This document shows, piece after piece, positions 1 through 64,000 of a DNA stretch of 64,000 nucleotides. A program made the translations under genes and the position numbers. Source of the stretch: Leptolyngbya sp. BL-A-14. Lineage in GTDB: Bacteria > Cyanobacteriota > Cyanobacteriia > Leptolyngbyales > Leptolyngbyaceae. The notes below the pieces were generated by a model. It did not search any database. It was not told the DNA's origin and saw only the letters and a list, made by a program, of their open reading frames with translations. Positions within the stretch are counted from its first letter, which is position 1, and the number at the start of each line of letters is the position of its first letter. The stretch lies in NCBI GenBank assembly GCA_041937185.1, contig CP166621.1, positions 2,196,571 to 2,260,570 on the forward strand, given 5' to 3'.

Positions 1-191
1 CTGAAGCCAATGCCATGACTCATCCAGAAGCCTGCCCGGATTCGCTGCAACCAGAGCTAAAAGCCTGCGCTGTTCAACTCGTCCCCATTGCACCTGAAAA
101 CACCCGTGCTGGAACAGTTCCTACAGCCCAAAGCGTGAGTCCACTTTCACCACCCCTTTCGGTTTAGGCAATCCATCAACGGTAAGTCTGT

Positions 192-722
192 TTAAGCCTG
201 CGGACTTTGCTCCCAGAGCTTCTCCAGTAGCTTGATTTGGGCGTCTAACGTAGCAGTACGGTAGGACTGATAGCGATCGTGCAGAAAGAGCGTTAACCCA
301 AACCCAACTGGCAAGACAAAGTACAGTATCCCCAGCAAAATGTCCGAAAGACGTTCCATTTGCTCGTTGGTGAGGGGGTGCAACATTGTTCCAGTCTGCA
401 CACTCGCTTGAGAGGACACAGGTAGCGCTTCAAGCTCATGGCTGCTCGTCGTACACATCAGCCCTTGTGGGTCGATCGCACAGGTTGGGTGTTGTACCGT
501 TGCATCAGCTCCGGATCGTATAGCACTTGGACTCAAAACAGCACTTTGACTCAAGGCAGACGGTGTGATCGAGAGTACCCCTGCAAAAACCAACCCAACC
601 GTTGCCAAGTTGATATATTTGCCGCTGCGCCCATGGAGAGTGGATGTCGGTTGAACGCTCAAACAGCGACTTGGCGACTGTAAAGGTAACCCATCACCCT
701 TTCGTACATTATGTAAAACCAT
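192..722 (-). CDS. hypothetical membrane-associated protein
   Basis: 176-aa ORF with an internal hydrophobic stretch (GLVFAGVLSITPSAL) and a second TM-like segment near the C-terminus; no recognisable motif. Confidence 0.35.
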   Translation of the reverse strand: MVLHNVRKGDGLPLQSPSRCLSVQPTSTLHGRSGKYINLATVGLVFAGVLSITPSALSQSAVLSPSAIRSGADATVQHPTCAIDPQGLMCTTSSHELEALPVSSQASVQTGTMLHPLTNEQMERLSDILLGILYFVLPVGFGLTLFLHDRYQSYRTATLDAQIKLLEKLWEQSPQA

Positions 723-1496
723 CTCTGGAACCAGATTCTAAAACAATTTCTGTATCTAATATTACTATTTAAGGCTTTCTAGTTCAAGAACTTCTTCAGT
801 CTTGAAAGGATGTCGCACCTGTCTCACAGGACTGTTACTTTACATAACGCCTTTCTAGTGAACGTTGTGCCTGCTTTGAACGATCGACAACGATAGAAAC
901 GCGCACAAAAATGTCTTGCTTTCCTGACAATTACGTTGAATGGAATGCTTTCTTCGCATGAGAATGATGCCTTTTTGACACTACCGCATCAAGCTCGTCC
1001 CTTAAATTCACTAAACCCTCTAAAAAAGCAGATGGCAGATGGTTTTCTATATGGAAAACTCTTCAGTCTGTGTCGGTTTGCGTCAGTTGATGCAAATGCA
1101 CGATCGACATTTCACTGATGCGAATTAGGCAAGTTCTACAGCTTATCGTTACAGGGAATACATTTACGATCGCGTGCAAAATCTAACGTGAGCGCATGAG
1201 TAAAAATTCAGTTTTCTAAAGGCTCAAAACAACTGATTTGCGAGCCCTTTGATCAAACCAAACACGTTTGAGCTTTTTGCTCAAATCAAACATTTTTGAG
1301 TCTTGCTGAAGAGTAGGATTTTGCACAATCAACAACGTGTTTGGTCAGAGAACCGTAGAAGAAGAAGCCCCCTTTTTACTCTTTCAATTACTTCACTTGA
1401 GCGTTGACTACAGCAACAGCGTTGTAGAAAGCACAACGCAAAAAATGGCAGGTTACGGATACTCATGCACATCTTTTCTTCTAAAGGAATCTTGCT

Positions 1497-2981
1497 ATGC
1501 TGCGAGGGCTTTTGTCTTTTAGAGGTCCCTATCGGATCTTGAACTTCGCCTGGTTTGCGTTCTTCTTAACGTTCGTACTGTGGTTTAACTATGCCCCGTT
1601 TACAACCGTTATTCGAGAAGATTTGCATCTCACAGTAGCGCAAGCCAGAACCATTGGCTTGTGTAATCTGGCGCTCACAATTCCAGCTCGAATTATTATT
1701 GGGATGGTGCTGGATCGTTTCGGTCCGCGCATCACGTTTTCGTCACTGCTGATTTACGCAGCGCTGCCATGTTTTGCATTTGCCTCTGCTCAAAACTTTA
1801 ATCAGTTAGTGCTGAGTCGCTTAGCCATGGGCATTGTGGGCGCAGGCTTTGTAGTTGGCATTCGCTTAGTGGGCGAATGGTTTCAACCCAAGCAAATTGG
1901 GTTTGCTCAAGGCATTTATGGTGGTTGGGGCAATTTCGGTTCCTTTGCTGCCGAAGCTGTCTTGCCGATCCTTGCCTTCGGTTCTGCCTTTCTCTATGCG
2001 GGTCATGAAAACTGGCGGTTGGCGATCGCCCTTTGTGGTGTGGTTTCTGCCGTTTATGGGGTGATCTTTTACCTCAATGTGCAAAACACGCCCCCTGGGA
2101 AAGAATATCAGCGCCCTGCCCGCAATGGCGGCATGGAAGTAACCAGCCGCAAAAGTTTTTGGGCACTCGTACTCACCAACATTCCTCTCTTTGGAGCACT
2201 GGGGCTGATTACCTGGCGTTTACAGCTGATCAAGTTCCTGAGCCCGACGACGATGTATGGGATCTGGGTCTTCCTGGCAGGGTTATTTCTGGTGCAAACC
2301 TACCAGCTTTACAACGTCAATCGGGAAGTCGTTCACGGTACGAAGCATTATCCACCCGACGATCGCTACCAGATTAGTCAAATCATGGTGCTGAATCTGG
2401 CCTATGCCGTGAGTTTCGGCTCTGAATTAGCAGTCGTCTCCATGCTGCCTGAATTTTTTGAGCACACATTCAACCTCAGCCATCAGGTCGCAGGGCCCGT
2501 CGCAGCAACGTATCCCTTAATGAACCTGATCTCTCGCCCCGCCGGAGGCTTGATTTCAGACAAGATTGGGAGCCGTAAGTGGACGCTGACAGCCATGATT
2601 GGCGGTGTGGGTGTGGGCTACATGATGATGAGCCTCATTTCGGGCGGATGGCTGTTGGCGTTGGCGATCGTCATGACCATGGGCTGTGCCTTCTTCGTGT
2701 TTGGCGGTGCGGGTGCCACATTTGGCATTGCCCCCTTGATTAAACGGCGAGTCACAGGACAGATCGCGGGCAACATCGGCGCTTATGGCAGTGTTGGCTC
2801 CGTTATCTATGCCACCACCTATAGCTTGCTGCCCCAAACCGTAGAAGGGAACCGTACGTTTTTCCAATTCCTGGGTTCAGCGGCACTCATTGTCTGCTTC
2901 CTCTGCGCCTTCATTCTGAAAGAGCCAGCCGTTGTGAAGAGTGAAGAGTTGGTCGAAGATCCCGCCTTTGCAGGTCATTAA
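1497..2981 (+). CDS. MFS transporter, nitrate/nitrite porter (NNP/NarK-NrtP-like) family
   Basis: 494 aa with about 12 predicted TM helices; glycine-rich GGWGNFG motif typical of the NNP family; overall resembles cyanobacterial NrtP. Confidence 0.7.
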   Translation: MLRGLLSFRGPYRILNFAWFAFFLTFVLWFNYAPFTTVIREDLHLTVAQARTIGLCNLALTIPARIIIGMVLDRFGPRITFSSLLIYAALPCFAFASAQNFNQLVLSRLAMGIVGAGFVVGIRLVGEWFQPKQIGFAQGIYGGWGNFGSFAAEAVLPILAFGSAFLYAGHENWRLAIALCGVVSAVYGVIFYLNVQNTPPGKEYQRPARNGGMEVTSRKSFWALVLTNIPLFGALGLITWRLQLIKFLSPTTMYGIWVFLAGLFLVQTYQLYNVNREVVHGTKHYPPDDRYQISQIMVLNLAYAVSFGSELAVVSMLPEFFEHTFNLSHQVAGPVAATYPLMNLISRPAGGLISDKIGSRKWTLTAMIGGVGVGYMMMSLISGGWLLALAIVMTMGCAFFVFGGAGATFGIAPLIKRRVTGQIAGNIGAYGSVGSVIYATTYSLLPQTVEGNRTFFQFLGSAALIVCFLCAFILKEPAVVKSEELVEDPAFAGH

Positions 2982-3094
2982 CAAAGTTTTTGGTTGTTAG
3001 TGGCTAGTTGTTAGACGGAGTTGGTTCAAAAACCGGGTTCCGCTGCGAATAGCTGTTGTTGAAACACCGAAGTAGCTAACTCATAGGGTGGGCA

Positions 3095-4612
3095 ATGCCC
3101 ACCCTAGTTAAATCAGCGCCATTCTACGTGCATCCCATTAACGAAAAACTGGCAACTAAAATACTCTCTTTCGACAAACGGCTCTTTGCATCCAATGGTC
3201 GGTTATGCCTTCCCCATTCATTGAGGAGCTTTATGGTATCCACGCCTTCAAGTAATGATGTGACCGCAGAGACAGCGGAAAATCAGTCTAGCTACGGTTC
3301 GAATGAGTTGGGTTATCAGCAGTTGATTTTGTGTGCTGCGCTGATTGGTATTGCCGGTGGGCTGGTGGCAACCGCTTACTATTACGTGTTAGAAGCTTGT
3401 CTTCATATCACCTGGCATACGCTGCCCGACGTTGTGCTGCCACTCTTTCCTGCCATTCCAGCATGGAACTATGTGTGGATTGCGACGACGATCGGCGGTT
3501 TTTGTGTCGGTCTAACGCTGCGCTTTATGGGGCTACCCGGTGAAGTAGCCATGGTGGTGGACAAAGTGCATGATCCGGGTCGCATTGAAGTAAAGCAAAC
3601 ACCCGCCATGATTGTGGCATCGCTGTTTTCCATTACGGCGGGGGGCAGTGCTGGCCCCGAAGCACCGCTGGTGCAAATTCTGGGCAGCTTTGGGGGCTGG
3701 CTCAGCAGCAAACTGCGGCTCACGTTAGTAAACACTCGCGTGCTGACATTTTGCGGCATGAGTGCAGCGCTGGGTGCCTTTTTTGGCGCACCGTTGGGTG
3801 GTGCTTTGTTTGCCCTGGAACTCCCCCATCGACGCGGGTTGGAATATTACGAAGCATTGATTCCCGCCGTGCTATCCGCCATTCTCAGCTTCTTTGTGTT
3901 TCGGTTTAATACCGGGCTAACGATCGGCGGCATGTACCATTTTGAGGCCATTCCAGAACTGACGCTGATGAGCCTGCTGCAAGGCTTGTTACTTGGTGCA
4001 GCTGGTGCGGGTGTAGCCGTTACGTTTGTGTTGATCTTTCGGCTGATTGGCTCTCTGCTGCATCGGCTGGAGCACCACACCATTTTGCTGGCAACGCTCG
4101 GTGGTCTGACCATTGGGCTGCTGGCGCTGGCAGTGCCCCAAACTCTGTTTTTTGGCGAGAAAGAAATTCAGACGATCGTCGAAACGGGTGCCACGTTAGG
4201 GTTAACGATGTTGCTCGTCATTGGTTTCACCAAAATGCTGGCGATCGGCTTCACATTGCATTCTGGCTTTCGGGGCGGTTTCATCTTTCCCCTGTTTTAT
4301 CTGGGTGCCACCTTTGGCTACGCGATCGCTCTCAGCGTCCCCAATCTTCATCCGACGATCGCCATGGTGTGCATGATGGCAGCCGTGAATGTCGCCATTA
4401 CCAAAACACCCATCAGCAGCACGGTGATTCTGAGCGTGTTGTCCGATACAGCAATGGTGCCTGTGATCTTGATTGCGAGCTTTACCAGCTTTTTGCTCAC
4501 GACGCAGGTCTCGCTGATTGGTACCCAGCGATCACGCACCATTTTTCCGGCTGGACCACTCTTACAAGCAGAGCCCCAGCCTATCCCAATCGAAGTGCCT
4601 GTAAAGGTGTGA
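3095..4612 (+). CDS. CLC family voltage-gated chloride channel / H+-Cl- antiporter
   Basis: 505-aa polytopic protein with CLC signature segments GGSAGPEAP (GxEGP-like selectivity filter) and GFTLHSGFRGGFIFP; true start may be an internal Met. Confidence 0.8.
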   Translation: MPTLVKSAPFYVHPINEKLATKILSFDKRLFASNGRLCLPHSLRSFMVSTPSSNDVTAETAENQSSYGSNELGYQQLILCAALIGIAGGLVATAYYYVLEACLHITWHTLPDVVLPLFPAIPAWNYVWIATTIGGFCVGLTLRFMGLPGEVAMVVDKVHDPGRIEVKQTPAMIVASLFSITAGGSAGPEAPLVQILGSFGGWLSSKLRLTLVNTRVLTFCGMSAALGAFFGAPLGGALFALELPHRRGLEYYEALIPAVLSAILSFFVFRFNTGLTIGGMYHFEAIPELTLMSLLQGLLLGAAGAGVAVTFVLIFRLIGSLLHRLEHHTILLATLGGLTIGLLALAVPQTLFFGEKEIQTIVETGATLGLTMLLVIGFTKMLAIGFTLHSGFRGGFIFPLFYLGATFGYAIALSVPNLHPTIAMVCMMAAVNVAITKTPISSTVILSVLSDTAMVPVILIASFTSFLLTTQVSLIGTQRSRTIFPAGPLLQAEPQPIPIEVPVKV

Positions 4613-4745
4613 GGAGTTGGTAGAGAGAGGTAGAGGGATGAGGGATGAGAAACGGCCAAAGGCTGACCGTTGATAGCGAGGGAGAAGGCAGAAGAAAGGC
4701 TGAAGGCTAAAGGCTGAAGGCTAAAAACCTGACTCCTGATCACTG
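4613..4745. repeat. STRR-like heptamer tandem-repeat cluster between convergent genes
   Basis: GGTAGAG, GGATGAG, GGCTGAA, GGCTAAA and GGCAGAA heptamer runs. Confidence 0.8.
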
Positions 4746-4759
4746 CCCGTCCTTCGTCG

Positions 4760-5884
4760 CTAACCCATCCCAGGAATCAAGCTGCTGCTAAGGCGTTTGA
4801 GTGCCCGATTCGCCACATCGGCATAGCGTAATTCACCACACAAAATCTGGCCGATGCGCTGAGTCGCGGAGGGACGCTTAATCCCTACTTTGTAGCCAAT
4901 GTTCGGAACACGGTAGAAAACCCCTGCAAGCCGCTGGGCCCAAAGCATATCGGCTCCCCACTCGTTGTTGATCAAGTCAGTATAAGCTTGCAGCGCATTC
5001 ACGTTGCCTGCCAGAGCTTCGTCGATCGCCCCTGCAGCCTTAACACCTGTAAAGATTGCAGGACGAATGCCTTCAGCCGTGAACGGATCAACTACCGAAG
5101 CGGCTTCTCCAGCTAGCAAAGCATTTTGGGCATGCAGTGTTTGATTTCCATCCCATAGGCAAAGGGAGTGAGCCGTCAGTTGACCGGCTTTGACATTCAG
5201 ACCAGACTTTTGGGCGTAATCGGTCAGCAGTTTGTTCAAGTCTGTAGGATCATTCCCTCGGAAGGTCGCAATGCCGAGCGAATAGCCATCAGCCTTAGGA
5301 AACCGCCAAATATAGCCGTTTTTAACCATGCCAAACTCAAAGTAAGCTTTCTCGGCATCAACATCAGCGGCTGGCACTTCTAGCACAGCCCCAGAACGGC
5401 ACTTCGGTTCTTTGAAGCCAAGCCATTTGGATGTGGGTCCTTTGGCACCATCAGCCGCAATCAGGTAACGACCAGTAATGGCTCCATTCAATGTGTTTAC
5501 CTGCCAGTGATCGGTCTTGAACTCAATCCCAGTGGCCTCAGTGTTGTCTCTTAATTCAGTACCCTGCTTCTGAGCTTGCTGTACAAGAAAGTGATCAAAT
5601 ACATCACGACGTACCATCCACATCGGCTCAGAGGTTTGCAATTTCGCATCGACTGGATCACCGAGTTTCCAGGTGTAGCAAATGTTTTCAAGTTTGCGAT
5701 CAATGGCAGGAGCAAAGTCAAAGTCAAACCATTGCGCGATCGCCGGAGAGACACCACCACAGCATGGCTTGTAACGGGGCAACGATTGCTTTTCAAGTAG
5801 CAGCACCGATCGTCCCCGTTTTGCCAGGTGGTAAGCCGCACTCGCTCCAGCGGGACCCGCTCCTACAACAATGCAATCAAACAT
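4760..5884 (-). CDS. geranylgeranyl reductase family FAD-dependent oxidoreductase
   Basis: N-terminal Rossmann dinucleotide-binding motif DCIVVGAGPAGASAAYHLAKRG; 374 aa; family-level similarity to geranylgeranyl reductases (TIGR02032-like). Confidence 0.7.
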   Translation of the reverse strand: MFDCIVVGAGPAGASAAYHLAKRGRSVLLLEKQSLPRYKPCCGGVSPAIAQWFDFDFAPAIDRKLENICYTWKLGDPVDAKLQTSEPMWMVRRDVFDHFLVQQAQKQGTELRDNTEATGIEFKTDHWQVNTLNGAITGRYLIAADGAKGPTSKWLGFKEPKCRSGAVLEVPAADVDAEKAYFEFGMVKNGYIWRFPKADGYSLGIATFRGNDPTDLNKLLTDYAQKSGLNVKAGQLTAHSLCLWDGNQTLHAQNALLAGEAASVVDPFTAEGIRPAIFTGVKAAGAIDEALAGNVNALQAYTDLINNEWGADMLWAQRLAGVFYRVPNIGYKVGIKRPSATQRIGQILCGELRYADVANRALKRLSSSLIPGMG

Positions 5885-6482
5885 CAGTCCTACTCTCCTT
5901 CAAACTCTAAGACCTTAAAAGCCAGCGATATGATTATGTTGATCAGACACAATTTCCCTACAGGGAGTATTTCAGTTCAGCATTCTCGCTTATCGTGCCG
6001 CATATTTACCCGCATTGAGGTTTGTGTGGCACCAGACGCAAGCAACGCTTCGATCGTGATTCACGTCAACATAAGACGCGTCAGAAATTGTACTGGAGAT
6101 GCCCCGCTTCTCCAGTCATAACAAGCGTTAATCCCCAGTCAATTGACGAAAGTCAGGGTAAAACGGATGACGACTTGCTTAAAAACTTCAGAAAGACACG
6201 CTCAAAGCTGAGACAACAAACCTTATCTACGTACTCGCCTCAATTATGCGATTCACCAGTTATACGGAGTGCAAAGTTCCAATAAGAATCTTAGGATAGA
6301 AGCATAAATCTTTCATGAAGTGCGCCGCCTCAATTCAGTATCATTCAGCAATTCCTCACTGCTGTTGCCCCCCAGTGACGGAAAAACTGCAAAAGCGGAC
6401 GTTAAGCGCTCAAACTAAGCTTTACGATGAGTGGGCGACTGCTCATGTCCATTGCGACCTATTTGGTGAGGCTACATTTATG

Positions 6483-6671
6483 CTTTGGGAAGTTTGTATT
6501 CGATATCCAAACGGTCAGGAACGCGCCTTGCGCTCTTACAAAGACCGGGAAATAGCGCTCAAACGTATTGATGCTATTTATTCAGAAGGTTATCCCCTGC
6601 ACGTTGCGTACATTGTACGACCCGCACAAGAGATCGCCTTTGGCGGACAATTGGCGGTAGCCAGCATCTAG
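6483..6671 (+). CDS. small hypothetical protein (about 62 aa)
   Basis: Internal ATG of ORF 6315..6671, which lies in a roughly 1-kb gene-poor region; no motif; speculative. Confidence 0.2.
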   Translation, partial: LWEVCIRYPNGQERALRSYKDREIALKRIDAIYSEGYPLHVAYIVRPAQEIAFGGQLAVASI

Positions 6672-6867
6672 CAGAAGCACGTATTACGTAAAGAGGCAAG
6701 TTGAGCGAGACGTTAGCCGTTCATATCGCTTTGAACGCAAATTACCGCTAATCAATCTCTACCCGTTACTTGCCTCCTGATCGTTCTATAGTTTGCAACG
6801 ATTGAAGATGAAATCATTGGCTGTTGCAAGCACACATTCATTGAAGGCGGCTGAAGCGCAAAGCTGG

Positions 6868-7416
6868 CTAAACCGTCATAATGTCTTTTTCTTTGTCAGC
6901 CAAAACTTCGTCTACTTTGGCGATGTATTTATCAGTCAGTTTTTGAATTTTGTCCTGCAAATCGCGAGCTTCATCTTCAGGCAGTTCGCTATTTTTCTCT
7001 TGCTTTCGCACACTATCTACCGCATCCCGGCGGATGTTGCGGATCGATACTTTACCTTCTTCGGCATATTTTGCTGCCATTTTGACCAGCTCTTTCCGCC
7101 GATCGTTCGTTAAAGGTGGAATATTGAGACGAATTGTTGAGCCATCGTTATTAGGGGTTAACCCAATATCCGATAGAGAGATCGCTTTCTCAATTAAGCT
7201 CAAGCTACTGCGGTCAAAAGGCTGCACCGTAATGGTTGAGGCATCAGGCGTATTGATGTTTGCAAGCGACTTGAGTGGTGTGGGTGCTCCGTAATACTCA
7301 ACCTGCACCCGATCGAGAATCGAGGCATTCGCTCGGCCAGTCCGAATGGTATTAAACGATCTCTGCGTGGCTTCAATCGCCTTCCGCATGTGTTCTTCAA
7401 CGTCAACTAACTTCAC
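6868..7416 (-). CDS. frr: ribosome recycling factor
   Basis: Conserved RRF sequence ([20 protein letters not shown] ... RNIRRDA); likely GTG start at 7416 preceded by a GGAGG Shine-Dalgarno sequence; overlaps the pyrH stop by 14 nt. Confidence 0.9.
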
Positions 7417-8131
7417 AAGAACCTCCGACAAGCGTTCCAATTTGTTCGCCCGCAACGGCTCGACGTACATTTCCTTTCACGGAAAGGTCAAACACGATGA
7501 TCGGGATATTGTTGTCCTTACATAAGGATATCGCAGTACTGTCCATCACCCGTAGATCCTGGGTGAGAATATGTCCATAGGTAAGGGTTTTGTAGCGGCG
7601 CGCCTCAGGGTTCTTGCGGGGGTCAGAATCGTAAACACCATCGACTTTGGTTGCTTTGAACAACACATCAGCACCAATTTCAGCGGCTCGTAGTGCTGCG
7701 GTCGTATCGGTTGTAAAAAAGGGATTGCCGGAGCCTGCGCCAAAAATGACGACCCGTCCTTTTTCTAGATGGCGGATGGCGCGTCGCCGGATATACGGTT
7801 CAGCGACTTCTTGCATTGAAATAGCTGTTTGAACCCGCGTAGGAACACCAATTTGCTCCAGTGCATCTTGAAGGGTCATGGCGTTCATGACGGTTGCGAT
7901 CATCCCAATATAGTCGGCGGTAGCGCGATCCATGCCTGCGGCAGCGCCTTTGACTCCTCGGAAGATATTGCCGCCACCGACGACGATCGCCACCTGTACT
8001 CCGGTTGCAATCACGTCGGCAACTTCTTGAGCAATGTCTTGCACAATGTTGGCATCAATTCCGTAGGAAAGCTCACCCATGAGGGCTTCACCGCTTAATT
8101 TCAGCACGACTCGCTGGTAAGTGACTCCCAT
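7403..8131 (-). CDS. pyrH: UMP kinase
   Basis: 242 aa; canonical UMP kinase sequence ([11 protein letters not shown] ... GGGNIFRG ... VDGVYDSDP); classic pyrH-frr gene order. Confidence 0.92.
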
Positions 8132-8337
8132 GTGGTGCTATTTCTCTTACTCCAGGTTGCTTTCAACCATAAAGATACTCCTTAGTGAAGAGATTCGTCC
8201 ACCTTGATTACAGATCAGGAAAGTGCGCTAAAAGTAGCTTGACGGATTGCGAGTGAGGCAAAAAGTAGCTGTTATGGCAAAGGCAGCGTACTGTTCCCTT
8301 GCTTCAACGGGATTCTTTGTGGCTAAAGCTTGAACGA

Positions 8338-8883
8338 TTAAAGATGCCATTTGACCGAGCAGCCGACAGGTTCCGTAGAGGTGGGTCGAATGGGAGCATT
8401 GATCAAAATCTGGGCGATCGCGTCTCGAAGATACGTCACTCGCACAGAATCGGGATCATTTGGGCTATCATCCACCGAGCCGCTGTAGCACAGCACGCCA
8501 TCTTGATTTAGGAGAAAAACGTGCGGAGTTTTCTCTGCGCCAAAGCTTTGGGCAACTTCTTGCGTCACATCCCGCAAGTAGGGAAAGTTGAGTTGATGCT
8601 CGGTTGCAAACCGCTTCATGTTCTCAAAGCTGTCATCTGGGTAACGATCGGCATCATTCGAGTTAATCCCAATCAGCGTTACGCTCTGATCTTGGAAATC
8701 TGCCTGGATCTGTTTGAGGCGATCGAGGTGCCGATGTACGTAGGGGCAGTGATTGCACATAAACACAACCGCTACCGCGCGAAATTGCTCCAAATACCGT
8801 GCCAGATGATGCACAGAACCGTCAATCCCTGGAATTTCGAAGTCGGGAGCGTAACTGCCAATCACGGTACTCATTTTTTCCAT
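8338..8883 (-). CDS. thioredoxin-fold thiol-disulfide oxidoreductase (redoxin/TlpA-like)
   Basis: CNHCPY CxxC motif in a thioredoxin-like 181-aa protein. Confidence 0.6.
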   Translation of the reverse strand: MEKMSTVIGSYAPDFEIPGIDGSVHHLARYLEQFRAVAVVFMCNHCPYVHRHLDRLKQIQADFQDQSVTLIGINSNDADRYPDDSFENMKRFATEHQLNFPYLRDVTQEVAQSFGAEKTPHVFLLNQDGVLCYSGSVDDSPNDPDSVRVTYLRDAIAQILINAPIRPTSTEPVGCSVKWHL

Positions 8884-9133
8884 GAAACAGAATCCTGGTA
8901 GAGCAGAGAGGAAGGGGCAAGGGAAGTTTTTGGTTGCTAGTTGAGAAAGGGAAGCAGAGAGAGGACGTTTTGAGCTTTGAGTTGAGGCAGTTTTTAGTGG
9001 TTGGTTTTTAGTTTTTAGGACTGGAACAAGCGCTGCTTTTCTCTCCTTCTAACAACTAACAACTAACAACCAAAAACCCTTCTGCCCTCTGCCTCCTGCC
9101 TTCTTCTAGCAACTAGCAACCCAAAACGAACAA
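8884..9133. repeat. composite STRR-like repeat element with conserved AGCGCT core
   Basis: The whole 250-bp spacer is heptamer runs (GTTTTTA, AACAACT, CCTCTGC) around the core GGAACAAGCGCTGCTTTTCTCTCCTTCTAA. Confidence 0.8.
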
Positions 9134-10045
9134 CTACATCCAGTTTTGTGCGATCGCCTGGTATCCAATTAGTTTATAGACCAATTTCGCTGCCGTAAAC
9201 TCTGACACCACAGAATCGGTAATGGGAGCCAACTCCATCACATCGCACCCGATGACCTGATGAGCCGCGAAGATACGTTGAATGAAGGTAAGCAGGCTAT
9301 ACCAGTTCAGGCCACCTGGTTCAGGGGTGCCAACTCCAGGAATTAGGGTAGGATCAATCCCGTCGAGGTCGATCGTGATAAAGACTTTCTCAGTTTTGAT
9401 ACTGGCAACGGCACGATCGATCCAGTCAGGCTGTATAACAATTTCCCGTGCTCGAAAGACAGCGAGTTGCTTCTCTTTAATCAAATCGGCTTCTTCTTTG
9501 CAAATGCTGCGAATGCCTACCTGAACCGTGGGCAACCCCATATCCACGATCCGTCGCATCACACAGGCGTGGTTGTGAATTGAGCCTTCGTATTCGTGAC
9601 GCAAATCGCCATGAGCATCAACCTGCACAACGGTGAAGGACTCCCCTGGATTCGCTTGCCGATACGCCTCGACAATGCCCGTTGTAATACTGTGTTCACC
9701 ACCCAGCGAGATAACAAATTTGCCGTCTGAGGCAAGCTTAAACACCGTTTCCTGCGTTGCGCGAAGCATTGCTTCAGAGGAAACTTTCTGACCGTTACGA
9801 GTATCGGCGATCGCATCGTGCGTATAGATACCCACCGGCCAAAGTTCGCGATCGAGTTCCTCGTCGTAATACTCGACTTGCTGCGACGCATCGAGAATGG
9901 CATCGGGGCCATGCTCACAGCCACGTCGATAAGTGGTAGTGGCTTCGTAAGGGATCGGCAGGATCACAACGTTAGCCTTGTCATAGGCCGCCGCGACATC
10001 CGGCCCTAAAAACGGTAGTGAAGAAACAGACGTTTGCACCAGCAT
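9134..10045 (-). CDS. speB: agmatinase / arginase-family ureohydrolase
   Basis: Arginase-fold Mn-binding motifs (GGEHSIT, VQVDAHGDL, ITIDLDGIDP); 303 aa. Confidence 0.8.
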   Translation of the reverse strand: MLVQTSVSSLPFLGPDVAAAYDKANVVILPIPYEATTTYRRGCEHGPDAILDASQQVEYYDEELDRELWPVGIYTHDAIADTRNGQKVSSEAMLRATQETVFKLASDGKFVISLGGEHSITTGIVEAYRQANPGESFTVVQVDAHGDLRHEYEGSIHNHACVMRRIVDMGLPTVQVGIRSICKEEADLIKEKQLAVFRAREIVIQPDWIDRAVASIKTEKVFITIDLDGIDPTLIPGVGTPEPGGLNWYSLLTFIQRIFAAHQVIGCDVMELAPITDSVVSEFTAAKLVYKLIGYQAIAQNWM

Positions 10046-10172
10046 GACAGACCCGATTTAAGCAACACCTGATCCTGGCACATTCTTCCCACGATCGACC
10101 ACTGGCAAGACATCTATAATGGAGCGATCGTGTTTCAATCAAATTCTTAATGGTAACACGCTGGCGTGTAAA

Positions 10173-10676
10173 ATGTCTAATCAAGGTGAAAAGAAACCGA
10201 GCGGAAGCAAATATCAGCCCTTGTTAGATGCCTTACGTCGAAGTGATCAACTCAAGGTCACGCTCACCTTTAGCACCATCGAAGCCTTGCTGGGTGAAAG
10301 CCTGCCTCCTTCTGCTCGTAGTAAGCGTGGGTGGTGGAGCAATCGCAGCAAGGGCGCATTACAAGCCACGGCCTGGATGGCAGCAGGCTATCTGGTGGAG
10401 ACGATCGACCTGGAGGGTGAGCAAGTTACCTTTACAAAACCGCCAGAGGTTTACCGTGTGCGGTGCATTGACGACACCCTGCAGTGGAACAGCGAGTTGA
10501 TTCGGGCTTTACGGTTGCACATGGGCTTGACCCAGGCAGGCATGGCGAAAGAATTAGGCGTCCGGCAACAAACGGTAAGCGAGTGGGAAAAGGGTATTTA
10601 CGCCCCAACCCGCGCCAGTTCAAAACATTTGACGTTAGTCGCAGAAAAAGCGGCGTTTCGCTATGAGATTTATTGA
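10173..10676 (+). CDS. XRE-family helix-turn-helix transcriptional regulator with N-terminal domain of unknown function
   Basis: C-terminal HTH (LRLHMGLTQAGMAKELGVRQQTVSEWEKG); start chosen at internal ATG 10173. Confidence 0.6.
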   Translation: MSNQGEKKPSGSKYQPLLDALRRSDQLKVTLTFSTIEALLGESLPPSARSKRGWWSNRSKGALQATAWMAAGYLVETIDLEGEQVTFTKPPEVYRVRCIDDTLQWNSELIRALRLHMGLTQAGMAKELGVRQQTVSEWEKGIYAPTRASSKHLTLVAEKAAFRYEIY

Positions 10677-10854
10677 AGCGCTATTCAGATCTTCCCAAAG
10701 ACATTGTTGCTCCGGTAGAGCGGCTTCGGATGGGGATCTGGTGTAGGGTCATGCCTGAAGTGGAATAGAAACAATTGCATTGGCGCTGTAGGAGCGATCG
10801 CGCTTAAACTGGGGGTAATAACGCAAGCACCCTCCCGATTGAAGAAATCCCAGC

Positions 10855-11922
10855 ATGCAAGTCCTTTTTAACGTCATCAGACAAGACAAGACCTCGACCC
10901 CGAAGGTTGAAACCTTTAAGCTCGATGTTGATCCCGGCAGCACTATCTTAGACTGCTTAAATCGCATCAAATGGGAGCAGGACGGCACGCTGGCGTTTCG
11001 CAAAAATTGCCGCAACACAATCTGTGGTAGCTGCTCAATTCGCATCAATGGTCGCTCTGCTCTGGCCTGTAAAGAAAATGTCGGCAGTGAACTTGCCCGC
11101 TTGCAGCAAGCCATGCCTGCCAAACTAGCAGATGCCCCAACCCCTGACGCTGAAAGCATACCCACCATCACCCTGGCACCCATGGGCAACATGCCAGTGA
11201 TTAAGGATCTGGTGGTAGACATGCACAGCTTTTGGAACAATCTCAAGGCGATCGATCCCTACGTCAGCACCGCTGCCCGACAGGTTCCAGAACGTGAGTT
11301 TTTGCAAACCCCGGAGGAGCGAGCGAAACTCAATCAGACAGGCAATTGCATCCTTTGTGGTGCTTGCTATTCCGAATGTAACGCCTACGAAGTGAATCCC
11401 AACTTTGTGGGACCGCATGCACTTGCCAAAGCGTATCGGATGGTCGCTGACTCACGTGACGAAAAAACAGAGGCACGGTTAGAAAAATACGACCACGGCA
11501 CAGATGGTGTTTGGGGCTGCACACGCTGCTACTACTGCAATTCTGTCTGCCCGATGGAAGTTGCGCCTCTCGATCAAATCAGCAAAATTAAAGGCGAAAT
11601 TCTAGACTTCAAGGATGCCCAGTCCAGTCGTTCGATTCGTCACCGTAAAACACTTATTGAATTGGTCAAGCAAGGTGGTTGGATTGATGAGCGCCTATTT
11701 GGCCTCAAAGTGGTCGGCAATTCCTTCCGCGATCTAAGGGGACTCGCAAGTTTGGGTCCTCTGGGGTTACGCATGATCGCAAAGGGCAAATTTCCGCTCA
11801 GTTTCGAGCCGTCTGAGGGTGCCGCTACTGTACGATCGCTCATTGACGCTGTACAAACCTTAGAAGCCTCTCAAGTGCAGCTTGAAACCCTTGCTGAAAC
11901 GCGTGAACCTGTTGGCGGTTAA
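10855..11922 (+). CDS. sdhB: succinate dehydrogenase / fumarate reductase iron-sulfur subunit
   Basis: Three Fe-S cysteine clusters (CGSCSIRINGRSALAC; CILCGACYSEC; CTRCYYCNSVCP); 355 aa with a C-terminal extension. Confidence 0.85.
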   Translation: MQVLFNVIRQDKTSTPKVETFKLDVDPGSTILDCLNRIKWEQDGTLAFRKNCRNTICGSCSIRINGRSALACKENVGSELARLQQAMPAKLADAPTPDAESIPTITLAPMGNMPVIKDLVVDMHSFWNNLKAIDPYVSTAARQVPEREFLQTPEERAKLNQTGNCILCGACYSECNAYEVNPNFVGPHALAKAYRMVADSRDEKTEARLEKYDHGTDGVWGCTRCYYCNSVCPMEVAPLDQISKIKGEILDFKDAQSSRSIRHRKTLIELVKQGGWIDERLFGLKVVGNSFRDLRGLASLGPLGLRMIAKGKFPLSFEPSEGAATVRSLIDAVQTLEASQVQLETLAETREPVGG

Positions 11923-11946
11923 TCCCGTAGCGTGTCTTATGAGTCG

Positions 11947-12471
11947 CTAACGGTTCATTGACGAATCCGGTAGAGCATCTAATGGCTGTCCATCCCGGTT
12001 GTACAGCACCACATCCCACTGACCATTAACGCTGGACTCAAACGCAATTGTGTCACCATCTGCCGTGATGGTAGGATTTCGCACTTCTGCTCTCACGTTT
12101 TCGGTGAGGTTGCGAAGCTGTTGCGTGTCACGGTTGTACAGGTAAATACCCGATCGCCCCTCGCGAGAACCTGTAAACACAATATAACGACCATTTTCTG
12201 AGATACCAGGGCTGGAGACAATCATGTCGATCGCGTTCAATCCTGGCAAATCCACCAGGTTGTGAATCACCATGTCGTAAAGATAAAGATTCTGACTGCC
12301 GCTGCGATCAGACACAAACACGATATAGCGACCCGAAATACGAGGTTTCAGGTCAGAAAAATTACTGTTTAGACTGCGACCACCTGGATCAAAGGGAAAA
12401 TTGACCAATTGTGGGCCACAGCCACTCAAAACACTAGCTAGAAGCAGAATTAGGAGCAGGCGAAGCTTCAC
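11947..12471 (-). CDS. TolB-like PD40 beta-propeller lipoprotein
   Basis: Lipobox LSGC after a signal peptide; PD40/WD40-like repeats; likely GTG start at 12471, because the upstream part of the ORF is a translated heptamer array. Confidence 0.55.
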   Translation of the reverse strand: MKLRLLLILLLASVLSGCGPQLVNFPFDPGGRSLNSNFSDLKPRISGRYIVFVSDRSGSQNLYLYDMVIHNLVDLPGLNAIDMIVSSPGISENGRYIVFTGSREGRSGIYLYNRDTQQLRNLTENVRAEVRNPTITADGDTIAFESSVNGQWDVVLYNRDGQPLDALPDSSMNR

Positions 12472-12612
12472 AGAAACGTGGGGGCTAGGGAAGTAAAGCA
12501 GGGGATGCGGAGGGAGCAAGGGGAGCGGAGGAAGGAATTTTAAGCGCATTACGCCGCTACATCAGGGAGTTTGGAGTTCTCTCCGTCCTTCTACCGTCCA
12601 CCTTGAGCACCT

Positions 12613-13233
12613 TTAAGGTGCAGATGAAAGCCGCGATCGCATATTGTCAGGCAAGTCTGATTCTACATTGGGACCGCGATCCATCACTTCAATATCCCAC
12701 TGCCCCCGCACAGCCGTCTCAAAAGCAACGTAGCGACCGTCAGGGCTAATGCTCGGATTGCGAAACCAACCGCGATAGTTAGCGGTGAGTACTTGCGGCT
12801 GCTGGAGCGCTCGATCGTAGAGTTCAATTTCAGGCCGCACACTGTCGCTCGTTACATAAACAATGTAGCGCCCTGTATAGCTAAGGCTGGGAGATTCTGC
12901 GATCGCGTTCTGACGGTTAAGGCGAGGGAGCATCACCATCTGCCGTTGCGTCCGATCGTAAAGCAAAATACCACGATTGCCATCACGGTTGGAGACAAGC
13001 GCCAAAAAACGACCGTCTCCACTAAGGGCGGGTTGCTCATCATTATGACGACTGTCGAATGCCGCAGAAACCGTTGGTGGTAGCTCCTCTTGCGCGCAAG
13101 CAACCAGCAGCAAAACAACAACAATGAGGCGAATACTACCTTTAAAAAACTCGCCTCTCCCCAAAAACCTGCGAAACACTACCGCAGCCATGTTCAAAAG
13201 CATTCTTGAACTAGCTGGTTCTCTCGTACACAA
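12613..13233 (-). CDS. TolB-like PD40 beta-propeller lipoprotein (tandem paralog)
   Basis: Signal peptide with LVAC lipobox; PD40 repeat segments (SPDGRYVAFE); exact start uncertain. Confidence 0.55.
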   Translation of the reverse strand: MCTREPASSRMLLNMAAVVFRRFLGRGEFFKGSIRLIVVVLLLVACAQEELPPTVSAAFDSRHNDEQPALSGDGRFLALVSNRDGNRGILLYDRTQRQMVMLPRLNRQNAIAESPSLSYTGRYIVYVTSDSVRPEIELYDRALQQPQVLTANYRGWFRNPSISPDGRYVAFETAVRGQWDIEVMDRGPNVESDLPDNMRSRLSSAP

Positions 13234-13259
13234 AGTTGCTTCACAACGTTATGAAGCCT

Positions 13260-14048
13260 CTAATAGCTGCCCCAGTTATCCTCTTCATCGGTATCGACTG
13301 GGCGATAATCCACATACTCAGAGGGCGGGGCACCATTACGAGATTCAGAGCGGCGATCGCGGGAAGAAAAACTGTCGTCCGAGGAGGGGCGGGAGCGTCT
13401 TGGGCGCGAGGACGGCGACTGATTGCCTGATGAGCGGGAGGGCGATGATCCACGGCTACGAGAGGGCTTATCATCCCAAAGGTCAGAGTCTTCGCGGCTA
13501 CCGCCGATCGAATCAATGGAATCATCCGATGTACGAGGACGACGCTTGCGAGGACGATCGCTCGTGCCTGTGCCTAGGCGAGCTTCACCCGTACGGCTAG
13601 TGGGACGGCGACGTGGCTCTTCATCGTACTCATCTCGCTCAGAGCGCACATCACGCGTTCCACGAATACGACGAGCAGCAGGACGTTCCTCGTAGGGATT
13701 CAACTCTTCCAAATCTGCTCGATACACCCGACTCACAGGACGGTCGTCATCCACGATCGGTGTATTGCGCTTTGCTTGCTCGGTCGCTGCACCACGAAGA
13801 CGGATGCTTTCGTAGGCGAAGAAGATTGCGGTACCTGCCAGCAAGAACTGGTTAAATTGCAAAATGGGGTCAAGCCGCCAACCCTGAAAAAAGAGGATGC
13901 CGCCGCAGAGAAGCGCAATGGCTGCAAAGAAGATATCGTGGTCGCGAGCAAGCCGAGGACGTAGCGATCGCAACGCATATAGACCAGCCCCTGACGCTGC
14001 CAGCGCTATGCCTACAAAACTCGCCCAATTCAGTGAGGCGTTTACCAT
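13260..14048 (-). CDS. ycf66: Ycf66 family protein
   Basis: N-terminal Ycf66 membrane domain (ASFVGIALAASGAGLYALR ... FFQGWRLDPILQF); long R/S/D-rich disordered C-terminal tail. Confidence 0.7.
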   Translation of the reverse strand: MVNASLNWASFVGIALAASGAGLYALRSLRPRLARDHDIFFAAIALLCGGILFFQGWRLDPILQFNQFLLAGTAIFFAYESIRLRGAATEQAKRNTPIVDDDRPVSRVYRADLEELNPYEERPAARRIRGTRDVRSERDEYDEEPRRRPTSRTGEARLGTGTSDRPRKRRPRTSDDSIDSIGGSREDSDLWDDKPSRSRGSSPSRSSGNQSPSSRPRRSRPSSDDSFSSRDRRSESRNGAPPSEYVDYRPVDTDEEDNWGSY

Positions 14049-14466
14049 CGCATCCCTCTCCTAGTTACATCCTATGTTAACGACTGATGCCCAAATTCTC
14101 CAACCCCTCGGTTGAGAAAGAGAACTCCATCCAGGATACCCTTAGAGCACCTTAATCGGTATAGTGCCTTTCTGTCTTAAGTAAAGGCTCACATTCTTTT
14201 TGAAGCGCAGCACCATCTTTGAAGCGCGGCACCATCAGGCACCATCAATGACCTATTCGTGTGGCTGCATTCGCTAATCGCCTAAAGTCAAAACCCCGGA
14301 AACATCTCAAAAGCAGGCAGAATGCCTATTTCAGAGTGGTCCAGGGCTTTTCAACTTGCTTATTAAAGCTATCTGTGCGTTGAGGCTGTCCATACAGAAG
14401 GACATTCCATGTACCAATGCAGGCACCTTCATTGCACCAGAATCTAGGAACGATGAATCTTTTTAA

Positions 14467-14580
14467 CTAACGTTGAATCTGATCTTTTTGGCTAATGAAA
14501 AGGAGGCCACCGAAGATGCCGCCGACTACAATGGCACCTGCCAACAGGCTGATGAAAAAGTTCATTAAAGCAGGGGTCAT
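14467..14580 (-). CDS. psbX: photosystem II reaction-centre protein X
   Basis: 37-aa ORF MTPALMNFFISLLAGAIVVGGIFGGLLFISQKDQIQR matches the PsbX consensus (MTPSL...FISQKD.IQR); it is below the ORF-track length cutoff, so I translated it by hand. Confidence 0.8.
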   Translation of the reverse strand: MTPALMNFFISLLAGAIVVGGIFGGLLFISQKDQIQR

Positions 14581-14768
14581 AGATTAATGTTCCTCGTTGT
14601 ATAACGCGATCGTCATCATAATCTTAGCGGTCTGTTACGCACTTGAGAAGCAGGTTGGGCAAAAGGTTTCTGGATGAGGCTCACCGTTTCATTGTCGGGT
14701 TGGGGCAGAAATGGCGCTAAAATTGATGAGAAAGCTGTTTACATCGCTTCAAACTTATCGGTTGAGCT

Positions 14769-15071
14769 ATGGATTTGATGACGATCGCCTCTTGGACGCT
14801 GAGTCTTGTACTGGGCATCATGACGTTTCTCTTTATCTTTCGCATTGTGCTGACCTGGTACCCACAGGTCGATCTCACTCGCTTTCCCTTTAATGTGATT
14901 GCGGTGCCGACTGAGCCGTTTCTAGCGACATCCCGTAAAATCGTGTCGCCAATCGGTGGTGTTGACATTACACCAATTATTTGGGTCGGCATCATGAGCT
15001 TCTTGCGCGAAATTCTTCTCGGTCAGCAGGGGCTTTTGACCATGATGATGATGGATGGGAAGGGGTTTTAG
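14769..15071 (+). CDS. YGGT family membrane protein (Ycf19-like)
   Basis: 100-aa two-TM protein with the YGGT-family pattern (IFRIVLTWYPQVDL ... PIIWVGIM). Confidence 0.8.
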   Translation: MDLMTIASWTLSLVLGIMTFLFIFRIVLTWYPQVDLTRFPFNVIAVPTEPFLATSRKIVSPIGGVDITPIIWVGIMSFLREILLGQQGLLTMMMMDGKGF

Positions 15072-15184
15072 GGGTGAGGGATGAGAGAAGAAGGCTAAAG
15101 GATGAAGGCTAAAGGCTAAAAAGCTGACCGCTGACTGCTCCTGAACTCAGAACTCAAAACTCAAAACTCCTCTCCCCTCGCCCT
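15061..15184. repeat. STRR-like heptamer repeat cluster
   Basis: GGATGAG, GGCTAAA, GAACTCA and AAAACTC heptamer runs between ycf19 and accC. Confidence 0.8.
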
Positions 15185-16549
15185 TCACCCTTTCGCGTCC
15201 TGCTCTTTTTGCATCATTTGTTCGACGAAGTTCGTATAGATGTCGCCTTTTTGGAACTCTGGAGTATCCAGAATGCGTTGATGAAAACCGATCGTGGTGG
15301 GTAAGCCTGTGACAGCACATTCACGAAGCGCGCGGCGCATGCGTCGGATGGCGGCTGGGCGATCACTGCCCCAAACAATTAGCTTGCCAATCAACGAGTC
15401 GTAGTAGGGCGGAATTTCGTAATCGGTATAAACATGGGAGTCCATGCGTACGCCAGGACCACTGGGCGGAAGGTAGCCACTGATGCGTCCAGGGTTGGGG
15501 CGGAAGTTGTGATCAGGGTCTTCGGCATTGATGCGGCATTCGATCGCGTGTCCCCGCAATACGACCTCGTCTTGCGTGATGCTGAGCGCTTCACCCTGCG
15601 CGATCCGAATTTGCTCTGCGATTAAATCTAGACCTGTGATCATTTCTGTCACGGGATGCTCTACCTGAATTCGGGTATTCATCTCCATGAAGTAAAATTC
15701 GCCAGACTGGTCAAGCAAAAATTCAACTGTACCGGCACCGACATAGTTGATTGATTTCGCTGCCATGACGGCGGCAGTCCCCATTTTTTCGCGCAGGATG
15801 GGTGTTAAGGCTGGGCTGGGTGCTTCTTCTAACAATTTTTGGTGGCGACGCTGAATCGAACATTCTCGCTCACCCAGATGGATCACGTTGCCATGCATAT
15901 CGGCAAGAATTTGAAACTCGATGTGGCGAGGCTTTTGCACAAACTTTTCAAGGTAAACACCGGGGTTGCCAAACGCTGCTTCGGCTTCTCCCTGGGCTGC
16001 TGCAAAAAGCTTCGCTAAATCGCTCTCATCGCGAACCAGTCGCATACCTCGTCCACCACCACCGGCGGTTGCTTTGATGATGATTGGGTAACCAATTTTA
16101 TGCGCGATCGCCCGTGCTTCGGCTTCGTCGGTCAGTAAGCCTGCACTGCCAGGCACCGTTGGCACACCGACTTGCTGCATCGTCTTTTTGGCTGTTGATT
16201 TATCGCCCATCGCTCGAATTGAGTCAGGCGAGGGGCCAATAAAGGCGATCTGGTGATCGGCACAAATCTCGGCAAAGCGGGCGTTTTCTGCCAGAAAGCC
16301 ATAGCCAGGATGAATGGCGGTTGCATTGCGAGTCAGTGCCGCCGCAATAATGTTAGGAATGTTTAGATAACTCTTACTGCTGGGTGGTTCCCCAATACAA
16401 ACTGCTTCGTCAGCAAGCTGTACATGGAGCGAATGGCGATCGACCGTCGAATGAACCGCAACTGTCGCAATCCCCATCTCCTCACAGGTTCGAAGAATCC
16501 GAAGGGCAATTTCACCACGGTTAGCAATCAAAACTTTTGAAAACTGCAT
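15185..16549 (-). CDS. accC: acetyl-CoA carboxylase biotin carboxylase subunit
   Basis: 454 aa; ATP-grasp biotin carboxylase sequence ([14 protein letters not shown] ... GGGGRGMR ... [14 protein letters not shown]). Confidence 0.93.
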
Positions 16550-16589
16550 CTCTATAAACTTTGGTTCTGTATTGAGTAGAATAGACGCT

Positions 16590-16800
16590 TCTGTGGGGCA
16601 CTGGAAGAGGAGAGTGGGGAGTAGGGAGTAGGGAGTAGGGAAGAAATTTGAGTTTTGAATTGTAAGTAGGCTGTGAAGTTCGGGCGTTCGGAGTCAGAAG
16701 ACCTCTGAGTTTGAGACGATTGATCATGCAGGTTTGCCTAACTCTGTTTCCTACTTTTTCCCTTTGCCTTTCCTTCGCAAACAACCAACAACCAACAACT
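16590..16800. repeat. STRR-like heptamer repeat cluster
   Basis: GGGAGTA x4, GAGTTTT, CAACAAC runs. Confidence 0.75.
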
Positions 16801-16801
16801 A

Positions 16802-17515
16802 CTACTGCTCCCCGCACTTACAGCTATCCTTCAGTTGGTGCATCACAGCAGGGGCAAGTCCGCCCCAGAGAGGAGTGTTAACGCCAGCCGATCGCAATCC
16901 TTCAGCCGTCCAGGAGTTGCAAGTTTTGAACATGGAGTAGTGTCCGGTGGCAGCGTAGAAGCTACTATCGCCATCACGTCCACTGCTAATCCGTTCTTGC
17001 TCCTGACCGTTAGTCTGAAAGGAGGCTTCGAGAAAGTGCATAAGCTTCAAGTAATGAGCTTGATCCAGGCTGATGCACCGAAGGGTTTCGTTGGGGTAGT
17101 GGGGAACAGAGGTGTGTCCTTTGACGAAGAGAGCGGCGGCGTTTTGCAGCAGAAGCGATCGCAGTGCGCTAGAAATGCTGATCTTATCCCAGGATGGTGT
17201 TTCAACGTAAAAGATGCGATCGCCCCAGCCAAACTGGAGATACCGATATGTTTCTGGTGCGCTTTTACCCAACGTGGCTAAGTTGAGGTGCTGGTTCCAG
17301 TCGAAGGCATCGTTGCGGACGGGCACAAAAAGATTTGTGTGCATCATGTCGCCCGATACATAGATTCTAAATTTGCAGTCTGCCGGGGGCGGCGACAGCT
17401 GCCACTGTCGAGGAGTGAGAGCGGCGATCGCAAAGAGGGCGAGCGTTCCTGCAATGCCACAAAATCCGTATAACCCTGCCTGTCCAACCCGCCTCCAAAC
17501 GCCCCTGTCGTTCAT
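16802..17515 (-). CDS. conserved hypothetical protein (possibly TIGR02117/DUF2459 family)
   Basis: 237-aa ORF with an N-terminal signal/TM segment; family assignment from memory only. Confidence 0.5.
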   Translation of the reverse strand: MNDRGVWRRVGQAGLYGFCGIAGTLALFAIAALTPRQWQLSPPPADCKFRIYVSGDMMHTNLFVPVRNDAFDWNQHLNLATLGKSAPETYRYLQFGWGDRIFYVETPSWDKISISSALRSLLLQNAAALFVKGHTSVPHYPNETLRCISLDQAHYLKLMHFLEASFQTNGQEQERISSGRDGDSSFYAATGHYSMFKTCNSWTAEGLRSAGVNTPLWGGLAPAVMHQLKDSCKCGEQ

Positions 17516-17785
17516 TACTGCGCCAAACGTGTTGAGTTAACCTACCATTGAGCAAACGAGGCTTATGATTAAGCGACGTTAGACTGCGTATTGCATCAGA
17601 AATATGATCTAATTGGCACTATCTTCTGACTGCTCTTGCCAGCTTGCTTGCAACCCGTTCAGAAGGGTAAGGCAGTCCATTAACGTCTATCCTACGCTGA
17701 TTCGCGATCGCATGATTGCACGCCTGACCAGTAGGGTGTTTGTATAGCCTGTGTTCTCTAGCCTGTTATTTTTTGTGGCCTGACT

Positions 17786-19312
17786 ATGGTGAAACAACGG
17801 CTTTTTCTTGGATCGGTTGCCTTTGGTCTTAGCTTTGGCATTAGCTTCCTGACAGGTCGTGATCTGGGTCGGGCGATCGCGTCAGGGGCAACGACAGCGG
17901 TGGTGTCAGTCGCGGCGGCGGCAGTCGTCGATCGACAGTACTACCAGCAGGCACATACACGCATCGCCGACCTTAAAAGCCATATTCACGCTTTGCAGCA
18001 ACGGCGCGCCGAAGCCTATCAAGCGTATATGCAGCTTGAAGCGGAGAGAGAACAGTTGGCAGCCAGTTTCCAAACCCTTGCGTTTGAGCCCCATCAGTCC
18101 CAATTTCCCCCTCAGCCCCAGTTTGGCAGCGTACAGCTTCCCAGAGCGCTTCCTGCGGCACGTAAAGCGCTGAGTTGGGATTTATCAGCTTCGGCTCAGG
18201 TTGAGCCCTCGATCGTCGTGAAGCCTTATGACCTGCCAACAGAGATTCCTGCTGAACGGCAATCGCCCTGGAATCAATCAGAAGGCGGGCCATCAGAGGG
18301 AGCAACGCCGCAGCAAGTCTTTTCTGAAGCAACTGCAACCAAGCAAAAAATTGAAGCCAGTCTTGCGGCACTTCAAGCTGAACTGAGCCAGATCAAAGGG
18401 CAAATTACCGACCATCGCCAAACGCGGGAAAAGCTCTCGCGGGATGTTGCCAATATCAGGGAAGAAAAACGTCAACTGGAAGCAACCGCCAAAACCCTGA
18501 AGGGCGAAGTGGAGGAATTAGAAACCTGTCGGGTTGAGCTAGAGCAGTTTTTGACTGATGCCGAGGCGAAGAAGCGAGAGCTAGAAACAGGTTCAAATCC
18601 CCTTCAAGAAGCCTTTAAGCAATTACAAACCCAGGTTGTTGCCTTACAAGAAGAACTGCGCGTTTTGGAAGCTCAAATTCTCGATCGTCGCAGCCAAAAA
18701 GAAGCGCTCGAACAACAGTTAGCCATGCTTGCCGCTGTTCCGTTAGATGCGCAAGGAGCCTTACAGCTTGAGTTAAACGGACAGCAACGAAGCGATAACA
18801 CAGCCACGAACGGCAATGGCAAGAACGCTAAGACTAACGATCCAATGGCGATCGCTCTTCAAACTGAGCGTTCAAAGCCAACCCCTCCATCCAAGCAACC
18901 TGTATTATCCCGCAAGCCTGCTGTCATCACAAAGCCAACAGACGAGCCCTCACTGTCGCGATCGACCCAGGCTGGAACAGCCACGCTTCCATCCAAGGCG
19001 GTTACTGCTGACCCAGCAACTGACCTGCCTCAGGAATGGGCAGACCTGATCATGCAATTGCCAGAATATGAGCTACAAGCGCTGAAGGTCATTGCCGAGC
19101 AGAACAACCCTGCTGCCGCACTTAAACAGCTTGCGGAAGATAATTTGACCATGCCAGAGCTATTGATTGACTCGATCAATGAACATGCCCTGGAAACGAT
19201 CGGCGACCTTCTGATTGATGCCAACGCTGGTGCAGGCTCAGCGACGATCGTCCGTGAGCATCTCAAGCAGGTGAAAAAGATCCTGAGAACGTATGACAAT
19301 CTGGCTCACTGA
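17786..19312 (+). CDS. membrane-anchored coiled-coil protein
   Basis: 508 aa; N-terminal TM segment, long heptad-like Q/E/L/A-rich coiled-coil region, globular C-terminus. Confidence 0.55.
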   Translation: MVKQRLFLGSVAFGLSFGISFLTGRDLGRAIASGATTAVVSVAAAAVVDRQYYQQAHTRIADLKSHIHALQQRRAEAYQAYMQLEAEREQLAASFQTLAFEPHQSQFPPQPQFGSVQLPRALPAARKALSWDLSASAQVEPSIVVKPYDLPTEIPAERQSPWNQSEGGPSEGATPQQVFSEATATKQKIEASLAALQAELSQIKGQITDHRQTREKLSRDVANIREEKRQLEATAKTLKGEVEELETCRVELEQFLTDAEAKKRELETGSNPLQEAFKQLQTQVVALQEELRVLEAQILDRRSQKEALEQQLAMLAAVPLDAQGALQLELNGQQRSDNTATNGNGKNAKTNDPMAIALQTERSKPTPPSKQPVLSRKPAVITKPTDEPSLSRSTQAGTATLPSKAVTADPATDLPQEWADLIMQLPEYELQALKVIAEQNNPAAALKQLAEDNLTMPELLIDSINEHALETIGDLLIDANAGAGSATIVREHLKQVKKILRTYDNLAH

Positions 19313-20421
19313 ATACACCTACCTTGAGTCAGGTTAGCCTCGCTTAGTGCTTAGTAGAAGATGATAAAGTGGTTTTTAGGAGATGGTTTAAGCCATAGAC
19401 AACAAAGAAATTGATGAGTCCGTTTGTCGGCTCATTATTGTGTAGTGGGAAATCTTTGCTCTCTGCGATTGGTAGAATCCATTCCCATCCTTTAAAGTCG
19501 GCTTTGAAGACATTGACTAACCCAATTGGTACAAATCTGGTCTTTCCGTCTGCTTTCCCCAAATTCTCAACTTGTGTAAAGATACTCTGTCAAAGAAGCC
19601 AACATAGTTTAACTCGCTTTTGACTTCTTGGATTTACAGAAATAGTTGTGTTGAAGGGGATCAACAAGGCACCGACAAGATGATGTGCGCTTTCCATTCC
19701 CCCAACGGCTCGTCATTTTTCCTCTTCTAGCACTAAAATAACGCGATGTGCTTGCTAGACTTAAACAGCTCTAGACTTAAACAGTTACAGTTAGTTCCTC
19801 AAACTGCGAAGGATTACTACTACAGCGGTTGAGCTATTGATAGGCGATGTGGTCAGCAGTTTACGCTCACTTTGCTTGTGAAGATTTAGTTGCACACCGC
19901 GTGATATACTTCGGTTCTTAATCGTTAGTTCTATTTGATAAAAGCTGTATACTCATTAGCGTTTCTCCGATGGATGAGATAGAGGTGGGAGGTGCAGGGC
20001 AGCGATTTGAGCCTCTGGGTGTACCTCACGCTAGCCGGAAACGCTATACACTTTTCTAAGCTTGTGTCTTTCAAAATGAGAAACCTGATTCATGAGATTT
20101 TGAGAGTTCCACCCTCTAATTTAAGATTTCTGTAAAAATAAGCTGCTTAAAGAAAAGTTCTAAATAGCTGTCTTAGGGCAGTTACTGCAAGGGATTTGCT
20201 TACTCTATTTTGCAAGTTGTTTAGTACCAACCAGTTACTAATTATAGTGGTAAACATATTGACTACAATTGTGGGTTATTTAGCTATGCATGCAACATAA
20301 CTAGAATTCAGAGCTTTAGCAGTTCCAACTGCTCACTTTTTATCTTTAAAGAGGTCTATTGTTCGTACTCAAGCCTTACCCTAGTTATGTGAAGTAATGA
20401 TTAGAAAAGTCGGGTCCTAGA

Positions 20422-21465
20422 ATGCTAGATAATAAAGTTCAGGGTGAGCCTAAATTAAAGGACAGCCAAAACAAAAAAAGAAAGCTAGTGATTCTCATTC
20501 CTATATTTAACGATTGGGAAGCACTAGAGGAGCTGTTGCTATTAATTGACGAAATCGGTACTCCGCAAGAATATAATTTGGAGATTCTTATAGTTGATGA
20601 TTACTCAACGAAACCTTTACCTGAATCACTAGCCTATCGAAAGTATCGGCAACTTCAAACCGTTAATATCCTTCGGTTACGTCGAAACCTTGGGCACCAG
20701 AGAGCCATTGCAGTTGGTTTATGTTACATACACGACAATTTAAGTTGTAGTGTAGTTGTCGTGATGGATGGTGATGGAGAAGACAATCCCTTCGAAATAG
20801 TGCGATTACTGGAAGCCCTCAACAGAAGTGTTGGTGATAGCATTATTTTTGCAAAGCGGAGTAAGCGGTCTGAAAACTGTACATTTAGATTATTTTATTT
20901 TGCGTATAAAATAATTTATTGGTTGCTTACAGGGCGAGATAGCAGCGTTGGCAATTTCAGTTTACTGCCGGGTTCCTTGTTAAGAAATATCGTGGTTATT
21001 TCAGAACTTTGGAATCATTATTCCGCAAGTATTTATCGTTCTAAAATCCCTTATATTGAAGTCAATGTTCCTCGATCAAAGCGATTGGCTGGACAACCTA
21101 AAATGAGCTTGGTATCCCTTGTGACCCATGGCTTGAGTTCGATAGCGGTATATGGGGATGTTGTTGGTACGAGAATCTTACTGAGTACGTCGTTTCTATC
21201 AGTCTTTCTTTTATTTCTACTGCTTATTGTTTTACTCATTAAGTTGTTTACAAATTGGGGAATTCCAGGGTGGACTACTTACGTTTCAGGCTTACTTATT
21301 CTAGCACTTTTCCAAGTGATCTTAATTGGAACTGTTTTCAGTATGATTATCTTGTCAGCCCGTAACAGTTCTAACTTCCTTCCAATTCGAGACTACAAAT
21401 ATTACGTTGATGGATTCTATACGGTGATTGCATGGAAGAGCTTACATACTCTGGAAAAGAATTGA
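20422..21465 (+). CDS. GT2 polyprenyl-phosphate glycosyltransferase (GtrB/DPM1-like) with C-terminal TM pair
   Basis: GT-A fold motifs (ILIPIFNDWE, IVDDYS, MDGDGED as the DxD motif, RNLGHQRAIAVG) plus two C-terminal TM helices typical of GtrB/ArnC-type enzymes; low-GC island. Confidence 0.8.
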   Translation: MLDNKVQGEPKLKDSQNKKRKLVILIPIFNDWEALEELLLLIDEIGTPQEYNLEILIVDDYSTKPLPESLAYRKYRQLQTVNILRLRRNLGHQRAIAVGLCYIHDNLSCSVVVVMDGDGEDNPFEIVRLLEALNRSVGDSIIFAKRSKRSENCTFRLFYFAYKIIYWLLTGRDSSVGNFSLLPGSLLRNIVVISELWNHYSASIYRSKIPYIEVNVPRSKRLAGQPKMSLVSLVTHGLSSIAVYGDVVGTRILLSTSFLSVFLLFLLLIVLLIKLFTNWGIPGWTTYVSGLLILALFQVILIGTVFSMIILSARNSSNFLPIRDYKYYVDGFYTVIAWKSLHTLEKN

Positions 21466-22145
21466 ATTTGTTTGCTGAGGCAAAGAATTGGAAAAGCTAT
21501 GTCAGGAATCACTTAAAGAACTATATCAAAGGAGATGTTTTAGAAGTTGGAGCAGGGATAGGAAGTAATACTTGTTCGCTTTCTTCCTGTTCCTACAGAA
21601 AATGGTTGTGTTTAGAGCCAGATCCTAACCTTTTCCAGAGTTTGGAGACAGAGATCAGTTCTTGCAGTATTGTTAACTGCTACGCTCAAAAAGGAACCAT
21701 TGATACATTAACTAACGAACAGATATTTGATTCCATTCTATATCTGGATGTTTTGGAACATATTTATGAGGATAGAGAAGAAGTTGCAAAGGTGATTAAG
21801 CATCTTAAAGCCAACGGGAACTTAATTATTTTAGCTCCTGCGCATCAATGGTTATTTACACCGTTTGATTCGGCTATTGGTCATTACCGTCGTTACAGTA
21901 AACTAACACTTGAGGCAGTTTTACCAGACAGTGTTGAAGTAACAAGGCTCATTTATATAGATAGCGTTGGCTTGCTAGCCAGTTTGGCAAATAAGTTACT
22001 TCTTAGGCAAAGCCAACCAACTCTACGGCAAATCAAGGTATGGGACAAAGTAATGGTACCTGTATCCAGTAAAACTGATGCGATTTTGGGATACCAACTT
22101 GGCAAAACAGTTTTACTGGTTGGAAAGAAAAAGGTTAGTAAATGA
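21432..22145 (+). CDS. class I SAM-dependent methyltransferase
   Basis: SAM-binding motif I VLEVGAGIGSNT, acidic motif II (LYLDVLEH); 34-nt overlap with the upstream GT2 gene suggests co-translation. Confidence 0.75.
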   Translation: MEELTYSGKELNLFAEAKNWKSYVRNHLKNYIKGDVLEVGAGIGSNTCSLSSCSYRKWLCLEPDPNLFQSLETEISSCSIVNCYAQKGTIDTLTNEQIFDSILYLDVLEHIYEDREEVAKVIKHLKANGNLIILAPAHQWLFTPFDSAIGHYRRYSKLTLEAVLPDSVEVTRLIYIDSVGLLASLANKLLLRQSQPTLRQIKVWDKVMVPVSSKTDAILGYQLGKTVLLVGKKKVSK

Positions 22146-22489
22146 TCTTAAAACTTCACCTTAGTGGTATTTTCCCATCTCAACCAGATCGCTATCCTTA
22201 GAGATCTTCTCAGCCTGTGATTATAAAATCCAAGCCTTTGCTCTACGCTCAGTTGGTATCTACTTGAATTTTATTTGTGAATGTTTTTTGTCTTAGGCCT
22301 TTGGTCTAAAAACAACATTTTATTAGAAAAATCAATTAAACCGCTTAAAAATTTTAGTAAGTACATTGGTCATGTTCACAAAAAATTAAGATATACCCCC
22401 TATTATTTATACAGTTGAAAAAAAGATTGGTTTTGATTGAAATTAACTACGGAGTTTAGCCAACCCACTTTTGAAGGTAAAAAGAGCCC

Positions 22490-24316
22490 ATGAAGTTGAG
22501 AGAATTTTCATTCCGTCAAGAGGTATTATTTGCCTCCATTCATAAGCTTATTGCTATCTGTATAGCCACTATTCCCATATTTTTACTTATACCTTTACTG
22601 GTAAAGAATGCAATCAATATGCCTTACTTGGATGAATGGGATACTCCAGGTATTGCACTGTTAAAGTTTGCTAGTAATACTCTTTCTTTTGGTGACCTAA
22701 TTGCTCAAGCTAACGAAAGCCGACCTCTATTTCCACGTTTAATATTTCTTGGGATGGCATTTTTGACAGGTTGGGATACAAGATATGAATTTTTGGTTAT
22801 CTTTCTTGTAGCCTGCTTGATCAGTTATCAAATATATCGTCTTAGTCAAATTACCATTCGAGGTTCTGAGTACCAGCGGCTTTTTTTAATGCTGCTTGCT
22901 AATCTACTTATTTTTAGCCCAGTTCAATCTGACAACTGGCTTTGGGGAATTCAGCTCATTACTTTTATGCCAATCACCTGTATTACAGCAGGGCTGCTTG
23001 TTTCTTACTCTAACTTGGGAACCAAGCTAAAGACACTGATTTTGCTAGGTTTGTGTACCATTAGCACTTATTCTTATGCTAATGGAATGCTTGCCTGGCT
23101 ACTTTTATTTCCAAGTGCTATCTTCACTTCTAGATTTTTCCAAAATCGAGATCTAAAAGATCAGCGATGGCTAATGTTTGGAGGGGTGATAGGTTGCGTT
23201 TCGAATGTAGTTGTTTACTTCCACAACTACAAGCAGCCTCCAGTTGCAAGCTTTTCAGAATCTTTAATTCACCCGCTTGAGGCTTTAAAATTCTTCTTAA
23301 TCTTCTTAGGTAACCCCTTAAAGAATGGTCAAATAGAAGCTTCCCAACAACTAGGAACTTCTCTGACTGTTGGCTTAGTTCTCTTTACCTTATTTAGTTG
23401 TGTCTTACTTTACCTACTGTCGAATAGGAAGGACAAAGCATTACTTTACTATTCAACACCCTGGGTCGTAATTGGAGGCTACTCTTGTGCAAGTGGGCTA
23501 ATTACAACGGTAGGCAGGCTCGGGTTGGGCTTAGAAGCAGCGCTCTCTTCACGATACCCAACATTCTCACTATATCTTCTTGTTTCTTTGATTTATCTCT
23601 TAGCGATTGTTGCTGAAAATATAATTCAGAACTATTACCTTCATGAAATCAAGAAAGTACGTATCATTCGAGGCGTTCTTGTTTCTTTAACAGCTTCTTT
23701 GATTGTACTTCATACTTCTACTTACTTGTCGCACGCTAAAACTATGGCACTGGACCATCGTTATCGACTTCATGCTAAAGCTTGCCTGTTATTTATAAAT
23801 TTTGTTGATGAGAAGCCGACTTTCGAAGCGCGCATTTATCCCTATTATGAAATTGGCAAACCTAAAATCATTCAGTTGAACCAAAATCATTTTTTGAAGC
23901 CAGCGTTGGTCGAAAGTCCTAATCTCTCTATCATTGAAGGCAAAAGAAAACAGTATCCTTCAGAAGCCTATGGTTTTTTGGACTCAATTACTCAAACCAG
24001 TGAATCAGAACTTTTGCTTTCCGGTTGGGCAGTCTTTCCCGACCGGAAAAAGCCTGCCGATGCTGTGATTTTGGCATACGAAACACCAAACAGCGCGCCG
24101 AAAGCGTTTGCGATCGCTCCTGTCATTGAAAAATCAAAGGATATTGTCAGAGTGTTCAAAGATCAAGCTTATCAGAATGTTCGTTGGAGTAAGTCTTTGG
24201 CAGTTAACAAGCTACCTGAAGGGGATATTAAAGTGAGTGCTTGGGCATTTGATACTGAAGCAAAGCAAGCATTTCGATTGGCGGGTTCAAAGAGCTTGAG
24301 TAAGCCACTTAAGTAA
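22490..24316 (+). CDS. polytopic membrane protein, candidate GT-C-type glycosyltransferase
   Basis: 608 aa; about 11-13 TM helices over the first 400 aa; YLDEWD acidic motif in the first predicted loop; roughly 200-aa soluble C-terminal domain. Confidence 0.6.
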   Translation: MKLREFSFRQEVLFASIHKLIAICIATIPIFLLIPLLVKNAINMPYLDEWDTPGIALLKFASNTLSFGDLIAQANESRPLFPRLIFLGMAFLTGWDTRYEFLVIFLVACLISYQIYRLSQITIRGSEYQRLFLMLLANLLIFSPVQSDNWLWGIQLITFMPITCITAGLLVSYSNLGTKLKTLILLGLCTISTYSYANGMLAWLLLFPSAIFTSRFFQNRDLKDQRWLMFGGVIGCVSNVVVYFHNYKQPPVASFSESLIHPLEALKFFLIFLGNPLKNGQIEASQQLGTSLTVGLVLFTLFSCVLLYLLSNRKDKALLYYSTPWVVIGGYSCASGLITTVGRLGLGLEAALSSRYPTFSLYLLVSLIYLLAIVAENIIQNYYLHEIKKVRIIRGVLVSLTASLIVLHTSTYLSHAKTMALDHRYRLHAKACLLFINFVDEKPTFEARIYPYYEIGKPKIIQLNQNHFLKPALVESPNLSIIEGKRKQYPSEAYGFLDSITQTSESELLLSGWAVFPDRKKPADAVILAYETPNSAPKAFAIAPVIEKSKDIVRVFKDQAYQNVRWSKSLAVNKLPEGDIKVSAWAFDTEAKQAFRLAGSKSLSKPLK

Positions 24317-24433
24317 CTGTTTACCAAGAGCACAATGAGCTGGAATAGCGTTGAGTTGTCGTGCCTGACTACCAAAAGAGTAATGAACGATTGCTTTAGG
24401 GTATGAGCCAGCCTTGTTTAAGCTAACTTCACA

Positions 24434-24976
24434 CTAGAGTGCTTGCCATACTTGTGCAACCGCGATCGTAACGGTACCTGATTGTTCTGCAATACGGTAG
24501 TGACACTTGGGAATATGGAGGATGGGCGTAGGGTGTCGAGCGTAGGAGGTGGAAAGGTCTGTTGGAAAGCTGTCTCCGCGCCTCTGCGTCTCTGCGTTGG
24601 CCTGATCGGCTCTCCTTTCTACTTCCTCCCAACAGGCCAAAAGCGCTGCGGCCTCAGCCACACTGGGAGTGCCAACTGCGCGGTCGATCGTACTAGACGG
24701 ATGGGGAACCGCCACTGATCGCAGCACCTCGGCAGAATAAAAAAAGAGAGGCAGGCTGTGATCGACACAAAATTCGATCAGACCTGCCTCATTTCTTTTT
24801 ATGTCAAGCGTTGCTATACCAGCGATCGCGCTTTCGGGTAGCAAGTGAGCGCTAAATACAGACCGCATCGCTTCTTCGATCAAGCTTTTTGGCGTATTCT
24901 TTTTACAACCAAGCCCAACCCAAAAGACCCTGGAGAGCAATTGCTTGTCGCATTCAGCGCTAGAGTTTGATACCAC
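24434..24976 (-). CDS. cobalamin biosynthesis protein CobE / CbiG C-terminal domain protein
   Basis: 180 aa; resembles the CobE/CbiG_C family (FWVGLGCKKNTP ... ATLDIKRNE). Confidence 0.55.
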   Translation of the reverse strand: MVSNSSAECDKQLLSRVFWVGLGCKKNTPKSLIEEAMRSVFSAHLLPESAIAGIATLDIKRNEAGLIEFCVDHSLPLFFYSAEVLRSVAVPHPSSTIDRAVGTPSVAEAAALLACWEEVERRADQANAETQRRGDSFPTDLSTSYARHPTPILHIPKCHYRIAEQSGTVTIAVAQVWQAL

Positions 24977-24979
24977 GCC

Positions 24980-26569
24980 CTAGCTTTTACGATCAGCATC
25001 AACCACAGGGGTTAACGCAGCCGCTTTGGGCGTACCAGCATCCTGACTTGCCGTTAAGGACAACTGTTGCAGGATGGGCGTTTGAGCCACCGCACTGTTC
25101 GTCAGCGCAAAGAGTGGATTTGAGAGAATGCCCGCCAACGACGTGACGATCGCGGTCATCACCAGCCCGAATTGGAGCGATCGCATACCGGGCAGGCTCC
25201 AGCTAATCGTAGGATAGTTCTTCACAGAATCAGACATTTCCTGCGGTTCTTTCACCACCATCATCTTGACCACACGGATGTAGTAGTAGATAGAGATGAC
25301 GCTAGTCACCAAGCCTAGCAAGACCAACCCATAGGCTCCCGCCTGCCAGCCGGCCCAAAACAGGTAGATTTTGCCGAAGAAGCCAACCAGTGGTGGAATG
25401 CCGCCCAACGACAGCAAGCATAAGCTCAGGCAAAGGGTTAACAGCGGGTCTTTCTGGTATAGACCAGCATATTCGCTAATTTGATCCGTTCCCGTCCGTA
25501 GGGAGAACAGAATGACCCCGATAAACGCCCCCAGGTTCATGAACAGGTAGGAGATCAGATAGAAGAGCAGACTGGCATAGCCCGCGTCACTGTCGATGAC
25601 CAAACCGATCATGACGAAGCCCGCTTGCCCAATGGAAGAATACGCCAGCAGACGCTTCATGCTTGTTTGAGCCAGTGCCACCACATTTCCTAGCACCAAG
25701 CTGAGTACTGCCAAGGCCGTCATGACCAGATGCCACTCTTCGGTGAGCAAGGGGAAGGCGGTCACTAACAACCGAATCGCCAGCGCGAACCCTGCTGCTT
25801 TTGAGCCCACTGAAAGGAATGCCACCACCGGGGTCGGCGCACCTTCGTAGACGTCTGGAGTCCATTGATGAAAGGGCACTGCGGCAATCTTGAAGGCGAT
25901 CCCCGCGATCGCAAAAACCAGTGCAATCACCAAACCCAAGGACTGCGTTGAGCCAGTAGCCGCAATTTGCGTAGCGATTGCGCTCAGCGTTGTTTCACCA
26001 CCCGACAAACCGTATAGGAGTGACAGCCCGTACAGAAAAATGGCAGAACTGGATGCTCCAATCAGCAAATACTTTAGCGACGCTTCATTTGAGCGGGGAT
26101 CACGCTTTGTATAGCCTGTTAGCAAGTATGACGAGATACTCAACGTCTCTAGCGACACGAAGATCATAACCAGTTCGTCTGCGCCAGAGAGAAACATCCC
26201 GCCGATCGTAGCTGTGAGTAGAATCGCTAAAAACTCTGCCAGAGAGGTGCCTGAGCGATCGATGTAGCTGATCGACATCAGAATTGTGACCACGGCTGAC
26301 AGCGCCACGATCCCTCGCAGGAGAACACTCAGCGCATCGCCGTTGAAGCTGCCCAAAAAGGAAATCGGGTTTGAGACATCCCACTGGTAATACAGCGCAA
26401 CCACAGCAGCCAGTAGCCCTGCGATCGAGACGTAGGGTGTCCAGCGCGAGGAGGCAGTTCGTCCCACAATCAAGTCACCCACAATGACGATCATGAGGGT
26501 GGTAATGACAATGCCTTCTGGCAGAATCGTCCCAGCGTTAAGCTGAGCAGCAAGCGTGGCGAAATCCAT
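24980..26569 (-). CDS. ndhB: NAD(P)H-quinone oxidoreductase subunit 2
   Basis: 529-aa polytopic protein; N-terminus [22 protein letters not shown] is characteristic of cyanobacterial NdhB. Confidence 0.92.
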
Positions 26570-26975
26570 GAGGTGTAACTCTATGAATAAGGTACGTTAG
26601 GGGTACGTCAAGGGAAGACGCGATCGGCCTTCTGGCGTCAGTGCTTCTAATCACCAGGAGGCGAGAGAGTCAGAAATCCTCTACAGTGGATTCTACATCG
26701 CAATTTACTGTAACGCTGTATTCCGTAGCATTGGGTTTAAAGTCAGTTGTAATCGCGATCGCTCAATGCAAGACGCTTTCTCTGGGTGGTAAATACCTTA
26801 AACGTCCTTCCAGACAGCGAATACAGCCGATCACTGGTTGACAATCTCCCGGTTTCACACTAGGAATGACATCTCAGGAATCTCTCACTCAACCCTGGTA
26901 GTCACTGCAATATTGGTTATAAGAGAGATTAGAGAATCCGATTGCCGCGATATCCTTTTCAACGTTAACGATCCC

Positions 26976-29705
26976 ATGTCAAAGCTTGTCATCGTCGAGT
27001 CACCCACCAAAGCGCGCACCATTCGCAATTACCTTCCTGAAGGGTATCGGGTAGAGGCGTCAATGGGTCATGTACGTGATTTACCCCAATCCGCCAGTGA
27101 AATTCCGGCAGGCGTGAAGGGAGAAAAGTGGGCACCGCTTGGCGTTAACGTGGAGGCAAACTTCGAGCCCCTGTATGTCGTACCGCAAGACAAGAAAAAG
27201 ATTGTTAAAGAACTGAAAGAAGCGCTAAAGGCAGCAGACGAACTCATTCTGGCGACTGACGAAGACCGGGAAGGAGAAAGCATTAGCTGGCACCTGCTGC
27301 AATTGCTCAAGCCCAATGTGCCGATCAAGCGCATGGTCTTCCACGAAATTACCGAAGATGCGATTCGTGAAGCCATCCGTAACTGCCGCGATGTCGATGA
27401 ACGGCTGGTACGCGCGCAGGAAACCCGCCGGATTCTCGATCGCTTGGTGGGCTACACCCTCTCGCCCCTGCTGTGGAAAAAAATTGCGTTTGGGCTTTCG
27501 GCTGGGCGGGTGCAGTCTGTATCCGTTCGCCTGCTGGTTAGACGGGAACGCCAGAGACGAGCCTTCCGTCAGGGCAGCTATTGGGATTTGAAGGCAACGT
27601 TGGAAGCTGGAGAGCAGGAGAAGCAGTCGTTTGAAGCGCGACTCGTGACGCTGGCAGGCGTTCGGGTTGCCAACGGCAGTGACTTTGATGAAGCAACGGG
27701 ACAGGTGATTGCCGGACGGAATGTGATGCTGCTGAATGAGGCAGAAGCACGGACGTTACAGGACCGGATTCGCGATCGCCCCTGGACCGTCACCAACCTG
27801 GAAGAGCGTCCCGTTACTCGCAAACCTTCGCCACCGTTTACAACCTCCACCCTGCAACAGGAGGCAAACCGTAAGCTAGGGCTTTCTGCCCGCGACACAA
27901 TGCGGACGGCCCAGAGCCTCTACGAGCAGGGTTACATTACCTACATGCGAACGGACTCCGTCAGCCTCTCGCAACAGGCAATTACCGCTGCTCGCGATTG
28001 TGTGCAATCCATGTACGGTGCCGAGTACCTCAGCCCAGAGCCCCGTCGCTACTCCACCAAAAGTAAAGGTGCGCAAGAGGCCCACGAAGCCATTCGTCCG
28101 TCTGGCAGCAGTTTCCGTACTCCACAGCAAACTGGGCTCAAAGACCGAGAATTTCGTCTTTACGACTTGATCTGGAAGCGTACAGTCGCCACCCAAATGG
28201 CTGAAGCTCGGCAAACCCACGTGACGGTACAAATCCAGGTTGAGGATGCGGGGTTTCGTGCCAGTGGTAAGCGCATTGACTTTCCAGGGTTCTTCCGCGC
28301 CTATGTCGAAGGGTCGGACGATCCGAATGCCGCGATCGAAGATCAGGAGATCATCCTTCCCCCCTTGCAAGTCGGCACTACACCTACCTGCACTGATCTG
28401 GACGCTATCGGCCACGAAACCCAGCCACCCGCCCGTTTTACCGAAGCTTCTCTAGTTAAAACGCTGGAAAGCGAAGGCATTGGTCGCCCCAGTACCTACG
28501 CCAGCATTATTGGCACCATCATCGATCGGGGCTACGCCAATATGGTCGGCAATGCCCTGGTACCGACCTTTACCGCCTTTGCGGTCACCGCCTTACTCGA
28601 AAAATACTTCCCCGATCTGGTCGATACAGGATTTACGGCCCGCATGGAACATGCGCTAGACGAGATCTCCACGGGCGCGGTTGATTGGCTCCCCTACCTG
28701 AAAGAGTTCTATCTGGGCGAAACCGGACTTGAAACCCAGGTGAAAGACCGCGAGAGCGAAATCGACCCGACAGAGGCACGGACGGTCGATTTAGAAAATT
28801 TGGCCGCGAAAGTGCGTATTGGTCGCTTTGGAGCCTACATCGAAGCTGAAAATGGCGATGGGAGTGTCAAAGCCTCCATTCCCAAAGATTTGACCCCGGC
28901 GGATCTCGATCCCGCTCAGGTGGAAGTACTGCTACGCCAAAAAACCGAAGGTCCCGATAAGGTCGGTCTACACCCCGAAACCGGCGAACCGATTTATCTC
29001 AAAATCGGTGCGTACGGTCCCTACGTGCAGCTTGGCGACGAGACAGAAGCCAACCCTAAGCCCAAACGTGCCTCTTTGCCCAAAGGCGTCACACCTGACA
29101 CGCTAACGCTCGAACAAGCGGTTGGCTTACTCAAGTTACCCCGGCTGCTAGGGACGCATCCTGAGTCAGGCGGCAAAATTCAGGCAAGCCTGGGTCGTTT
29201 TGGTCCCTACGTCGTGTTGGATCAGGGCAAAGGCGTGAAGGAATATCGCTCCATCAAAGCAGGCGATGATGTGTTGACGATTACCCTCGATCGCGCCCTC
29301 GAAATGCTGGCAGAACCCAAAGCGAGTCGCGGCAAACGGGGTGCCGCCAAACCCCTCCGCGAACTGGGTGCCCATCCTGAAGACGGCGAACCTGTCAATA
29401 TTTACGATGGGCCTTACGGTCCTTACATCAAGCACGGCAAGGTGAATGCCTCGCTGCCCGAAGGCGAAACCGTGGAAGCGATCGCTATGACTACCGCAGT
29501 GGAAGCCCTCAACGCCAAGGCGGGCACAAAGAAAGGAGGACGATCGCGCAAAGCCAGCACCGACGCCACTGAAACCACCAAAGCCACCAAAGCCAGCGGC
29601 ACCGCCAAAAAGACCGCCGCCAAAACAACGGCTGGCACCAAAAAGACCACCGCGAAGAAAACGACGACTAAAAAATCCACCACCAAAAAAGCTTCAACGA
29701 CCTGA
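26976..29705 (+). CDS. topA: DNA topoisomerase I
   Basis: Toprim N-terminus ([14 protein letters not shown]), active-site region, multiple zinc-ribbon-like repeats; lysine/threonine-rich C-terminal tail; start moved to internal ATG 26976. Confidence 0.93.
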
Positions 29706-29789
29706 ACGAATTCGCTCTTTGTTTAACTTGATTGAGCAGGCCGTAACACATTGGTCGATTTTACGATCGCCATTTTTATCCGATCGCCC

Positions 29790-31394
29790 TTAGCATCCAG
29801 CCTCAATCTGCCTCACAGCCGTTAGCGCTGAGTAACTTACCCCTGCCGTTCCCTCACCGGGATGGGTTGAGTCTCCTACCAGCCAAAGGTTACGAATGGG
29901 TGTCCGGTTCGCAAAGCCAAAGGGACCAAACGTAGGTACCCGTTGACCAATGCCACCAACGATGCCCCGATCACGCCCCGTAAAGTGTGCAAACGTGCGA
30001 GGAGTCGCCGCTTCCACCAACAAAATCGTCTCGTCATTCAGGGTGAAGAATTGAGATAACCGGGCGATCGCTTCATCGGTATACCGCTGTTTGAGCAAGG
30101 CAAAAGAGTTAAGAGTTAAGAGTTTTGAGTTTTGAGTTTCAAGTTTAATCTTTTGCCTTCTGCCTTCTGCCTTCTGCCTTCTGCCTTCTACTTCCCCCTT
30201 TTCCCACCAAAGCCCCACATCCGTAAACGACGACGCAATAATCGTCGCCTTCCCCTCCGGTGCCCGACCATCACCCGGACGACTGACCGACACGAAGAGC
30301 GAGTTGTTTTCGCCGATCGGGCCCTCGTAGTCGTATAAAAATTGCAGATGAGGCGGACAGTCTTCAGGAAGCGCACGTTCATCTACGCCCAGATACACCA
30401 CAAACGCACCAGAACTCGGCGGCAGTTTCTCCACCCGTCGTTGGTAGCCGTTGGGAGCCTGGTCGCCCAGCAGTTGCATCAAATTCTGCACCGTTACATT
30501 TGCCACCACGTGGTCAACGGGTTCCGTCCAGCTTTCACCTGTTTTCTGGTTGCGGATCGTTACTCCCGTTGTTCGCCCTTTCTCAGTGTGAATCGCTTTC
30601 ACCGTGTGGCGCATGAGGAGCTTGCCACCATCTCGTTCTAAGGCAGCAACGAGGCGATCGCTCAACGCCTGCATGCTCCCGTGAAGGTGAAACAATCCCT
30701 GTGGCTCCTGAGAAACCCCTAAAGCTGTGGCTGCGTAGAGCAACGCCGTTTCTTCGGCGTCGACCTGAGAATAAAGCTTGAGTTGCAGATCAAGGAAGGT
30801 TCGTAGCCGTTGGTTGTCTGCCAAACCGTAGCCGCGAAGGGCATCTCCCACTGTCGAAAACGTATGCGGCAGCGTCAAAAGCGTATCGGGACGGACAGCC
30901 TTGGTTAATTGCCACAAATCCCACCCGTTGCGTGGCGGTAAGACTGGATCACGAGACTGAAACGCCCAGCTATGGCGAAACAGATCGGACAACAGTTGCC
31001 AGAAGGGTTCGCTGCCTGGAAATTGCCGTTGACGCTCAGCCTGCCATCGCTGCGGGTCGCGCCACACGTTAATGGGTGTGGTTTCTCCAGGCAAATAAAC
31101 GGCACAAGCAGGGTCGCAGTGCGTTGCAGCAGGCAGTTCAATCTCTAGCTCCGAGAAAATGCGGTGATGAATGCCGCCGGGTTCTAACCCTGCAACCTGA
31201 GTCGCACCCACATCAAAGGTAAACCCCTGCCGTTTAAAGGTCGAAGCACAACCACCCGGCACTAGCGCTTGATCCAGCATCAGCACTGAGTAGCCCCGAT
31301 GGGCCAGCAAAGCGCCTGCGGTCAGCCCGCCAATGCCTGCACCAATCACAACCACACGGGGAGAATGAGCACGATCGCCCTGTTTACCTGGCAT
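29790..31394 (-). CDS. phytoene desaturase (CrtI) family FAD-dependent oxidoreductase
   Basis: VVVIGAGIGGLTAGALLAHRGYSVLMLD dinucleotide-binding motif, GGCASTFKRQGFTFDVGA; contains an in-frame STRR-like insertion. Confidence 0.75.
   Translation of the reverse strand: MPGKQGDRAHSPRVVVIGAGIGGLTAGALLAHRGYSVLMLDQALVPGGCASTFKRQGFTFDVGATQVAGLEPGGIHHRIFSELEIELPAATHCDPACAVYLPGETTPINVWRDPQRWQAERQRQFPGSEPFWQLLSDLFRHSWAFQSRDPVLPPRNGWDLWQLTKAVRPDTLLTLPHTFSTVGDALRGYGLADNQRLRTFLDLQLKLYSQVDAEETALLYAATALGVSQEPQGLFHLHGSMQALSDRLVAALERDGGKLLMRHTVKAIHTEKGRTTGVTIRNQKTGESWTEPVDHVVANVTVQNLMQLLGDQAPNGYQRRVEKLPPSSGAFVVYLGVDERALPEDCPPHLQFLYDYEGPIGENNSLFVSVSRPGDGRAPEGKATIIASSFTDVGLWWEKGEVEGRRQKAEGRRQKIKLETQNSKLLTLNSFALLKQRYTDEAIARLSQFFTLNDETILLVEAATPRTFAHFTGRDRGIVGGIGQRVPTFGPFGFANRTPIRNLWLVGDSTHPGEGTAGVSYSALTAVRQIEAGC
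30098..30195. repeat. STRR-like heptamer array inside CDS (in-frame)
   Basis: AAGAGTT, GAGTTTT and CCTTCTG x5 runs; translated as [28 protein letters not shown] within the oxidoreductase. Confidence 0.8.
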
Positions 31395-31596
31395 AGTGAC
31401 ACGTTACAGTTCTTAACACTTCTATCTTAAAGCCTTACGCTCTGTTACTGCGAAGACAATGGACAGCAGTCACCAAGCCCATAGAACTCCATCGCGGCAG
31501 GAAGCTGGAGCGAAAAACGCTTCGTGAAACCATGCAAACTTAGGGTGTTAATCGCCACAGTCTTACCCGGCAACTCTCCGGTTCAGATTAAGATAG

Positions 31597-32943
31597 GTGA
31601 AGCTACCCATCGAAGGGCACTGCATGACTTCAACCCTCATCAAATCCACGGCTCATAAACTAAATGCGCCAACACTGCATCGGCTCCCTAACGGCTTGAC
31701 GATCGTCGCCGAGCAGATGCCCGTCGAAGCAGTCAATCTAGATATCTGGCTTAATGTCGGTTCTGCGGTTGAAGCAGACAACATTAACGGGATGGCGCAC
31801 TTCCTAGAGCACATGATCTTCAAAGGCACTGCGCAACTCCAGAGCGGCGAATTTGAGCGCCGGATTGAGCAACGAGGAGCGGTAACCAACGCGGCCACCA
31901 GTCAGGATTACACTCACTACTACATCACGACAGCACCGAAGGATTTTGCAGCGCTAGCCCCCTTACAACTGGATGTTTTGCTCAATGCGAGCATTCCTGA
32001 TGATGGGTTTGAACGCGAACGTCAGGTGGTTTTAGAAGAAATTCGGCGATCGCAGGATAACCCTCGTCGTCGCACCTTTCAGCATGCCACTGAGTTAACG
32101 TTTGATCGACTTCCCTATCGCCGTCAGGTGTTAGGTCCCACCAACGTTATCGAGCAGCTCACGGCTCAACAAATGCGGGATTTTCACCAGCATTGGTATC
32201 AGCCAACTGCGATGACAGCCGTTGCCGTTGGTAATTTACCTGTTGATGAATTGATCCGCATTGTTGAAGAGGGGTTTGAGCAAACTGTTAGCCGTCAGTG
32301 GCCAAGGGGCACTCAATTGCCCGCACCCCACAACCCACAACCCACACCTACACCCCACACCCCACACCCTGAGTCCCCCTTTCAGCACATTGTGCGCCGT
32401 GAATTGGTTGATGCAAGCCTTCAGCAAGCACGACTGGTGATGATCTGGCGCGTGCCAGGGTTGAATGATTTGCAGCAGACTTATGTCCTGGATGTCCTGG
32501 CTTCTGTATTAAGTCACGGTCGCGCGACTCGTCTGGTGCAAGATTTGCGAGAACAACGGGGACTCGTATCGAGCATTGCTGCCAGTAACATCACCTACCG
32601 TCATCAGGGTGCCTTTTACATTTCAGCGCAGTTGCCTGTAGAAAATCTTGATCGAGTAGAGGCGGCGATCGTCCAGCACCTTCGCACACTACAAACAGAG
32701 TTGATTAGCGACGCAGAAATCGCCCGCATTCGGACTCGTGTGGCCAACCATTTCGTCTTTGGCAGCGAAACGCCCAGCGATCGAGCGGGTCTCTACGGCT
32801 ACTACCAAACTCTGGTGGGTGACGTCTCAGCAGCGCTTGACTATCCGAAGCTGATCCAGGCACTGGATGCCGAAGCGGTCAGGACAGCCGTGCAGACCTA
32901 TCTTTCACCCGAAGCCTATGCGGTGGTTACGATTAAGCCGTGA
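31597..32943 (+). CDS. M16 family zinc metallopeptidase (pitrilysin-like processing protease)
   Basis: Inverted zinc-binding motif HFLEHMIFKGT (HxxEH); 448 aa; internal P/H/T-rich segment encoded by CCCCACA/CACAACC repeats. Confidence 0.85.
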   Translation: MKLPIEGHCMTSTLIKSTAHKLNAPTLHRLPNGLTIVAEQMPVEAVNLDIWLNVGSAVEADNINGMAHFLEHMIFKGTAQLQSGEFERRIEQRGAVTNAATSQDYTHYYITTAPKDFAALAPLQLDVLLNASIPDDGFERERQVVLEEIRRSQDNPRRRTFQHATELTFDRLPYRRQVLGPTNVIEQLTAQQMRDFHQHWYQPTAMTAVAVGNLPVDELIRIVEEGFEQTVSRQWPRGTQLPAPHNPQPTPTPHTPHPESPFQHIVRRELVDASLQQARLVMIWRVPGLNDLQQTYVLDVLASVLSHGRATRLVQDLREQRGLVSSIAASNITYRHQGAFYISAQLPVENLDRVEAAIVQHLRTLQTELISDAEIARIRTRVANHFVFGSETPSDRAGLYGYYQTLVGDVSAALDYPKLIQALDAEAVRTAVQTYLSPEAYAVVTIKP

Positions 32944-32944
32944 A

Positions 32945-33025
32945 GGAAGTTTTTAGTGGTTAGTTTTTCGTTGTTAGATCAAGATAGCAATCTAACAACG
33001 AAAACCCAACAACCAATGACTTTCC
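32945..33025. repeat. STRR-like repeats with embedded 12-bp-stem hairpin (32968..33001)
   Basis: GTTTTTAG, GTTAGT, AACAACG runs; perfect inverted repeat TCGTTGTTAGAT ... ATCTAACAACGA. Confidence 0.7.
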
Positions 33026-33889
33026 ATGTGGAACCAAATTGCTGCACACATTAGTCAGGCCACAGGAACGCCCTTTCAAGGAAGCGATCGCCGCTCGGTG
33101 GGGGGCGGTTGTATCAATCAAGGCTATCGGCTAGCTGATGACAACATCGCCTATTTTGTCAAACTTAATCAAGCGTCAGAGCTTGGGATGTTTGAGGCCG
33201 AAGCGGTAGGGCTACAGCAAATGCAACAGACCGGCACCATTCGGGTGCCAACGCCTATCTGCTACGGCGCTGAAGGCGGCAGTGCTTACATTGTGCTGGA
33301 ATGGCTGACCTTGGGACGAGGTAATGAGCGATCGTGGCAGCTTATGGGCCAAAAGCTTGCAGCCCTGCATCAGGCGAATGTAGCCGACAAATTTGGGTGG
33401 GAGCGCAACAATACGATCGGCTCCACTACCCAAATCAACACCTGGACGGCTGATTGGATCACTTTTTGGGTAGAGCATCGGCTCAGCTACCAGCTCAAGC
33501 TTGCCGAGCGTCGGGGTGGTCACTTTCCCCTACAAAACCAACTGCTAGAAGCAGTGCCCCACCTGTTAGTAGGACACACACCGCAACCATCATTGGTGCA
33601 TGGTGATTTGTGGTCAGGCAATGCGGCTGTCACAGAGGCAGGTGAACCGGTTATTTTTGATCCAGCCACGTATGTGGGCGATCGAGAAGTTGATCTGGCG
33701 ATGACCGAACTCTTTGGTGGTTTTCCAGCCAGTTTCTATCAGGGATATAGCCAGGTCTTACCGATCGAGGAGGGCTATCAACAGCGCAAAACGCTCTACA
33801 ACCTCTATCACATTCTCAATCACTTCAATCTTTTTGGTGGCAGCTATGAAGCACAAGCCAATCGGATGATGAACCAACTGCTGAAGTAA
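33026..33889 (+). CDS. fructosamine kinase family protein (protein-ribulosamine 3-kinase-like)
   Basis: 287 aa; FN3K-family segments (YFVKLN, LVHGDLWSGN, FDPATYVGDREVDLAMTELFGGF). Confidence 0.85.
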   Translation: MWNQIAAHISQATGTPFQGSDRRSVGGGCINQGYRLADDNIAYFVKLNQASELGMFEAEAVGLQQMQQTGTIRVPTPICYGAEGGSAYIVLEWLTLGRGNERSWQLMGQKLAALHQANVADKFGWERNNTIGSTTQINTWTADWITFWVEHRLSYQLKLAERRGGHFPLQNQLLEAVPHLLVGHTPQPSLVHGDLWSGNAAVTEAGEPVIFDPATYVGDREVDLAMTELFGGFPASFYQGYSQVLPIEEGYQQRKTLYNLYHILNHFNLFGGSYEAQANRMMNQLLK

Positions 33890-35662
33890 GGTTCTTTTCT
33901 GAATTTGGTGATCAAGGTTTGGAGTGATATTTGGCTCGGCAGGAACCGTTTCAACTGGCTAAAAGCACCCTTTTTTGCAAAAGGTCAAAACCAGCCCGAC
34001 CGTACATTTGCCGCTTGAGCATCTTCAGCCGATTGATTTGCCCTTCCACTTGTCCATTGCTCACTGCTAACGTCACGCCTGCTTTGACCGCCTCATAATC
34101 CTCCTGCAAACTCTTGGCAAAGTTTTGAAACTGTTTGATCTTGCTGCAACTGGCTTGCTCCAGCCAGGGGTCAAGCTGCTGGGGCGACCGTTGTCGAACC
34201 AACGCCGCAAATTGCTGAGCGAGAGTAATCGCTGTTGCTAACGCAGGATGCTGCTGTAACTCGATAAGCAACGGTTCATCCTCAATGGCTTGCTGCTGGG
34301 ATGGTTTGAGTACCAGCCAGGCAGCGCGACGGGCACTCAAAGGGGGTTGCTTTGCTTCGCTGCCGGCAAGAGCTGGTCCTCGCCCCTCTGAGGTGCTTAA
34401 CTGTTGCCGTTGCGCTTGACGCAGTTGATGGGTATATTTGGCAACGGTTTGATAGGTCCCCTGATAGCCCTGCTGCTGAATGTCCTCAAACAATTGCTTC
34501 GTCTGACGTTGCCCAGTGTGCCATTGCTCGTATAAGTAGGATTTGTAGGGAGTCAGGATGCTAGGACGGGAACGCCGCCGTGGCGATGGCTGCCATTCGG
34601 GAAAACTGGGAGCCGCCAAGTAGGTAAAAACAGTCCGTTCACCCATGCCTAAATGATGTGCAATATCGAGTACCTGGTAGCCCTGCTGGCGCAGTTTGTG
34701 CACCTGCTCGTAGTTCGCCAATCGTCTTGCCCGCCGTTGCTGCGCTCGTTGTTGCTGCGCCGTTGGCGGTTTGGGTGGAACTACCAGCGGTTTGCCTAAG
34801 GCTCGATGATAAGCGAGGTCTACGACTTTGAGCGCATCACTTTGCGTGGCTAGAAAACGCTCTAGGACTTCCGCCAGATTTTGCAGCAGATGGAAGCGGT
34901 CAGCGACCTGAATCGCTGCCGGTGCGCCTTGCGTCATGCCTTGCTTGTACGCCTTGGAGCGATCTCGCGACAGCACTTGCACACCAGGATGCTGTTGGAG
35001 CCAGGCGGCTAAAGTGTTCGCTTCTCGATCTTTGAGCAACGCGATCGGGTGGTGCTGATCGAGGTCAACCAGGATCGTGCCGTAGCGTTGCCCCTTGCGA
35101 AAGGCGAAATCATCGACGCCTAAAGTTTTAGGGGTCGTCATTGTGGGTAAGGTTTGTCGTGCCACGAGTTGCAACAACGGATTGAGGCTAACCCTGTGCC
35201 CCAACCGTCGGCTCAAGCGGGTGCCGGCCGCGCCGCCTAAGGCGAGTCCAATGGCGGTCAAACAGGCTGCCAAACGGCAGGTGCGTCTTGCCCACGGCAG
35301 GGTGACTTGGGGTAAGCGCTCGGTGAAGATGCGCCGTTGGCAGCCAGCCTTGAGGCAGAAAAACTTCCGCACTTGCAGGCGCAGGGTAACGGTGTAATCG
35401 ATACAGGGCAGATCTTGTAGGGTTCGCTCATAGCGACTGTGAATGCGATGGGTTGCTGACTGGCACAGCGGACAGTGGGCAGCAGATTGGCTGCTTGAAA
35501 CCGTAAGAGTTAGTTGTTTATCGTTCGTAGCGAAGGACCAGTTTTCGAGTCGAAGTAATGCCTGATTCGGCAACAGATGGTGCAGGAAATCCACTACTGC
35601 TTAAGCGTGAAATAGGTACACCTTGATCCTGCCGTAAGATCACCAAATTCAGAAAAGAACCT
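33890..35662 (-). mobile_element. ISL3-family insertion sequence, apparently intact
   Basis: 24-bp perfect terminal inverted repeats GGTTCTTTTCTGAATTTGGTGATC (33890..33913 and reverse-complement 35639..35662); 8-bp direct repeat TGAAGTAA at 33882..33889 and 35663..35670; a single transposase ORF. Confidence 0.85.
33951..35594 (-). CDS. ISL3 family transposase
   Basis: N-terminal zinc-finger (CPLCQ ... HSRYER), DDE region, and ISL3-typical C-terminus NGQVEGQINRLKMLKRQMYGRAGFDLLQKRVLLAS. Confidence 0.9.
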   Translation of the reverse strand: MDFLHHLLPNQALLRLENWSFATNDKQLTLTVSSSQSAAHCPLCQSATHRIHSRYERTLQDLPCIDYTVTLRLQVRKFFCLKAGCQRRIFTERLPQVTLPWARRTCRLAACLTAIGLALGGAAGTRLSRRLGHRVSLNPLLQLVARQTLPTMTTPKTLGVDDFAFRKGQRYGTILVDLDQHHPIALLKDREANTLAAWLQQHPGVQVLSRDRSKAYKQGMTQGAPAAIQVADRFHLLQNLAEVLERFLATQSDALKVVDLAYHRALGKPLVVPPKPPTAQQQRAQQRRARRLANYEQVHKLRQQGYQVLDIAHHLGMGERTVFTYLAAPSFPEWQPSPRRRSRPSILTPYKSYLYEQWHTGQRQTKQLFEDIQQQGYQGTYQTVAKYTHQLRQAQRQQLSTSEGRGPALAGSEAKQPPLSARRAAWLVLKPSQQQAIEDEPLLIELQQHPALATAITLAQQFAALVRQRSPQQLDPWLEQASCSKIKQFQNFAKSLQEDYEAVKAGVTLAVSNGQVEGQINRLKMLKRQMYGRAGFDLLQKRVLLAS

Positions 35663-35864
35663 GAAGTAAGCCATTACTAGTTAACTGACAAATTTGTTGA
35701 CTGGCAAATTTAGCGTCGGTTGAGGTTATAGCGATAGCAAAAACCCAACACCAGGGGCTCTTTTATTGCATTACCCTGCGGGAAGCAAGCGACGTACAGC
35801 TCAGCCCAACCAACGGCAGGACAGGGGTTTCATGAGTTTTGTCAGTTAATCAGTCTTGGACAGT

Positions 35865-36386
35865 TTAAAGCATCAGCACTTGACAAGGCAGTTCTGACAT
35901 ACGTTCGGCTTCTTGAGACCAGGCTTCCGTAGAAAGCAGAACGCTAGATGTGTTCAATCGCACTGGATAGGGCGGTTCTTGTAACGAAAACGAGGAACCA
36001 TTTTTTTTCGTTTTTGCTTTGACTAAACTCACAATCCAGGGCAAAAAGGCTAACAGTTCTTCGGGTAAAACAGTCAACTCAAAATGCCAGCCTTGATTCA
36101 TGCCCTGATGCGGCTGATCACGCTTAAAGAAGGTGATGCCGCCAGCCCCTTTGTTAATTGCAACTCGGAGAATAAAAGGACGCTCTGCTAATAGATTGTC
36201 GGGTGCCGTGTGCGCGTAGATGCTGACATAATTGAGGTGCTCCTGCTCATCCACCCAAGACGCGATCGAGGAGCTTCTGTTGTATGAGCTACCGCTAATT
36301 TTTACAGGAACATTCATTGCGGTGGCGAACAACGTATAAAAGTCGCGTCGCAAATTTGAAACCATTTGTACTGCTTCAGGAGTCAT
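35865..36386 (-). CDS. hypothetical protein
   Basis: 173-aa ORF; no recognisable motif. Confidence 0.4.
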   Translation of the reverse strand: MTPEAVQMVSNLRRDFYTLFATAMNVPVKISGSSYNRSSSIASWVDEQEHLNYVSIYAHTAPDNLLAERPFILRVAINKGAGGITFFKRDQPHQGMNQGWHFELTVLPEELLAFLPWIVSLVKAKTKKNGSSFSLQEPPYPVRLNTSSVLLSTEAWSQEAERMSELPCQVLML

Positions 36387-36639
36387 ACATTACCTACGCC
36401 GCTTAAAAATTAAGATGATCGAATTGACGTTCGATCGACCTGGCTCACTAGGGAACTTTGCATGCTGGGGGTAGACGCGATCGAGATGCCCTTTACAAAT
36501 CCTATTGCTCCCAGAAATAGCCGCTTAAGGAGTTAACCGCCGTGATGCTTAAATACAAAATTCATAACTTTTGAGCAACACAACTTTAGCCCACTTGAGG
36601 CTGACTGCATGAAAGATTAAATCAATACAATCAAACTTG

Positions 36640-36686
36640 TTAAAAATAGTAGCCTGCTCCGTTTCAAGCATGAAAACTGGAGCAGG
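36640..36686 (-). terminator. intrinsic terminator downstream of rpsU
   Basis: Stem of about 10 bp (AGCCTGCTCC ... GGAGCAGGTT) followed on the minus strand by a U-rich tract (CUACUAUUUUUAAC). Confidence 0.6.
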
Positions 36687-36713
36687 TTTCTAACACAAAT
36701 AAGTACAGTGAGA

Positions 36714-36902
36714 TTAGTAACGAGAGCGCTGTCTACGTTGCTTGTGTTTAGCAATTGCCTTGCGCTTTTCCTTTTCCAGCGGCGTTTCAAAGTGCCGCTT
36801 TTTCCGCATATCTTGAAAGATTCCTGCCTTAGAAACCTGGCGTTTAAATCGTCGTAGAGCGGATTCAATGCCTTCGTTCTCGCCAACTACTATCTGGGTC
36901 AT
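36714..36902 (-). CDS. rpsU: 30S ribosomal protein S21
   Basis: 62 aa [48 protein letters not shown] matches S21. Confidence 0.9.
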
Positions 36903-37141
36903 GCTTTATCCTCCAATGGAACAGGTCGCTACAAGCTACTGGACGTTAGACCACGGACTGGAGGGAAAAGCTAAACAGGCATGTGCTTTTAACCTGTGGC
37001 GCGATTATCGTTTAGTCCATACTCATACATTCGTGAGTCTAAAGTCCAACGCTGAAGCGTAAACAAAAAGCCTCTGGCAGAGTGGAGCAGTTGCTTTTCA
37101 TCTGCCAGAGACTCTGAAAATTAAGCTTTAAGCATAACGCC

Positions 37142-37456
37142 TTAGTAGCGACGACCGCCGCCACCACCACTGCCACGGTTGTTTCCACCCCAACCGCCAG
37201 AAGAACCGCGTTCTTCACGGGGTTTTGCTTTGTTCACTTTTAAGTCACGTCCCATCCACTCAGCGCCGTCAAGGGCTTCAATGGCAGCCGCTTCTTCTTC
37301 TTCGGTGCCCATTTCTACAAAGGCAAACCCGCGCATGCGACCAGTTTCGCGATCGGTGGGTAGTTGAACTCGATTAACAGTACCGTACTCCTCAAAAGCT
37401 TGCTTCAGATCTTCCTGAGTAACCTGGTACGAAAGGTTACCGACGTAAATTGACAT
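37142..37456 (-). CDS. rbp: RRM-type RNA-binding protein with glycine-rich C-terminus
   Basis: RNP2 (IYVGNL) and RNP1 (RGFAFVEM) motifs; [18 protein letters not shown] tail; located just upstream of rpsU as in the known cyanobacterial rbp-rpsU arrangement. Confidence 0.88.
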
Positions 37457-37601
37457 GGAGTGTCTCCAAATTTCAGAGTGTGTGAGAGTTAAATTCGGAG
37501 AGACGCTTGTCACGGAACAAAAACGAATTACACAGCCGAAGATAATCCTGTAGGCAAACTATAGCACAGGGCTAAAAAACCGTTTTGCCAGCCCTTGTAG
37601 T

Positions 37602-38558
37602 CTATCGCAGAAACGGCAAAACCAGTTCTGCAACTTCAGTCGCGTATTCTTCGTGTAAGCCTAGCGACCCTGAAAGCCGTTCACTTTGCAGTTTAGGCTG
37701 TGCGGCCAGGGCGTCCATCTCAGCTTTAGAGGCAGCCGGTGAACGATCGCCAATCACAACCATCATCGGCATGTTTAAGCGTTGCAGCGGTTTAAGAAAA
37801 TCTTCACGTGTCGCAGCGGGGTCTAACGCACCAGTGACAAAGGCAGCAGGCGCAAACCTGGCACCTGGTTGCTGAGTAATGTGATATTTCTGATCAATAA
37901 AGTCTGGTGTCAGCATGTCTGGGTTGGTATAGACGTGCTGACGGTACATAAAACGTAGGAAAGACGGCAACGTATTGAGCTTGTAAAGCGTTTGACCCAG
38001 AATCGGCGTTCCAACGGTTTGCCTGATGGCGGCAAACCAGGGTTGCTGCTTACCCATCATGGTGGGCAATGGGCCGCGCCAGGTCGGAGCAACCAGCACT
38101 ATTTTCGACCAGAGGGTGTCGATCGCCCCCGCTTGCAAAACATAACCAGCTGCGTGCCCAGCCGCGATCACTGCAAGGGGACGATCGCATACATCGCTGA
38201 CAAATGCCTGCAAAAGCTGGTGGTAAACGTCTGGCTGGTAGGCGATCGCAGGACGTGCCGAATCGCCAAAGCCTAACCAATCCAACGCGATCACTTGAAA
38301 TTCAGATGCTAAGCGATCGGCTAAGCCACTCATCTCGCCTCTAGTAGAAACGGTGCTAAAGGCAGGCAGCAGCAAAACTTGATGTCCCTGTCCTCGCGTT
38401 TCGTACGCGATCGCAAATTCTTGCCCTTCATAACGCCATTGATACGTGTGAACAACACCACCAATCTGGGCCGAAATGGTCGGTGAGCGGTCAAGCGTGG
38501 AAGTCATATTAACGTTCCCACTGAGGGCTGTGAGTAACCTGACTATAGCATCAGCCAA
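37602..38558 (-). CDS. alpha/beta-fold hydrolase
   Basis: 318 aa; alpha/beta hydrolase topology with an HGxP-like oxyanion region (ALDWLGFGDS) and an AAGHAAG nucleophile-elbow-like segment. Confidence 0.65.
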   Translation of the reverse strand: MADAIVRLLTALSGNVNMTSTLDRSPTISAQIGGVVHTYQWRYEGQEFAIAYETRGQGHQVLLLPAFSTVSTRGEMSGLADRLASEFQVIALDWLGFGDSARPAIAYQPDVYHQLLQAFVSDVCDRPLAVIAAGHAAGYVLQAGAIDTLWSKIVLVAPTWRGPLPTMMGKQQPWFAAIRQTVGTPILGQTLYKLNTLPSFLRFMYRQHVYTNPDMLTPDFIDQKYHITQQPGARFAPAAFVTGALDPAATREDFLKPLQRLNMPMMVVIGDRSPAASKAEMDALAAQPKLQSERLSGSLGLHEEYATEVAELVLPFLR

Positions 38559-38591
38559 CGTTGCTAACCCGCTCCAGCTAGTTTGTTGTGC

Positions 38592-38960
38592 CTACTCACC
38601 GATCAACTCCATCAACTCAAGGCGATTGCCAAATGGATCGGTCACATATACTTGACGGTAACGTGCAGCCCCTTCACCCACTACAACGCGATACCCCGAT
38701 CGTTGACATCGACTGACAAGCTCATCCAAATCTTCAACCAAGAGGGCAGGATGGGCTTTTTGAGCGGGGCGAAAGCTGTGGTCAACACCCAGGTGAAGCT
38801 TCAAATCATCCTGCTCGAACCAGACACCTCCAGATCTGACTAAATGCTCAGGTTTTGGCGTTTCACGAAGTCCAAGAATCTTGCCATAAAATACCCTTGC
38901 GATCTCTTCGCTATGCGGAGGAATGGCAAGCTGAACGTGATCGATGGCATAAATTTTCAT
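38592..38960 (-). CDS. VOC (glyoxalase/bleomycin-resistance/dioxygenase) family protein
   Basis: IDHVQLAIPPHSEEIARVFYGKILGL N-terminal beta-alpha-beta-beta-beta module; about 122 aa from ATG 38960. Confidence 0.75.
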   Translation of the reverse strand: MKIYAIDHVQLAIPPHSEEIARVFYGKILGLRETPKPEHLVRSGGVWFEQDDLKLHLGVDHSFRPAQKAHPALLVEDLDELVSRCQRSGYRVVVGEGAARYRQVYVTDPFGNRLELMELIGE

Positions 38961-38987
38961 CAATTGTGCTCCCACTGACTTCTACCA

Positions 38988-39347
38988 CTAACTTCCCCGA
39001 TAGGTACTGTATGACCAGGGTGAAGCCAGCAGCGGGACATGATAGTGAGCATTGGGATCAGCAATGCCAAATTTAATCGGAATTTCATTCAGAAAGGGCG
39101 GGTTGGGCAAGCCCGAAAGGTGTTGGGCGAAGTAGGCTCCAGCACTGAAGACCAGTTCATACACGCCCGCTTGCAGCGCACCATCCGCTAATAACGGACT
39201 GTCTGTGCGCCCATCGGCATTGGTTGTCACCGTTTTCAGGAGTGTTTTTTCACCAGAGGGCGCGATCGACCAGAGTGCGATCGCTAAACCAGCGGCTGGG
39301 CAACCTTGAGCGGTATCGAGAACGTGTGTTGTGAGTTTGCCAGACAT
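38988..39347 (-). CDS. uraH: 5-hydroxyisourate hydrolase (transthyretin-like)
   Basis: 119 aa; N-terminal LTTHVLDTAQGCPAAG and the diagnostic C-terminal YRGS tetrapeptide. Confidence 0.8.
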   Translation of the reverse strand: MSGKLTTHVLDTAQGCPAAGLAIALWSIAPSGEKTLLKTVTTNADGRTDSPLLADGALQAGVYELVFSAGAYFAQHLSGLPNPPFLNEIPIKFGIADPNAHYHVPLLASPWSYSTYRGS

Positions 39348-39425
39348 GGAGGGTAGGGATGGTGAGGGAGCAGAGGGAGCGGAGGGAGCAGAGGAGGGAG
39401 GGGGGCTTAGTTTTGAGTTGGGTTC
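39348..39425. repeat. STRR-like heptamer repeat cluster
   Basis: GGGAGCA/GAGGGAG runs and GTTTTGAGTT in the divergent uraH-guaD spacer. Confidence 0.7.
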
Positions 39426-39558
39426 GGTTACTGAGCTCTGACTGCTGAATTGTCTGTATCAGCTACTTTTGTCACTTTAGATACGCAGTTGCTCGAAAGG
39501 TATGATTTTATGAGACAAATCGCAGTTGATCCCTTTCTTATTCTCCTGAGCTAGTAAC

Positions 39559-40896
39559 GTGTCTTTAAAAGCGTTTCGTGGTGCGTTTCTCGATTTTGTT
39601 GATGATCCATTCTATGTCTCAGAAGCGGACAGCGTTCGTTACCTGCCGGACGGTTTACTGGTTGTAGAAGATGGCAAGGTTAAAGCGTTAGGGACTTACG
39701 AAAGTCTCCAGTCGAGTTATGCAGATATCCCCATTACGGCTTACCCCGATCGGTTGATTGTGCCGGGGTTTATCGATACGCACATTCACTTTCCGCAAAC
39801 GGAGATGATTGCAGCGTGTGGAGAGCAACTGTTGACATGGTTGGGCAAATACACCTTTCCAACGGAAGGAAAGTTTAAAGATAAAGCGTATGCCCTGGAA
39901 ATTGCGTCCTTCTTTTTGGATGAATTACTGAAGCACGGCACCACAACGGCTTTAGTTTTTGCAGCGGTTTATCCCCAGTCGGTCGATGCGTTTTTTGAAG
40001 AAGCGAGCCGTCGCCATCTGCGTATGATTGCGGGCAAGGTGCTGATGGATCGCCATGCACCAGACTTTTTAACGGATACGCCAGAAAGTGCTTATGAAGA
40101 GAGCAAACAGCTCATTGAGAAATGGCACGGACACGATCGCCTGTTGTATGCCATTACACCTCGTTTTGCGGTTACCTCGAGTGATGAGCAACTGCGGCTA
40201 GCGGGTAAGCTGCTGGCGGAGTATCCAGATGTCTACTTACACACGCATTTGTCAGAGAACGTGGATGAGGTGGCGCTGGTAGCAGAACTATTTCCGGACA
40301 GCAAGAACTATCTAGATGTGTACGATCGTGCTGGACTGGTTGGCAGTAAATCTGTCTTTGCCCACGGTGTACAGTTGACCGAAGCTGAATTTCAACGCCT
40401 GTCAAAGGCGCGATCGGCGATCTCTTTTTGCCCAACGTCCAACCTTTTTCTTGGCAGCGGGCTTTTCAATCTAAAAAAAGCGAAGTCTACAGACTACCCC
40501 ATTAAAGTAGGCTTGGGCACTGATGTTGGCGGTGGTACGAGCTTTTCGATGCTTCAAACCACCAGTGAGGCGTACAAAGTCACTCAATTGCGGGATGAAG
40601 CACTTTCATCTTTTCAGGCAATCTTTCTAGCGACGCTGGGTGGTGCGAAGGCACTTTGCCTGGAGGATACGTTAGGCAACTTCAACCCTGGTAAAGAAGC
40701 CGATTTTGTTGTCCTGGATCCAAGAGCAACGCCACTCATGGCCCGTCGAAACCCAATCGCGAAGGCTGATTCACTAGAAACACTCGCCGATCAAGTGTTT
40801 GCCATGATGATCTTGGGGGACGATCGCGCCATTCACGCTACATACGTTATGGGCGAGCTTGCATATGAGAATGCAGCGTATCAGAATCGGGGTTAG
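39559..40896 (+). CDS. guaD: guanine deaminase
   Basis: Amidohydrolase with PGFIDTHIHFPQT metal-binding motif and N-terminal FRGAFLDFVDDPF typical of guanine deaminases; 445 aa. Confidence 0.85.
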   Translation: MSLKAFRGAFLDFVDDPFYVSEADSVRYLPDGLLVVEDGKVKALGTYESLQSSYADIPITAYPDRLIVPGFIDTHIHFPQTEMIAACGEQLLTWLGKYTFPTEGKFKDKAYALEIASFFLDELLKHGTTTALVFAAVYPQSVDAFFEEASRRHLRMIAGKVLMDRHAPDFLTDTPESAYEESKQLIEKWHGHDRLLYAITPRFAVTSSDEQLRLAGKLLAEYPDVYLHTHLSENVDEVALVAELFPDSKNYLDVYDRAGLVGSKSVFAHGVQLTEAEFQRLSKARSAISFCPTSNLFLGSGLFNLKKAKSTDYPIKVGLGTDVGGGTSFSMLQTTSEAYKVTQLRDEALSSFQAIFLATLGGAKALCLEDTLGNFNPGKEADFVVLDPRATPLMARRNPIAKADSLETLADQVFAMMILGDDRAIHATYVMGELAYENAAYQNRG

Positions 40897-40931
40897 GCGC
40901 AAGTGGGTGCCGCTTAGGAGAGAAAGACAAC

Positions 40932-41924
40932 ATGATTGATGACCCGGTGGTTCTAAATGACTGGCATCCTGTGGCGCGATCGGAAGCTGTACCAGAAGGT
41001 GCTGTCTTACCCGTCTGTCTTTTAGAAGAAGAGTTGGTGCTATGGCGCACAGGCGAGCAAGTCTATGCCTGCCAGGATGTGTGCGCCCATCGCGGAACGC
41101 GCCTTTCCTGTGGTCATGTGAAGGAGGAAACGCTGGTCTGCCCCTACCACGGCTGGGTCTACAATAGCGATGGCCAGTGCGTCCACATTCCAGCCCATCC
41201 GGGGCAGACGATTCCGAAACGCGCTCAGGTGAAGACGTACCGCGTACAGGAACGCTACAACCTGGTTTGGGTGGCGATTGGTGAACCCGCGCACGACATT
41301 CCACCCTTTCCTGAATGGGATGATCCGACCTATCGCAAACTGCTATGCGGACCTTATGGAGCGTTTGAACTGTGTGGTCTGCGGGCGATCGAAAACTTTC
41401 TCGATGTGGCCCACTTTCCTTTTATTCATGAGGGCATTTTGGGCGATGTTGCCTACCCCGAAATTGAAGATTATGGAAGCACGATCGAGCCCGACGGTGT
41501 GCTTTCTAAAGGAGTGAGCGTCTACCAGCCGAATCCCTACGGCACTGGGCAAGGCGGCGTGGTGGCTTACACCTACCGGGCTTTGCGACCCTTCACGGCC
41601 TACCTGGCAAAAGAATCAGAGGGCACCCGCTTCTCCATTTTCTTTTGCATCACGCCCCATGCGCCGCTGAGCAGCACGCTCTGGATGTGGATGGCGATGA
41701 ACTATGACTATGAAACCCCTGCGGACGAACTGATCGCGTGGCAGGAGAAAATTCTGAACCAGGACATTCCCATCATCCAGGCGCAACGTCCTGCCCTACT
41801 GCCGCTTGACGGTCAAACGGATTTGCTGCTCAATAGCGATCGCACCCTCATCCTCTACCGCAAATGGTTGCAGGAGATGGGCCTTCGTTTCGGAACTGTG
41901 AATGGTGGAACCGTGAATGGGTAA
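40932..41924 (+). CDS. Rieske [2Fe-2S] domain oxygenase
   Basis: Rieske motif CAHRGTRLSCGHV ... CPYHGWVY; 330 aa with a C-terminal catalytic-like domain. Confidence 0.75.
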   Translation: MIDDPVVLNDWHPVARSEAVPEGAVLPVCLLEEELVLWRTGEQVYACQDVCAHRGTRLSCGHVKEETLVCPYHGWVYNSDGQCVHIPAHPGQTIPKRAQVKTYRVQERYNLVWVAIGEPAHDIPPFPEWDDPTYRKLLCGPYGAFELCGLRAIENFLDVAHFPFIHEGILGDVAYPEIEDYGSTIEPDGVLSKGVSVYQPNPYGTGQGGVVAYTYRALRPFTAYLAKESEGTRFSIFFCITPHAPLSSTLWMWMAMNYDYETPADELIAWQEKILNQDIPIIQAQRPALLPLDGQTDLLLNSDRTLILYRKWLQEMGLRFGTVNGGTVNG

Positions 41925-42213
41925 TTGCTGATTGATCCCCTGGCTGAATGATTTGTGCAGGGAAAGCGCTACCCACACGTCTTCATCGGCGCAAGACATA
42001 CTAGAAAGAGACGATCGCACCAAGTCTGTAGCCCCTACCTGACCATGCAGCCTTGTTCATCCTGTAAACTCGTTGATGCCATACTTTTGATGCAGTACGT
42101 ATCAATCCCCACCGCAGAAGTGGCATGGCGAGAGTAACCTTAGCGATCGACGAACTGTACTCTTAACTATTTTTGCGCCCTTAATCCTTTATCGCTCTGT
42201 AGAGACTCTGACT

Positions 42214-44826
42214 ATGCTTGAATCCTACCGTCAACACGTGGCCGATCGCGCGGCTCAAGGTGTACCGCCCTTACCGCTGAGCGCCGAACAAATGTCTGCT
42301 TTGGGTGAACTGCTCAAACAGCCACCCGCAGGCGAAGAAGCGTTTTTGCTGTCACTGCTGCGCGATCGCGTGCCGCCCGGTGTGGATCAGGCGGCGTACG
42401 TGAAGGCAGGCTTTCTGACGGCGATCGCCAAAGGTGAAATCACCAGTCCCCTTGTCTCACCCAAAGAAGCCGTCGAACTGTTAGGCACCATGATGGGCGG
42501 CTACAATGTCCATTCGCTGATTGATCTGCTGCAAGTTTCGGATGCCGACATTGCCGCTACTGCCACCAAAGCGCTGAGCAAGATTCTCCTCGTTTACGAT
42601 GCCTACCATGACGTGGAGGAGCTGGCGACGAACGGCAACCCCTACGCCAAGCAAGTCCTAGACTCCTGGGCCAACGCTGATTGGTTCACCAGCCGCCCCG
42701 AACTGCCGGAAGCGATCACGGTCACCGTCTTCAAAGTGCCGGGAGAAACCAACACGGACGATCTTTCACCGGCACCCCACGCCACCACGCGCCCTGATAT
42801 TCCCCTCCACGCCCAGGTCATGCTGGAAACCCGGCAACCTGGAAGCCTGGAGACGATCGCTACTCTTAAGCAAAAGGGACATCCTGTGGCTTACGTCGGC
42901 GATGTTGTGGGAACAGGGTCTTCTCGGAAATCTGCCATCAACTCGGTTTTGTGGCATATCGGCGATGACATTCCCTTCGTGCCCAACAAGCGCACAGGTG
43001 GCTACATTCTGGGCGGCAAGATTGCGCCGATCTTTTTCAATACGGCAGAAGATTCGGGAGCACTGCCGATCGAGTGCGATGTCACCAAACTCGAAACTGG
43101 GGATGTGATTACGATCCATCCCTACAAAGGTGAAATTACGAATGAGGCAGGCGAAGTCGTTTCCACCTTCACCCTCAAACCCGACACGATACTGGATGAA
43201 GTCCGGGCGGGTGGTCGCATTCCCCTCCTCATTGGTCGCACGCTGACCGATAAAATCCGCGCCGATATGGGTCTGGATCACAGCCCCTTGTTCCGCCGTC
43301 CCCATCAACCCGCCGATACGGGCAAAGGTTTCACGCTGGCACAAAAAATGGTGGGCAAAGCCTGTGGCCTTCCCGGTGTGCGTCCCGGTACTTCCTGCGA
43401 ACCGCTCATGACCACTGTGGGTTCCCAAGATACGACGGGACCCATGACCCGCGACGAGCTGAAAGAGCTTGCCTGTCTGGGCTTCAGCGCCGATCTCGTG
43501 ATGCAGAGCTTCTGCCATACGGCGGCTTATCCCAAACCTGTTGATATCAAAACGCACAAAGAACTGCCCGACTTCATGCACGAGCGCGGTGGTGTAGCGT
43601 TGCGTCCCGGCGATGGGATCATCCACTCCTGGCTGAACCGCATGCTGCTGCCTGACACCGTTGGTACGGGTGGCGATTCCCATACCCGTTTTCCACTCGG
43701 CATTTCCTTCCCGGCGGGTTCTGGTCTGGTGGCCTTTGCAGCGGCCCTCGGCGCGATGCCGCTGGATATGCCCGAATCGGTGCTGGTGCGCTTCAAAGGC
43801 ACGCTGCAACCGGGTGTCACCCTGCGCGATATTGTGAACGCCATTCCCTATGCCGCGATGCAACGGGGACTGCTGACGGTTTCCAAGGAGAACAAGCAAA
43901 ACGTCTTCTCCGGTCGCATTATGGAAATGGAAGGATTGCCCGATTTGAAGCTGGAGCAAGCCTTTGAACTGACGGATGCCACAGCAGAACGCTCCTGCGC
44001 TGGTTCTACCATCAAGCTGAGTACAGATACGGTGGCAGAGTACCTGCGATCGAACGTTGCCCTGATGAAAAACATGGTGGCACGGGGCTATGGCGATGCT
44101 CGTACGATTTTGCGCCGCGTTGCCAAGATGGAGCAGTGGTTGGCAAATCCCAGCTTGATGGCCGCTGATGCTGATGCAGAGTATGCCGAAATCATTGAAG
44201 TGGATCTGGATCAGATTAAGGAACCGATCGTCGCGGCTCCCAACGATCCTGACAACGTCAAGCTGATGTCTGAATGTGCAGGCGATCCGGTGCATGAGGT
44301 CTTCATCGGCTCCTGCATGACCAACATTGGGCATTACCGTGCCGCTGCCAAAATTCTGGAGGGCGCAGGTCCCGTCAAAGTACGCCTCTGGATCTGCCCG
44401 CCTACCCGCATGGATGAAAAGCAACTGCGGGAAGAGGGGATGTACGGCATCTTCGCCGCTGCGGGAGCCAGAACCGAAATGCCGGGATGCTCGCTCTGCA
44501 TGGGCAATCAAGCACGGGTTGCAGACGGTACCACGGTGTTCTCAACCTCCACACGGAACTTCAATAACCGTATGGGCAAAGGCGCTCAGGTCTATCTCGG
44601 TTCAGCAGAGCTAGCTGCCGTCTGTGCGCTGCTGGGCAAAATTCCCACCGTGGAAGAGTACATGGCGATCGTCACCAAAAAGATCGATCCGTTCGCGGCT
44701 GACCTCTACCGCTACCTCAACTTCGACCAGATTCCCGACTTTGAAGACGAAGGTCGCGTGATTCCGCTCGATGAAATGCCCCGCATTGAAGACATCCTGG
44801 GCATGCCAACTGCCGCCGCACGTTAG
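42214..44826 (+). CDS. acnB: aconitate hydratase B (bifunctional aconitase / 2-methylisocitrate dehydratase)
   Basis: 870 aa; AcnB-type N-terminal HEAT-like domain and Fe-S cluster ligands in the C-terminal aconitase domains ([18 protein letters not shown]). Confidence 0.95.
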
Positions 44827-45124
44827 GGCAGCGCAAGCAGAACGACTGCTATGCCAGAAGAATAGTGGTCGAGCACCGGCAAAGAGGAGTAGCTTTTTGT
44901 TGCTCTCCTAGCCAATGTCAGCAGGAGTAGCAGGGGCGATCGTATGCGATGAAGCACGCTGCCCCTGTGACGGCGGAAGCGTTTGAAGCGATTGGGTGAC
45001 AACGGTGCACAACTAAGTTTTGTTTAAGTAAAGAAACAACCCCTCAATAGCCATGTATAGTACTCTTGCTCATTTGCCAATTTTGGGCGTTGCTTGAGTT
45101 CTCTAGCTATCGGGGTCAGCCTTC

Positions 45125-47368
45125 ATGGGTATACCGTTTGTTTTAGATGTTGCGATCGGTCTAGTTTTCATCTATTTAATTCTGAGCCTTCTCGCTTCGG
45201 AATTACAGGAGTTGCTGACGACGCTTTTTCAATGGCGAGCAAAACATCTAAGAGATGCGATCGAAGTTTTTTTGGCAGGCGGTAGTGGCACTCCAGAAGA
45301 AGAGAAAGTCAGGGATTTAGTGAGCAAACTTTATGACGATCCACTGCTTAAAAACGTCAATCAAGAGTCAAAAGGATTGATTACACGGGGTGCCAGAGAA
45401 ATTACTCGTTGGCTGATTCCAGGTAATCGTAAAGGCGCTTTTGGGTTTAATCAATCAAGTGGACCTTCATACATTGCTGCAGAAACATTTTCAACCTCCT
45501 TGCTAGAGCGTTTGGGCATGGCAACGTTAGCCAAAAAGCTGACCGAAGTCAGGTTAGAAAAGTTTGCCGCCAGAATTGTTGGTAGCTTCAAAGTGCAAGC
45601 CGACGCCGCCTCGATCAGCGATTGGGAGAAGGGCAAAATCAGAGTGATTGCTGAGAAAGCAAATAAGGATTTGAGCAGCGATGCCAACTTTGCAGCGCTT
45701 GTGGACGAGTATAACGATATTCTCAATGATTTCAGGGCTGAGGAAATAACGTTAGACACAAGCGTTGAACGGATGGGGGAAAGTCTTGAAGCGTACATTG
45801 CTAGCTATCCACTTACCAATACGCCCACAACCAATACGCCCGCAAATGTATCTGCTGCACCCCAGAATGCCAATCCATCAGTAGCCCCGGTTGAAGAAGG
45901 CGCAGGTGATGGGGTCGCCACTGAAGCTCCCCAAGCTGAAAATGTTTCTGCTGGTAGTGCGCCTGCTAGTGAGCCAACTCCTATGAGTCAAGTGTCAGTT
46001 AGCGGTGACGATCCCAACTATTTCCCAAGGCGATTACAAGCGTTAAAGCAAAGTCTGTTTGGTGACAATAACGAAAGGGCGATTCTGTCTGGAGGTTTGC
46101 GTCCAAGTCTTGCAGAAATTGCCCAGTTGGTGGATGAAAGCAGTTCAACCTATCAAGAGGTGATGCAAGGCTATGAGTCGATGCTTGCCAAAGCACAACC
46201 CTTAGAAGCATTAGTGAACCCTGAACTTGAACAAGAGCTATTGGAAGCCTATCCAGAAGCTATTGAAAAAGAGATTGTGCAAGCCTATCCAGAAACGGTT
46301 GAAGAGCAACTTGTAGCGATCGCGCCAGACGTTTTTAAGAGCGTTGAACAGCAGTTGACTGAGCGTCGTCGCAAAATCTATCGCGCTAAAGTAAACCCTC
46401 AAGCTAATTTATTAAAGCAGCAGAAACGAACCATTCATAACGCTTTAGGTCAACTGAGCACGGAACAACGACAGCAGGTTTTAAGCGCCGTATTGAATCA
46501 ATTCAGTGGGGATGAGCGGACACTTATTATTAGTAGAAGTCTAGAACAACTGAGCAATGAGCAGCGTTATGCTGTGATTAATATTGTCTTCGTTAAATTG
46601 GGTCTCACGAATGCCGATCGCTCCGTTTATGATGACTATCAAACGTACAAGGTGATTCGACAAGCATTAGAAAAACTGCCGAACTCGGTCAAAGACAGTT
46701 TTGCTATTCTTGCTCGACGGGCGCAGTCTAAAGTACAGCAAGCAAGCCGCGATATTAACCAGTTTCGTGTGGAAGTAGGAGAATGGTTCGATCGCTCAAT
46801 GGAGCGAGCTTCTGGTGTTTACAAGCGCAATGCAAAAGGTGTCGCGCTTTTAATTGGCTTAGCGCTAGCAAGTGCTACAAACTCAGATGCCTTTTTCATT
46901 GTTAATCGCTTAGCCAACGATGAGAACTTACGCAAAGTGATCACCGACCAGGCGGCGCAGTTGCCTCAAAGAGATCCGTCAGCCAAAGTGAGACCACTCG
47001 ATCAGGAGCTTAGGGATCTCAAGCAACAGACCGATATAGCACTTAACGATCTCTCGCTTCCGATCGGCTGGAAACCAGAAAACTTTTCCAACCAATTTGA
47101 GTGCCCACCGCCCCCCTTTGCCCCATCTGGCGGTGATTCCTGTAACGTGTTTTCTAACCAAGCAGGAGCGATGAATGCGGGTTCCATCGTTCAACTCATC
47201 GCATCGAAACCGATCGACCTCCTCAAGCTGCTGATTGGTTGGATCGTGAGTGGTCTGGCGATCTCGATGGGCGCACCGTTCTGGTTTGATCTGCTAGGCA
47301 AGATTATGAATGTACGCAACTCAGGCAGCAAGCCGCCATCGCCAGAAACGAAGGAAACGGCGAAGTAG
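45125..47368 (+). CDS. large hypothetical membrane protein with acidic repetitive central region
   Basis: 747 aa; TM helix at the N-terminus (VAIGLVFIYLILSLL) and two near the C-terminus; central E/Q-rich coiled and low-complexity region. Confidence 0.6.
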   Translation: MGIPFVLDVAIGLVFIYLILSLLASELQELLTTLFQWRAKHLRDAIEVFLAGGSGTPEEEKVRDLVSKLYDDPLLKNVNQESKGLITRGAREITRWLIPGNRKGAFGFNQSSGPSYIAAETFSTSLLERLGMATLAKKLTEVRLEKFAARIVGSFKVQADAASISDWEKGKIRVIAEKANKDLSSDANFAALVDEYNDILNDFRAEEITLDTSVERMGESLEAYIASYPLTNTPTTNTPANVSAAPQNANPSVAPVEEGAGDGVATEAPQAENVSAGSAPASEPTPMSQVSVSGDDPNYFPRRLQALKQSLFGDNNERAILSGGLRPSLAEIAQLVDESSSTYQEVMQGYESMLAKAQPLEALVNPELEQELLEAYPEAIEKEIVQAYPETVEEQLVAIAPDVFKSVEQQLTERRRKIYRAKVNPQANLLKQQKRTIHNALGQLSTEQRQQVLSAVLNQFSGDERTLIISRSLEQLSNEQRYAVINIVFVKLGLTNADRSVYDDYQTYKVIRQALEKLPNSVKDSFAILARRAQSKVQQASRDINQFRVEVGEWFDRSMERASGVYKRNAKGVALLIGLALASATNSDAFFIVNRLANDENLRKVITDQAAQLPQRDPSAKVRPLDQELRDLKQQTDIALNDLSLPIGWKPENFSNQFECPPPPFAPSGGDSCNVFSNQAGAMNAGSIVQLIASKPIDLLKLLIGWIVSGLAISMGAPFWFDLLGKIMNVRNSGSKPPSPETKETAK

Positions 47369-47477
47369 GGAGAGGGATAAAGGATAAAGGATGAAGGATA
47401 AAAAGCTGATCGCTGACTTTTCTACTCCCTACTCCTTACTCCCTACTCCCTGCCCTCTGCCCTCTGCCTTCTCTCCC
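47369..47477. repeat. STRR-like heptamer repeat cluster
   Basis: GGATAAA/GGATGAA runs, CTCCCTA x3, CCCTCTG x3. Confidence 0.8.
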
Positions 47478-48896
47478 CTACTCCCTCACCGCCATTTTCT
47501 CTAATGCCGTTTGCAGGTCTTGCGTTAGGGTTGTCACGGCTTGTTTGGCGTTGCGTCGGTTGCCTTCGTAATCTTGCCAGCGATCGGACACTGAAAGCGG
47601 TTGCCCGATCGTCACAATGGCTTTTTGCTTGCCAAGTTTCGGGCGATCGAGGGGTGTGCCGCCTTTAATGCGGGCAATCATATCCCACATCAGCAGGGCT
47701 GTTTCAGCAAAGCGTTCAGCCGTCGGCTTTTCGAGCACGTACTTACCTGTAACGGCAACAAAACTTTCAACGACGCGCATATGCCAGAGGCGTAGATCGG
47801 CTTCTTCAGCCAGTCGATCGGCAAGTCCATGTTCCAGCAGTGAAACCTCCTCAATCGGCTTCAGATCTTCTCGATAGATGTAGTCCCAACCCGCTTGCTC
47901 CAACCGCCGACAGCGATCGATCACGCTACCTTTGGGCTGCAAGTTGAAATACTGCTCTGCGACTTTTAATGCGGCATCCATCAGCGCGTTGAGGCGAGTG
48001 GCAAACGCTTCGTGAGAAATTGGTGCGTCAAGGTCTGCTGGTGGTGCAGTGCTGCCGTCCTTTACGGTTGCTAGCGGCTGGTGATAGAAACGGCTATAGA
48101 ACTGCTCCATCACCGAGAGTAAGTGTTCACCCAGACGATACAGCCGTTTGTAAAGAAGTGGCTCTGCAGTTGCATCTGCGTGACGGATCGGGCTACTGGC
48201 TAAGCCTGTATCGAGTTCCAGAGTAGTTAAAAGCTGATCGATCGCGCTCCAGGGTGGCGAAATGTAGTGATATTGAATCCCGATCGGCACGACGAGAACT
48301 GTTTCCGATCGATTGGCTTTGTGCAGATCTTCGGCACACCAAAAGGCAAGTTGGCTAAGCCCAGGTTCTAGCGGGCTCACAATTTCGGTATGCCCGTTGG
48401 TCGCCCCTTCGGGAGCAGCAGCCAGTGGCAGCGAACCGTTTGCAAATAGATCGCGGGCAGAACGTAACCCAACGCGATCGACTTTGCCCCGATGAATTGG
48501 CGTACCGCCCAGTCGTGAATAGAGCCAACCCATGAGCGAACCCGCCCAGAGTGGAATGCCGCGATCGTAAATAAAATGGGCATGCAGTGGACGGTTGAGC
48601 GCAACCTTTTGCTGACGCGCAACCTTCGGCACGAGGCGAGCCAGCAAATAAGCCAGCACAAAGGGATCGGTCGCACTCGGATGCCGAAACGCCATGAGAA
48701 AGCGAATGTTACCCGCCTGAAATTGACGATACAGATCGACCAACACCTCAACGTTTTCGGCTTCAACCCGCCGAATCGATGTCCGCGATCGCATAATCAA
48801 CGGCAACAGCCATTGCAACACTTGAACAACGGTCATGCTGAGCTGAGGCGGAATGAATTCTAGCGGTGGTTGAACTTGGCGAATGAGGCGAGGCAA
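47478..48896 (-). CDS. lysophospholipid/glycerol-phosphate acyltransferase (PlsC-like) family protein
   Basis: HX4D motif (FRHPSATD) and PEG motif (AAPEGATNGH); 472 aa with a long C-terminal extension. Confidence 0.65.
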   Translation of the reverse strand: MPRLIRQVQPPLEFIPPQLSMTVVQVLQWLLPLIMRSRTSIRRVEAENVEVLVDLYRQFQAGNIRFLMAFRHPSATDPFVLAYLLARLVPKVARQQKVALNRPLHAHFIYDRGIPLWAGSLMGWLYSRLGGTPIHRGKVDRVGLRSARDLFANGSLPLAAAPEGATNGHTEIVSPLEPGLSQLAFWCAEDLHKANRSETVLVVPIGIQYHYISPPWSAIDQLLTTLELDTGLASSPIRHADATAEPLLYKRLYRLGEHLLSVMEQFYSRFYHQPLATVKDGSTAPPADLDAPISHEAFATRLNALMDAALKVAEQYFNLQPKGSVIDRCRRLEQAGWDYIYREDLKPIEEVSLLEHGLADRLAEEADLRLWHMRVVESFVAVTGKYVLEKPTAERFAETALLMWDMIARIKGGTPLDRPKLGKQKAIVTIGQPLSVSDRWQDYEGNRRNAKQAVTTLTQDLQTALEKMAVRE

Positions 48897-49115
48897 GGGA
48901 AGTCTCCTTGGTGGTGGTGGAAGGCAGGAGGCAGAAGGCAGGAGGCAGAAGGCAGAGGGCAGAAGGCAGGAGGTTTTTGGGTTGTTAGCGGTTAGTGGTT
49001 AGAAGGAGAGAAAATGCAGCGCTTGTTCTAGCTCAAAACTCAAAACCAACCACTCAAAGCTCAAAACTCTCTAGCGAAGCGGCACGAAGTGCTACTCAAA
49101 ACTCTCTTTCGCTCT
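48897..49115. repeat. composite STRR-like repeat element with conserved AGCGCT core (reverse orientation)
   Basis: GGCAGAA/GGCAGGA runs, GTTAGTG runs, core TTAGAAGGAGAGAAAATGCAGCGCTTGTTCT, AAAACTC runs. Confidence 0.8.
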
Positions 49116-50471
49116 CTAAAAGATAAACATCAGCTTCAGTTTCCACGTTTCCGCCTCGCGGATCAGTTCGATTTGGCAGATAAATTCACGAAAGTAGAAG
49201 CGGCGTTCAGGTTCGGAAAGGTCGAGCCAAAACTGGGGAATAGAGACAGTTTGAGCGATCGCTTGCAAATTAACGGGCGGTAATTGTGCCAGTTTGCTTT
49301 GGAGCACAGCTATTTCAGTGCGGAGTTTGTAGGCGCGGAGGTCGGCGGTTTCTTGATCAAGCACACCACTGGTTACCAACGGAGGCAGTTGGGTCAAGAT
49401 TGCTTGCTTCGCGGCGATCGCACCGTTGATGCCTTGCTTTATGGTGCCCACATCCGGTAGTGCAACATCGGCGACTGCACGTGGTAAATCTTCGCAGATG
49501 CGCTCAATGGTTTGCTGAAGAATGGCATCGTACTCGATCGCCTTGCATTTGGGTGCTCGGGAACATTGAGTGGGTCGCAGATAGAGGTATTCGCGATCGC
49601 GGCGAGGGGCTGAAACACGCGTCACGGTCATGGGCGATCGACATTCACTGCACACCACTAAGCCTGCTAGAGAACGCGGTGCGCTGGCAGTGCGAGGCGG
49701 TAGCTGACGGTTGCGTCTTAGCAGACGATCGACCTGCGCTGCTTCTTCGCGAGAGATGATGGGAGTATGGGTATCGCTGATCAGTTCGCCGTTTTGATAG
49801 GCTGTATCGCCCCGATAGACAGGGTTCGTTAGCCACCGGTGCCCCGTAGAGACGGCAATCTTTTTGCTGTACTTTTTGGCTAAGTAACGCACCGCTTCAC
49901 GGAGGGAACCGTAGAGCAAAAATTGATCGAAAAAGTCTTTGACAACGGGAGCCGTGCTGCGATCGACCACATAACGAGCTTTGCTGCGACGATAGCCGTA
50001 GGGCGCTTTCCCAGGTGGCGGTAAAGCATTGACGCGATTCTGGGCGTGCCCTTGACGAATGCGGCGGCTGCGTTGTTCGCGCTGCACTTGCTGCAACAGC
50101 CTGAGCAAATCTGCTTGAAGGTCGGCTCCTTTCAAAAGGGGCTGCTCGGCCAGAGTTGGATGTATTGGGCTAGTTGCTTGCTCTGTCACAATGAGACGGA
50201 CGCCCAGCGTTTCCAGTTCAGCCAGGCGATCGCCGACTGCCTGAACAGAATCGCCCAATTCTTCCACGCGCCGAATGAGCAGATAATCCGCTGGTTCTGC
50301 CTGACAGTCTTCGAGAAGCTCTTGCCACTGCTGCCGAGCGATCGCACCTCTCTTGGGCACGGTTGCGATGGCTAAATCCTGGTAGACGCGATCGACCTCC
50401 CAACCCCACAGGCTCTGATCAGGTGTCGGTTCTAACAACGGATCACTGTAGAGATAGGCAATAATTTTCAT
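49116..50471 (-). CDS. large serine recombinase family protein with divergent catalytic motifs
   Basis: N-terminal resolvase-like domain (KIIAYLYSDP; ADYLLIRRVEELGDS), recombinase domain and zinc-ribbon (CSEC ... C ... C); start overlaps the upstream GNAT stop by 4 nt. Confidence 0.75.
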   Translation of the reverse strand: MKIIAYLYSDPLLEPTPDQSLWGWEVDRVYQDLAIATVPKRGAIARQQWQELLEDCQAEPADYLLIRRVEELGDSVQAVGDRLAELETLGVRLIVTEQATSPIHPTLAEQPLLKGADLQADLLRLLQQVQREQRSRRIRQGHAQNRVNALPPPGKAPYGYRRSKARYVVDRSTAPVVKDFFDQFLLYGSLREAVRYLAKKYSKKIAVSTGHRWLTNPVYRGDTAYQNGELISDTHTPIISREEAAQVDRLLRRNRQLPPRTASAPRSLAGLVVCSECRSPMTVTRVSAPRRDREYLYLRPTQCSRAPKCKAIEYDAILQQTIERICEDLPRAVADVALPDVGTIKQGINGAIAAKQAILTQLPPLVTSGVLDQETADLRAYKLRTEIAVLQSKLAQLPPVNLQAIAQTVSIPQFWLDLSEPERRFYFREFICQIELIREAETWKLKLMFIF

Positions 50472-51052
50472 CGTGCCGAAGGTGGTCGGTCTGCCACCAT
50501 AAGCCAGCTATCCCGATAAACGCCCTCATGCAGTTCATGCTCAGGCAGTTGTTTGACTTTGATAAAGCCACATTTCTCGTAACAGCGGATAGTACGGGTA
50601 TTACTAACGTGCGGGTCTATCAATACCTTATCAGCTTGCAGATGCTCAAACAGGTAGATCAAAGCGGCTGACAGCGCTTTCGTACCAATGCCTTGATTCC
50701 AACAACGCGGCTCGCCAATAAACAGGTCAATGGCATAAAGCCGAAGACCTTCGCCACGACCATAGCCACCATAGCTTTGCTGATCAGCCTCTGTAAGGTG
50801 ATAGTACTGTAAATAGCCGATCGCCTCAGTTTGGTACAGAATCAAACACGGAATGACATTCTCCTCTGCTAAAACGTTGAGACGATACTCTTCTAAAATT
50901 CTTGCTAATGGAAACGGATTATCTCTGCCTTCATAAAATTCCAGCACTGTTGTATCAGTGAGCCAGTTTGCCATCCGTTGATAATCCTGCATGTCGTCTT
51001 GCATGAGACGAATAGCCACATCGTCCTGCTGGATTAACACTCCACTAACCAA
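50468..51052 (-). CDS. GNAT family N-acetyltransferase, AAC(6')-Ib-like
   Basis: 194 aa; resembles aminoglycoside 6'-N-acetyltransferase type Ib (VAIRLMQDD ... WNQGIGTKAL ... IRCYEKCGF). Confidence 0.8.
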   Translation of the reverse strand: MVSGVLIQQDDVAIRLMQDDMQDYQRMANWLTDTTVLEFYEGRDNPFPLARILEEYRLNVLAEENVIPCLILYQTEAIGYLQYYHLTEADQQSYGGYGRGEGLRLYAIDLFIGEPRCWNQGIGTKALSAALIYLFEHLQADKVLIDPHVSNTRTIRCYEKCGFIKVKQLPEHELHEGVYRDSWLMVADRPPSAR

Positions 51053-51057
51053 AACTG

Positions 51058-51420
51058 CTAAACCTCGCCCAACTCAATGACATTGCCATCGGGGTCCTGA
51101 GTAAAAAGTGCAGCACGACCAGACGCACTCGTTTGAATCGGGCAATTGTGAGCCAAAAGACGCTCTTTGGCGGCGTCTAAACTGGCAACAGAAAAGGCAA
51201 GGTGGCGGTTACGTCCCCATTTTTCAGGGTTATCCAGTTCAGTGGTGAACGCATCGGCAACAATCAAATGGATCTGAAAGCCAGCGACTTCGTACCAGGC
51301 TCCAGGAAAACGGAGCACGCGATCGACTTTCTCTAACCCCAGCACCGAGCCGTAAAACTGCTCCGATCGCTCCAGGTCTGAAACCAACAGGGCAGCGTGA
51401 AGGCAGCGAGTAATCTTCAT
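51058..51420 (-). CDS. VOC family protein (glyoxalase/bleomycin/fosfomycin-resistance-like fold)
   Basis: MKITRCLHAALLVSDLERSEQFYGSVLGL N-terminal module; alternative upstream start at 51468. Confidence 0.7.
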   Translation of the reverse strand: MKITRCLHAALLVSDLERSEQFYGSVLGLEKVDRVLRFPGAWYEVAGFQIHLIVADAFTTELDNPEKWGRNRHLAFSVASLDAAKERLLAHNCPIQTSASGRAALFTQDPDGNVIELGEV

Positions 51421-51478
51421 GGTGATCAACCTGTGAGCATCACTCTCCAGAATACCGGAACTCATCATAGCAACGCTT

Positions 51479-52783
51479 TTAGCTGTGCATAATCTCCATC
51501 AAGCAGTCGGCAATCCTTTTGGCGGCTCCGGGTGTGCCCATGCGACGATGACCGTTTTCGGCGATCGTTTGTAGCGCATCGGGATTTTGCAACAGCGATT
51601 GGATCACAGCCGCCACACGATCGGGTTCCTTCACCAACAGAACGGAGGCACCTAATAAACGAGTTTGTGCTTCAGCAAAACGAGGCGTAAACTGCGGACC
51701 TTTGCCTGGAAGGATGATCGCAGGTTTACCCAAGCCGACAAACTGTTCCGTTGCGGTGCCTGCCATCGCGATCGCTACATCGGCTCGATGCAAACACTCT
51801 GCAAACCGTCGTTGCGCCAACACCAGCGTCGATTTGCGATCGCCCAAGCCCACCGTGTAGGAATCTTCCGTCAACTGCTGCCAGCGATACGCCATCAATG
51901 CCTTGTGCAGCAAGTCTACATCCAGTCCGGGCGCGATCGCGGCTAAGAGCGTGAGCGGTCGTGACATCTGGGCAATCATCCCATTCACCGCTTGCAAAAT
52001 CGTTTCCCAATTGGCGTAAGCCTCCGGTGGACGGGAACCGGGAATGAGAGCGATTGTTAAGGCTAAAGGCTGAAGGCTGAAGGCTAAATCTTGACTTTTA
52101 TCCTTTATCCCTAAGCCTTTATCCTTCTCTTCCCACTCCAGCCCATCCATCATTGGATTTCCCAAATCAAACGCTGGAATGTTTCGCCGTCGAAGGCTCG
52201 TTGCCGTGATGGTGTCTCTAGGGAACACCGCTTTGCAGTGTAGATGGCTCATCAGCCACCGCTCCCACGGAAGGTAAATACACCCCGTCCAGCGCTCAAG
52301 GCGATCGTCCCACCAGGAGTCACGCGGCAACCAGCCCCCCTCATCGCGCAGATAGTATTCTGACTTCGCCGTACCCACAAACGCGTAGGGAAGCCCACTG
52401 AGACGGGCGAAGAGGAGGGGGACGATATCGCCAACCGCGAGGATGAGGGAGTGGGGAGTGGGGAATGGGGAGTGGGGAGCGGCGGTTTCCTTTGCCCAGG
52501 CTTTGATGGCGCGGAGTTGTGCCAGCGTGAGTTGAAGTAACCCACCTCGAATGTCGCGCGCAAGCTGCCGCCCATCCTGATAGATGAAACCACCAGACGG
52601 CATGGTCTTGACGGAGCCAATGAGGGAAATGCCATTGTCGATATAGGCATGACCTTCACCCACGATCGGCAAAGCGGCAAGTTCTGGTGGATTGGGCTGT
52701 TGCTGAAGTTCACGCAAGATGCGGAGGGCGATCGCATCTTCACCATGACCGTTGCTAAGACAGAGTACGCGCATGAGCAGCAA
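51479..52783 (-). CDS. lipid-A-disaccharide synthase-related protein (LpxB-like glycosyltransferase)
   Basis: 434 aa; N-terminal LSNGHGEDAIA motif of the LpxB-related family; carries two in-frame heptamer-repeat insertions. Confidence 0.65.
   Translation of the reverse strand: MLLMRVLCLSNGHGEDAIALRILRELQQQPNPPELAALPIVGEGHAYIDNGISLIGSVKTMPSGGFIYQDGRQLARDIRGGLLQLTLAQLRAIKAWAKETAAPHSPFPTPHSLILAVGDIVPLLFARLSGLPYAFVGTAKSEYYLRDEGGWLPRDSWWDDRLERWTGCIYLPWERWLMSHLHCKAVFPRDTITATSLRRRNIPAFDLGNPMMDGLEWEEKDKGLGIKDKSQDLAFSLQPLALTIALIPGSRPPEAYANWETILQAVNGMIAQMSRPLTLLAAIAPGLDVDLLHKALMAYRWQQLTEDSYTVGLGDRKSTLVLAQRRFAECLHRADVAIAMAGTATEQFVGLGKPAIILPGKGPQFTPRFAEAQTRLLGASVLLVKEPDRVAAVIQSLLQNPDALQTIAENGHRRMGTPGAAKRIADCLMEIMHS
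52056..52137. repeat. STRR-like heptamer array inside CDS (in-frame)
   Basis: GGCTAAA, GGCTGAA x2, GGATAAA-type runs; translated as EWEEKDKGLGIKDKSQDLAFSLQPLA inside the LpxB-like ORF. Confidence 0.8.
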
Positions 52784-52997
52784 AAGACTGAGGACTGATG
52801 GCTAGAATAGGGCAGATAGACGACCAACAGACCAATTAGTGCCCTTTAGCTTTAATTTTGTCCCACTGAATACTGAACTTAAGCAGTTGTCCTGGCGCGA
52901 TAGACTGACAGTATGAAACTCTTACTGATGGGATTCATTCGCAGGTACAGGATGTTTCTTTCGCCGTGATTACCGCAGTGTGTCCGTTGAAGCAAGA

Positions 52998-53483
52998 TTA
53001 GTGGGCTGGAGATTGTTTGGGTGCGGGTGCTTCTAACGTTCCTGTAAAGGGGATTTCGCCAGGAGCGGAGCTTAAGCTGAGCGTACCGTTGAGAGATTGT
53101 TGCGCGATCGTCCCCTGAATTTTGACATCGCCCTGGCATTTAGGTAGGTAGCTGGCATCTCCCTGTAAGGTTAACCGTTGATTCTCCCAATTTCCCGTCA
53201 TCGAAGGACGTTCTGTTGCCCGTTTTTCCAGCGCTTCTGCAGTCTCAGACGCAAGCAGCGATCCGGTTAAATAAATCCCAGACTGCTGCACCAGTAGAAT
53301 TAACTGCTCAGACTTCAAGCATCCTGGCAAAGCCTGGGCTGGAATTTGGTAGCGACCGTCGATTTTTTGAGCCGCTTTCAGATTTGCTTCGCCGTAGGCT
53401 GTCACAACGCTAAACAAAGCTACAACAACGGCGATCGCGCCACCGTAGAAACTGAGAGATTTGAGATTGAAGTGATTGCCCAT
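52998..53483 (-). CDS. hypothetical secreted/membrane-anchored protein
   Basis: Start at ATG 53483 (MGNHFNLKSLSFYGGAIAVVVALFSVV signal/TM); the upstream part of the ORF is translated GAGTTTT repeats. Confidence 0.5.
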   Translation of the reverse strand: MGNHFNLKSLSFYGGAIAVVVALFSVVTAYGEANLKAAQKIDGRYQIPAQALPGCLKSEQLILLVQQSGIYLTGSLLASETAEALEKRATERPSMTGNWENQRLTLQGDASYLPKCQGDVKIQGTIAQQSLNGTLSLSSAPGEIPFTGTLEAPAPKQSPAH

Positions 53484-53782
53484 GAAAAATAGTTTTGAGT
53501 TTTGAGTTTTGAGTTTAGTCAGTTTTAAAGCCTTCGGCATGGCTTCGCTAGAGGGGTTGGTTTTCGTTTTTAGCTGGAACCAGCGCTACCTTTTCTCTCC
53601 TTCTAAGCACTTTTCTTGAATGCCCTCTCTTGTATGCCTGAAAGGCTTTAGGGCTATACCACTAACGACCAAAAACCCTTCTGCCTTCTGCCTTCTGCCT
53701 TCTGCCTTCTGCCTTCTGCCTTCTGCCTTCTGCTTTCTGCCTTCTGCTTTCTGCCTTCTGCTTTCTGCCTTCTCCCCCATCC
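53484..53782. repeat. composite STRR-like repeat element with AGCGCT core plus a TTCTGCC array of about 15 copies
   Basis: GAGTTTT x4; core GGAACCAGCGCTACCTTTTCTCTCCTTCTAA; (CCTTCTG)n/(CTTTCTG)n array from 53677 to 53782. Confidence 0.85.
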
Positions 53783-55978
53783 CTACGTAATCGCCTCTGA
53801 CTGATCGGCTTCCCGCCCTGTGCTGTCTCCTGCTGTGCCTAAAACAGACGTTAAGTGTGCTGTGACCTGGCTGTAGCGACGGGTAATCAAGAGTGAAGAG
53901 TGGCACTCTACCGCAAGTTGATCGGCATAAAACCCAAGGGTTTGACGTTCTAAACCCCATTCTCGACTGGCTCCTGCGATCGTCAGGTCTACGGTCGCCG
54001 ACGCTTTGACCACGGCTTCAAGCGGGTTACTGGACTCTACTTGAGGTGTATGAATCCGATCGCGCACTGAGGCAGGTAACTGTTCCATCAGCGTCCGAAA
54101 TTCGTATGTGTGAGCGTTGACTTGCTGATTTTGAGTGACGCTCAGAATGGTCAGCGTAGCCTCTGGGGAATTTACCAAAATGCGAAGGGCAATTTCCAGT
54201 CCAAGATCGTTGTGGCTGTTGGCAACATAGGGCACTAGCAGATTTTGGAGCTTTCCTGGCTGACGATCAACAAAGACTGCAACATCTGTACGTGCTGTGC
54301 TGAGAATTTGCCCCACGCGACCGCCCAGGCGATTGCGACTAAAAGCTGGGCGATGCCATCCCAACAGGACTAGATCAACCCGATCGACCTCGGCAACCCG
54401 AACGGTCTCTTGTGCCACATCCGTCGCAACTCGAATAATGGGGCGCACCACTGAACGAACTTGTGCGGGCTCCAGGCTGGCAACGAGTTCTGTCATCCGA
54501 CGGGTTCGCTCGGCAATGAGCCGTTCTGCTTCGGCAGGGGTACTGCTAAACGCATAGTCCTCATCGAGTTGGATCAGGCTGAGGGGGTAAATGGCAGCAG
54601 AGGTCATGATGGGAGATTCCAGGTCGCTGCCCAGCGCGATCGCCACCGCCAGTTGAATGAGACCCTTCTGGCTGGCAGGGTTTGCGATGGGAACCAGAAT
54701 CCGGTAGTCCGGTTCAGTTTCGTTGACGATCGGCTCCACCACATCCTGGCGAATCAGTCGTTTGGGATAGACCCATTCCAGCAGCGGCGAGGTCATAAAG
54801 GTCGTCACCAACGCCATGATGACCAGCATTGTAAAGAGCAACGGCGAGATTACGTGCAGGCTTAACCCAATGTTCAATACAATCAGTTCTGTTAGGCCAC
54901 GGGTATTCATCAGCCAACCCAAGGCTGCGGCTTCTCGGGGCTCGATTTTAGAAACCCTGGCGGCATAATAAGTGCCAAAATACTTGCCCACGATCGCCAC
55001 AGCAACCACTAGGCCACACAGCAACCACAAAAAGGGACTGTTAAGCAACCCGATTTGAGTGCGTAAGCCGCTATAGGCAAAGAAAATGGGCAGTAAAAAA
55101 GTCAGCACAAAGTCTTCTGTTTTTTGCGCCAGTTCTCGCGTTAACCCGGCATGCTTGGGCATCACTGCACCAATCAAAAAGGCACCAAAAATCAGGTGAA
55201 TGCCAATTAACTCAGTAATCAGCGCTGAGACGACGACCCCAATGTAAATCACAGCCAGTACAAACTGACTTAAACGCCCGCTGCGATTGTAATACGTAGC
55301 AAACGTCTTCAAAAAACGGCGACCTACAGTCACCATAAAAGCGATGTAGAGAATAGATAACAGCACAGTTGGAATCGCACCCGCCATGCTGTTCGTACGG
55401 GTCACTGCGATCGCCAACGCGAGTAAACACCATGCTGTCACGTCATCGACGGCCGCGCAGGTCAGTGCCATCGTCCCCAACCGTGTGCTTTGAAGGTTGT
55501 TTTCTGTAATAATGCGCGCTAAAACGGGGAACGCCGTGATGGACATTGCAGCCCCCAAAAACAGCGCAAAGGCCGTAAACGAAACGCTGCCGCTTGACAC
55601 CAATGGATAGAGCAATAGAGACAACACCGTCCCCAGCGCAAAGGGCACCAAAATGCTGACATGCGAGACTAAAACAGCCACGTCAAGCTGACTTTTCAGA
55701 TATTTAGGGTCCAGCTCAAGCCCGATCAAAAACATGAAAAAGATCAGCCCTATCTGAGAAAGAACATTCAGATAGGGAATTGTTTCGGGTGGAAAAAGGC
55801 CAGTCGCTACAACTGGCGCAAGCAAGCCCAGTAAAGAGGGGCCAAGCATCACCCCGGCGACAATTTCACCAATGACTAGGGGTTGCTTAATTCGACGGAA
55901 CCCCAAACCAACCAACCGGGAAAGCCCGATGACAACGACAATTTCGATGAGAACCTGAACAACGATTTCGAGTTTCAT
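53783..55978 (-). CDS. CPA2-family cation/proton antiporter with C-terminal regulatory (Usp-like) region
   Basis: 731 aa; N-terminal roughly 400-aa Na+/H+ exchanger-type polytopic domain ([15 protein letters not shown]), C-terminal soluble tandem domains. Confidence 0.85.
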
Positions 55979-56064
55979 TGATGTTGTAGGTGGGAGTATA
56001 GAGAAATTCTGAATCGCACGTTGCTAAAGAGATGGGCGGTTTCGCTAAAGCGCGTTGCGTGTTT

Positions 56065-56145
56065 AGTTGGTTGAGTGGTTAGCCATCAGCTTCGACCTTT
56101 CCCCTTTTACTACCCTCTGCCTCCTGCCCTCTACTTTTTGAGTCC
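56065..56145. repeat. STRR-like heptamer repeat cluster
   Basis: GTTTAGTTGGTTGAGTGGTTAG and CCCTCTGCCTCCTGCCCTCTAC runs. Confidence 0.7.
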
Positions 56146-56162
56146 GGCTTTCCACGACTGCT

Positions 56163-57398
56163 CTAGCTCCTCACGCCTGCGTCAGGCAGTTGTAACGATC
56201 GCCCACGCCAAGTCCACCCCCAACCCGTTTCCGTTTTTATAATAGAGCCAATGACGATCGCTGCTACCAATGCACCTCCCACACCGGATAGCCACCAGTA
56301 GCGTGTGGGTATCGCTGCCACGCGCTCAATCGAATAACGAAGGTTGTACTGAAGCCCGATTGCACCCAGAGCAAGCGCGATCGCAAGCCCATCGATTGGG
56401 GGTAGCCCAGCCGTTGCCGTTTTGTAAAGTAAGGTGACTAAGCTTAACCAGGGCAAGACACAAACCCAAAACATAATCATGGCCGAAAGGAGACTGATGT
56501 AGAGGCTGCGACGAGACCCTAAATGCCAGTTTTTAGTCCACCCCTCCCAAACAGCGGCTAGAGAGCGATACATTCGCACTGAGGCCAGGTGAGCCCCAAC
56601 CGCATAGTAAAGCTTTAGCCCCTGCTGTTTCAGTCGCCGGGCTAACTCGACATCTTCAACGGTTTGATCGGCAACGGCTCGGTGTCCCCCTAACTGCTCA
56701 TACGCCGTGCGACGAAAAAACATAAACATGCCCGCCGCAAAGGCCGCTTCTGCGTTGGGATCATTCACTTCGTTAAAGTCAAACCCAGCCATCAGTAGGC
56801 TCATCATCCACGGTTGCACCAGCCACTCAGCGAGGCAAGCACACTCCACCCTGGGACATAGAGTCAGCAGATCAATCTGAAGTGACTCTACCGTCTCGAT
56901 CGCCGCCGCGATCGCCCCTGGGTTTAACCTGAGATCCGCATCCAGAAACAGCAAAAACTCGCCTGCTGCCTGTTCTGCTGCCTGGGTACACGCCCAGTTT
57001 TTACCCATCCAAAGCGCTTGATCGGGTCTGGGCTTGCCTGCCCGTACGTGTAAACGGGGATCATTGAGTGTTGCTTGCAGCGTTTGGGCGATCGCCAGCG
57101 TTGCATCGCTCGACTGGTCATCCACCACCCAAACCTCCAAGGGCTCCACTGACTGGGGCGTTTGCTGCAAGACAGAGAGAATACAAGCTTCAATATTGTC
57201 TGCTTCGTTGTAGGCCGGAATGATCACCGAAACACGTGGCGCAATCAGCTTGCAATCCTGACTGTCCTGTGAGAAGGTGCTGTCGCTGTCGTCCACAGGG
57301 ATAACGAGTTGGGGAGCCGTTGCAGCAATGCGACGTAATTTAGCGGCATAAACCATCGCCGCCAGTAAGGCGATGACCACCAGTACAAGTACTATCAA
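56163..57398 (-). CDS. glycosyltransferase family 2 membrane protein
   Basis: N-terminal TM, GT-A motifs (VSVIIPAYNEADNI; VVDDQSSDAT; LFLDADLRL as DxD), C-terminal TM bundle; 411 aa. Confidence 0.8.
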   Translation of the reverse strand: MIVLVLVVIALLAAMVYAAKLRRIAATAPQLVIPVDDSDSTFSQDSQDCKLIAPRVSVIIPAYNEADNIEACILSVLQQTPQSVEPLEVWVVDDQSSDATLAIAQTLQATLNDPRLHVRAGKPRPDQALWMGKNWACTQAAEQAAGEFLLFLDADLRLNPGAIAAAIETVESLQIDLLTLCPRVECACLAEWLVQPWMMSLLMAGFDFNEVNDPNAEAAFAAGMFMFFRRTAYEQLGGHRAVADQTVEDVELARRLKQQGLKLYYAVGAHLASVRMYRSLAAVWEGWTKNWHLGSRRSLYISLLSAMIMFWVCVLPWLSLVTLLYKTATAGLPPIDGLAIALALGAIGLQYNLRYSIERVAAIPTRYWWLSGVGGALVAAIVIGSIIKTETGWGWTWRGRSLQLPDAGVRS

Positions 57399-57887
57399 TG
57401 TTTTAGCGACCGTAGAGTAGGGAGACAGGAAGAATGAGCAGGCTTGGCAGCATGTTGTTTGAGGCGAGTAGAGGTGAACAGACCTTGCGACCCGACTGAT
57501 CCAGCGTGAACAGCCATCCGCATTCTAAGAGATTGCCTTCAGCAGCGACATAGTTCGTTATCCTCTGTAGGGCTGTATAAAGGGCGATCGCGAGAAGGCG
57601 TGCTCACTTGGCCCAAAAACGGATGTAGAGAGGTTGCCAACTGCGCTGTAACGGCTGAGCAAACGTATTTTTGCTGCTGCATGGTGCATCATCACTGAGT
57701 CTCCAGCCCTCCAAGGCTTGTCTAGCTTGACTCGCAGGTCTTGACGCAAGGACTTTATCTAGACTCTTCTTTTTAAGAAGATTTCCTTTCTTTAGAAAAG
57801 ATTTAGGATCCCTGCTTATAATTTGTACAGACATCTTCGTAATGCTTTAACTTTTATAAGCAATCAGCACCTTTATTTCCTTGAGCG

Positions 57888-58628
57888 ATGCCCCGGATAC
57901 TCGTCATCGACGATGACCCTGCAATTTCAGAACTCGTTGCCGTCAATCTTGAGATGGCTGGCTATGACGTTAGTCAGGCTGCTGATGGCGTGAAGGGTCA
58001 AGCGATGGCCTTACAGCTTCAGCCTGATCTTGTCATGCTGGATTTAATGCTCCCCAAAGTGGACGGCTTTACCGTCTGTCAACGTCTGCGCCGCGACGAG
58101 CGTACGTCGGATATTCCCGTATTGATGCTAACGGCTCTCAGCCAGACCCAAAACAAAGTTGAAGGGTTTAATGCGGGTGCGGATGATTACCTCACGAAGC
58201 CTTTTGAGATTGAGGAAATGTTGGCGCGAGTACGGGCTTTGCTGCGTCGCACCGATCGTATTCCGCAAGCAGCTAAGCATAGCGAAATCCTAAATTACGG
58301 TCCTCTGACCCTGGTACCAGAACGCTTTGAAGCGATTTGGTTTGATCAAACCGTTAAGCTAACTCACCTCGAGTTTGAGCTACTTCATTGCTTGTTGCAA
58401 CGCCACGGACAGACCGTTTCACCCAGCGAAATTCTCAAAGAAGTCTGGGGCTATGACCCAAACGATGATATCGAAACAATTCGGGTACACGTTCGTCATC
58501 TTAGAACAAAGTTAGAACCTGATCCCCGCCATCCCCGGTATATTAAAACGGTGTATGGTGCTGGTTACTGTTTAGAACTGCCAGCGTCTGGGAAAAACTC
58601 GGAGAGTGACGAATCGTTAGCGGGTTAG
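57888..58628 (+). CDS. rpaA: OmpR-family response regulator, RpaA-like
   Basis: Receiver domain ([11 protein letters not shown] ... [15 protein letters not shown]) plus winged-helix domain; near-identical in recalled regions to Synechococcus elongatus RpaA ([11 protein letters not shown] ... VLMLTAL ... GAGYCLELP). Confidence 0.8.
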
Positions 58629-58629
58629 T

Positions 58630-59667
58630 GTGTTGACTCAGCCCTATCGCTTTGGCTGGTTTGATTGGTTTTGTCTCTGGTATCCCCCCGGTTGGCTCAT
58701 TTTGTTCAACCGCCACTGGCAACACTACAAACCTAATAAGGACGGCTGGACATGGCTGGAATACGGTCTGTTTTTGTTACCCCTTGGATTTTATCTGGCG
58801 CTGCTCTTGCGCTGGGTGCGGTTCAATGTGCGATCGCTCCTACAAGGACGATCGACCAGGCTACCCACCAATAGCGATCCCGATCCTGATTACCAGAAAG
58901 CGTTTCAGCAGGAAATTCTCACCCCGATCGTTCATCATTACTTTCGCGCGGAACTGCATCAACTAGAGCACCTACCGGCAAACGGCCCACTTCTGATTGT
59001 GATGAATCATGCTGGGATGTGCTTTCCCTGGGACTTCGTGTCTTTGGGGCTGTTGCTTAGCCAGCAGCGTGACTGGTTTGTACAACCGTTGGCCCATTCC
59101 ATCTTTTTTGACCATCCCTGGTTGCGATGGTGGTTGCCAAACGGTTGGGCGCAGATGCTAGGAGGGGTGCGGGCAGAACGGCAAAGCTTTGAAACGGCGA
59201 TGCATACAGGAGACCCGCAAAAGCGCATTTTGCTTTATGCGCCGGAGGGGTGGCGGGGCTTAAGCAAAGGCTGGCAACAGCGCTATCAACTGGCAACCTT
59301 TGATCCCAGCTTTTTGCGGCTGAGTTTGCGCGATCGCGTACCCGTTTTGCCAGTCATTTGTATTGGCAGCGAATACTTACATCCACTGGCCGCGAATCTG
59401 CCCTGGCTGGCGCGTCGGTTGGGGCTGCCGCTCTTTCCACTGTCGCCGTTGGTGCTGGCGTTTGTGCTCTTTCCCTCAATGGGCGTGTGGGCAATGCGAT
59501 CGCGCTTACACTTCCACGTGCAACCCCTTCAACTCCCCTGGGAGCATACAGCCCACAGTGCAAAGCAAACGCAAACACGCACTTATCGCATGGCAGCCGC
59601 ATTGCGATCGAGCCTACAGGTCGTGGTGAATCAGTTGCGACAGGCTAAGAAAGAACAGACGCTTTGA
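58630..59667 (+). CDS. hypothetical membrane protein with acyltransferase-like motifs
   Basis: 345 aa; N-terminal TM helices; NHAG...D and PEGWRG segments reminiscent of LPLAT motifs I and III; starts 2 nt after the rpaA-like stop. Confidence 0.5.
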   Translation: MLTQPYRFGWFDWFCLWYPPGWLILFNRHWQHYKPNKDGWTWLEYGLFLLPLGFYLALLLRWVRFNVRSLLQGRSTRLPTNSDPDPDYQKAFQQEILTPIVHHYFRAELHQLEHLPANGPLLIVMNHAGMCFPWDFVSLGLLLSQQRDWFVQPLAHSIFFDHPWLRWWLPNGWAQMLGGVRAERQSFETAMHTGDPQKRILLYAPEGWRGLSKGWQQRYQLATFDPSFLRLSLRDRVPVLPVICIGSEYLHPLAANLPWLARRLGLPLFPLSPLVLAFVLFPSMGVWAMRSRLHFHVQPLQLPWEHTAHSAKQTQTRTYRMAAALRSSLQVVVNQLRQAKKEQTL

Positions 59668-59889
59668 GGGGGGTGGGAGGCAGGGGATAGGAGTTGGGGC
59701 AGTGGTGAAAGATTTATCGATCAAACAGAGGCAGGAGGCAGAAGCGTTGAAAGGAGTCAGGAGTCAGAAGCGACAGCTAGGGGAAAGCTGTTGAAGGACT
59801 TCAGCCCATACAGAGCATAAACCAGCTTAGATCTTAAATCTGTCCCCCACGTCCTTTGCCTTCCACCCTCTGCCCTCTGCCTTCTACCT
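59668..59889. repeat. STRR-like heptamer repeat cluster between convergent genes
   Basis: GGCAGGA/GGCAGAA, GGAGTCA x2, CCCTCTG/CCTTCTA runs. Confidence 0.75.
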
Positions 59890-62187
59890 TTACCTCACTA
59901 GAACGCTTGCTTCCACGGGCAAACTCAGGCTAAAGCAACTGCCACGACCGGGCTCGGAGGTTACGGTGAGGTCGCCATGATGCAGTTGAGCCAGCTTGCG
60001 TGCAAGTGCCAAACCAAGCCCAGTGCCCTGATATTTCTTATCCAATCCGGTGTCAAGCTGTTGGAAGGGCTGAAAGAGCAGGGGAAGATCTTGTTGCTCA
60101 ATGCCGATGCCCGTATCCTGCACGTGAAACTGAATGCAAGCGTCTACCTGATGGCTAGAGTGTTTGGTTTTAACGTTTGGGTGGCATGCCTTGGTCAGGC
60201 GCTCTACCCGTAATGTTACAGTCCCTTGTTCGGTAAACTTGACGGCATTTGAGAGCAGGTTAACTAAGATTTGCTTCAGACGACGGCTATCGGCAGTACA
60301 TGTTGTAGCATCGGGGGCGATCGACAGTACTATTTGCAGTCCCTTCAAGCTTGCCTGCTCGCGGATGAAGGCGAGACAAGCCGTACAAAGGTCTTTTACA
60401 TCAACGGTTTCTACGATTAACTCATCCCGCCCTGCTTCAATTTTTGATAGGTCTAGCAGATCATTGATGAGCGATAAAAGATGTTCGCCGCAATCGGCAA
60501 TGTTCTCAATATACTGCTGCTGCTTTGCGTTTAAGGGGCCAAAGATTTGCTTGAGTAGGAGGCTAGAAAATCCCAGAATGCCTGTCAGTGGGGTGCGCAG
60601 CTCGTGACTCATATTGGTCAGAAATTCGCTCTTAGCGGTGTTTGCCGCTTCAGAAAGGCGTTTTTCGCGTTCCAGCTCTTGCGTACGAGCCTGCACCAGT
60701 TGTTCTAACCGTTCATAGCTTTGTGCGTTGTAAAGCGCGATCGCGGCCTGATCACCAATTTGTTGCAGTAAGTGAATTTCGCCATCAGTAAACCGTCGCT
60801 GAGCCGTTGTGGCATTCAGACAAATGCCCCCAAAGAGCTTCCCTCGAATAAAAATCGGCACGCTGATGACAGATTTGACCTGATAGTCGAGGTGGTGCAC
60901 CCGTCTCGTTGGGGTTTGAGCGAGCGCCCCATAATCCGGTGCATGAAAGACCCGTTTGGTGTAAAAGTCAGCTTGTGGGTCAAGTAGGTCAGACCATTCT
61001 GCTAGCGGAAAAGTATTGTTGAGCAGGGAGGGTAGAGCATTGGTTGCCTGCCACTCTTCAACGATGTGAATCTGGCTATCCCGAATTTCAAAGATGAAGG
61101 CTCGATCGACCGTAAAGCTGGTGCCTGTTAGCCGAGTGATTTCTTGCAAAATATAGTTTGGATCGAGGCTTGAATTAATGATGCGGGCAATCTGGTTGAG
61201 AAGCTGCTCTCGCTGCGCTTGCCGCTGTACTTTGTTAAACAGTTGCGTCTGCTGAATCGCGATCGCGCACTGATCTGCGATCGCTTGTAACATCGAAACT
61301 TCGTCGGCTGTCCAGGTGCGATCGCGTTCACACTGGTACAACGATAGCCCGCCCAAAAACACCTGCTGATACAGCAAGGGAATCGTCAAAAAGGCACGGA
61401 TGTGGTACTCCTCAGCCAGTGCCCGCACATCATCCTGATCAGCTTGATCGGCTCTATTTACAACCACTGTCCCACCCTGGCTCAACAAGTTTTCATAGTG
61501 GGGAAACATGCTACAAGGGCAATGCAGCAGCGCTTTCCATTTTTCGGGAGCCTCGCTAAGATTGGACACCACCAGTTCACCACTCTTAGCAGAGCAAACC
61601 ATGAGGCAGCAGGTAGGGTTGAGTGCCGCATACACCATATCAACGGTTGTTTGCAGCACTTCATCTAAAACCAGGGTTTCGCGCATCGCCTGTACAATGC
61701 GGTTAATAATCGTTTCACGCTGGGCTTGCTGGCGGATGCGCAGCATCGCGGCTTGCTGTTGGCGACCAAGCTCAAATTCGTGGAGCGATCGCTTCAACAC
61801 CGTCGGCAAGCGAAACAGTCGATCTTTCAGCACATAATCTGTCATGCCTGCCTTGATACAATCGACTGCCGCTTCTTCGCCCAGGCTACCAGTAATGAGA
61901 ATGAAGGGAATTTGCTGGCCTGACTGTTGAAGCAAACTTAAGACTTGATGCCCCGTAAACCCCTTCAAGCGATAGTCTGACAATAAGACATCCCATGATT
62001 GGGCTTGCAATAACGCCTGGCAACCATCAAGAGTATCAGTGACTTCACAACATACTTCAATATGTGCTTCTGCCAACGCTAAAGTAATCAACTCAGCATC
62101 GGCTGGCTCATCCTCTACGATTAGTACCCGTAGGCTGGAGGGTAGCGTGAACCCCGATTGAAGCGTTGGCTGCTGGTACTCGGACAT
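59890..62187 (-). CDS. hybrid sensor histidine kinase (receiver-GAF-GAF-HisKA-HATPase)
   Basis: N-terminal receiver (VLIVEDEPADAEL ... DVLLSDYRL), two GAF-like regions, H-box MSHELRTPL, HATPase_c G-boxes (GTGLGLALAR); 765 aa. Confidence 0.88.
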   Translation of the reverse strand: MSEYQQPTLQSGFTLPSSLRVLIVEDEPADAELITLALAEAHIEVCCEVTDTLDGCQALLQAQSWDVLLSDYRLKGFTGHQVLSLLQQSGQQIPFILITGSLGEEAAVDCIKAGMTDYVLKDRLFRLPTVLKRSLHEFELGRQQQAAMLRIRQQAQRETIINRIVQAMRETLVLDEVLQTTVDMVYAALNPTCCLMVCSAKSGELVVSNLSEAPEKWKALLHCPCSMFPHYENLLSQGGTVVVNRADQADQDDVRALAEEYHIRAFLTIPLLYQQVFLGGLSLYQCERDRTWTADEVSMLQAIADQCAIAIQQTQLFNKVQRQAQREQLLNQIARIINSSLDPNYILQEITRLTGTSFTVDRAFIFEIRDSQIHIVEEWQATNALPSLLNNTFPLAEWSDLLDPQADFYTKRVFHAPDYGALAQTPTRRVHHLDYQVKSVISVPIFIRGKLFGGICLNATTAQRRFTDGEIHLLQQIGDQAAIALYNAQSYERLEQLVQARTQELEREKRLSEAANTAKSEFLTNMSHELRTPLTGILGFSSLLLKQIFGPLNAKQQQYIENIADCGEHLLSLINDLLDLSKIEAGRDELIVETVDVKDLCTACLAFIREQASLKGLQIVLSIAPDATTCTADSRRLKQILVNLLSNAVKFTEQGTVTLRVERLTKACHPNVKTKHSSHQVDACIQFHVQDTGIGIEQQDLPLLFQPFQQLDTGLDKKYQGTGLGLALARKLAQLHHGDLTVTSEPGRGSCFSLSLPVEASVLVR

Positions 62188-62197
62188 AGCGCTAACT

Positions 62198-62683
62198 TCA
62201 CGAAGGAAATAGAGGCGGTTTATTTAGTAGCATCCAATAAAGCCCTACGTCCCGTGCAACGTCTAAAAACTGCTGAAAGTCTAGAGGCTTCACTACGTAG
62301 CTATTCACTCCCAGATCGTAGCAAGTATTTAGATCGCTGTCTTCCTGAGATGATGTCATAACGACCACAATGAGCCGCTCTGTACGGGGATGACTACGTA
62401 GGGTTTGTAGGACACGAATGCCATTAATTTTCGGCAGCTTTAAATCAAGCAAAACAAAGCGTGGTAGCGGGCGTGGTGCTATTTCCTCTTGCCCCAATAA
62501 GTAGTGAAGTGCCTGTTCACCATCGGTTACCCAATCAATTTGATTGACCAGTCTGTGATTGCGAAACGCAAGCTGAATCAGTTCAACATCATTAGGGTCA
62601 TCTTCGACCAATAAGATGCGAGTAGGCTCAATCTCACCAATACCATCAGTTGATTGAATCATGCGTTTGAGCGATTGAAGCAA
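62198..62683 (-). CDS. single-domain response regulator (CheY-like receiver)
   Basis: ILLVEDDPNDVEL ... VLLDLKLPKINGI ... VVVMTSS ... VVKP; 161 aa. Confidence 0.85.
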   Translation of the reverse strand: MLQSLKRMIQSTDGIGEIEPTRILLVEDDPNDVELIQLAFRNHRLVNQIDWVTDGEQALHYLLGQEEIAPRPLPRFVLLDLKLPKINGIRVLQTLRSHPRTERLIVVVMTSSQEDSDLNTCYDLGVNSYVVKPLDFQQFLDVARDVGLYWMLLNKPPLFPS

Positions 62684-62849
62684 CTTACTATCTGAACGTG
62701 ACCGTAGCGTTGAAGATCCTGGAGTCTGATAGAAAAGGTTTATTAGGGAACGAGTGGAGATTTAACGCGTGAGGATGCGTATGAGGTAACGGGGCTTTCG
62801 TCCACTTCTACCTGCTCACTGCCCTTTCCTGCAAAGCACGGCCAAAATA

Positions 62850-62896
62850 GTTGATAAGTCTTTTGCTGTTGATAAGTCTTCTGCCGTTGGTAAATG
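62850..62896. promoter_or_regulatory. tandem 18-bp direct repeats upstream of the response-regulator gene (candidate regulator binding site)
   Basis: GTTGATAAGTCTTTTGCT / GTTGATAAGTCTTCTGCC / GTTGGTAAATG starting about 165 bp upstream of the 62683 start codon. Confidence 0.3.
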
Positions 62897-62898
62897 TT

Positions 62899-64000
62899 CT
62901 AGAGCGGCCTAATTTCCTGATCAAGATTGTAGGTGGACTGCTTGCTGCTAGCGGAAGGGGCGTTTAACTTGAAGTAGAAAGTCGCTCCTTGGTTGGGTTG
63001 ACTTTCTGCCCAAATCTTGCCGCCATGTCGATGGATAATCCGCTGGACGATCGCCAGACCAATACCATGTCCCTCAAACTCTGAGCGTGAATGAAGCCGT
63101 TGAAAGGCTCCAAAGAGCTGATCGGCATACTCCATCTTAAAGCCCACCCCATGATCACGTACAAAAATTGTACCGTCAGAGAGAGAACCAATTTCGATCT
63201 CTACAGGTTGGCAATTTTGCTTTGCAGACGTTTCATGGCCGCGACTGAACTTCACTGCATTATCAAGCAAGTTAGCAAACACTTGCTGAAGTAACGTCGC
63301 ATCACCCAAAACCGTGGGTAGCTCGCCCACCTGAAACTGGATCGGTGGCTGGCTACTTTCTCCCGCTCTTGGTTCAGCTTCATGGGTTTCTGATCGCTGA
63401 GCGAGAACTGTGGCCACCAAATGGTTCAGGTTAACAGGGACAAATGCTTTCTGTCGCCGTCCAACGCGTGATAGGGTGAGCAACCCATCAATGAGTTGTC
63501 CCATCGTCTGGCTACTGTTCTGGAGAATCTGGAGGTAGTGAGAAACTTTTGGATCGGTCAATTGCCCATTGCGAGTGAGTTGATCAGTCAGGGCTGCTAC
63601 AAAGCCTGTGAGATGCCGTAGTGGAGCACGCAGGTCGTGGGAAACGGAATAGGAAAAGGATTCTAGCTCCTGATTGGCAATTTCAAGCTGTGCCGTGCGA
63701 TCGGCCAGTGCTTGTCGTGCTTTGACCAATTCTGTGATATCGCGCGACGTGCCGATGAGGGCATACACTTCACCATTCGGCTTTTTGAGCGGAATCTTGT
63801 ACGTATCAAAATTCATCGTCCCTAAGGGCGTTGTGTAGGTTTCCTGAAAATGCAGGGTCTCACCCGTTTCAAAAACTTGCTGATTTTGGGCGGCAAATGT
63901 GGCTGCCAGTTCTGCGGTGTAGCACTCAAAGATGGTTTTACCTGCTACCTGGTGACGGCTGTCCTTGCCAACCAAGGCAGCAATCCAATCGTTGCAAAAG
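62899..64000 (-). CDS. PAS-domain sensor histidine kinase (5' end beyond the window)
   Basis: H-box VSHDLRAPL, HATPase_c N/G boxes (DNAVKF, GHGIGLAIV), upstream PAS-like region; the reading frame stays open to the window edge. Confidence 0.85.
   Translation of the reverse strand, partial: FCNDWIAALVGKDSRHQVAGKTIFECYTAELAATFAAQNQQVFETGETLHFQETYTTPLGTMNFDTYKIPLKKPNGEVYALIGTSRDITELVKARQALADRTAQLEIANQELESFSYSVSHDLRAPLRHLTGFVAALTDQLTRNGQLTDPKVSHYLQILQNSSQTMGQLIDGLLTLSRVGRRQKAFVPVNLNHLVATVLAQRSETHEAEPRAGESSQPPIQFQVGELPTVLGDATLLQQVFANLLDNAVKFSRGHETSAKQNCQPVEIEIGSLSDGTIFVRDHGVGFKMEYADQLFGAFQRLHSRSEFEGHGIGLAIVQRIIHRHGGKIWAESQPNQGATFYFKLNAPSASSKQSTYNLDQEIRPL

What the first reader, a model, noticed from the sequence alone, without database searches (positions are those of the whole stretch)
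30098..30195. In-frame heptamer-repeat insertion inside a CrtI-family oxidoreductase gene
A block of about 100 bp of heptamer repeats (AAGAGTT, GAGTTTT, CCTTCTG x5) sits inside the 534-aa FAD-oxidoreductase ORF. It is the same repeat type that fills intergenic spacers here. The block is translated in-frame as [34 protein letters not shown] without stops. Heptamers keep frame only in multiples of three, so this implies selection for an intact reading frame after insertion. Either the enzyme tolerates a roughly 34-aa surface insertion, or the gene is a very recent pseudogene.
Basis: seen in the sequence. Interest (0 to 1): 0.6.

Follow-up and report, generated by a model that had tools for sequence, protein, structure and literature searches.

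The report
Hypervariable heptamer-repeat loop inside CrtD
A block of 7-base tandem repeats, the same type that fills this cyanobacterium's intergenic spacers, is translated in frame as a floppy loop of an otherwise strongly conserved carotenoid desaturase; the same loop has been expanded and remodelled in many related species, so it is a tolerated, fast-evolving passenger and not a sign of gene decay.

Summary
Window 30104-30189 holds three abutting heptamer arrays inside the 534-aa ORF 29790-31394 (-). That ORF is CrtD, the C-3',4' carotenoid desaturase of Leptolyngbya sp. BL-A-14. On the coding strand the arrays read (GAAGGCA)5.7, (AAAACTC)~3 and (AACTCTT)3.

Residues 398-430 replace four residues of an ancestral 13-aa turn, a net gain of 29 aa.

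- **Not a pseudogene.** dN/dS is 0.02-0.11 on both sides of the insert at dS of about 1, and 79 of 79 orthologous loci keep frame across the site.
- **Placement.** AlphaFold puts the insert in a three-residue turn and predicts it disordered.
- **Hot spot.** 44 of 120 homologues carry 4-66 extra residues at this site, built from different heptamer units.
- **Frame-keeping steps.** Two 98.6%-identical strains differ by one 21-nt (three-unit) indel.
- **Selection against stops.** Units that would give an in-frame stop are mutated or absent, and only one orientation of the island is codable.
- **Not unique to CrtD.** An M16 peptidase and a lipid-A-disaccharide-synthase-related gene in the window carry similar in-frame arrays.

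Best reading: a slippage-driven microsatellite island tolerated in a surface loop and filtered by selection on frame. It is a new variant of a known kind (cyanobacterial heptamer repeats). Interest is moderate.

The parts
29790..31394 (-). crtD coding sequence (C-3',4' carotenoid desaturase, 534 aa), intact
   Evidence: ORF. TIGR02733 scores 768.8 bits against a cut-off of 549.7. 100% identical to P0001, 'C-3',4' desaturase CrtD [Leptolyngbya sp. BL-A-14]'. Foldseek top hits are 4rep and 4dgk. dN/dS is 0.02-0.11.
30105..30203 (-). Inserted segment: codons 398-430 ([33 protein letters not shown]). It replaces about 4 ancestral residues (QCxD) between the conserved WW and Y/F431.
   Evidence: Alignment A1 and loop extraction. 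Residues 400-419 have pLDDT below 50. In the insert-free orthologue the site is a 3-residue turn between helix 385-389 and helix 393-411.
30150..30189 (-). 5' arm: (GAAGGCA)5.7 on the coding strand, translated as the 7-aa cycle EGRRQKA. It has no stop in any frame on either strand.
   Evidence: TRF score 73, 96% matches. Openness table.
30120..30146 (-). 3' arm, first part: (AAAACTC)-type units, translated TQNSKL. Open on the coding strand; the reverse (GAGTTTT) has TGA in every frame.
   Evidence: TRF rows 30120-30139 and 30120-30146. Openness table.
30104..30124 (-). 3' arm, second part: (AACTCTT)3. It holds two out-of-frame TAA, and the array ends one codon before a TAA would fall in frame.
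   Evidence: TRF 100% matches. Stop counts. Sequence read. Unit table.
32320..32369 (+). Comparator: in-frame (CCCACAC/AACCCAC) array in the neighbouring M16 peptidase gene (31597-32943), translated PAPHNPQPTPTPHTPHP.
   Evidence: TRF. Sequence. Orthologues in syntenic loci are hypervariable at the same linker, with heptamer-type peptides.
52447..52479 (-). Comparator: in-frame (CCCCACT) array (PHSPFPTPHS) in the lipid-A-disaccharide-synthase-related gene 51479-52783.
   Evidence: TRF. Translation. TIGR03492 at 478 bits, with 425 residues matched to 395 profile positions.
52059..52126 (-). Comparator: second in-frame island in the same gene, (GGATAAA)+(TAGCCTT/CAGCCTT), giving KDKGLGIKDK...DLAFSLQPLAL. 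The unit that falls in frame is CAG, not TAG.
8884..9133 (-). Comparator: intergenic composite element. Order: (GAAGGCA)n, GGGTTTTTGG, (TTGTTAG)n, core AGAAGGAGAGAAAAGCAGCGCTTGTTCCAG, (CTAAAAA)n, (AAAACTC)n.
48897..49115 (+). Comparator: second copy of the same composite element, with a small hairpin-like insert nested in its AAAACTC arm (about 49084-49107).
   Evidence: No significant fold, z = +1.87.
53541..53782 (-). Comparator: third copy of the composite element, with a (CAGAAGG)13.9 arm.

Best explanation
**What it is.** The block is an in-frame island of tandem heptanucleotide (STRR-like) microsatellites lodged in a short surface turn of the carotenoid desaturase CrtD.

**How it works.**
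- Shown: the arrays change length between close strains, and the gene stays under strong purifying selection.
- Inferred: length and unit sequence change quickly through replication slippage or unequal recombination. Purifying selection on CrtD then removes every variant whose net length change is not a multiple of 3 or that creates an in-frame stop.
- Only one orientation survives, purine/G-rich arm first and AAAACTC- or C-rich arm second. In the other orientation the second arm carries TGA or TAG in all three frames.

**Effect on the protein (inferred).** The product is a full-length, functional CrtD carrying a 33-residue hydrophilic, mostly disordered loop. That loop is most likely neutral baggage.

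**Age and scope (shown).** The island is old or recurrent in this clade, is continuously renewed, and is one instance of a genome-wide colonisation of tolerant protein loops and linkers by the genome's heptamer repeats.
For: **Shown**
1. The arrays are real and non-random.
2. It is an insertion relative to a 12-13-aa ancestral loop.
3. The gene is under strong purifying selection on both sides of the insert. dN/dS is 0.023-0.062 for the N-part and 0.031-0.107 for the C-part, at dS 0.7-3.2, against ten insert-bearing orthologues.
4. All 79 orthologous loci that have both flanks keep one frame, with spacer lengths of 8-67 aa.
5. 44 of 120 homologues have at least 4 extra residues at this site. 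No other internal site has more than 2 such sequences.
6. The inserts of orthologues are themselves period-7 arrays of different units: GGGGAGT, GGGAGTC, GAAGTCA, AAAGGCA, CACCTCA, CACCCCT, CTAACAA and AAAACTC.
7. Arrays are still near-perfect although flanking dS is about 1, so they are being renewed.
8. Loci L081 and L083 differ by 22 mismatches in 1560 nt plus a single 21-nt indel, which is three heptamers, or 7 aa (GRRQEAE).
9. Stop avoidance. In L067 the CTAACAA array has CCAACAA exactly at the in-frame unit. The window's TAGCCTT array has CAGCCTT at the in-frame unit. The window's AACTCTT array ends one codon before an in-frame TAA.
10. The unit table shows second-arm units open forward and closed in reverse. 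17 of 18 inserts are G-rich in the 5' half, and 17 of 18 are C-rich in the 3' half.
11. In the AF2 model, residues 400-419 have pLDDT below 50 with no secondary structure from 397 to 415. They are flanked by confident strand 383-391 and helix 431-447. The insert-free orthologue has a 3-residue turn there.
12. The same phenomenon occurs in two other genes of the window and in M16 orthologues of other species.

**Inferred:** slippage as the mutational mechanism, and neutrality of the loop.
Against: - No expression or proteomic data were available, so translation of the loop is inferred from conservation of frame.
- All 15 members of the window's own clade retain an expanded loop (19-73 aa) and none has reverted to 13 aa. 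This could mean the loop has acquired a function, or only that precise deletion is rare.
- The concentration on one site (44 of 120 homologues, against at most two sequences at any other internal site) is stronger than simple 'any loop will do' tolerance predicts. It hints at a local mutational seed that I did not identify.
- The NJ tree used to judge recurrence is approximate.
Confidence: 0.82

Rival explanations
1. **Origin rival.** The island was not born in situ. It was delivered by a dispersed composite repeat element of this genome (arms of heptamer arrays around a unique ~30-nt core). Its stop-containing centre was later deleted, leaving an 'arms-only' copy in crtD.
For: - Three intergenic elements in the window share the ordered architecture (GAAGGCA)n, GGGTTTTTGG, (TTGTTAG)n, core, (AAAACTC)n, in both genomic orientations.
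- The crtD island aligns to their two arms in the same order and lacks only the centre.
- Some orthologues (L067, P0011, P0012) carry a middle CTAACAA array as well.
- A 24-nt hairpin-like insert nested in AAAACTC arms occurs both in the window's intergenic copies and in the crtD islands of L005 and L067.
Against: - The core was not found in the flanks of the 80 genome-search loci (L001-L080).
- Arms are simple repeats, so their similarity carries little information on descent.
- The middle array in L067 is inverted relative to the window's elements.
- The element has no terminal inverted repeats and no fold better than shuffles, z = +1.8.
- No transposase or target-site duplication was seen.
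Confidence: 0.3
2. The loop is functional. Selection retains an expanded, flexible, charged loop in CrtD (for example for membrane association or partner binding), and the heptamer arrays are merely the raw material.
For: - Every member of the window's clade keeps an expanded loop of 19-73 aa.
- The polarity is conserved: an acidic/Gly/Arg-rich part, then a TQNSKLK- or Pro/His/Thr-rich part.
Against: - Peptide sequence, length and unit type differ even within 90%-identity clusters.
- The polarity is fully explained by stop codons in the reverse orientation.
- The same peptides (GRRQ.., TQNSKLK, PHTPHP) appear in unrelated proteins: the M16 peptidase and the LpxB-related protein.
- Most cyanobacterial CrtD proteins work with a 12-13-aa loop.
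Confidence: 0.08
3. The array is a contingency locus. Gain or loss of single heptamers switches CrtD off and on (phase variation).
For: - The repeat unit is not divisible by 3 and lies inside a CDS.
- Array length is polymorphic between close strains.
Against: - 0 of 79 loci are out of frame.
- The one close-strain polymorphism resolved at the DNA level is a frame-preserving three-unit step.
- The same arrays sit in housekeeping genes, such as the M16 peptidase and the LpxB-related gene.
- Consensus assemblies could hide minority OFF alleles, so the hypothesis is not fully excluded.
Confidence: 0.04
4. The gene is a very recent pseudogene, or the block is an assembly artefact.
For: Only the oddity of non-triplet repeats inside a CDS.
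Against: - The ORF is intact.
- dN/dS is about 0.05 downstream of the insert.
- All invariant C-terminal residues are retained.
- Independent assemblies from many species and sources show inserts at the same site.
Confidence: 0.01

Closest known systems
STRR sequences (short tandemly repeated repetitive heptanucleotides) of heterocystous cyanobacteria. Mazel et al. 1990, from my own knowledge. Vioque 1997 (NAR 25:3471) reported STRR inside the RNase P RNA gene; that reference is as listed in PMC2858038.
   Same: - Tandem 7-nt units dispersed at many loci and mostly intergenic.
- They can sit inside a functional gene at a structurally tolerant position without destroying function.
   Different: - The host is a non-heterocystous Leptolyngbya.
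- The canonical units CCCCAGT, TTGGTCA and CAACAGT are absent from the window.
- Here the host gene encodes a protein, so frame and stop codons add a filter.
- The islands are polar composites of two or three different units.
Heptamer repeats inside ORFs in Beggiatoaceae and Microcystis (TAACTGA repeats, giving LSVISYQ peptides; MacGregor 2015, PMC4679880, section 15).
   Same: - Heptamer arrays occasionally lie within coding sequence.
- One orientation has stops in all frames, so only the other can be coding.
- The authors propose that insertions survive mainly where the protein tolerates them.
   Different: - Those cases are mostly at protein termini or in hypothetical proteins.
- Here the array is internal, in a well-conserved enzyme. 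It recurs at one site across many species and shows three-unit-step polymorphism.
Long simple sequence repeats of prokaryotes (Mrazek et al. 2007, as summarised in PMC4679880) and GGGGA(C/T)T repeats of Nostoc (Rehm 2015, PMC4692102).
   Same: - Heptanucleotide units are the dominant long SSR class.
[quoted passage not shown]
   Different: - Those surveys stress that coding repeats are mostly multiples of 3. This is a non-triplet unit maintained in frame.
- G-rich units (GGGGAGT in L002) sit on the coding strand here.
Phase-variable contingency loci (non-triplet SSRs in coding regions, for example in Haemophilus and Neisseria).
   Same: A non-triplet tandem repeat inside a CDS, with variable length.
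   Different: - No OFF alleles were seen (0 of 79 loci).
- The polymorphism resolved at the DNA level (L081 vs L083) is a frame-preserving step.
- The gene is a metabolic housekeeping gene.
Small dispersed repeats (SDR) of Nostoc (Elhai et al. 2008, Genome Res 18:1484). I could not read the paper; the description is from my own knowledge.
   Same: Very small hairpin-like units nested inside tandem heptamer arrays. An element of about 24 nt of this kind sits in the AAAACTC arms of two intergenic islands here and in the crtD islands of L005 and L067.
   Different: The window's crtD island itself contains no such unit. Sequence relatedness to SDR1-8 was not tested.

Membership tests
CrtD, C-3',4' carotenoid desaturase (NCBIfam TIGR02733; CrtI superfamily) | Whole-protein score above the curated equivalog cut-off | tested here: met
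   768.8 bits against a cut-off of 549.7. The match is split into two stretches at profile position 400, where the insert lies.
CrtD, C-3',4' carotenoid desaturase (NCBIfam TIGR02733; CrtI superfamily) | N-terminal FAD-binding Rossmann motif (GxGxxG) and CrtI-type fold | tested here: met
   VVVIGAGIGG at residues 13-23. PF13450 and PF01593 hits. G18, G20 and G23 are invariant. Foldseek: 4rep at E = 1.2e-23 and 4dgk at 3.4e-19.
CrtD, C-3',4' carotenoid desaturase (NCBIfam TIGR02733; CrtI superfamily) | Catalyses 3',4'-desaturation in myxoxanthophyll synthesis | not testable with these tools
   Needs genetics and HPLC. Inferred only from equivalog membership and purifying selection.
STRR / heptanucleotide long SSRs of cyanobacteria | Tandem repeats with a 7-nt unit, dispersed at many loci, mainly intergenic | tested here: met
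   16 period-7 runs in 64 kb and none for neighbouring periods. 9 of the 16 are intergenic although only about 16% of the window is non-coding.
STRR / heptanucleotide long SSRs of cyanobacteria | Canonical STRR1-3 unit sequences (CCCCAGT, TTGGTCA, CAACAGT) | tested here: not met
   No dimer of any rotation on either strand. So it is STRR-like in behaviour, not a member of STRR1-3.
STRR / heptanucleotide long SSRs of cyanobacteria | Host is a heterocyst-forming cyanobacterium | tested here: not met
   The window is Leptolyngbya sp. BL-A-14. Insert-bearing relatives are Stenomitos, Tildeniella, Leptodesmis and Leptothermofonsia.
Phase-variable contingency locus | Non-triplet SSR within the CDS, with length polymorphism among close strains | tested here: met
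   Heptamer arrays in the CDS. A 21-nt indel between L081 and L083 at 98.6% identity.
Phase-variable contingency locus | Out-of-frame (OFF) alleles occur in natural isolates or populations | tested here: not met
   0 of 79 loci are frame-discordant. The polymorphism resolved at the DNA level is a three-unit, frame-keeping step. Caveat: these are consensus assemblies only.
MITE / hairpin-forming repeat or intrinsic terminator | Terminal inverted repeats or a fold more stable than shuffled sequence | tested here: not met
   RNA fold z = +1.76 (coding strand), +0.48 (other strand) and +1.87 (intergenic element). No Rfam family reaches gathering score in the window.
SDR-type very small mobile elements (Elhai 2008) | 21-27-nt hairpin unit nested within a heptamer array | tested here: not met
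   Absent from the window's crtD island. Present in intergenic islands near 49084 and 53552, and in the crtD islands of L005 and L067. Homology to published SDR families was not tested.

The most novel reading that the evidence does not exclude
Heptamer-array islands may form a polar, self-propagating repeat system in Leptolyngbya-like cyanobacteria: a composite element with a unique core, G-rich and C-rich heptamer arms, and nested 24-nt hairpin units. On this reading the system actively seeds arrays into genes, and its arms-only derivatives create a genome-wide class of hypervariable protein loops and linkers evolving orders of magnitude faster than the host proteins. That would be a little-described bacterial mechanism for generating protein length variation. 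The CrtD 398-430 site would be a preferred target rather than merely the only tolerated one.
Probability: 0.15. Interest if true: 0.65.

Novelty: new variant of a known kind. Interest (0 to 1): 0.38.

Why it matters
- **How repeats and genes coexist.** It shows how a genome full of non-triplet microsatellites coexists with its genes. The repeats do invade conserved enzymes, but they persist only in one orientation, in net multiples of three, and in disordered turns.
- **Practical markers.** The resulting loops are fast, easily scored strain markers.
- **Annotation and modelling.** They are a warning for annotation pipelines and structure predictors, because length outliers among CrtD, M16 and LpxB-like orthologues are not errors or pseudogenes.
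- **Natural experiment.** They offer a natural test of which positions in a CrtI-fold enzyme tolerate up to about 66 extra residues.
- **If the hot spot is mutational.** If the site is a mutational hot spot rather than a selective one, it would point to a sequence-specific mechanism for heptamer-array birth, which is still unexplained in cyanobacteria.

Tried and rejected
- **Rfam.** A scan of the whole window at gathering thresholds found no family.
- **Hairpin, MITE or terminator.** Folding the island on both strands, and folding an intergenic element, gave folds worse than shuffles. Rejected.
- **Canonical units.** STRR1-3, TAACTGA and GGGGAYT are absent.
- **Core of the intergenic element.** It occurs three times in the window. 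It was not found in the flanks of the 80 genome-search loci L001-L080, so its wider distribution is unknown.
- **Mapping onto a crystal structure.** phmmer against PDB sequences did not align the region around the insert, so I used AF2 models instead.
- **Regex anchors for the frame test.** They failed on half the loci and were replaced by a two-flank tblastn test.
- **Papers not held.** Elhai 2008 and Vioque 1997. What I say about them comes from their titles in reference lists or from my own knowledge.
- **Leptolyngbya SSR survey.** PMC8619395 covers only 1-6-nt units and is silent on heptamers.
- **Within-genome concerted evolution.** I looked for shared units between the crtD and M16 islands of the same genome. 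The peptides show no clear pattern.
Full report
**1. Observation**

The sequence at 30098-30195 is as described.
- Tandem Repeats Finder reports, on the + strand, AAGAGTT x3.0 (30104-30124), GAGTTTT x2.9 (30120-39) and CTTCTGC x5.7 (30150-30189), with 96-100% matches.
- They lie inside ORF 29790..31394 on the - strand, 534 aa. Its translation runs ...[58 protein letters not shown]... with no stop.
- On the coding strand the arrays are (GAAGGCA)5.7, (AAAACTC)~3 and (AACTCTT)3.
- A heptamer array read in any frame gives the same cyclic 7-aa peptide: EGRRQKA, KTQNSKL and so on.
- Period-7 self-identity in the loop DNA is 0.71, against about 0.3 for other periods.
- The window holds 16 strong period-7 runs. 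Periods 4-6, 8 and 10-12 have none, and 50 Markov-1 simulations gave none.
- The same units fill intergenic spacers at 8884-9133, 48897-49115 and 53541-53782.

**2. The gene**

- The ORF is CrtD, the C-3',4' carotenoid desaturase. TIGR02733 scores 768.8 bits against a cut-off of 549.7.
- Pfam finds Amino_oxidase and NAD_binding_8 domains.
- It is 100% identical to a protein annotated as CrtD of Leptolyngbya sp. BL-A-14.
- The predicted fold matches carotenoid desaturases 4rep and 4dgk.
- The family profile matches in two stretches that break at profile position 400, which is exactly where the repeats lie.

**3. It is an insertion, and the site is a hot spot**

I aligned 120 homologues, and a genome search returned 80 orthologous loci with DNA.
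- Most cyanobacteria have a 12-13-aa loop here (D..xW...DYxx). The window has 42 aa. Residues 398-430 (window 30105-30203) replace about four ancestral residues.
- 44 of 120 homologues carry at least 4 extra residues at this position. No other internal position has more than two such sequences.
- All 15 members of the window's clade (Stenomitos, Tildeniella, Phormidium FACHB-592, Lyngbya HA4199 and others) have loops of 19-73 aa, and a neighbouring clade has 23-63 aa.
- Scattered sister pairs differ sharply: P0052 has 78 aa where P0058 has 12, and P0025 has 38 where P0079 has 14 (approximate NJ tree). The site has therefore been expanded or emptied several times.
- The orthologous inserts are themselves heptamer arrays but of different units: GGGGAGT, GGGAGTC, GAAGTCA, AAAGGCA, CACCTCA, CACCCCT, CTAACAA and AAAACTC.

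**4. Not a pseudogene; the frame is under selection**

- Against ten insert-bearing orthologues, dN/dS is 0.023-0.062 upstream (codons 12-395) and 0.031-0.107 downstream (codons 434-534), at dS 0.7-3.2.
- A two-flank tblastn test shows that all 79 loci with both flanks present keep the same frame. Spacers range from 8 to 67 aa.
- Within 90%-identity clusters the loop differs while the rest of the protein is nearly constant.
- At DNA level, L081 and L083 differ by 22 mismatches in 1560 nt plus one 21-nt indel. That is exactly three heptamers, or 7 aa (GRRQEAE).
- Because the arrays are still near-perfect although flanking synonymous sites are close to saturation, they must be continually renewed rather than decaying relics. 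This is inference.

**5. Stop codons shape the island**

- The unit table shows that GAAGGCA is open on both strands.
- AAAACTC, CACCTCA, CACCCCT, CCTACTC and similar units are open forwards but carry TGA or TAG in every frame in reverse. Only one orientation of a two-arm island can be coding.
- Consistent with this, 17 of 18 inserts with DNA are G-rich in the 5' half, and 17 of 18 are C-rich in the 3' half.
- Units that are closed when perfect are tolerated only in broken form:
  - The window's (AACTCTT)3 has two out-of-frame TAA and stops one codon before an in-frame one.
  - L067's CTAACAA array has CCAACAA at exactly the in-frame unit.
  - The window's TAGCCTT array in another gene has CAGCCTT at the in-frame unit.

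**6. Structure**

- In the AF2 model of the window protein (mean pLDDT 80), residues 400-419 have pLDDT below 50, and no secondary structure is assigned from 397 to 415.
- The C-terminal part of the insert is modelled with low confidence as an N-terminal extension of the long helix that follows. The flanks (strand 383-391, helix from about 431) are confident.
- In the insert-free orthologue P0058 the corresponding place is a three-residue turn between helix 385-389 and helix 393-411, modelled confidently.
- Sequence search of the PDB did not align this region, so I could not place it on a crystal structure.

**7. A genome-wide process, not a CrtD peculiarity**

Two other genes in the window carry in-frame heptamer arrays.
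- The M16 peptidase (31597-32943) carries one at 32320-32369, translated PAPHNPQPTPTPHTPHP.
- A lipid-A-disaccharide-synthase-related gene (51479-52783, TIGR03492) carries them at 52447-52479 and 52059-52126.
- M16 orthologues in the syntenic loci are hypervariable at the same linker, with the same peptide types: GGRRQEAGGRRQ...NPHPTPHTPSPTPHT in L020 and IQNSKLKTQNY in L012.
- One CrtD homologue (P0098) has a second heptamer island at another loop, near residue 314.

**8. Relation to the intergenic repeats**

- The three intergenic islands are homologous composite elements with a fixed order: (GAAGGCA)n, GGGTTTTTGG, (TTGTTAG)n, a unique core AGAAGGAGAGAAAAGCAGCGCTTGTTCCAG, (CTMAAAA)n, then (AAAACTC)n. 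They occur in either genomic orientation.
- The crtD island aligns to the two arms in the same order and lacks the stop-rich centre.
- This leaves two origins open: delivery by such an element followed by loss of the centre, or in-situ birth of arrays from a purine-rich WW-acidic turn.
- The elements have no inverted repeats and no fold better than shuffles, and no Rfam match. The core was not found in the flanks of the 80 genome-search loci.

**9. Comparison with what is known**

- Heptanucleotide arrays are the classic STRR repeats of heterocystous cyanobacteria and the dominant long SSR class in prokaryotes. This comes from the summary in PMC4679880, from PMC4692102, and from my own knowledge of Mazel 1990.
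- STRR inside a functional RNase P RNA gene is a precedent for tolerated invasion (Vioque 1997, title as listed in PMC2858038).
- MacGregor 2015 (PMC4679880, section 15) described TAACTGA heptamers inside ORFs, with the same orientation-dependent stop logic. Those cases are mostly at protein termini or in hypothetical proteins.
- The differences here:
  - the host is non-heterocystous;
  - the canonical STRR units are absent;
  - the island sits internally in a strongly conserved enzyme;
  - it recurs at one site across many species;
  - it shows three-unit-step polymorphism;
  - its organisation is a polar composite.
- The contingency-locus model fails its key test: no OFF alleles in 79 loci.

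**10. Verdict**

The pseudogene alternative is refuted.
- The mechanism I commit to, at about 0.8 confidence, is a slippage-prone heptamer microsatellite island tolerated in a disordered surface turn and filtered by selection on frame and stop codons.
- I class it as a new variant of a known kind, of moderate interest.
- Two questions stay open: why this one turn is hit so often, and whether the composite intergenic element is the donor.

Noticed in passing
window 31597-32943 (+), array at 32320-32369: The M16-family peptidase next to crtD carries its own in-frame heptamer array, (CCCACAC/AACCCAC), translated PAPHNPQPTPTPHTPHP. It lies in the linker between the two M16 domains. Orthologues in syntenic loci are hypervariable at the same place, with heptamer-type peptides.
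   Followed up: partly
window 51479-52783 (-), arrays at 52447-52479 and 52059-52126: A lipid-A-disaccharide-synthase-related gene (TIGR03492) has two in-frame heptamer islands, PHSPFPTPHS and KDKGLGIKDK...DLAFSLQPLAL. In the TAGCCTT array the in-frame unit is CAGCCTT, which avoids a stop.
   Followed up: partly
window 8884-9133 (-), 48897-49115 (+), 53541-53782 (-): These are three copies of a composite intergenic repeat element with fixed internal order: a (GAAGGCA)n arm, GGGTTTTTGG, (TTGTTAG)n, a unique ~30-nt core AGAAGGAGAGAAAAGCAGCGCTTGTTCCAG, then A-rich and AAAACTC arms. It has no inverted repeats, no significant fold and no Rfam match. Its nature and mobility are unknown.
   Followed up: partly
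window ~49084-49107 (+) and ~53520-53552 (-); L005 ~4218-4241; L067 ~4311-4334: A ~24-nt hairpin-like unit (TCTAGCG[A/T]AGCGGC.C.AAG.GCT) is nested inside AAAACTC arrays. It occurs in two intergenic islands of the window and, in frame (SSVAAQSA), inside the crtD islands of two other species. It is reminiscent of Elhai's small dispersed repeats.
   Followed up: partly
L084 (P0098), crtD codons ~319-353: One CrtD homologue has a second heptamer-derived insert of about 35 aa (..SPQPSPSVQNSKFKAQNSKFF) at a different loop, near window residue 314. It has the same G-rich then AAAACTC-type polarity.
   Followed up: partly
window 29540-29705 (+), C-terminus of topA ORF 26838-29705: Topoisomerase I ends in a low-complexity Lys/Thr/Ala-rich tail ([42 protein letters not shown]). 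It is encoded by period-9 and period-15 repeats, not heptamers.
   Followed up: no
window 39348-39402: A purine-rich period-9/18 array (GAGGGAGCA) lies in the spacer between ORFs 38988-39347 (-) and 39559-40896 (+). This and one other are the only non-heptamer tandem arrays that scored in my period scan.
   Followed up: no
window 53491-53516, within the 5' end of ORF 52998-53540 (-): A (CAAAACT)3.7 array lies in the first ~15 codons of the longest ORF call. Either the true start is downstream, or this is another coding array at an N-terminus.
   Followed up: no

What the first reader, a model, noticed from the sequence alone, without database searches (positions are those of the whole stretch)
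33882..35670. Intact ISL3 element inserted exactly at the stop codon of the fructosamine-kinase gene
The 24-bp perfect inverted repeats GGTTCTTTTCTGAATTTGGTGATC lie at 33890..33913 and, reverse-complemented, at 35639..35662. They bracket one 547-aa ISL3 transposase. The 8-bp sequence TGAAGTAA occurs immediately outside both inverted repeats, at 33882..33889 and 35663..35670. That is the expected ISL3 target-site duplication. Its left copy supplies the TAA stop of the FN3K-family gene. The perfect inverted repeats, perfect duplication and uninterrupted transposase frame indicate a recent and probably still active copy.
Basis: seen in the sequence. Interest (0 to 1): 0.55.

Follow-up and report, generated by a model that had tools for sequence, protein, structure and literature searches.

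The report
Intact, recently moved ISL3 insertion sequence
This is an ordinary but fully intact 1.77-kb ISL3-family jumping gene that landed just after the stop codon of a cyanobacterial fructosamine-kinase gene without damaging it. The one less ordinary point is that its relatives in other cyanobacteria are repeatedly found inside the end-repeats of IS21-type elements.

Summary
The 24-bp perfect inverted repeats lie at 33890-33913 and 35638-35661. The 8-bp duplication TGAAGTAA lies at 33882-33889 and 35662-35669. The element is 1772 bp long.

Its single 547-aa ORF (33951-35594, minus strand, GTG start) is an ISL3 transposase. It scores 352 bits against NCBIfam NF033550 (cutoff 180) and has the ISL3 zinc ribbon. 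D161, D211 and E517 are conserved.

The fructosamine-kinase gene keeps its native stop codon. Thirteen related loci have the same gene order without the element.

The source is Leptolyngbya sp. BL-A-14. The identical transposase carries at least four protein accessions there. A second copy with no substitutions has a different flank. Recent activity is therefore well supported.

NCBI already annotates this gene as an ISL3 family transposase, so it is a new member of a known kind and of low interest.

One side result may be more interesting:
- The transposase carries an IstA-like two-HTH module at aa 297-398.
- In 10 of 15 related loci, an ISL3 end abuts an IS21-type 23-24-bp terminal repeat unit.
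- Two of these cases have clean 8-bp duplications.

This suggests, but does not prove, preferential insertion into IS21 ends.

The parts
33026..33889 (+). Fructosamine-kinase (FN3K-family) gene, 287 aa. Its last 8 bp, including the TAA stop, are the left copy of the target duplication.
   Evidence: Pfam PF03881 E 7.4e-120, positions 1-287 of 288. 100% identical to NCBI XGV99384.1 of Leptolyngbya sp. BL-A-14. Relatives end at the same residue.
33882..33889 (.). [quoted passage not shown]
33890..33913 (+). Terminal inverted repeat at the end downstream of the transposase gene (IRR): GGTTCTTTTCTGAATTTGGTGATC
   Evidence: Exact match; none expected in 100 shuffles.
33951..35594 (-). ISL3-family transposase gene, 547 aa, GTG start
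   Evidence: ORF. (PF01610 E 1.6e-31, PF14690 E 7.1e-8). (NF033550, 352 bits against cutoff 180). (100% identical to NCBI 'ISL3 family transposase', Leptolyngbya sp. BL-A-14).
35355..35480 (-). N-terminal ISL3 zinc ribbon (aa 39-80). C41, C44, H52 and C80 are invariant; C85 is nearly invariant.
34668..35123 (-). First part of the DDE domain (aa 158-309), holding catalytic D161 (35112-35114) and D211 (34962-34964)
   Evidence: PF01610 positions 1-159 of 240. (D161 and D211 invariant in 13 sequences).
34401..34706 (-). Inserted IstA-like DNA-binding module (aa 297-398: HTH-1, linker, HTH-2), lying between the second D and the E of the catalytic triad
   Evidence: PDB 8Q4D/8B4H IS5376 IstA residues 9-108, E 1.2e-8. 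(NF033546 positions 3-104, E 7.7e-14). (absent from a 406-aa ISL3 transposase). Domain limits of IstA from PMC10122671.
34044..34046 (-). Codon of the catalytic glutamate E517, in the motif SNGQVEGQINRLK
   Evidence: E517, G518, N521 and K524 are nearly invariant.
35638..35661 (-). Terminal inverted repeat at the end upstream of the transposase gene (IRL); perfect reverse complement of 33890-33913
35662..35669 (.). [quoted passage not shown]
35865..36386 (-). Convergent neighbour: conserved 173-aa ORF with no Pfam match. In relatives it lies 0-84 nt from the fructosamine-kinase gene.

Best explanation
Window 33890-35661 is an autonomous 1772-bp ISL3-family insertion sequence.

- It has 24-bp perfect terminal inverted repeats that begin with GG.
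- It has one gene, for a 547-aa DDE transposase.
- It integrated into the 8 bp TGAAGTAA that end the fructosamine-kinase gene. Staggered cleavage and repair duplicated those 8 bp.
- The left copy of the duplication keeps the gene's last codons and its TAA stop, so the kinase is unchanged.
- The element sits between two convergent genes, which is a harmless position.
- The insertion is recent on an evolutionary scale, and the element is very likely still able to move.

Shown: the anatomy, family membership, an intact catalytic triad, absence of the element in relatives, and several identical copies in the source genome.

Inferred: actual transposition competence, and the pathway (copy-out-paste-in through a circular intermediate, as PMC9333248 lists for the ISL3 family).
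For: - Inverted repeats and duplication.
- Family.
- Conserved zinc-ribbon and D161/D211/E517 residues, and full length relative to 12 homologues.
- An independent Logan contig from run SRR32600072 reproduces the kinase-element junction and breaks 29 nt into the element, as expected at a repeated sequence.
- Thirteen related loci carry M16 peptidase, kinase, small ORF and S21 with no element. Their kinase genes end at the same residue. In the closest one (L006, 88.7% nt) the alignment continues 5 nt past the stop into the sequence that follows the right copy of the duplication.
- The identical 547-aa protein has at least four NCBI accessions in Leptolyngbya sp. BL-A-14.
- A second copy (L004) matches at 1688 of 1690 aligned positions. 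The only differences are two single-base deletions in G runs, and the flank is different.
- An 8-bp duplication for an ISL3-family element is documented for Tn7546 (PMC9782665). The same 8 bp is seen here at a Streptomyces copy and at ISAcma23.
Against: - No experiment shows transposition.
- No sigma-70-like promoter was found on the transposase strand, and the start codon is GTG. Expression may therefore be low.
- Only one copy lies in the window.
- The other copies in the genome could not be retrieved with their flanks.
- No same-species strain with the empty site was available. The intergenic DNA is not conserved at nucleotide level in the relatives.
- The right junction has no independent read support.
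Confidence: 0.9

Rival explanations
1. The element is intact in sequence but functionally silent. It would be a fixed copy that no longer moves, for example through lack of expression or host control.
For: GTG start codon and no promoter-like site on the transposase strand. No direct evidence of movement.
Against: At least four identical protein copies in one genome, and a second copy without a single substitution but with a different flank. These are hard to reconcile with long inactivity. The homologue at 90% identity uses TTG at the same position, so a weak start codon is the family norm rather than decay.
Confidence: 0.08
2. The placement is an assembly artefact. A multi-copy repeat would have been placed wrongly in a metagenome-assembled genome.
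For: The source is labelled a MAG. The element is multi-copy.
Against: A perfect 8-bp duplication flanks the element, which a mis-join would not create. The left junction is reproduced in an independent Logan assembly of run SRR32600072. The sequence after the right duplication continues the alignment with the closest relative.
Confidence: 0.02
3. The 1772-bp unit is only the core of a longer mobile unit. That unit would have an outer pair of roughly 20-bp repeats (motif CTGCTGTATTTTCACAACTTCG), which the window copy has lost.
For: In L010, L011, L024 and L027 the element is flanked on both sides by inverted copies of that motif. In L011 an 8-bp direct repeat (GCAACAAC) lies outside them. E. 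coli and Sinorhizobium relatives also show inverted similarity 13-18 nt outside the GG core.
Against: Clean 8-bp duplications lie directly at the GG ends in the window, in a Streptomyces copy (CGTTCTCT) and in ISAcma23 (CGAGGTTA). The motif is the terminal unit of arrays of 23-24-bp repeats at both ends of complete IS21 elements, including an IS21 end with no ISL3 element in it. It therefore belongs to IS21, not to the ISL3 element.
Confidence: 0.05
4. The insertion has been co-opted. For example, transposase transcription running into the kinase gene could give antisense control, or the element could supply a 3' end signal.
For: The transposase gene is convergent with the kinase gene, and no terminator-like site lies at that end of the element.
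Against: No relative has the element at this site. There is no sign of selection and no data on transcripts.
Confidence: 0.03

Closest known systems
ISL3 family of insertion sequences (ISfinder family; NCBIfam NF033550, Pfam PF01610/PF14690)
   Same: One DDE transposase with an N-terminal zinc ribbon, terminal inverted repeats starting with GG, an 8-bp target duplication, and a size within the family range.
   Different: It belongs to the long form (about 500-560 aa) with roughly 150 extra residues between the second D and the E. The short 406-aa form lacks them.
ISAcma23 of Acaryochloris marina MBIC11017 (NCBI: 'ISL3-like element ISAcma23 family transposase')
   Same: Same architecture, 557 aa, 55% amino-acid identity over the full length. 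Similar repeat ending ...TTTTGGTGAT. 8-bp duplication.
   Different: Only 55% identical, so it is a different IS. The pREB2 copy sits inside the terminal repeats of an IS21 element, whereas the window copy sits in ordinary intergenic DNA.
Unnamed ISL3 elements of Leptolyngbyaceae metagenomes and Cyanothece sp. PCC 7425 (P0001 90%, P0003 86%, P0016 69% amino-acid identity)
   Same: The 24-bp repeat is identical in L005, L010 and in Cyanobacteriota bacterium JS3. Same length and same non-ATG start position.
   Different: Nucleotide identity is 80-88%. This is below the isoform level used by ISfinder (own knowledge), so the window element would receive its own name.
IstA transposase of IS21-family element IS5376 (PDB 8B4H, 8Q4D)
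   Same: aa 297-398 align with IstA residues 9-108 (E 1.2e-8). These are HTH-1, the minor-groove linker and HTH-2, which read the 23-bp direct repeats of IS21 ends (PMC10122671).
   Different: There is no rve-type catalytic domain and no IstB helper gene. The module is internal rather than N-terminal. Similarity to the IstA of the cyanobacterial IS21 elements that are actually hit is limited to HTH-1 (hhalign probability 88%; BLASTP finds nothing).
IR-targeting by IS30, and targeted insertion by IS911
   Same: In those elements the transposase places new copies next to sequences it can bind, namely the ends of resident elements (PMC9333248). The relatives of the window element show a comparable end-directed pattern.
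   Different: There the target is the element's own repeat. Here the ends belong to a different family (IS21). The window copy itself is not at such a site.

Membership tests
ISL3 family IS | Transposase matches the ISL3 DDE profile above the curated threshold | tested here: met
   NF033550 352.4 bits (cutoff 180), aa 30-546. PF01610 110.4 bits (cutoff 23).
ISL3 family IS | N-terminal zinc ribbon of IS204/IS1001/IS1096/IS1165 type | tested here: met
   PF14690 33.2 bits (cutoff 25.5), aa 39-80. C41, C44, H52 and C80 are invariant.
ISL3 family IS | Catalytic D, D, E residues present | tested here: met
   D161 and D211 are invariant. E517 is present in all full-length sequences of a 13-sequence alignment spanning five phyla.
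ISL3 family IS | Terminal inverted repeats that begin with GG (family description recalled from ISfinder; not checked against a source here) | tested here: met
   24 of 24 bp complementary, GGTTC... at both ends. The same GGYTC start is seen in all relatives examined.
ISL3 family IS | 8-bp target-site duplication | tested here: met
   TGAAGTAA on both sides. 8 bp is documented for ISL3-family Tn7546 (PMC9782665).
ISL3 family IS | Transposition by copy-out-paste-in through a circular intermediate | not testable with these tools
   PMC9333248 lists this for the ISL3 family. Testing needs PCR for the IRL-IRR junction.
ISL3 family IS | Multiple copies at different sites in one genome (evidence of mobility) | tested here: met
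   At least four accessions of the identical protein in BL-A-14. A second flank is seen in L004. The flanks of the other copies could not be retrieved.
IS21 family IS | rve-type IstA transposase together with an IstB AAA+ helper gene | tested here: not met
   Only IstA positions 3-104 of 294 match (51.9 bits, cutoff 160). There is no rve domain and no second gene.
Composite transposon | Two IS copies bracketing cargo genes | tested here: not met
   Only one copy of the element and of its repeat in the 64 kb.

The most novel reading that the evidence does not exclude
The window element belongs to a clade of long-form ISL3 elements that preferentially integrate at the unit boundaries of the 23-24-bp terminal direct repeats of IS21-family elements. 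In other words, one IS family would use the ends of another as a safe landing site.

The clade's transposase carries an IstA-like HTH-1/linker/HTH-2 module, inserted in the DDE domain. This is the module that in IstA reads such repeats. It may mediate the choice of target. Alternatively, it may bind only the element's own ends, with the sharply bent R1-R2 DNA of IstA-bound ends or a plain preference for the 8-mer NAACTTCG doing the targeting.

The window copy shows that other sites are also used. Its target, read as TTACTTCA, shares the core ACTTC with the consensus CAACTTCG.
Probability: 0.4. Interest if true: 0.55.

Novelty: new member of a known kind. Interest (0 to 1): 0.2.

Why it matters
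As found, it matters little. It is a correctly recognised, intact ISL3 element at a neutral site, and NCBI already labels its gene as an ISL3 family transposase. It is useful as a marker of recent genome plasticity in Leptolyngbya sp. BL-A-14. It is also a clean reference copy, with perfect repeats and a perfect duplication, for a still unnamed IS.

The side observation could matter more. A natural case in which one transposase family carries the end-recognition module of another family, and is found again and again inside that family's ends, would bear on three questions:
- how insertion sequences choose safe targets;
- how they inactivate competitors, since splitting R1 from R2 should disable an IS21 end (IstA needs two complete repeats, PMC10122671);
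- how DNA-binding modules are exchanged between transposases.

Tried and rejected
1. The excess of TGAAGTAA in the window (9 sites against 1.9 expected) is not a repeat family. The nine contexts are unrelated.

2. The 16-nt tandem repeat next to the element (35680-35711) looked like an IS21-type unit by eye. It needs more than 3 edits to match the unit core, and several unrelated window sites match better. Rejected.

3. I first thought the ISL3 repeat resembled the IS21 unit (about 11 of 20 positions). For the L. boryana pair the match is 7-8 of 24, which is chance level. I do not claim this similarity.

4. 'The IstA-like module was borrowed from the very IS21 elements that are hit' is not supported. 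BLASTP against the neighbouring IstA finds nothing. hhalign aligns only HTH-1 (probability 88%). The module is also present in long-form ISL3 transposases of Bacteroidota, Actinomycetota and Proteobacteria.

5. Retrieval of the other BL-A-14 copies and of the right junction failed. These proteins are not indexed with their contigs.

6. No same-species empty site was found. The genome and metagenome scans with the 24-bp repeat returned only one other genome and one metagenome contig.

7. Rfam, tRNA and promoter/terminator scans found nothing relevant.

8. A first base-by-base comparison with L004 was thrown out of register by an indel. It was replaced by a gapped alignment.
Full report
**Observation.** Reading 33700-35850 and running the repeat and pattern searches confirm the finding, with a one-base shift on the right side.
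- GGTTCTTTTCTGAATTTGGTGATC lies at 33890-33913. Its perfect reverse complement lies at 35638-35661. These are the only two matches in the window even with 3 mismatches allowed, against none in 100 shuffles.
- TGAAGTAA lies directly outside both repeats, at 33882-33889 and 35662-35669.
- The element is therefore 33890-35661, 1772 bp.
- Because the flanking bases happen to match the terminal bases of the element, the literal direct repeat is 10 bp (CTGAAGTAAG). The symmetric GG...CC ends make 8 bp the correct reading.
- A single ORF of 547 aa (33951-35594, minus strand, GTG start) fills the element.

**What it is.**
- The protein matches NCBIfam transpos_ISL3 at 352 bits (cutoff 180). It also matches Pfam DDE_Tnp_ISL3 (E 1.6e-31) and the ISL3 zinc ribbon.
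- Of the homologues found, those that carry a source name are called ISL3 or IS204/IS1001/IS1096/IS1165 transposases. The closest are 547-560-aa proteins from Leptolyngbyaceae-type metagenomes (up to 90% identity) and Cyanothece PCC 7425 (69%).
- I aligned it with 12 homologues from Cyanobacteria, Bacteroidota, Actinomycetota and Alpha-, Beta- and Gammaproteobacteria. C41, C44, H52, C80, D161 and D211 are invariant. E517 sits in the C-terminal motif SNGQVEGQINRLK and is present in every full-length sequence. The catalytic apparatus is therefore intact and the protein is full length.
- A homologue at 90% identity starts with TTG at the same position, so the non-ATG start is a family trait and not damage.

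**Context and the 'stop codon' claim.**
- The left neighbour (33026-33889) is a complete fructosamine kinase (PF03881, positions 1-287 of 288).
- Its exact sequence is NCBI XGV99384.1 of 'MAG: Leptolyngbya sp. BL-A-14', on a 7,186,627-bp contig. This identifies the source genome.
- Thirteen related loci were retrieved through kinase homologues and through the S21 protein: L006-L009 and L029-L038.
- In the loci that extend far enough, the order is M16 peptidase, kinase, then (convergent) a 165-177-aa ORF and/or S21. None has an element between the kinase gene and what follows it.
- Their kinase genes end at the same residue (...LLK* or ...LLQ*).
- In the closest relative (L006, 88.7% nt), the alignment runs 5 nt past the stop into the sequence that follows the right copy of the duplication in the window. 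The pre-insertion sequence was therefore ...CTGAAGTAAGCCAT... with one copy of TGAAGTAA. The kinase gene is unaltered, and the element sits between two convergent genes.
- No promoter-like or terminator-like signal of note lies at the junctions. The base composition of the element resembles that of its surroundings.

**Recency and activity.**
- The window holds one copy.
- The identical 547-aa protein (P0247) is recorded under at least four NCBI accessions in BL-A-14: XGV94349.1, XGV95409.1, XGV95883.1 and XGV97587.1.
- The listing is capped at four, and none of the four is numerically next to the kinase accession. The window copy is therefore probably a further one. This is an inference.
- A Logan contig from run SRR32600072 reproduces the kinase-element junction and stops 29 nt inside the element, as assemblers do at repeats.
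- A contig from run SRR32600071 (L004) carries 1688 bp of the element. Its only differences are two single-base deletions in G runs, and it has a different flank.
- Several copies without any substitution, at different sites, are the standard signature of recent transposition. Present competence remains an inference.

**Mechanism.**
- Shown: the two ends, the transposase with an intact triad, and the 8-bp staggered-cut signature.
- From the literature: ISL3 is listed among the families that use copy-out-paste-in through a circular intermediate (PMC9333248). An 8-bp duplication is documented for the ISL3-family element Tn7546 (PMC9782665).
- From other copies examined here: perfect 8-bp duplications occur at the GG ends of a Streptomyces copy (CGTTCTCT) and of ISAcma23 (CGAGGTTA).

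**An unexpected domain.**
- The NCBIfam ISL3 profile has 370 positions but spans 517 residues of this protein. The extra stretch lies between D211 and E517.
- Residues 297-398 match the N-terminus of the IS21-family transposase IstA (NF033546 positions 3-104, E 7.7e-14).
- The same residues match the solved IS5376 IstA (PDB 8Q4D/8B4H, residues 9-108, E 1.2e-8).
- According to PMC10122671, IstA residues 1-39 and 55-104 are HTH-1 and HTH-2, joined by a minor-groove-binding linker. They read the direct repeats (L1/L2, R1/R2, spaced 23 bp) of IS21 ends.
- The module is present in every long-form ISL3 transposase I tested: Spirosoma 501 aa, Streptomyces 529, Sinorhizobium 535, E. coli 539, L. boryana 557. 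It is absent from a 406-aa Ralstonia ISL3 transposase.
- It is therefore an old feature of a widespread long-form clade and is not special to this element.

**Relatives sit in IS21 ends.**
- While collecting other copies I noticed that the DNA just outside their GG ends is similar between unrelated genomes. The typical sequence is ...CTGCTGTATTTTCACAACTTCG|GGTTC....
- This motif is the terminal unit of arrays of 23-24-bp direct repeats at both ends of complete IS21-family elements. Those elements have IstA (274 and 287 bits against cutoff 160) and IstB, in L. boryana NIES-2135 plasmid 2 and Chroococcidiopsis CCNUC1 pB. One of these IS21 ends has no ISL3 element in it.
- There are two clean cases. 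In A. marina pREB2, ISAcma23 lies downstream of istB between units R2 and R1, with a perfect duplication CGAGGTTA. In L. boryana, a 65%-identical element lies after unit 1 with CAACTTCG/GAACTTCG (7 of 8) and the array continues on the other side.
- Other copies abut unit 2 (L010), unit 3 (L002) or unit 4 (L003). Either end of the ISL3 element can face the unit, and at least five distinct ISL3 species are involved. These must be several independent events.
- Of 15 loci found without using the motif, 10 have an IS21-type unit abutting an ISL3 end.
- With a strict pattern, 8 of 19 ends qualify, against a background of about 1e-4 per position.
- Several copies are flanked by inverted terminal units on both sides (L010, L011, L024, L027). 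In L011 an 8-bp repeat lies outside them. This fits either insertion into IS21-derived miniature elements, or recombination between ISL3 copies inserted in both ends of one IS21. That explanation is inference.

**Limits of the side result.**
- The window has no IS21-type unit. Its target, read as TTACTTCA, shares only the core ACTTC with CAACTTCG. That is 5 of 8 positions, with p about 0.03-0.05 by my own calculation.
- The IstA-like module resembles the IstA of the cyanobacterial IS21 elements only in HTH-1.
- I found no convincing similarity between ISL3 repeats and IS21 units.
- E. coli and Sinorhizobium long-form elements show inverted similarity 13-18 nt outside the GG core without recognisable IS21 features.
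- The link between module and target is therefore a hypothesis. Plausible alternatives are a plain 8-mer preference, or attraction to the sharply bent R1-R2 junction of IstA-bound ends (bending described in PMC10122671).
- Full-text searches found no paper describing ISL3 insertion into IS21 terminal repeats. The library is incomplete, so this is not proof of novelty.

**Verdict.** This is an intact, recently transposed ISL3-family insertion sequence at a neutral site, already annotated as such by NCBI. It is a new member of a known kind and of low interest. The IS21-end association of its relatives and the IstA-like module are recorded as the most novel reading that the evidence allows.

Noticed in passing
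L028:1354-1428 and 3239-3259; L014:3001-3021 and 4942-4980; L010, L011, L012, L002, L003, L004, L024, L027 junctions: Relatives of the window element are repeatedly found abutting 23-24-bp terminal repeat units of IS21-family elements. Two cases have clean 8-bp duplications: CGAGGTTA, and CAACTTCG/GAACTTCG. Ten of 15 loci found without using the motif show the association.
   Followed up: partly
window 34401-34706 (aa 297-398 of the transposase): An IstA-like HTH-1/linker/HTH-2 module (PDB 8Q4D, E 1.2e-8) is inserted between the second D and the E of the ISL3 DDE domain. It is present in long-form ISL3 transposases of five phyla and absent from a 406-aa one.
   Followed up: partly
window 1388, 3586, 15688, 20390, 21935, 33882, 35662, 52533, 63287: The 8-mer TGAAGTAA occurs 9 times against 1.9 expected from shuffles. 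The contexts are unrelated, so it is not a repeat family. The excess is unexplained.
   Followed up: partly
window 35680-35711: A 16-nt tandem repeat (GTTAACTGACAAATTT GTTGACTGGCAAATTT) lies 10 nt beyond the right target duplication. It is not significantly similar to IS21-type units. The intergenic region here is about 110 nt longer than in relatives.
   Followed up: partly
window 53677-53773, 48920-48973, 32320-32369, 30150-30189, 16612-16641, 47422-47451, 52447-52479: There are several arrays of tandem heptamers (for example CCTTCTG x13.9, GAAGGCA x7.7, CCCACAC x7.3). They resemble the short tandemly repeated heptamers known from cyanobacteria (own knowledge).
   Followed up: no
window 35865-36386 (-): A 173-aa ORF with no Pfam match is conserved (165-177 aa) at the same position, between S21 and the fructosamine-kinase gene, in most related Leptolyngbyaceae loci.
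   Followed up: partly
L003:6092-6748: Cyanobacteriota bacterium JS3 carries a 657-bp internally deleted derivative of a related element. Both 24-bp repeats are intact and the flanks do not match each other. It lies between a four-unit and a one-unit IS21-type array.
   Followed up: partly
L011:1294-1424: A roughly 130-bp miniature element with ISL3-like inverted repeats (GGTTCTTGTCAGCTTTTGGTGATC) lies 8 bp from the full element, inside the same pair of IS21-type terminal units.
   Followed up: no
L023:929-978: In L. boryana plasmid 1, two different ISL3-type ends lie tip to tip, separated by exactly 8 bp (GAACTTCG). This is the same 8-mer as the unit-end target.
   Followed up: no
L026:1034-1093 and 2885-2944: A Chroococcidiopsis copy is flanked by 60 nt of identical sequence in inverted orientation outside its GG ends. 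It is apparently nested in another element with long inverted repeats.
   Followed up: no
L021:1322-1362/3039-3079; L020:1368-1402/3114-3148: In the E. coli and Sinorhizobium long-form ISL3 elements, inverted similarity extends 13-18 nt outside the GGYTC core. In these copies no direct repeat was found at either boundary.
   Followed up: no

What the first reader, a model, noticed from the sequence alone, without database searches (positions are those of the whole stretch)
49116..52783. Operon coupling an LpxB-like protein, a VOC protein and an AAC(6')-like GNAT to a large serine recombinase with altered catalytic residues
Four minus-strand genes are packed with gaps of 10 nt, 5 nt and a 4-nt overlap: the LpxB-related protein, the VOC protein, the AAC(6')-Ib-like acetyltransferase and the serine recombinase. 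A VOC (bleomycin/fosfomycin-resistance fold) plus aac(6') plus resolvase is the gene content of mobile resistance cassettes. Here it is chromosomal, HIP1-containing and translationally coupled. The recombinase keeps the Ser in the right place (YLYSDP, where resolvases have YxRVSTxxQ), but Arg-8 and the DRLGR motif appear to be substituted (ELGDS). That suggests a catalytically altered, possibly domesticated recombinase. No att-like boundaries or inverted repeats were seen; only heptamer repeats flank it.
Basis: partly seen in the sequence, partly recalled or inferred. Interest (0 to 1): 0.7.

Follow-up and report, generated by a model that had tools for sequence, protein, structure and literature searches.

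The report
Catalytically dead serine integrase, cyanobacteria-wide
The "recombinase" belongs to an apparently undescribed, vertically inherited cyanobacterial family of phage-type integrase look-alikes that has lost the cutting residues but is strongly conserved, and it usually sits beside a small metalloenzyme gene; the supposed four-gene resistance operon around it is a local accident of gene order.

Summary
The four minus-strand ORFs and their spacings exist as described.

The 451-aa protein (49116-50471) has the full large-serine-recombinase architecture. Profile alignment places Tyr at R8, Asp at the Ser-10 nucleophile, Glu at R68 and Asp at R71.

These substitutions hold across 98 family members from many cyanobacterial orders. 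The family is sharply separated from canonical integrases, tracks taxonomy, has dN/dS of about 0.06, and is absent from 72,556 plasmids.

The only widely conserved partner is the VOC gene directly upstream (65 of 80 genomes). The AAC(6')-like GNAT is a clade-specific insertion between VOC and the recombinase homologue. The LpxB-related gene is adjacent in only three close relatives.

Nothing supports a mobile resistance cassette. The flanking ~150-nt inverted repeat belongs to a dispersed repeat family.

Most likely this is a domesticated, non-catalytic integrase that works as a site-specific DNA-binding or bridging protein. A functional tie to the VOC enzyme is possible, and neither the function nor the tie is demonstrated. 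I found no description of the family in the searchable literature.

The parts
49116..50471 (-). Catalytically inactive large-serine-recombinase homologue (451 aa). It has an acidic resolvase-fold N-terminal domain, a basic alpha-E helix and recombinase domain, a 4-Cys zinc ribbon and a coiled coil.
   Evidence: - Pfam: PF00239 (only profile positions 31-140 matched), PF07508 and PF13408.
- XisF model: 121.6 bits, far below the 375 cutoff.
- Foldseek top hits are the SPbeta, A118, Bxb1 and PhiC31 integrases.
- hhalign against canonical enzymes: E 1e-61, with Y8/D10/E71/D74 at the R8/S10/R68/R71 positions.
- dN/dS about 0.06.
50468..51052 (-). GNAT acetyltransferase related to AAC(6')-Ie/Im/Ian. 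It is a clade-specific insertion between VOC and the recombinase homologue, and its stop overlaps the recombinase start (ATGA).
   Evidence: - PF13523.
- AAC(6')-Ian 142 bits against a cutoff of 400.
- PDB 6bff and 4qc6, E about 1e-34.
- Present at this position only in L001, L004, L006, L008 and L009.
- GC 0.467 and no HIP1 site.
- NCBI's model is 183 aa; I infer a start near 51019.
51058..51420 (-). VOC-fold metalloenzyme gene, the conserved upstream partner of the recombinase homologue. The longest ORF extends to 51468, but the conserved start is MKIT at 51420.
   Evidence: - PF00903, 48 bits.
- Same-strand upstream neighbour in 65 of 80 genomes, 21 of them with a gap of 20 nt or less or an overlap.
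- Start inferred.
- H8, H73 and E116 are invariant in a 7-sequence alignment.
51479..52783 (-). TIGR03492 lipid-A-disaccharide-synthase-related glycosyltransferase. It is a neighbour only in the closest relatives. The likely real start is ATG at 52774.
   Evidence: - TIGR03492, 478 bits against a cutoff of 219.
- Adjacent only in L001, L003 and L004.
- Alignment A8.
- Sequence read directly.
48913..49069 (.). Left copy of a dispersed intergenic repeat: GAAGGCA heptamers, about 90 nt of unique core, then CTCAAAA heptamers. It lies between the recombinase stop and the acyltransferase start.
53491..53784 (.). Right, inverted copy of the same repeat, with a 45-nt insertion and a longer heptamer array.
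   Evidence: Further copies at 8989-9076 and 2987-3020.
47478..48896 (-). PF01553 acyltransferase. It is the downstream same-strand neighbour of the recombinase homologue in about 15 of 80 genomes.
45125..47368 (+). 747-aa membrane protein with no Pfam match. A homologue lies convergent to and downstream of the recombinase homologue in about 36 of 80 genomes.
   Evidence: conserved C-terminal block at 47235-47325.

Best explanation
The gene at 49116-50471 is not a working recombinase.

Shown:
- It belongs to a discrete, vertically inherited cyanobacterial clade of large-serine-recombinase (phage integrase type) homologues.
- The Ser-10 nucleophile and the three catalytic arginines R8, R68 and R71 are replaced by Asp/Glu, Tyr, Glu/Asp and Asp respectively.
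- Y6, D36, R45, the alpha-E helix, the recombinase domain, the 4-Cys zinc ribbon and the coiled coil are all kept, and every domain is under strong purifying selection.
- The core of the N-terminal domain has become strongly acidic, while alpha-E and the recombinase domain stay basic.

Inferred:
- The protein can no longer make the covalent phosphoserine intermediate.
- It most likely acts as a dimeric, site-specific DNA-binding or DNA-bridging protein, that is, a regulator or architectural factor. This would resemble the non-catalytic resolvase subunits at accessory res sites, or TnpR acting as a repressor.
- It is usually co-expressed with the VOC metalloenzyme encoded immediately upstream, which suggests a functional tie, for example control of or by that enzyme's chemistry.

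In this genome and its closest relatives, an AAC(6')-like GNAT gene has been inserted into the VOC-recombinase junction and an LpxB-related gene lies upstream. These are local neighbours, not parts of a conserved system, and the locus is neither mobile nor a resistance cassette.

My sub-confidences are:
- about 0.9 for catalytically dead by the serine-recombinase mechanism;
- about 0.85 for an ancient domesticated vertical family;
- about 0.5 for a non-catalytic DNA-binding role;
- about 0.45 for a functional link to VOC.
For: Architecture:
- Pfam finds Resolvase, Recombinase and Zn_ribbon_recom.
- In the AF2 model (pLDDT 71.8) the secondary-structure order is consistent with a resolvase fold plus a long alpha-E helix; this is my reading.
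- Foldseek top hits are the SPbeta, A118, Bxb1 and PhiC31 integrases. The N-terminal domain matches Sin and gamma-delta catalytic domains.

Lost residues:
- MAFFT alignment with canonical enzymes and hhalign (probability 100, E 1.3e-61) give Y8/R8, D10/S10, E70/D67, E71/R68 and D74/R71.
- The family N-terminal profile against gamma-delta and Tn3 resolvase in the PDB gives the same D67/R68/R71 mapping and shows D36 and R45 retained.
- Over 98 members: position 8 is Y in 97; position 10 is D77/E14; position 71 is E87/D10; position 74 is D85/E5/N4/G3.
- Olorunniji & Stark 2009 (PMC2794168) report that mutating Y6, R8, S10, D36, R68 or R71 greatly reduces cleavage, while no mutation strongly inhibited site I binding.

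Domestication:
- In the representatives search, full-length family members score above 250 bits at 43% identity or more. Canonical recombinases follow at about 80 bits and 25-29% identity.
- Relatives are 60-90% identical across Nostocales, Oscillatoriales, Leptolyngbyales, Chroococcidiopsidales and Thermosynechococcaceae.
- The NJ tree recovers the taxonomic groups.
- dN/dS is 0.05-0.13 in every domain, including the N-terminal domain.
- The gene holds five HIP1 sites.
- There are no plasmid matches and no PADLOC matches.

Charge:
- The N-terminal core has a median net charge of -8 (pI 4.4), against +1 (pI 7.9) in canonical enzymes.
- The recombinase domain is +11 with pI 10.3.

VOC link:
- VOC is the same-strand upstream neighbour in 65 of 80 loci.
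- In 21 of them the gap is 20 nt or less or the genes overlap (ATGA), while genes further upstream differ.
- The adjacency is also present in a 47%-identical member (L083).
Against: - No DNA target was found. There is no conserved non-coding block near the genes and no shared upstream motif beyond promoter-like elements.
- DNA binding is inferred only from domain retention and charge.
- The VOC link is imperfect. 15 of 80 loci, and 5 of 7 divergent members, lack an adjacent VOC.
- About 12 lineages tolerate unrelated genes or IS elements inserted between the two genes. A convergent third neighbour is also conserved. The adjacency could therefore be inherited synteny rather than a functional operon.
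- A hydroxyl residue (S53/T34) is common at position 9, and the conserved acidic cluster could form a new active site.
- Transcription was not tested.
- The structural model is of moderate confidence, with the N-terminal domain at pLDDT 50-80.
Confidence: 0.6

Rival explanations
1. The protein is non-catalytic and domesticated, but its adjacency to VOC has no functional meaning. An ancestral element integrated next to the VOC gene. Large serine integrase genes normally sit beside the att site (general knowledge). Only the integrase gene survived, and the pairing persists by inherited synteny.
For: - The VOC-recombinase spacer varies widely. It is filled with heptamer repeats or MITE-like sequence and accepts unrelated inserted genes in about 12 lineages.
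- A convergent, non-operonic neighbour (the ORF747 homologue) is also conserved in about 36 of 80 loci.
- Five of seven divergent members lack an adjacent VOC.
Against: - Adjacency survives across orders whose other flanking genes differ completely.
- 21 loci have gaps of 20 nt or less or ATGA overlaps.
- Two divergent members sit next to genuine glyoxalase I genes, in different arrangements (L083 gloA-VOC-REC; L085 REC-gloA).
Confidence: 0.25
2. The protein is still an enzyme acting on DNA through a remodelled active site. Either S/T9 acts as a shifted nucleophile, or the conserved acidic cluster (D10, E14, D32, E70, E71, D74) forms a Toprim-like metal site. It might then act on the inverted repeats that bracket the locus.
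For: - Position 9 is Ser or Thr in 87 of 98 members. The acidic replacements are themselves highly conserved rather than random.
- The N-terminal domain is under purifying selection.
- An imperfect ~150-nt inverted repeat flanks 49070-53490.
- The fold similarity between serine recombinase and Toprim domains is recalled from my own knowledge and was not tested here.
Against: - R8, R68 and R71, each required for cleavage in Tn3 resolvase (PMC2794168), are all absent.
- Position 9 is not invariant (Y, N, L, V and W also occur). Thr is not, to my knowledge, a known nucleophile in this family.
- The inverted repeat is a dispersed repeat with other copies in the window, and it is not conserved in relatives.
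- Gene orientation relative to the downstream acyltransferase is the same in every relative that has one.
Confidence: 0.08
3. This is the first reader's model: a chromosomal copy of a mobile resistance cassette (VOC + aac(6') + resolvase, plus an LpxB-like gene) expressed as one functional operon.
For: - The ORFs are tightly spaced and the region has fewer terminator-like sites than shuffled controls.
- The GNAT is about 40% identical to AAC(6')-Ian, Im and Ie.
- GNAT has lower GC and no HIP1 site.
Against: - The four genes are unlinked outside a few close relatives.
- The recombinase homologue is absent from plasmids.
- GNAT homologues at 50-62% identity are common in Nostocales. In the species present in both lists they lie more than 6 kb from the recombinase homologue.
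- VOC fails every Fos and glyoxalase I cutoff.
- There are no specific boundaries.
Confidence: 0.03
4. The gene is a decaying remnant of an integrase, with no function.
For: The catalytic residues are lost.
Against: - The reading frame is intact at 427-489 aa in all full-length relatives.
- dN/dS is about 0.06.
- Identity is 60% or more across orders.
- The replacement residues are themselves conserved.
Confidence: 0.02

Closest known systems
Large serine recombinases / serine integrases (A118/LI, SPbeta, Bxb1, PhiC31; cyanobacterial XisF)
   Same: - Same domain order: resolvase-fold N-terminal domain, alpha-E helix, recombinase domain, zinc ribbon with inserted coiled coil.
- These enzymes are the best structural matches.
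- The profile-profile alignment is full-length.
- XisF is the best named NCBIfam hit.
   Different: - It lacks S10, R8, R68 and R71.
- The N-terminal core is acidic.
- There are no att sites and no mobile-element context.
- It is vertically inherited and absent from plasmids.
- It scores 121.6 bits against the XisF cutoff of 375.
Non-catalytic roles of active small serine recombinases: Sin, Tn3 and gamma-delta resolvase subunits at accessory res sites, and TnpR as a repressor
   Same: This is a precedent for serine-recombinase dimers acting purely as DNA-binding or architectural proteins (PMC2428073, listed). Catalytic-residue mutants of Tn3 resolvase still bind site I (PMC2794168). TnpR acting as a repressor is from my own knowledge.
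   Different: Those proteins are also active enzymes at the crossover site and belong to transposons. Here the whole family appears permanently inactive and is a host gene.
Exapted but active serine recombinases (Hin-type invertases; developmental excisases such as XisF and SpoIVCA)
   Same: They are host-recruited serine recombinases that are inherited with the chromosome. Those covered by the review PMC8987985 are all catalytically active.
   Different: Those keep catalysis and act on defined invertible or excisable segments. This family has lost the catalytic residues, and no rearranging segment is associated with it.
AAC(6')-Ie/Im/Ian aminoglycoside 6'-N-acetyltransferases
   Same: The GNAT shares the fold. 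It aligns with 6bff and 4qc6 over nearly the full length at E about 1e-34, and tblastn against plasmid-borne aac(6')-Ian gives about 40% identity.
   Different: It is below all curated cutoffs (142 against 400; 132 against 340). Its nearest homologues are chromosomal cyanobacterial GNATs. The substrate is unknown.
Glyoxalase I / Fos / bleomycin-resistance VOC proteins
   Same: It has a single VOC module (PF00903). His, His and Glu are invariant at ligand-type positions.
   Different: It is only 25-27% identical to genuine cyanobacterial GloA. By my reading of that alignment, His replaces the second ligand Glu of GloA. It fails the GloA, FosA and FosB cutoffs.

Membership tests
Large serine recombinase (functional enzyme) | Resolvase-fold N-terminal catalytic domain followed by a long alpha-E helix | tested here: met
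   PF00239 scores 37.3 bits against a cutoff of 23.3, but only profile positions 31-140 are matched. Foldseek matches Sin and gamma-delta catalytic domains at TM 0.6-0.68. The family profile hits gamma-delta and Tn3 resolvase at E about 1e-5.
Large serine recombinase (functional enzyme) | Serine nucleophile (gamma-delta/Tn3 S10) in the YxRVS(T/S)xxQ motif | tested here: not met
   D10 aligns with S10, and S9 aligns with V9. Position 10 across 98 members is D77/E14/N3/H2/A1/S1.
Large serine recombinase (functional enzyme) | Catalytic arginines R8, R68 and R71 | tested here: not met
   These positions hold Y8, E71 and D74. Family-wide counts are Y97, E87/D10 and D85/E5/N4/G3. Their requirement for cleavage is shown in PMC2794168.
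Large serine recombinase (functional enzyme) | Recombinase domain, plus a zinc ribbon with four Cys and a coiled coil | tested here: met
   PF07508 scores 49 bits and PF13408 28 bits. C274, C277, C303 and C309 are invariant. The model has paired helices at 341-367 and 373-396.
Large serine recombinase (functional enzyme) | Association with att sites or a mobile or excisable element | tested here: not met
   The flanking inverted repeat is a dispersed repeat. The gene tree tracks taxonomy. There are no plasmid matches, and phage integrases are only about 23% identical.
XisF (NCBIfam NF041201) | Score at or above the curated equivalog cutoff | tested here: not met
   121.6 bits against 375, matching residues 42-435 only.
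AAC(6') aminoglycoside acetyltransferases | Score at or above the curated NCBIfam cutoffs for an AAC(6') family | tested here: not met
   The best hits are AAC(6')-Ian at 142 against 400, the AAC(6')-Ie family at 132 against 340, and AAC(6')-Ib at 77 against 400.
AAC(6') aminoglycoside acetyltransferases | Aminoglycoside 6'-N-acetylation activity or resistance phenotype | not testable with these tools
   There is only sequence similarity, about 40% identity to AAC(6')-Ian on plasmids and E about 1e-34 to 6bff and 4qc6.
VOC superfamily | VOC (beta-alpha-beta-beta-beta) module with metal-ligand residues | tested here: met
   PF00903 scores 48.3 against a cutoff of 20.6. H8, H73 and E116 are invariant in a 7-sequence alignment.
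Fosfomycin/bleomycin resistance or glyoxalase I proteins | Score at or above the curated cutoffs for FosA, FosB or GloA | tested here: not met
   FosA 21.8 against 250, FosB 21.7 against 171, glyox_I 26.9 against 120. Identity to genuine GloA is 25-27%.
TIGR03492 lipid-A-disaccharide-synthase-related protein | Score at or above the curated cutoff | tested here: met
   478.2 bits against 219.2, aligned full-length. Neither Pfam nor NCBIfam gave an LpxB hit for this protein.
Mobile resistance cassette / transposon | The same gene set is linked in unrelated hosts or on plasmids, with defined ends | tested here: not met
   Linkage of all four genes is seen only in L001 and L004. There are no plasmid matches for the recombinase homologue and no specific ends.
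Single operon of four genes | Co-transcription | not testable with these tools
   Gaps are short and no sigma-70-like internal promoter was found on the minus strand. However, conserved start sites enlarge two of the gaps, and promoter-like conserved sequence precedes VOC.

The most novel reading that the evidence does not exclude
The conserved acidic residues that replaced the Ser and Arg active site (D/E10, E14, D32, E70, E71, D74) are not just a scar. They would form a new metal- or ligand-binding pocket on the resolvase fold, placed after beta-1 and beta-3 where Toprim domains carry their Glu and DxD motifs (the Toprim comparison is from my own knowledge). The family would then be an integrase scaffold converted either into a metal-dependent DNA-processing enzyme or into a ligand-gated DNA-bridging switch. 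Its input would be tied to the chemistry of the neighbouring VOC or glyoxalase-type enzyme. That would make it a phylum-wide host function built from a phage integrase.
Probability: 0.1. Interest if true: 0.9.

Novelty: new variant of a known kind. Interest (0 to 1): 0.6.

Why it matters
Large serine integrases are studied almost only as mobile-element enzymes and genome-engineering tools. The host-recruited serine recombinases covered by the review I consulted (PMC8987985) are all still catalytically active.

This family differs in several ways:
- It is kept under strong purifying selection across most cyanobacterial orders I sampled.
- All four key catalytic residues are replaced in a conserved way.
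- The N-terminal domain has reversed its charge.

As far as I could find, it would be the first example of a permanently non-catalytic, exapted serine integrase.

It points to an unrecognised DNA-binding or chromosome-organising factor in cyanobacteria, and possibly to a regulatory link with a conserved VOC metalloenzyme of unknown substrate. It also offers a natural binding-only integrase scaffold.

Practically, automatic annotations such as "recombinase family protein" or "DNA invertase Pin-like" for these genes are misleading. They should not be taken as evidence of mobile elements or resistance islands.

Tried and rejected
1. Regulatory motif upstream of VOC.
   - The top k-mers turned out to be the VOC start codon region (ATGCAAATTAC = MQIT).
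   - After correcting the starts, only clade-specific promoter-like elements remained, for example GCGGTTAAAAT.
   - VOC-recombinase spacers are heptamer or MITE-like filler with no shared site.
   - blastn of the locus against distant relatives found only coding blocks.
2. The inverted repeat as an inversion or att boundary. Rejected because the repeat has other copies in the window and is not conserved in relatives.
3. Defence-system membership. There were no PADLOC hits for six proteins.
4. ncRNA or riboswitch. Rfam gave only a sub-threshold MIR408 hit on heptamer repeats.
5. RecA hits for the VOC protein in the PDB search. These are an artefact of summing 8.8-bit matches over concatenated RecA repeats.
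6. The N-terminal domain alone against the PDB by single sequence gave only chance hits such as archaeal polymerases. A family profile was needed.
7. Finding an orthologue with a locus tag in a model strain (PCC 7120, PCC 6803, PCC 7942), to connect with mutant or expression data.
   - Cluster look-ups gave only generic names.
   - The AFDB50 fold library was unavailable.
8. Eight successful literature searches found no description of the family.
9. Glyoxalase I adjacency was seen in only 2 of 87 loci. I kept it as a weak hint only.

Full report
OBSERVATION.

The four minus-strand ORFs exist as stated: 51479-52783 (434 aa), 51058-51468 (136 aa), 50468-51052 (194 aa) and 49116-50471 (451 aa). 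On the longest-ORF reading the gaps are 10 nt and 5 nt, followed by a 4-nt overlap.

Profile searches identify them as follows:
- a TIGR03492 "lipid-A-disaccharide synthase-related protein" (478 bits, cutoff 219);
- a VOC/Glyoxalase protein (PF00903);
- a GNAT whose best named relatives are AAC(6')-Ian, Ie and Im (132-142 bits, cutoffs 340-400; AAC(6')-Ib only 77 bits);
- a protein with Resolvase, Recombinase and Zn_ribbon_recom domains.

The window is 100% identical to a 7.19-Mb contig of the MAG Leptolyngbya sp. BL-A-14. HIP1 occurs 61 times against 1.1 expected.

Several details need correction.
- The conserved start of the VOC gene in 60 relatives is M-[QK]-I-T, which is 51420 here. Nucleotide conservation with distant genomes also starts there (51064-51422). 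The LpxB-like/VOC gap is therefore probably 58 nt.
- NCBI's GNAT model is 183 aa, so that gap may be about 38 nt. The start position is my inference.
- HIP1 sites lie in the recombinase homologue (5) and the LpxB-like gene (4), with none in GNAT or VOC. GNAT has GC 0.467 against 0.53-0.56 for its neighbours.
About 150 nt at 48913-49069 and 53491-53784, roughly 85% alike, combine heptamer arrays with a unique core. Further copies at 8989-9076 (intergenic) and 2987-3020 show it is a dispersed repeat family. It is not conserved at this position in relatives.

THE RECOMBINASE HOMOLOGUE.

Pfam's Resolvase model matches only its positions 31-140. The segment that carries the nucleophile motif is not matched. 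The XisF model scores 121.6 bits against a cutoff of 375.

An AlphaFold2 model (pLDDT 71.8) shows a secondary-structure order that I read as a resolvase-type N-terminal domain, a long alpha-E helix, a helical recombinase domain, a beta-rich zinc ribbon and a helical hairpin. Foldseek's best PDB matches are the SPbeta, A118/LI, Bxb1 and PhiC31 integrases (E down to 4e-17). The N-terminal part also matches Sin and gamma-delta catalytic domains.

I made a multiple alignment with canonical large serine recombinases and a profile-profile alignment of 19 family members against 18 canonical enzymes (probability 100, E 1.3e-61). Both give the same ungapped register at the N-terminus.

| gamma-delta/Tn3 residue | Residue here | Status |
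|---|---|---|
| Y6 | Y6 | kept |
| R8 | Y8 | lost |
| S10 (nucleophile) | D10 | lost |
| D36 | D32 | kept |
| R45 | R46 | kept |
| D67 | E70 | conservative change |
| R68 | E71 | lost |
| R71 | D74 | lost |

A profile of the family's N-terminal domain hits gamma-delta and Tn3 resolvase in the PDB at E about 1e-5, with the same mapping of the DRLGR motif.

Olorunniji & Stark (PMC2794168) showed that Y6, R8, S10, D36, R68 and R71 are the residues whose mutation greatly reduces cleavage. They also found that no mutation strongly inhibited binding to site I.

Four of these six residues are therefore replaced here, including the nucleophile.

A FAMILY, NOT A ONE-OFF.

An exhaustive HMMER search of 1.84 billion representatives shows a discrete cluster. 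Full-length members score above 250 bits at 43% identity or more. The next proteins are ordinary large serine recombinases at about 80 bits and 25-29% identity.

Named members are all cyanobacterial. They include Stenomitos, Kovacikia, Phormidesmis, Alkalinema, Chroococcidiopsis, Thermosynechococcaceae, Nostoc, Anabaena, Nodularia, Calothrix, Scytonema, Microcoleus, Coleofasciculus and Laspinema.

Over 98 members:
- position 8 is Y in 97;
- position 10 is D77/E14/N3/H2/A1/S1;
- position 71 is E87/D10/Q1;
- position 74 is D85/E5/N4/G3/Q1;
- position 9 is S53/T34 with other residues also present.

The four zinc-ribbon cysteines and a PPPGxAPYGY motif are invariant in the 19-member alignment.

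Other properties point the same way.
- dN/dS against seven close relatives is 0.06-0.08 overall and 0.07-0.13 for the N-terminal core. dS is near saturation, so the values are approximate.
- An NJ tree of 81 sequences recovers the Stenomitos clade, Nostocales, Microcoleus, Coleofasciculus, Laspinema and Pantanalinema as clades. The only extras are unnamed MAGs.
- tblastn finds nothing in 72,556 plasmids and only ~23%-identical integrases in 50,697 phage records. There are no PADLOC hits.
- The N-terminal core has a median net charge of -8 (pI 4.4) against +1 (pI 7.9) for canonical enzymes. The recombinase domain is +11 with pI 10.3.

Together these show an ancient, vertically inherited, selectively maintained protein that cannot use the serine-recombinase mechanism.

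THE NEIGHBOURS.

In 80 genomes fetched around the homologue, tblastn with the window's proteins gave these results:
- VOC lies on the same strand upstream in 65. The gap is 20 nt or less, or an ATGA overlap, in 21. It is 21-200 nt in 28.
- GNAT is present only in L001, L004, L006, L008 and L009.
- The LpxB-like gene is present only in L001, L003 and L004.
- The PF01553 acyltransferase lies downstream in about 15.
- A homologue of the 747-aa membrane protein lies convergent and downstream in about 36.

Genes upstream of VOC differ widely between lineages.

Where the VOC-recombinase gap is long, it holds unrelated genes in different lineages: signal peptidase I, a small membrane protein, a CAP-domain protein, a restriction-endonuclease-like protein, IS200 TnpA, TnpB, and a reversed decarboxylase-like gene (these labels are my reading of the translations). 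The window's GNAT is one such insertion.

GNAT homologues of 50-62% identity are widespread in Nostocales, with a few in Chloroflexi. For the four species present in both lists (Scytonema HK-05, Anabaena azotica, A. cylindrica UHCC 0172, Nostoc MS1), no copy lies within 6 kb of the recombinase homologue. The closest solved structures are AAC(6')-Im and AAC(6')-Ie.

In more divergent members:
- VOC is again immediately upstream in L083 (47% identity), preceded there by a genuine glyoxalase I gene.
- L085 has parA-like, then the recombinase homologue, then glyoxalase I.
- Five others have no VOC neighbour.

The four-gene "operon" is therefore a local configuration. The only candidate functional partner is VOC, and even that link is statistical.

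MECHANISM.

Shown: loss of the catalytic residues, retention and basic character of the DNA-binding domains, purifying selection, vertical inheritance, and frequent tight coupling to VOC.

Inferred: the protein binds specific DNA as a dimer through alpha-E and may bridge sites through its coiled coil, without cutting. It would act as a regulator or architectural protein. Precedents are resolvase subunits at accessory res sites (PMC2428073, listed) and Tn3 catalytic mutants that still bind site I.

I could not find its target. There is no conserved non-coding block in the locus, no shared operator-like motif, and no Rfam element.

The conserved acidic residues at the former active site are not explained by simple loss. 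They may form a metal or ligand site. That is the most novel reading, and I give it about 10%.

COMPARISON WITH KNOWN SYSTEMS AND NOVELTY.

The protein is a structural member of the large-serine-recombinase superfamily. It fails the defining catalytic and mobile-context tests. It is not XisF.

The review of exapted mobile-element genes that I consulted lists only catalytically active recruited serine recombinases (PMC8987985). Eight literature searches found no description of this family. The searchable library lacks most subscription-journal papers, so this absence is not proof.

I rate it a new variant of a known kind. It is interesting for the pseudo-enzyme and exaptation questions and for cyanobacterial biology. 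The resistance-cassette idea should be dropped.

Noticed in passing
window 48913-49069, 53491-53784, 8989-9076, 2987-3020: A dispersed intergenic repeat family. Each copy has a unique core of about 90 nt (for example TTAGAAGGAGAGAAAATGCAGCGCTTGTTCTAGCTC) flanked by heptamer arrays (GAAGGCA and CTCAAAA). Two inverted copies bracket the locus studied. The element is possibly MITE-like.
   Followed up: partly
window 52059-52126 and 52447-52479 (inside the LpxB-like gene): Heptamer tandem arrays lie in frame inside the coding sequence. They encode low-complexity loops (KDKGLGIKDKS; PHSPFPTPHS) that are length-variable among close relatives. This matches the roughly 38 residues the protein has beyond the TIGR03492 profile.
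   Followed up: partly
window 53483-53540 (5' end of ORF 52998-53540): The first 19 codons of this 180-aa ORF are encoded by an AGTTTTG heptamer array. The real start is probably the internal Met at 53483. The protein has no Pfam or NCBIfam match.
   Followed up: no
L007, L008, L010, L015, L034, L037, L050, L072, L075 (gap between the VOC and recombinase-homologue genes): The same intergenic junction holds different single genes in different lineages, including IS200 TnpA (L050) and a TnpB (L072). The junction looks like a recurrent insertion spot. Whether this is more than tolerance of an intergenic spacer is unknown.
   Followed up: partly
L083:4135-4563 and L085:5206-5610: Genuine glyoxalase I (gloA-like, 78% identical to each other) lies next to the recombinase homologue in two divergent lineages, in different arrangements: gloA-VOC-REC, and parA-like-REC-gloA.
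   Followed up: partly
window 45125-47368 (+): A 747-aa membrane protein with no Pfam family has a highly conserved C-terminal segment (47235-47325 matches 24 distant genomes at the DNA level). Its homologue is a conserved convergent neighbour of the recombinase homologue in many Nostocales.
   Followed up: no
window 51421-51470; L001, L003, L004, L006-L008 upstream of VOC: The sequence GTTCCGGTAT(T/G)CTG(G/A)A is conserved about 30-45 nt upstream of the VOC start, even where the reading frame of the longer ORF is broken (L006). This points to a promoter or regulatory element rather than an N-terminal extension.
   Followed up: no
L024, L026, L029, L072, L076, about 25 nt upstream of the VOC start: The Scytonema/Tolypothrix loci share a perfect 7-2-7 palindrome, ATGATAT-TG-ATATCAT, in the VOC promoter region. 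It is clade-specific, and its function is unknown.
   Followed up: no
window 53783-55978 (-): A Na+/H+ exchanger family transporter fused to a C-terminal universal stress protein (Usp) domain lies just beyond the right repeat.
   Followed up: no
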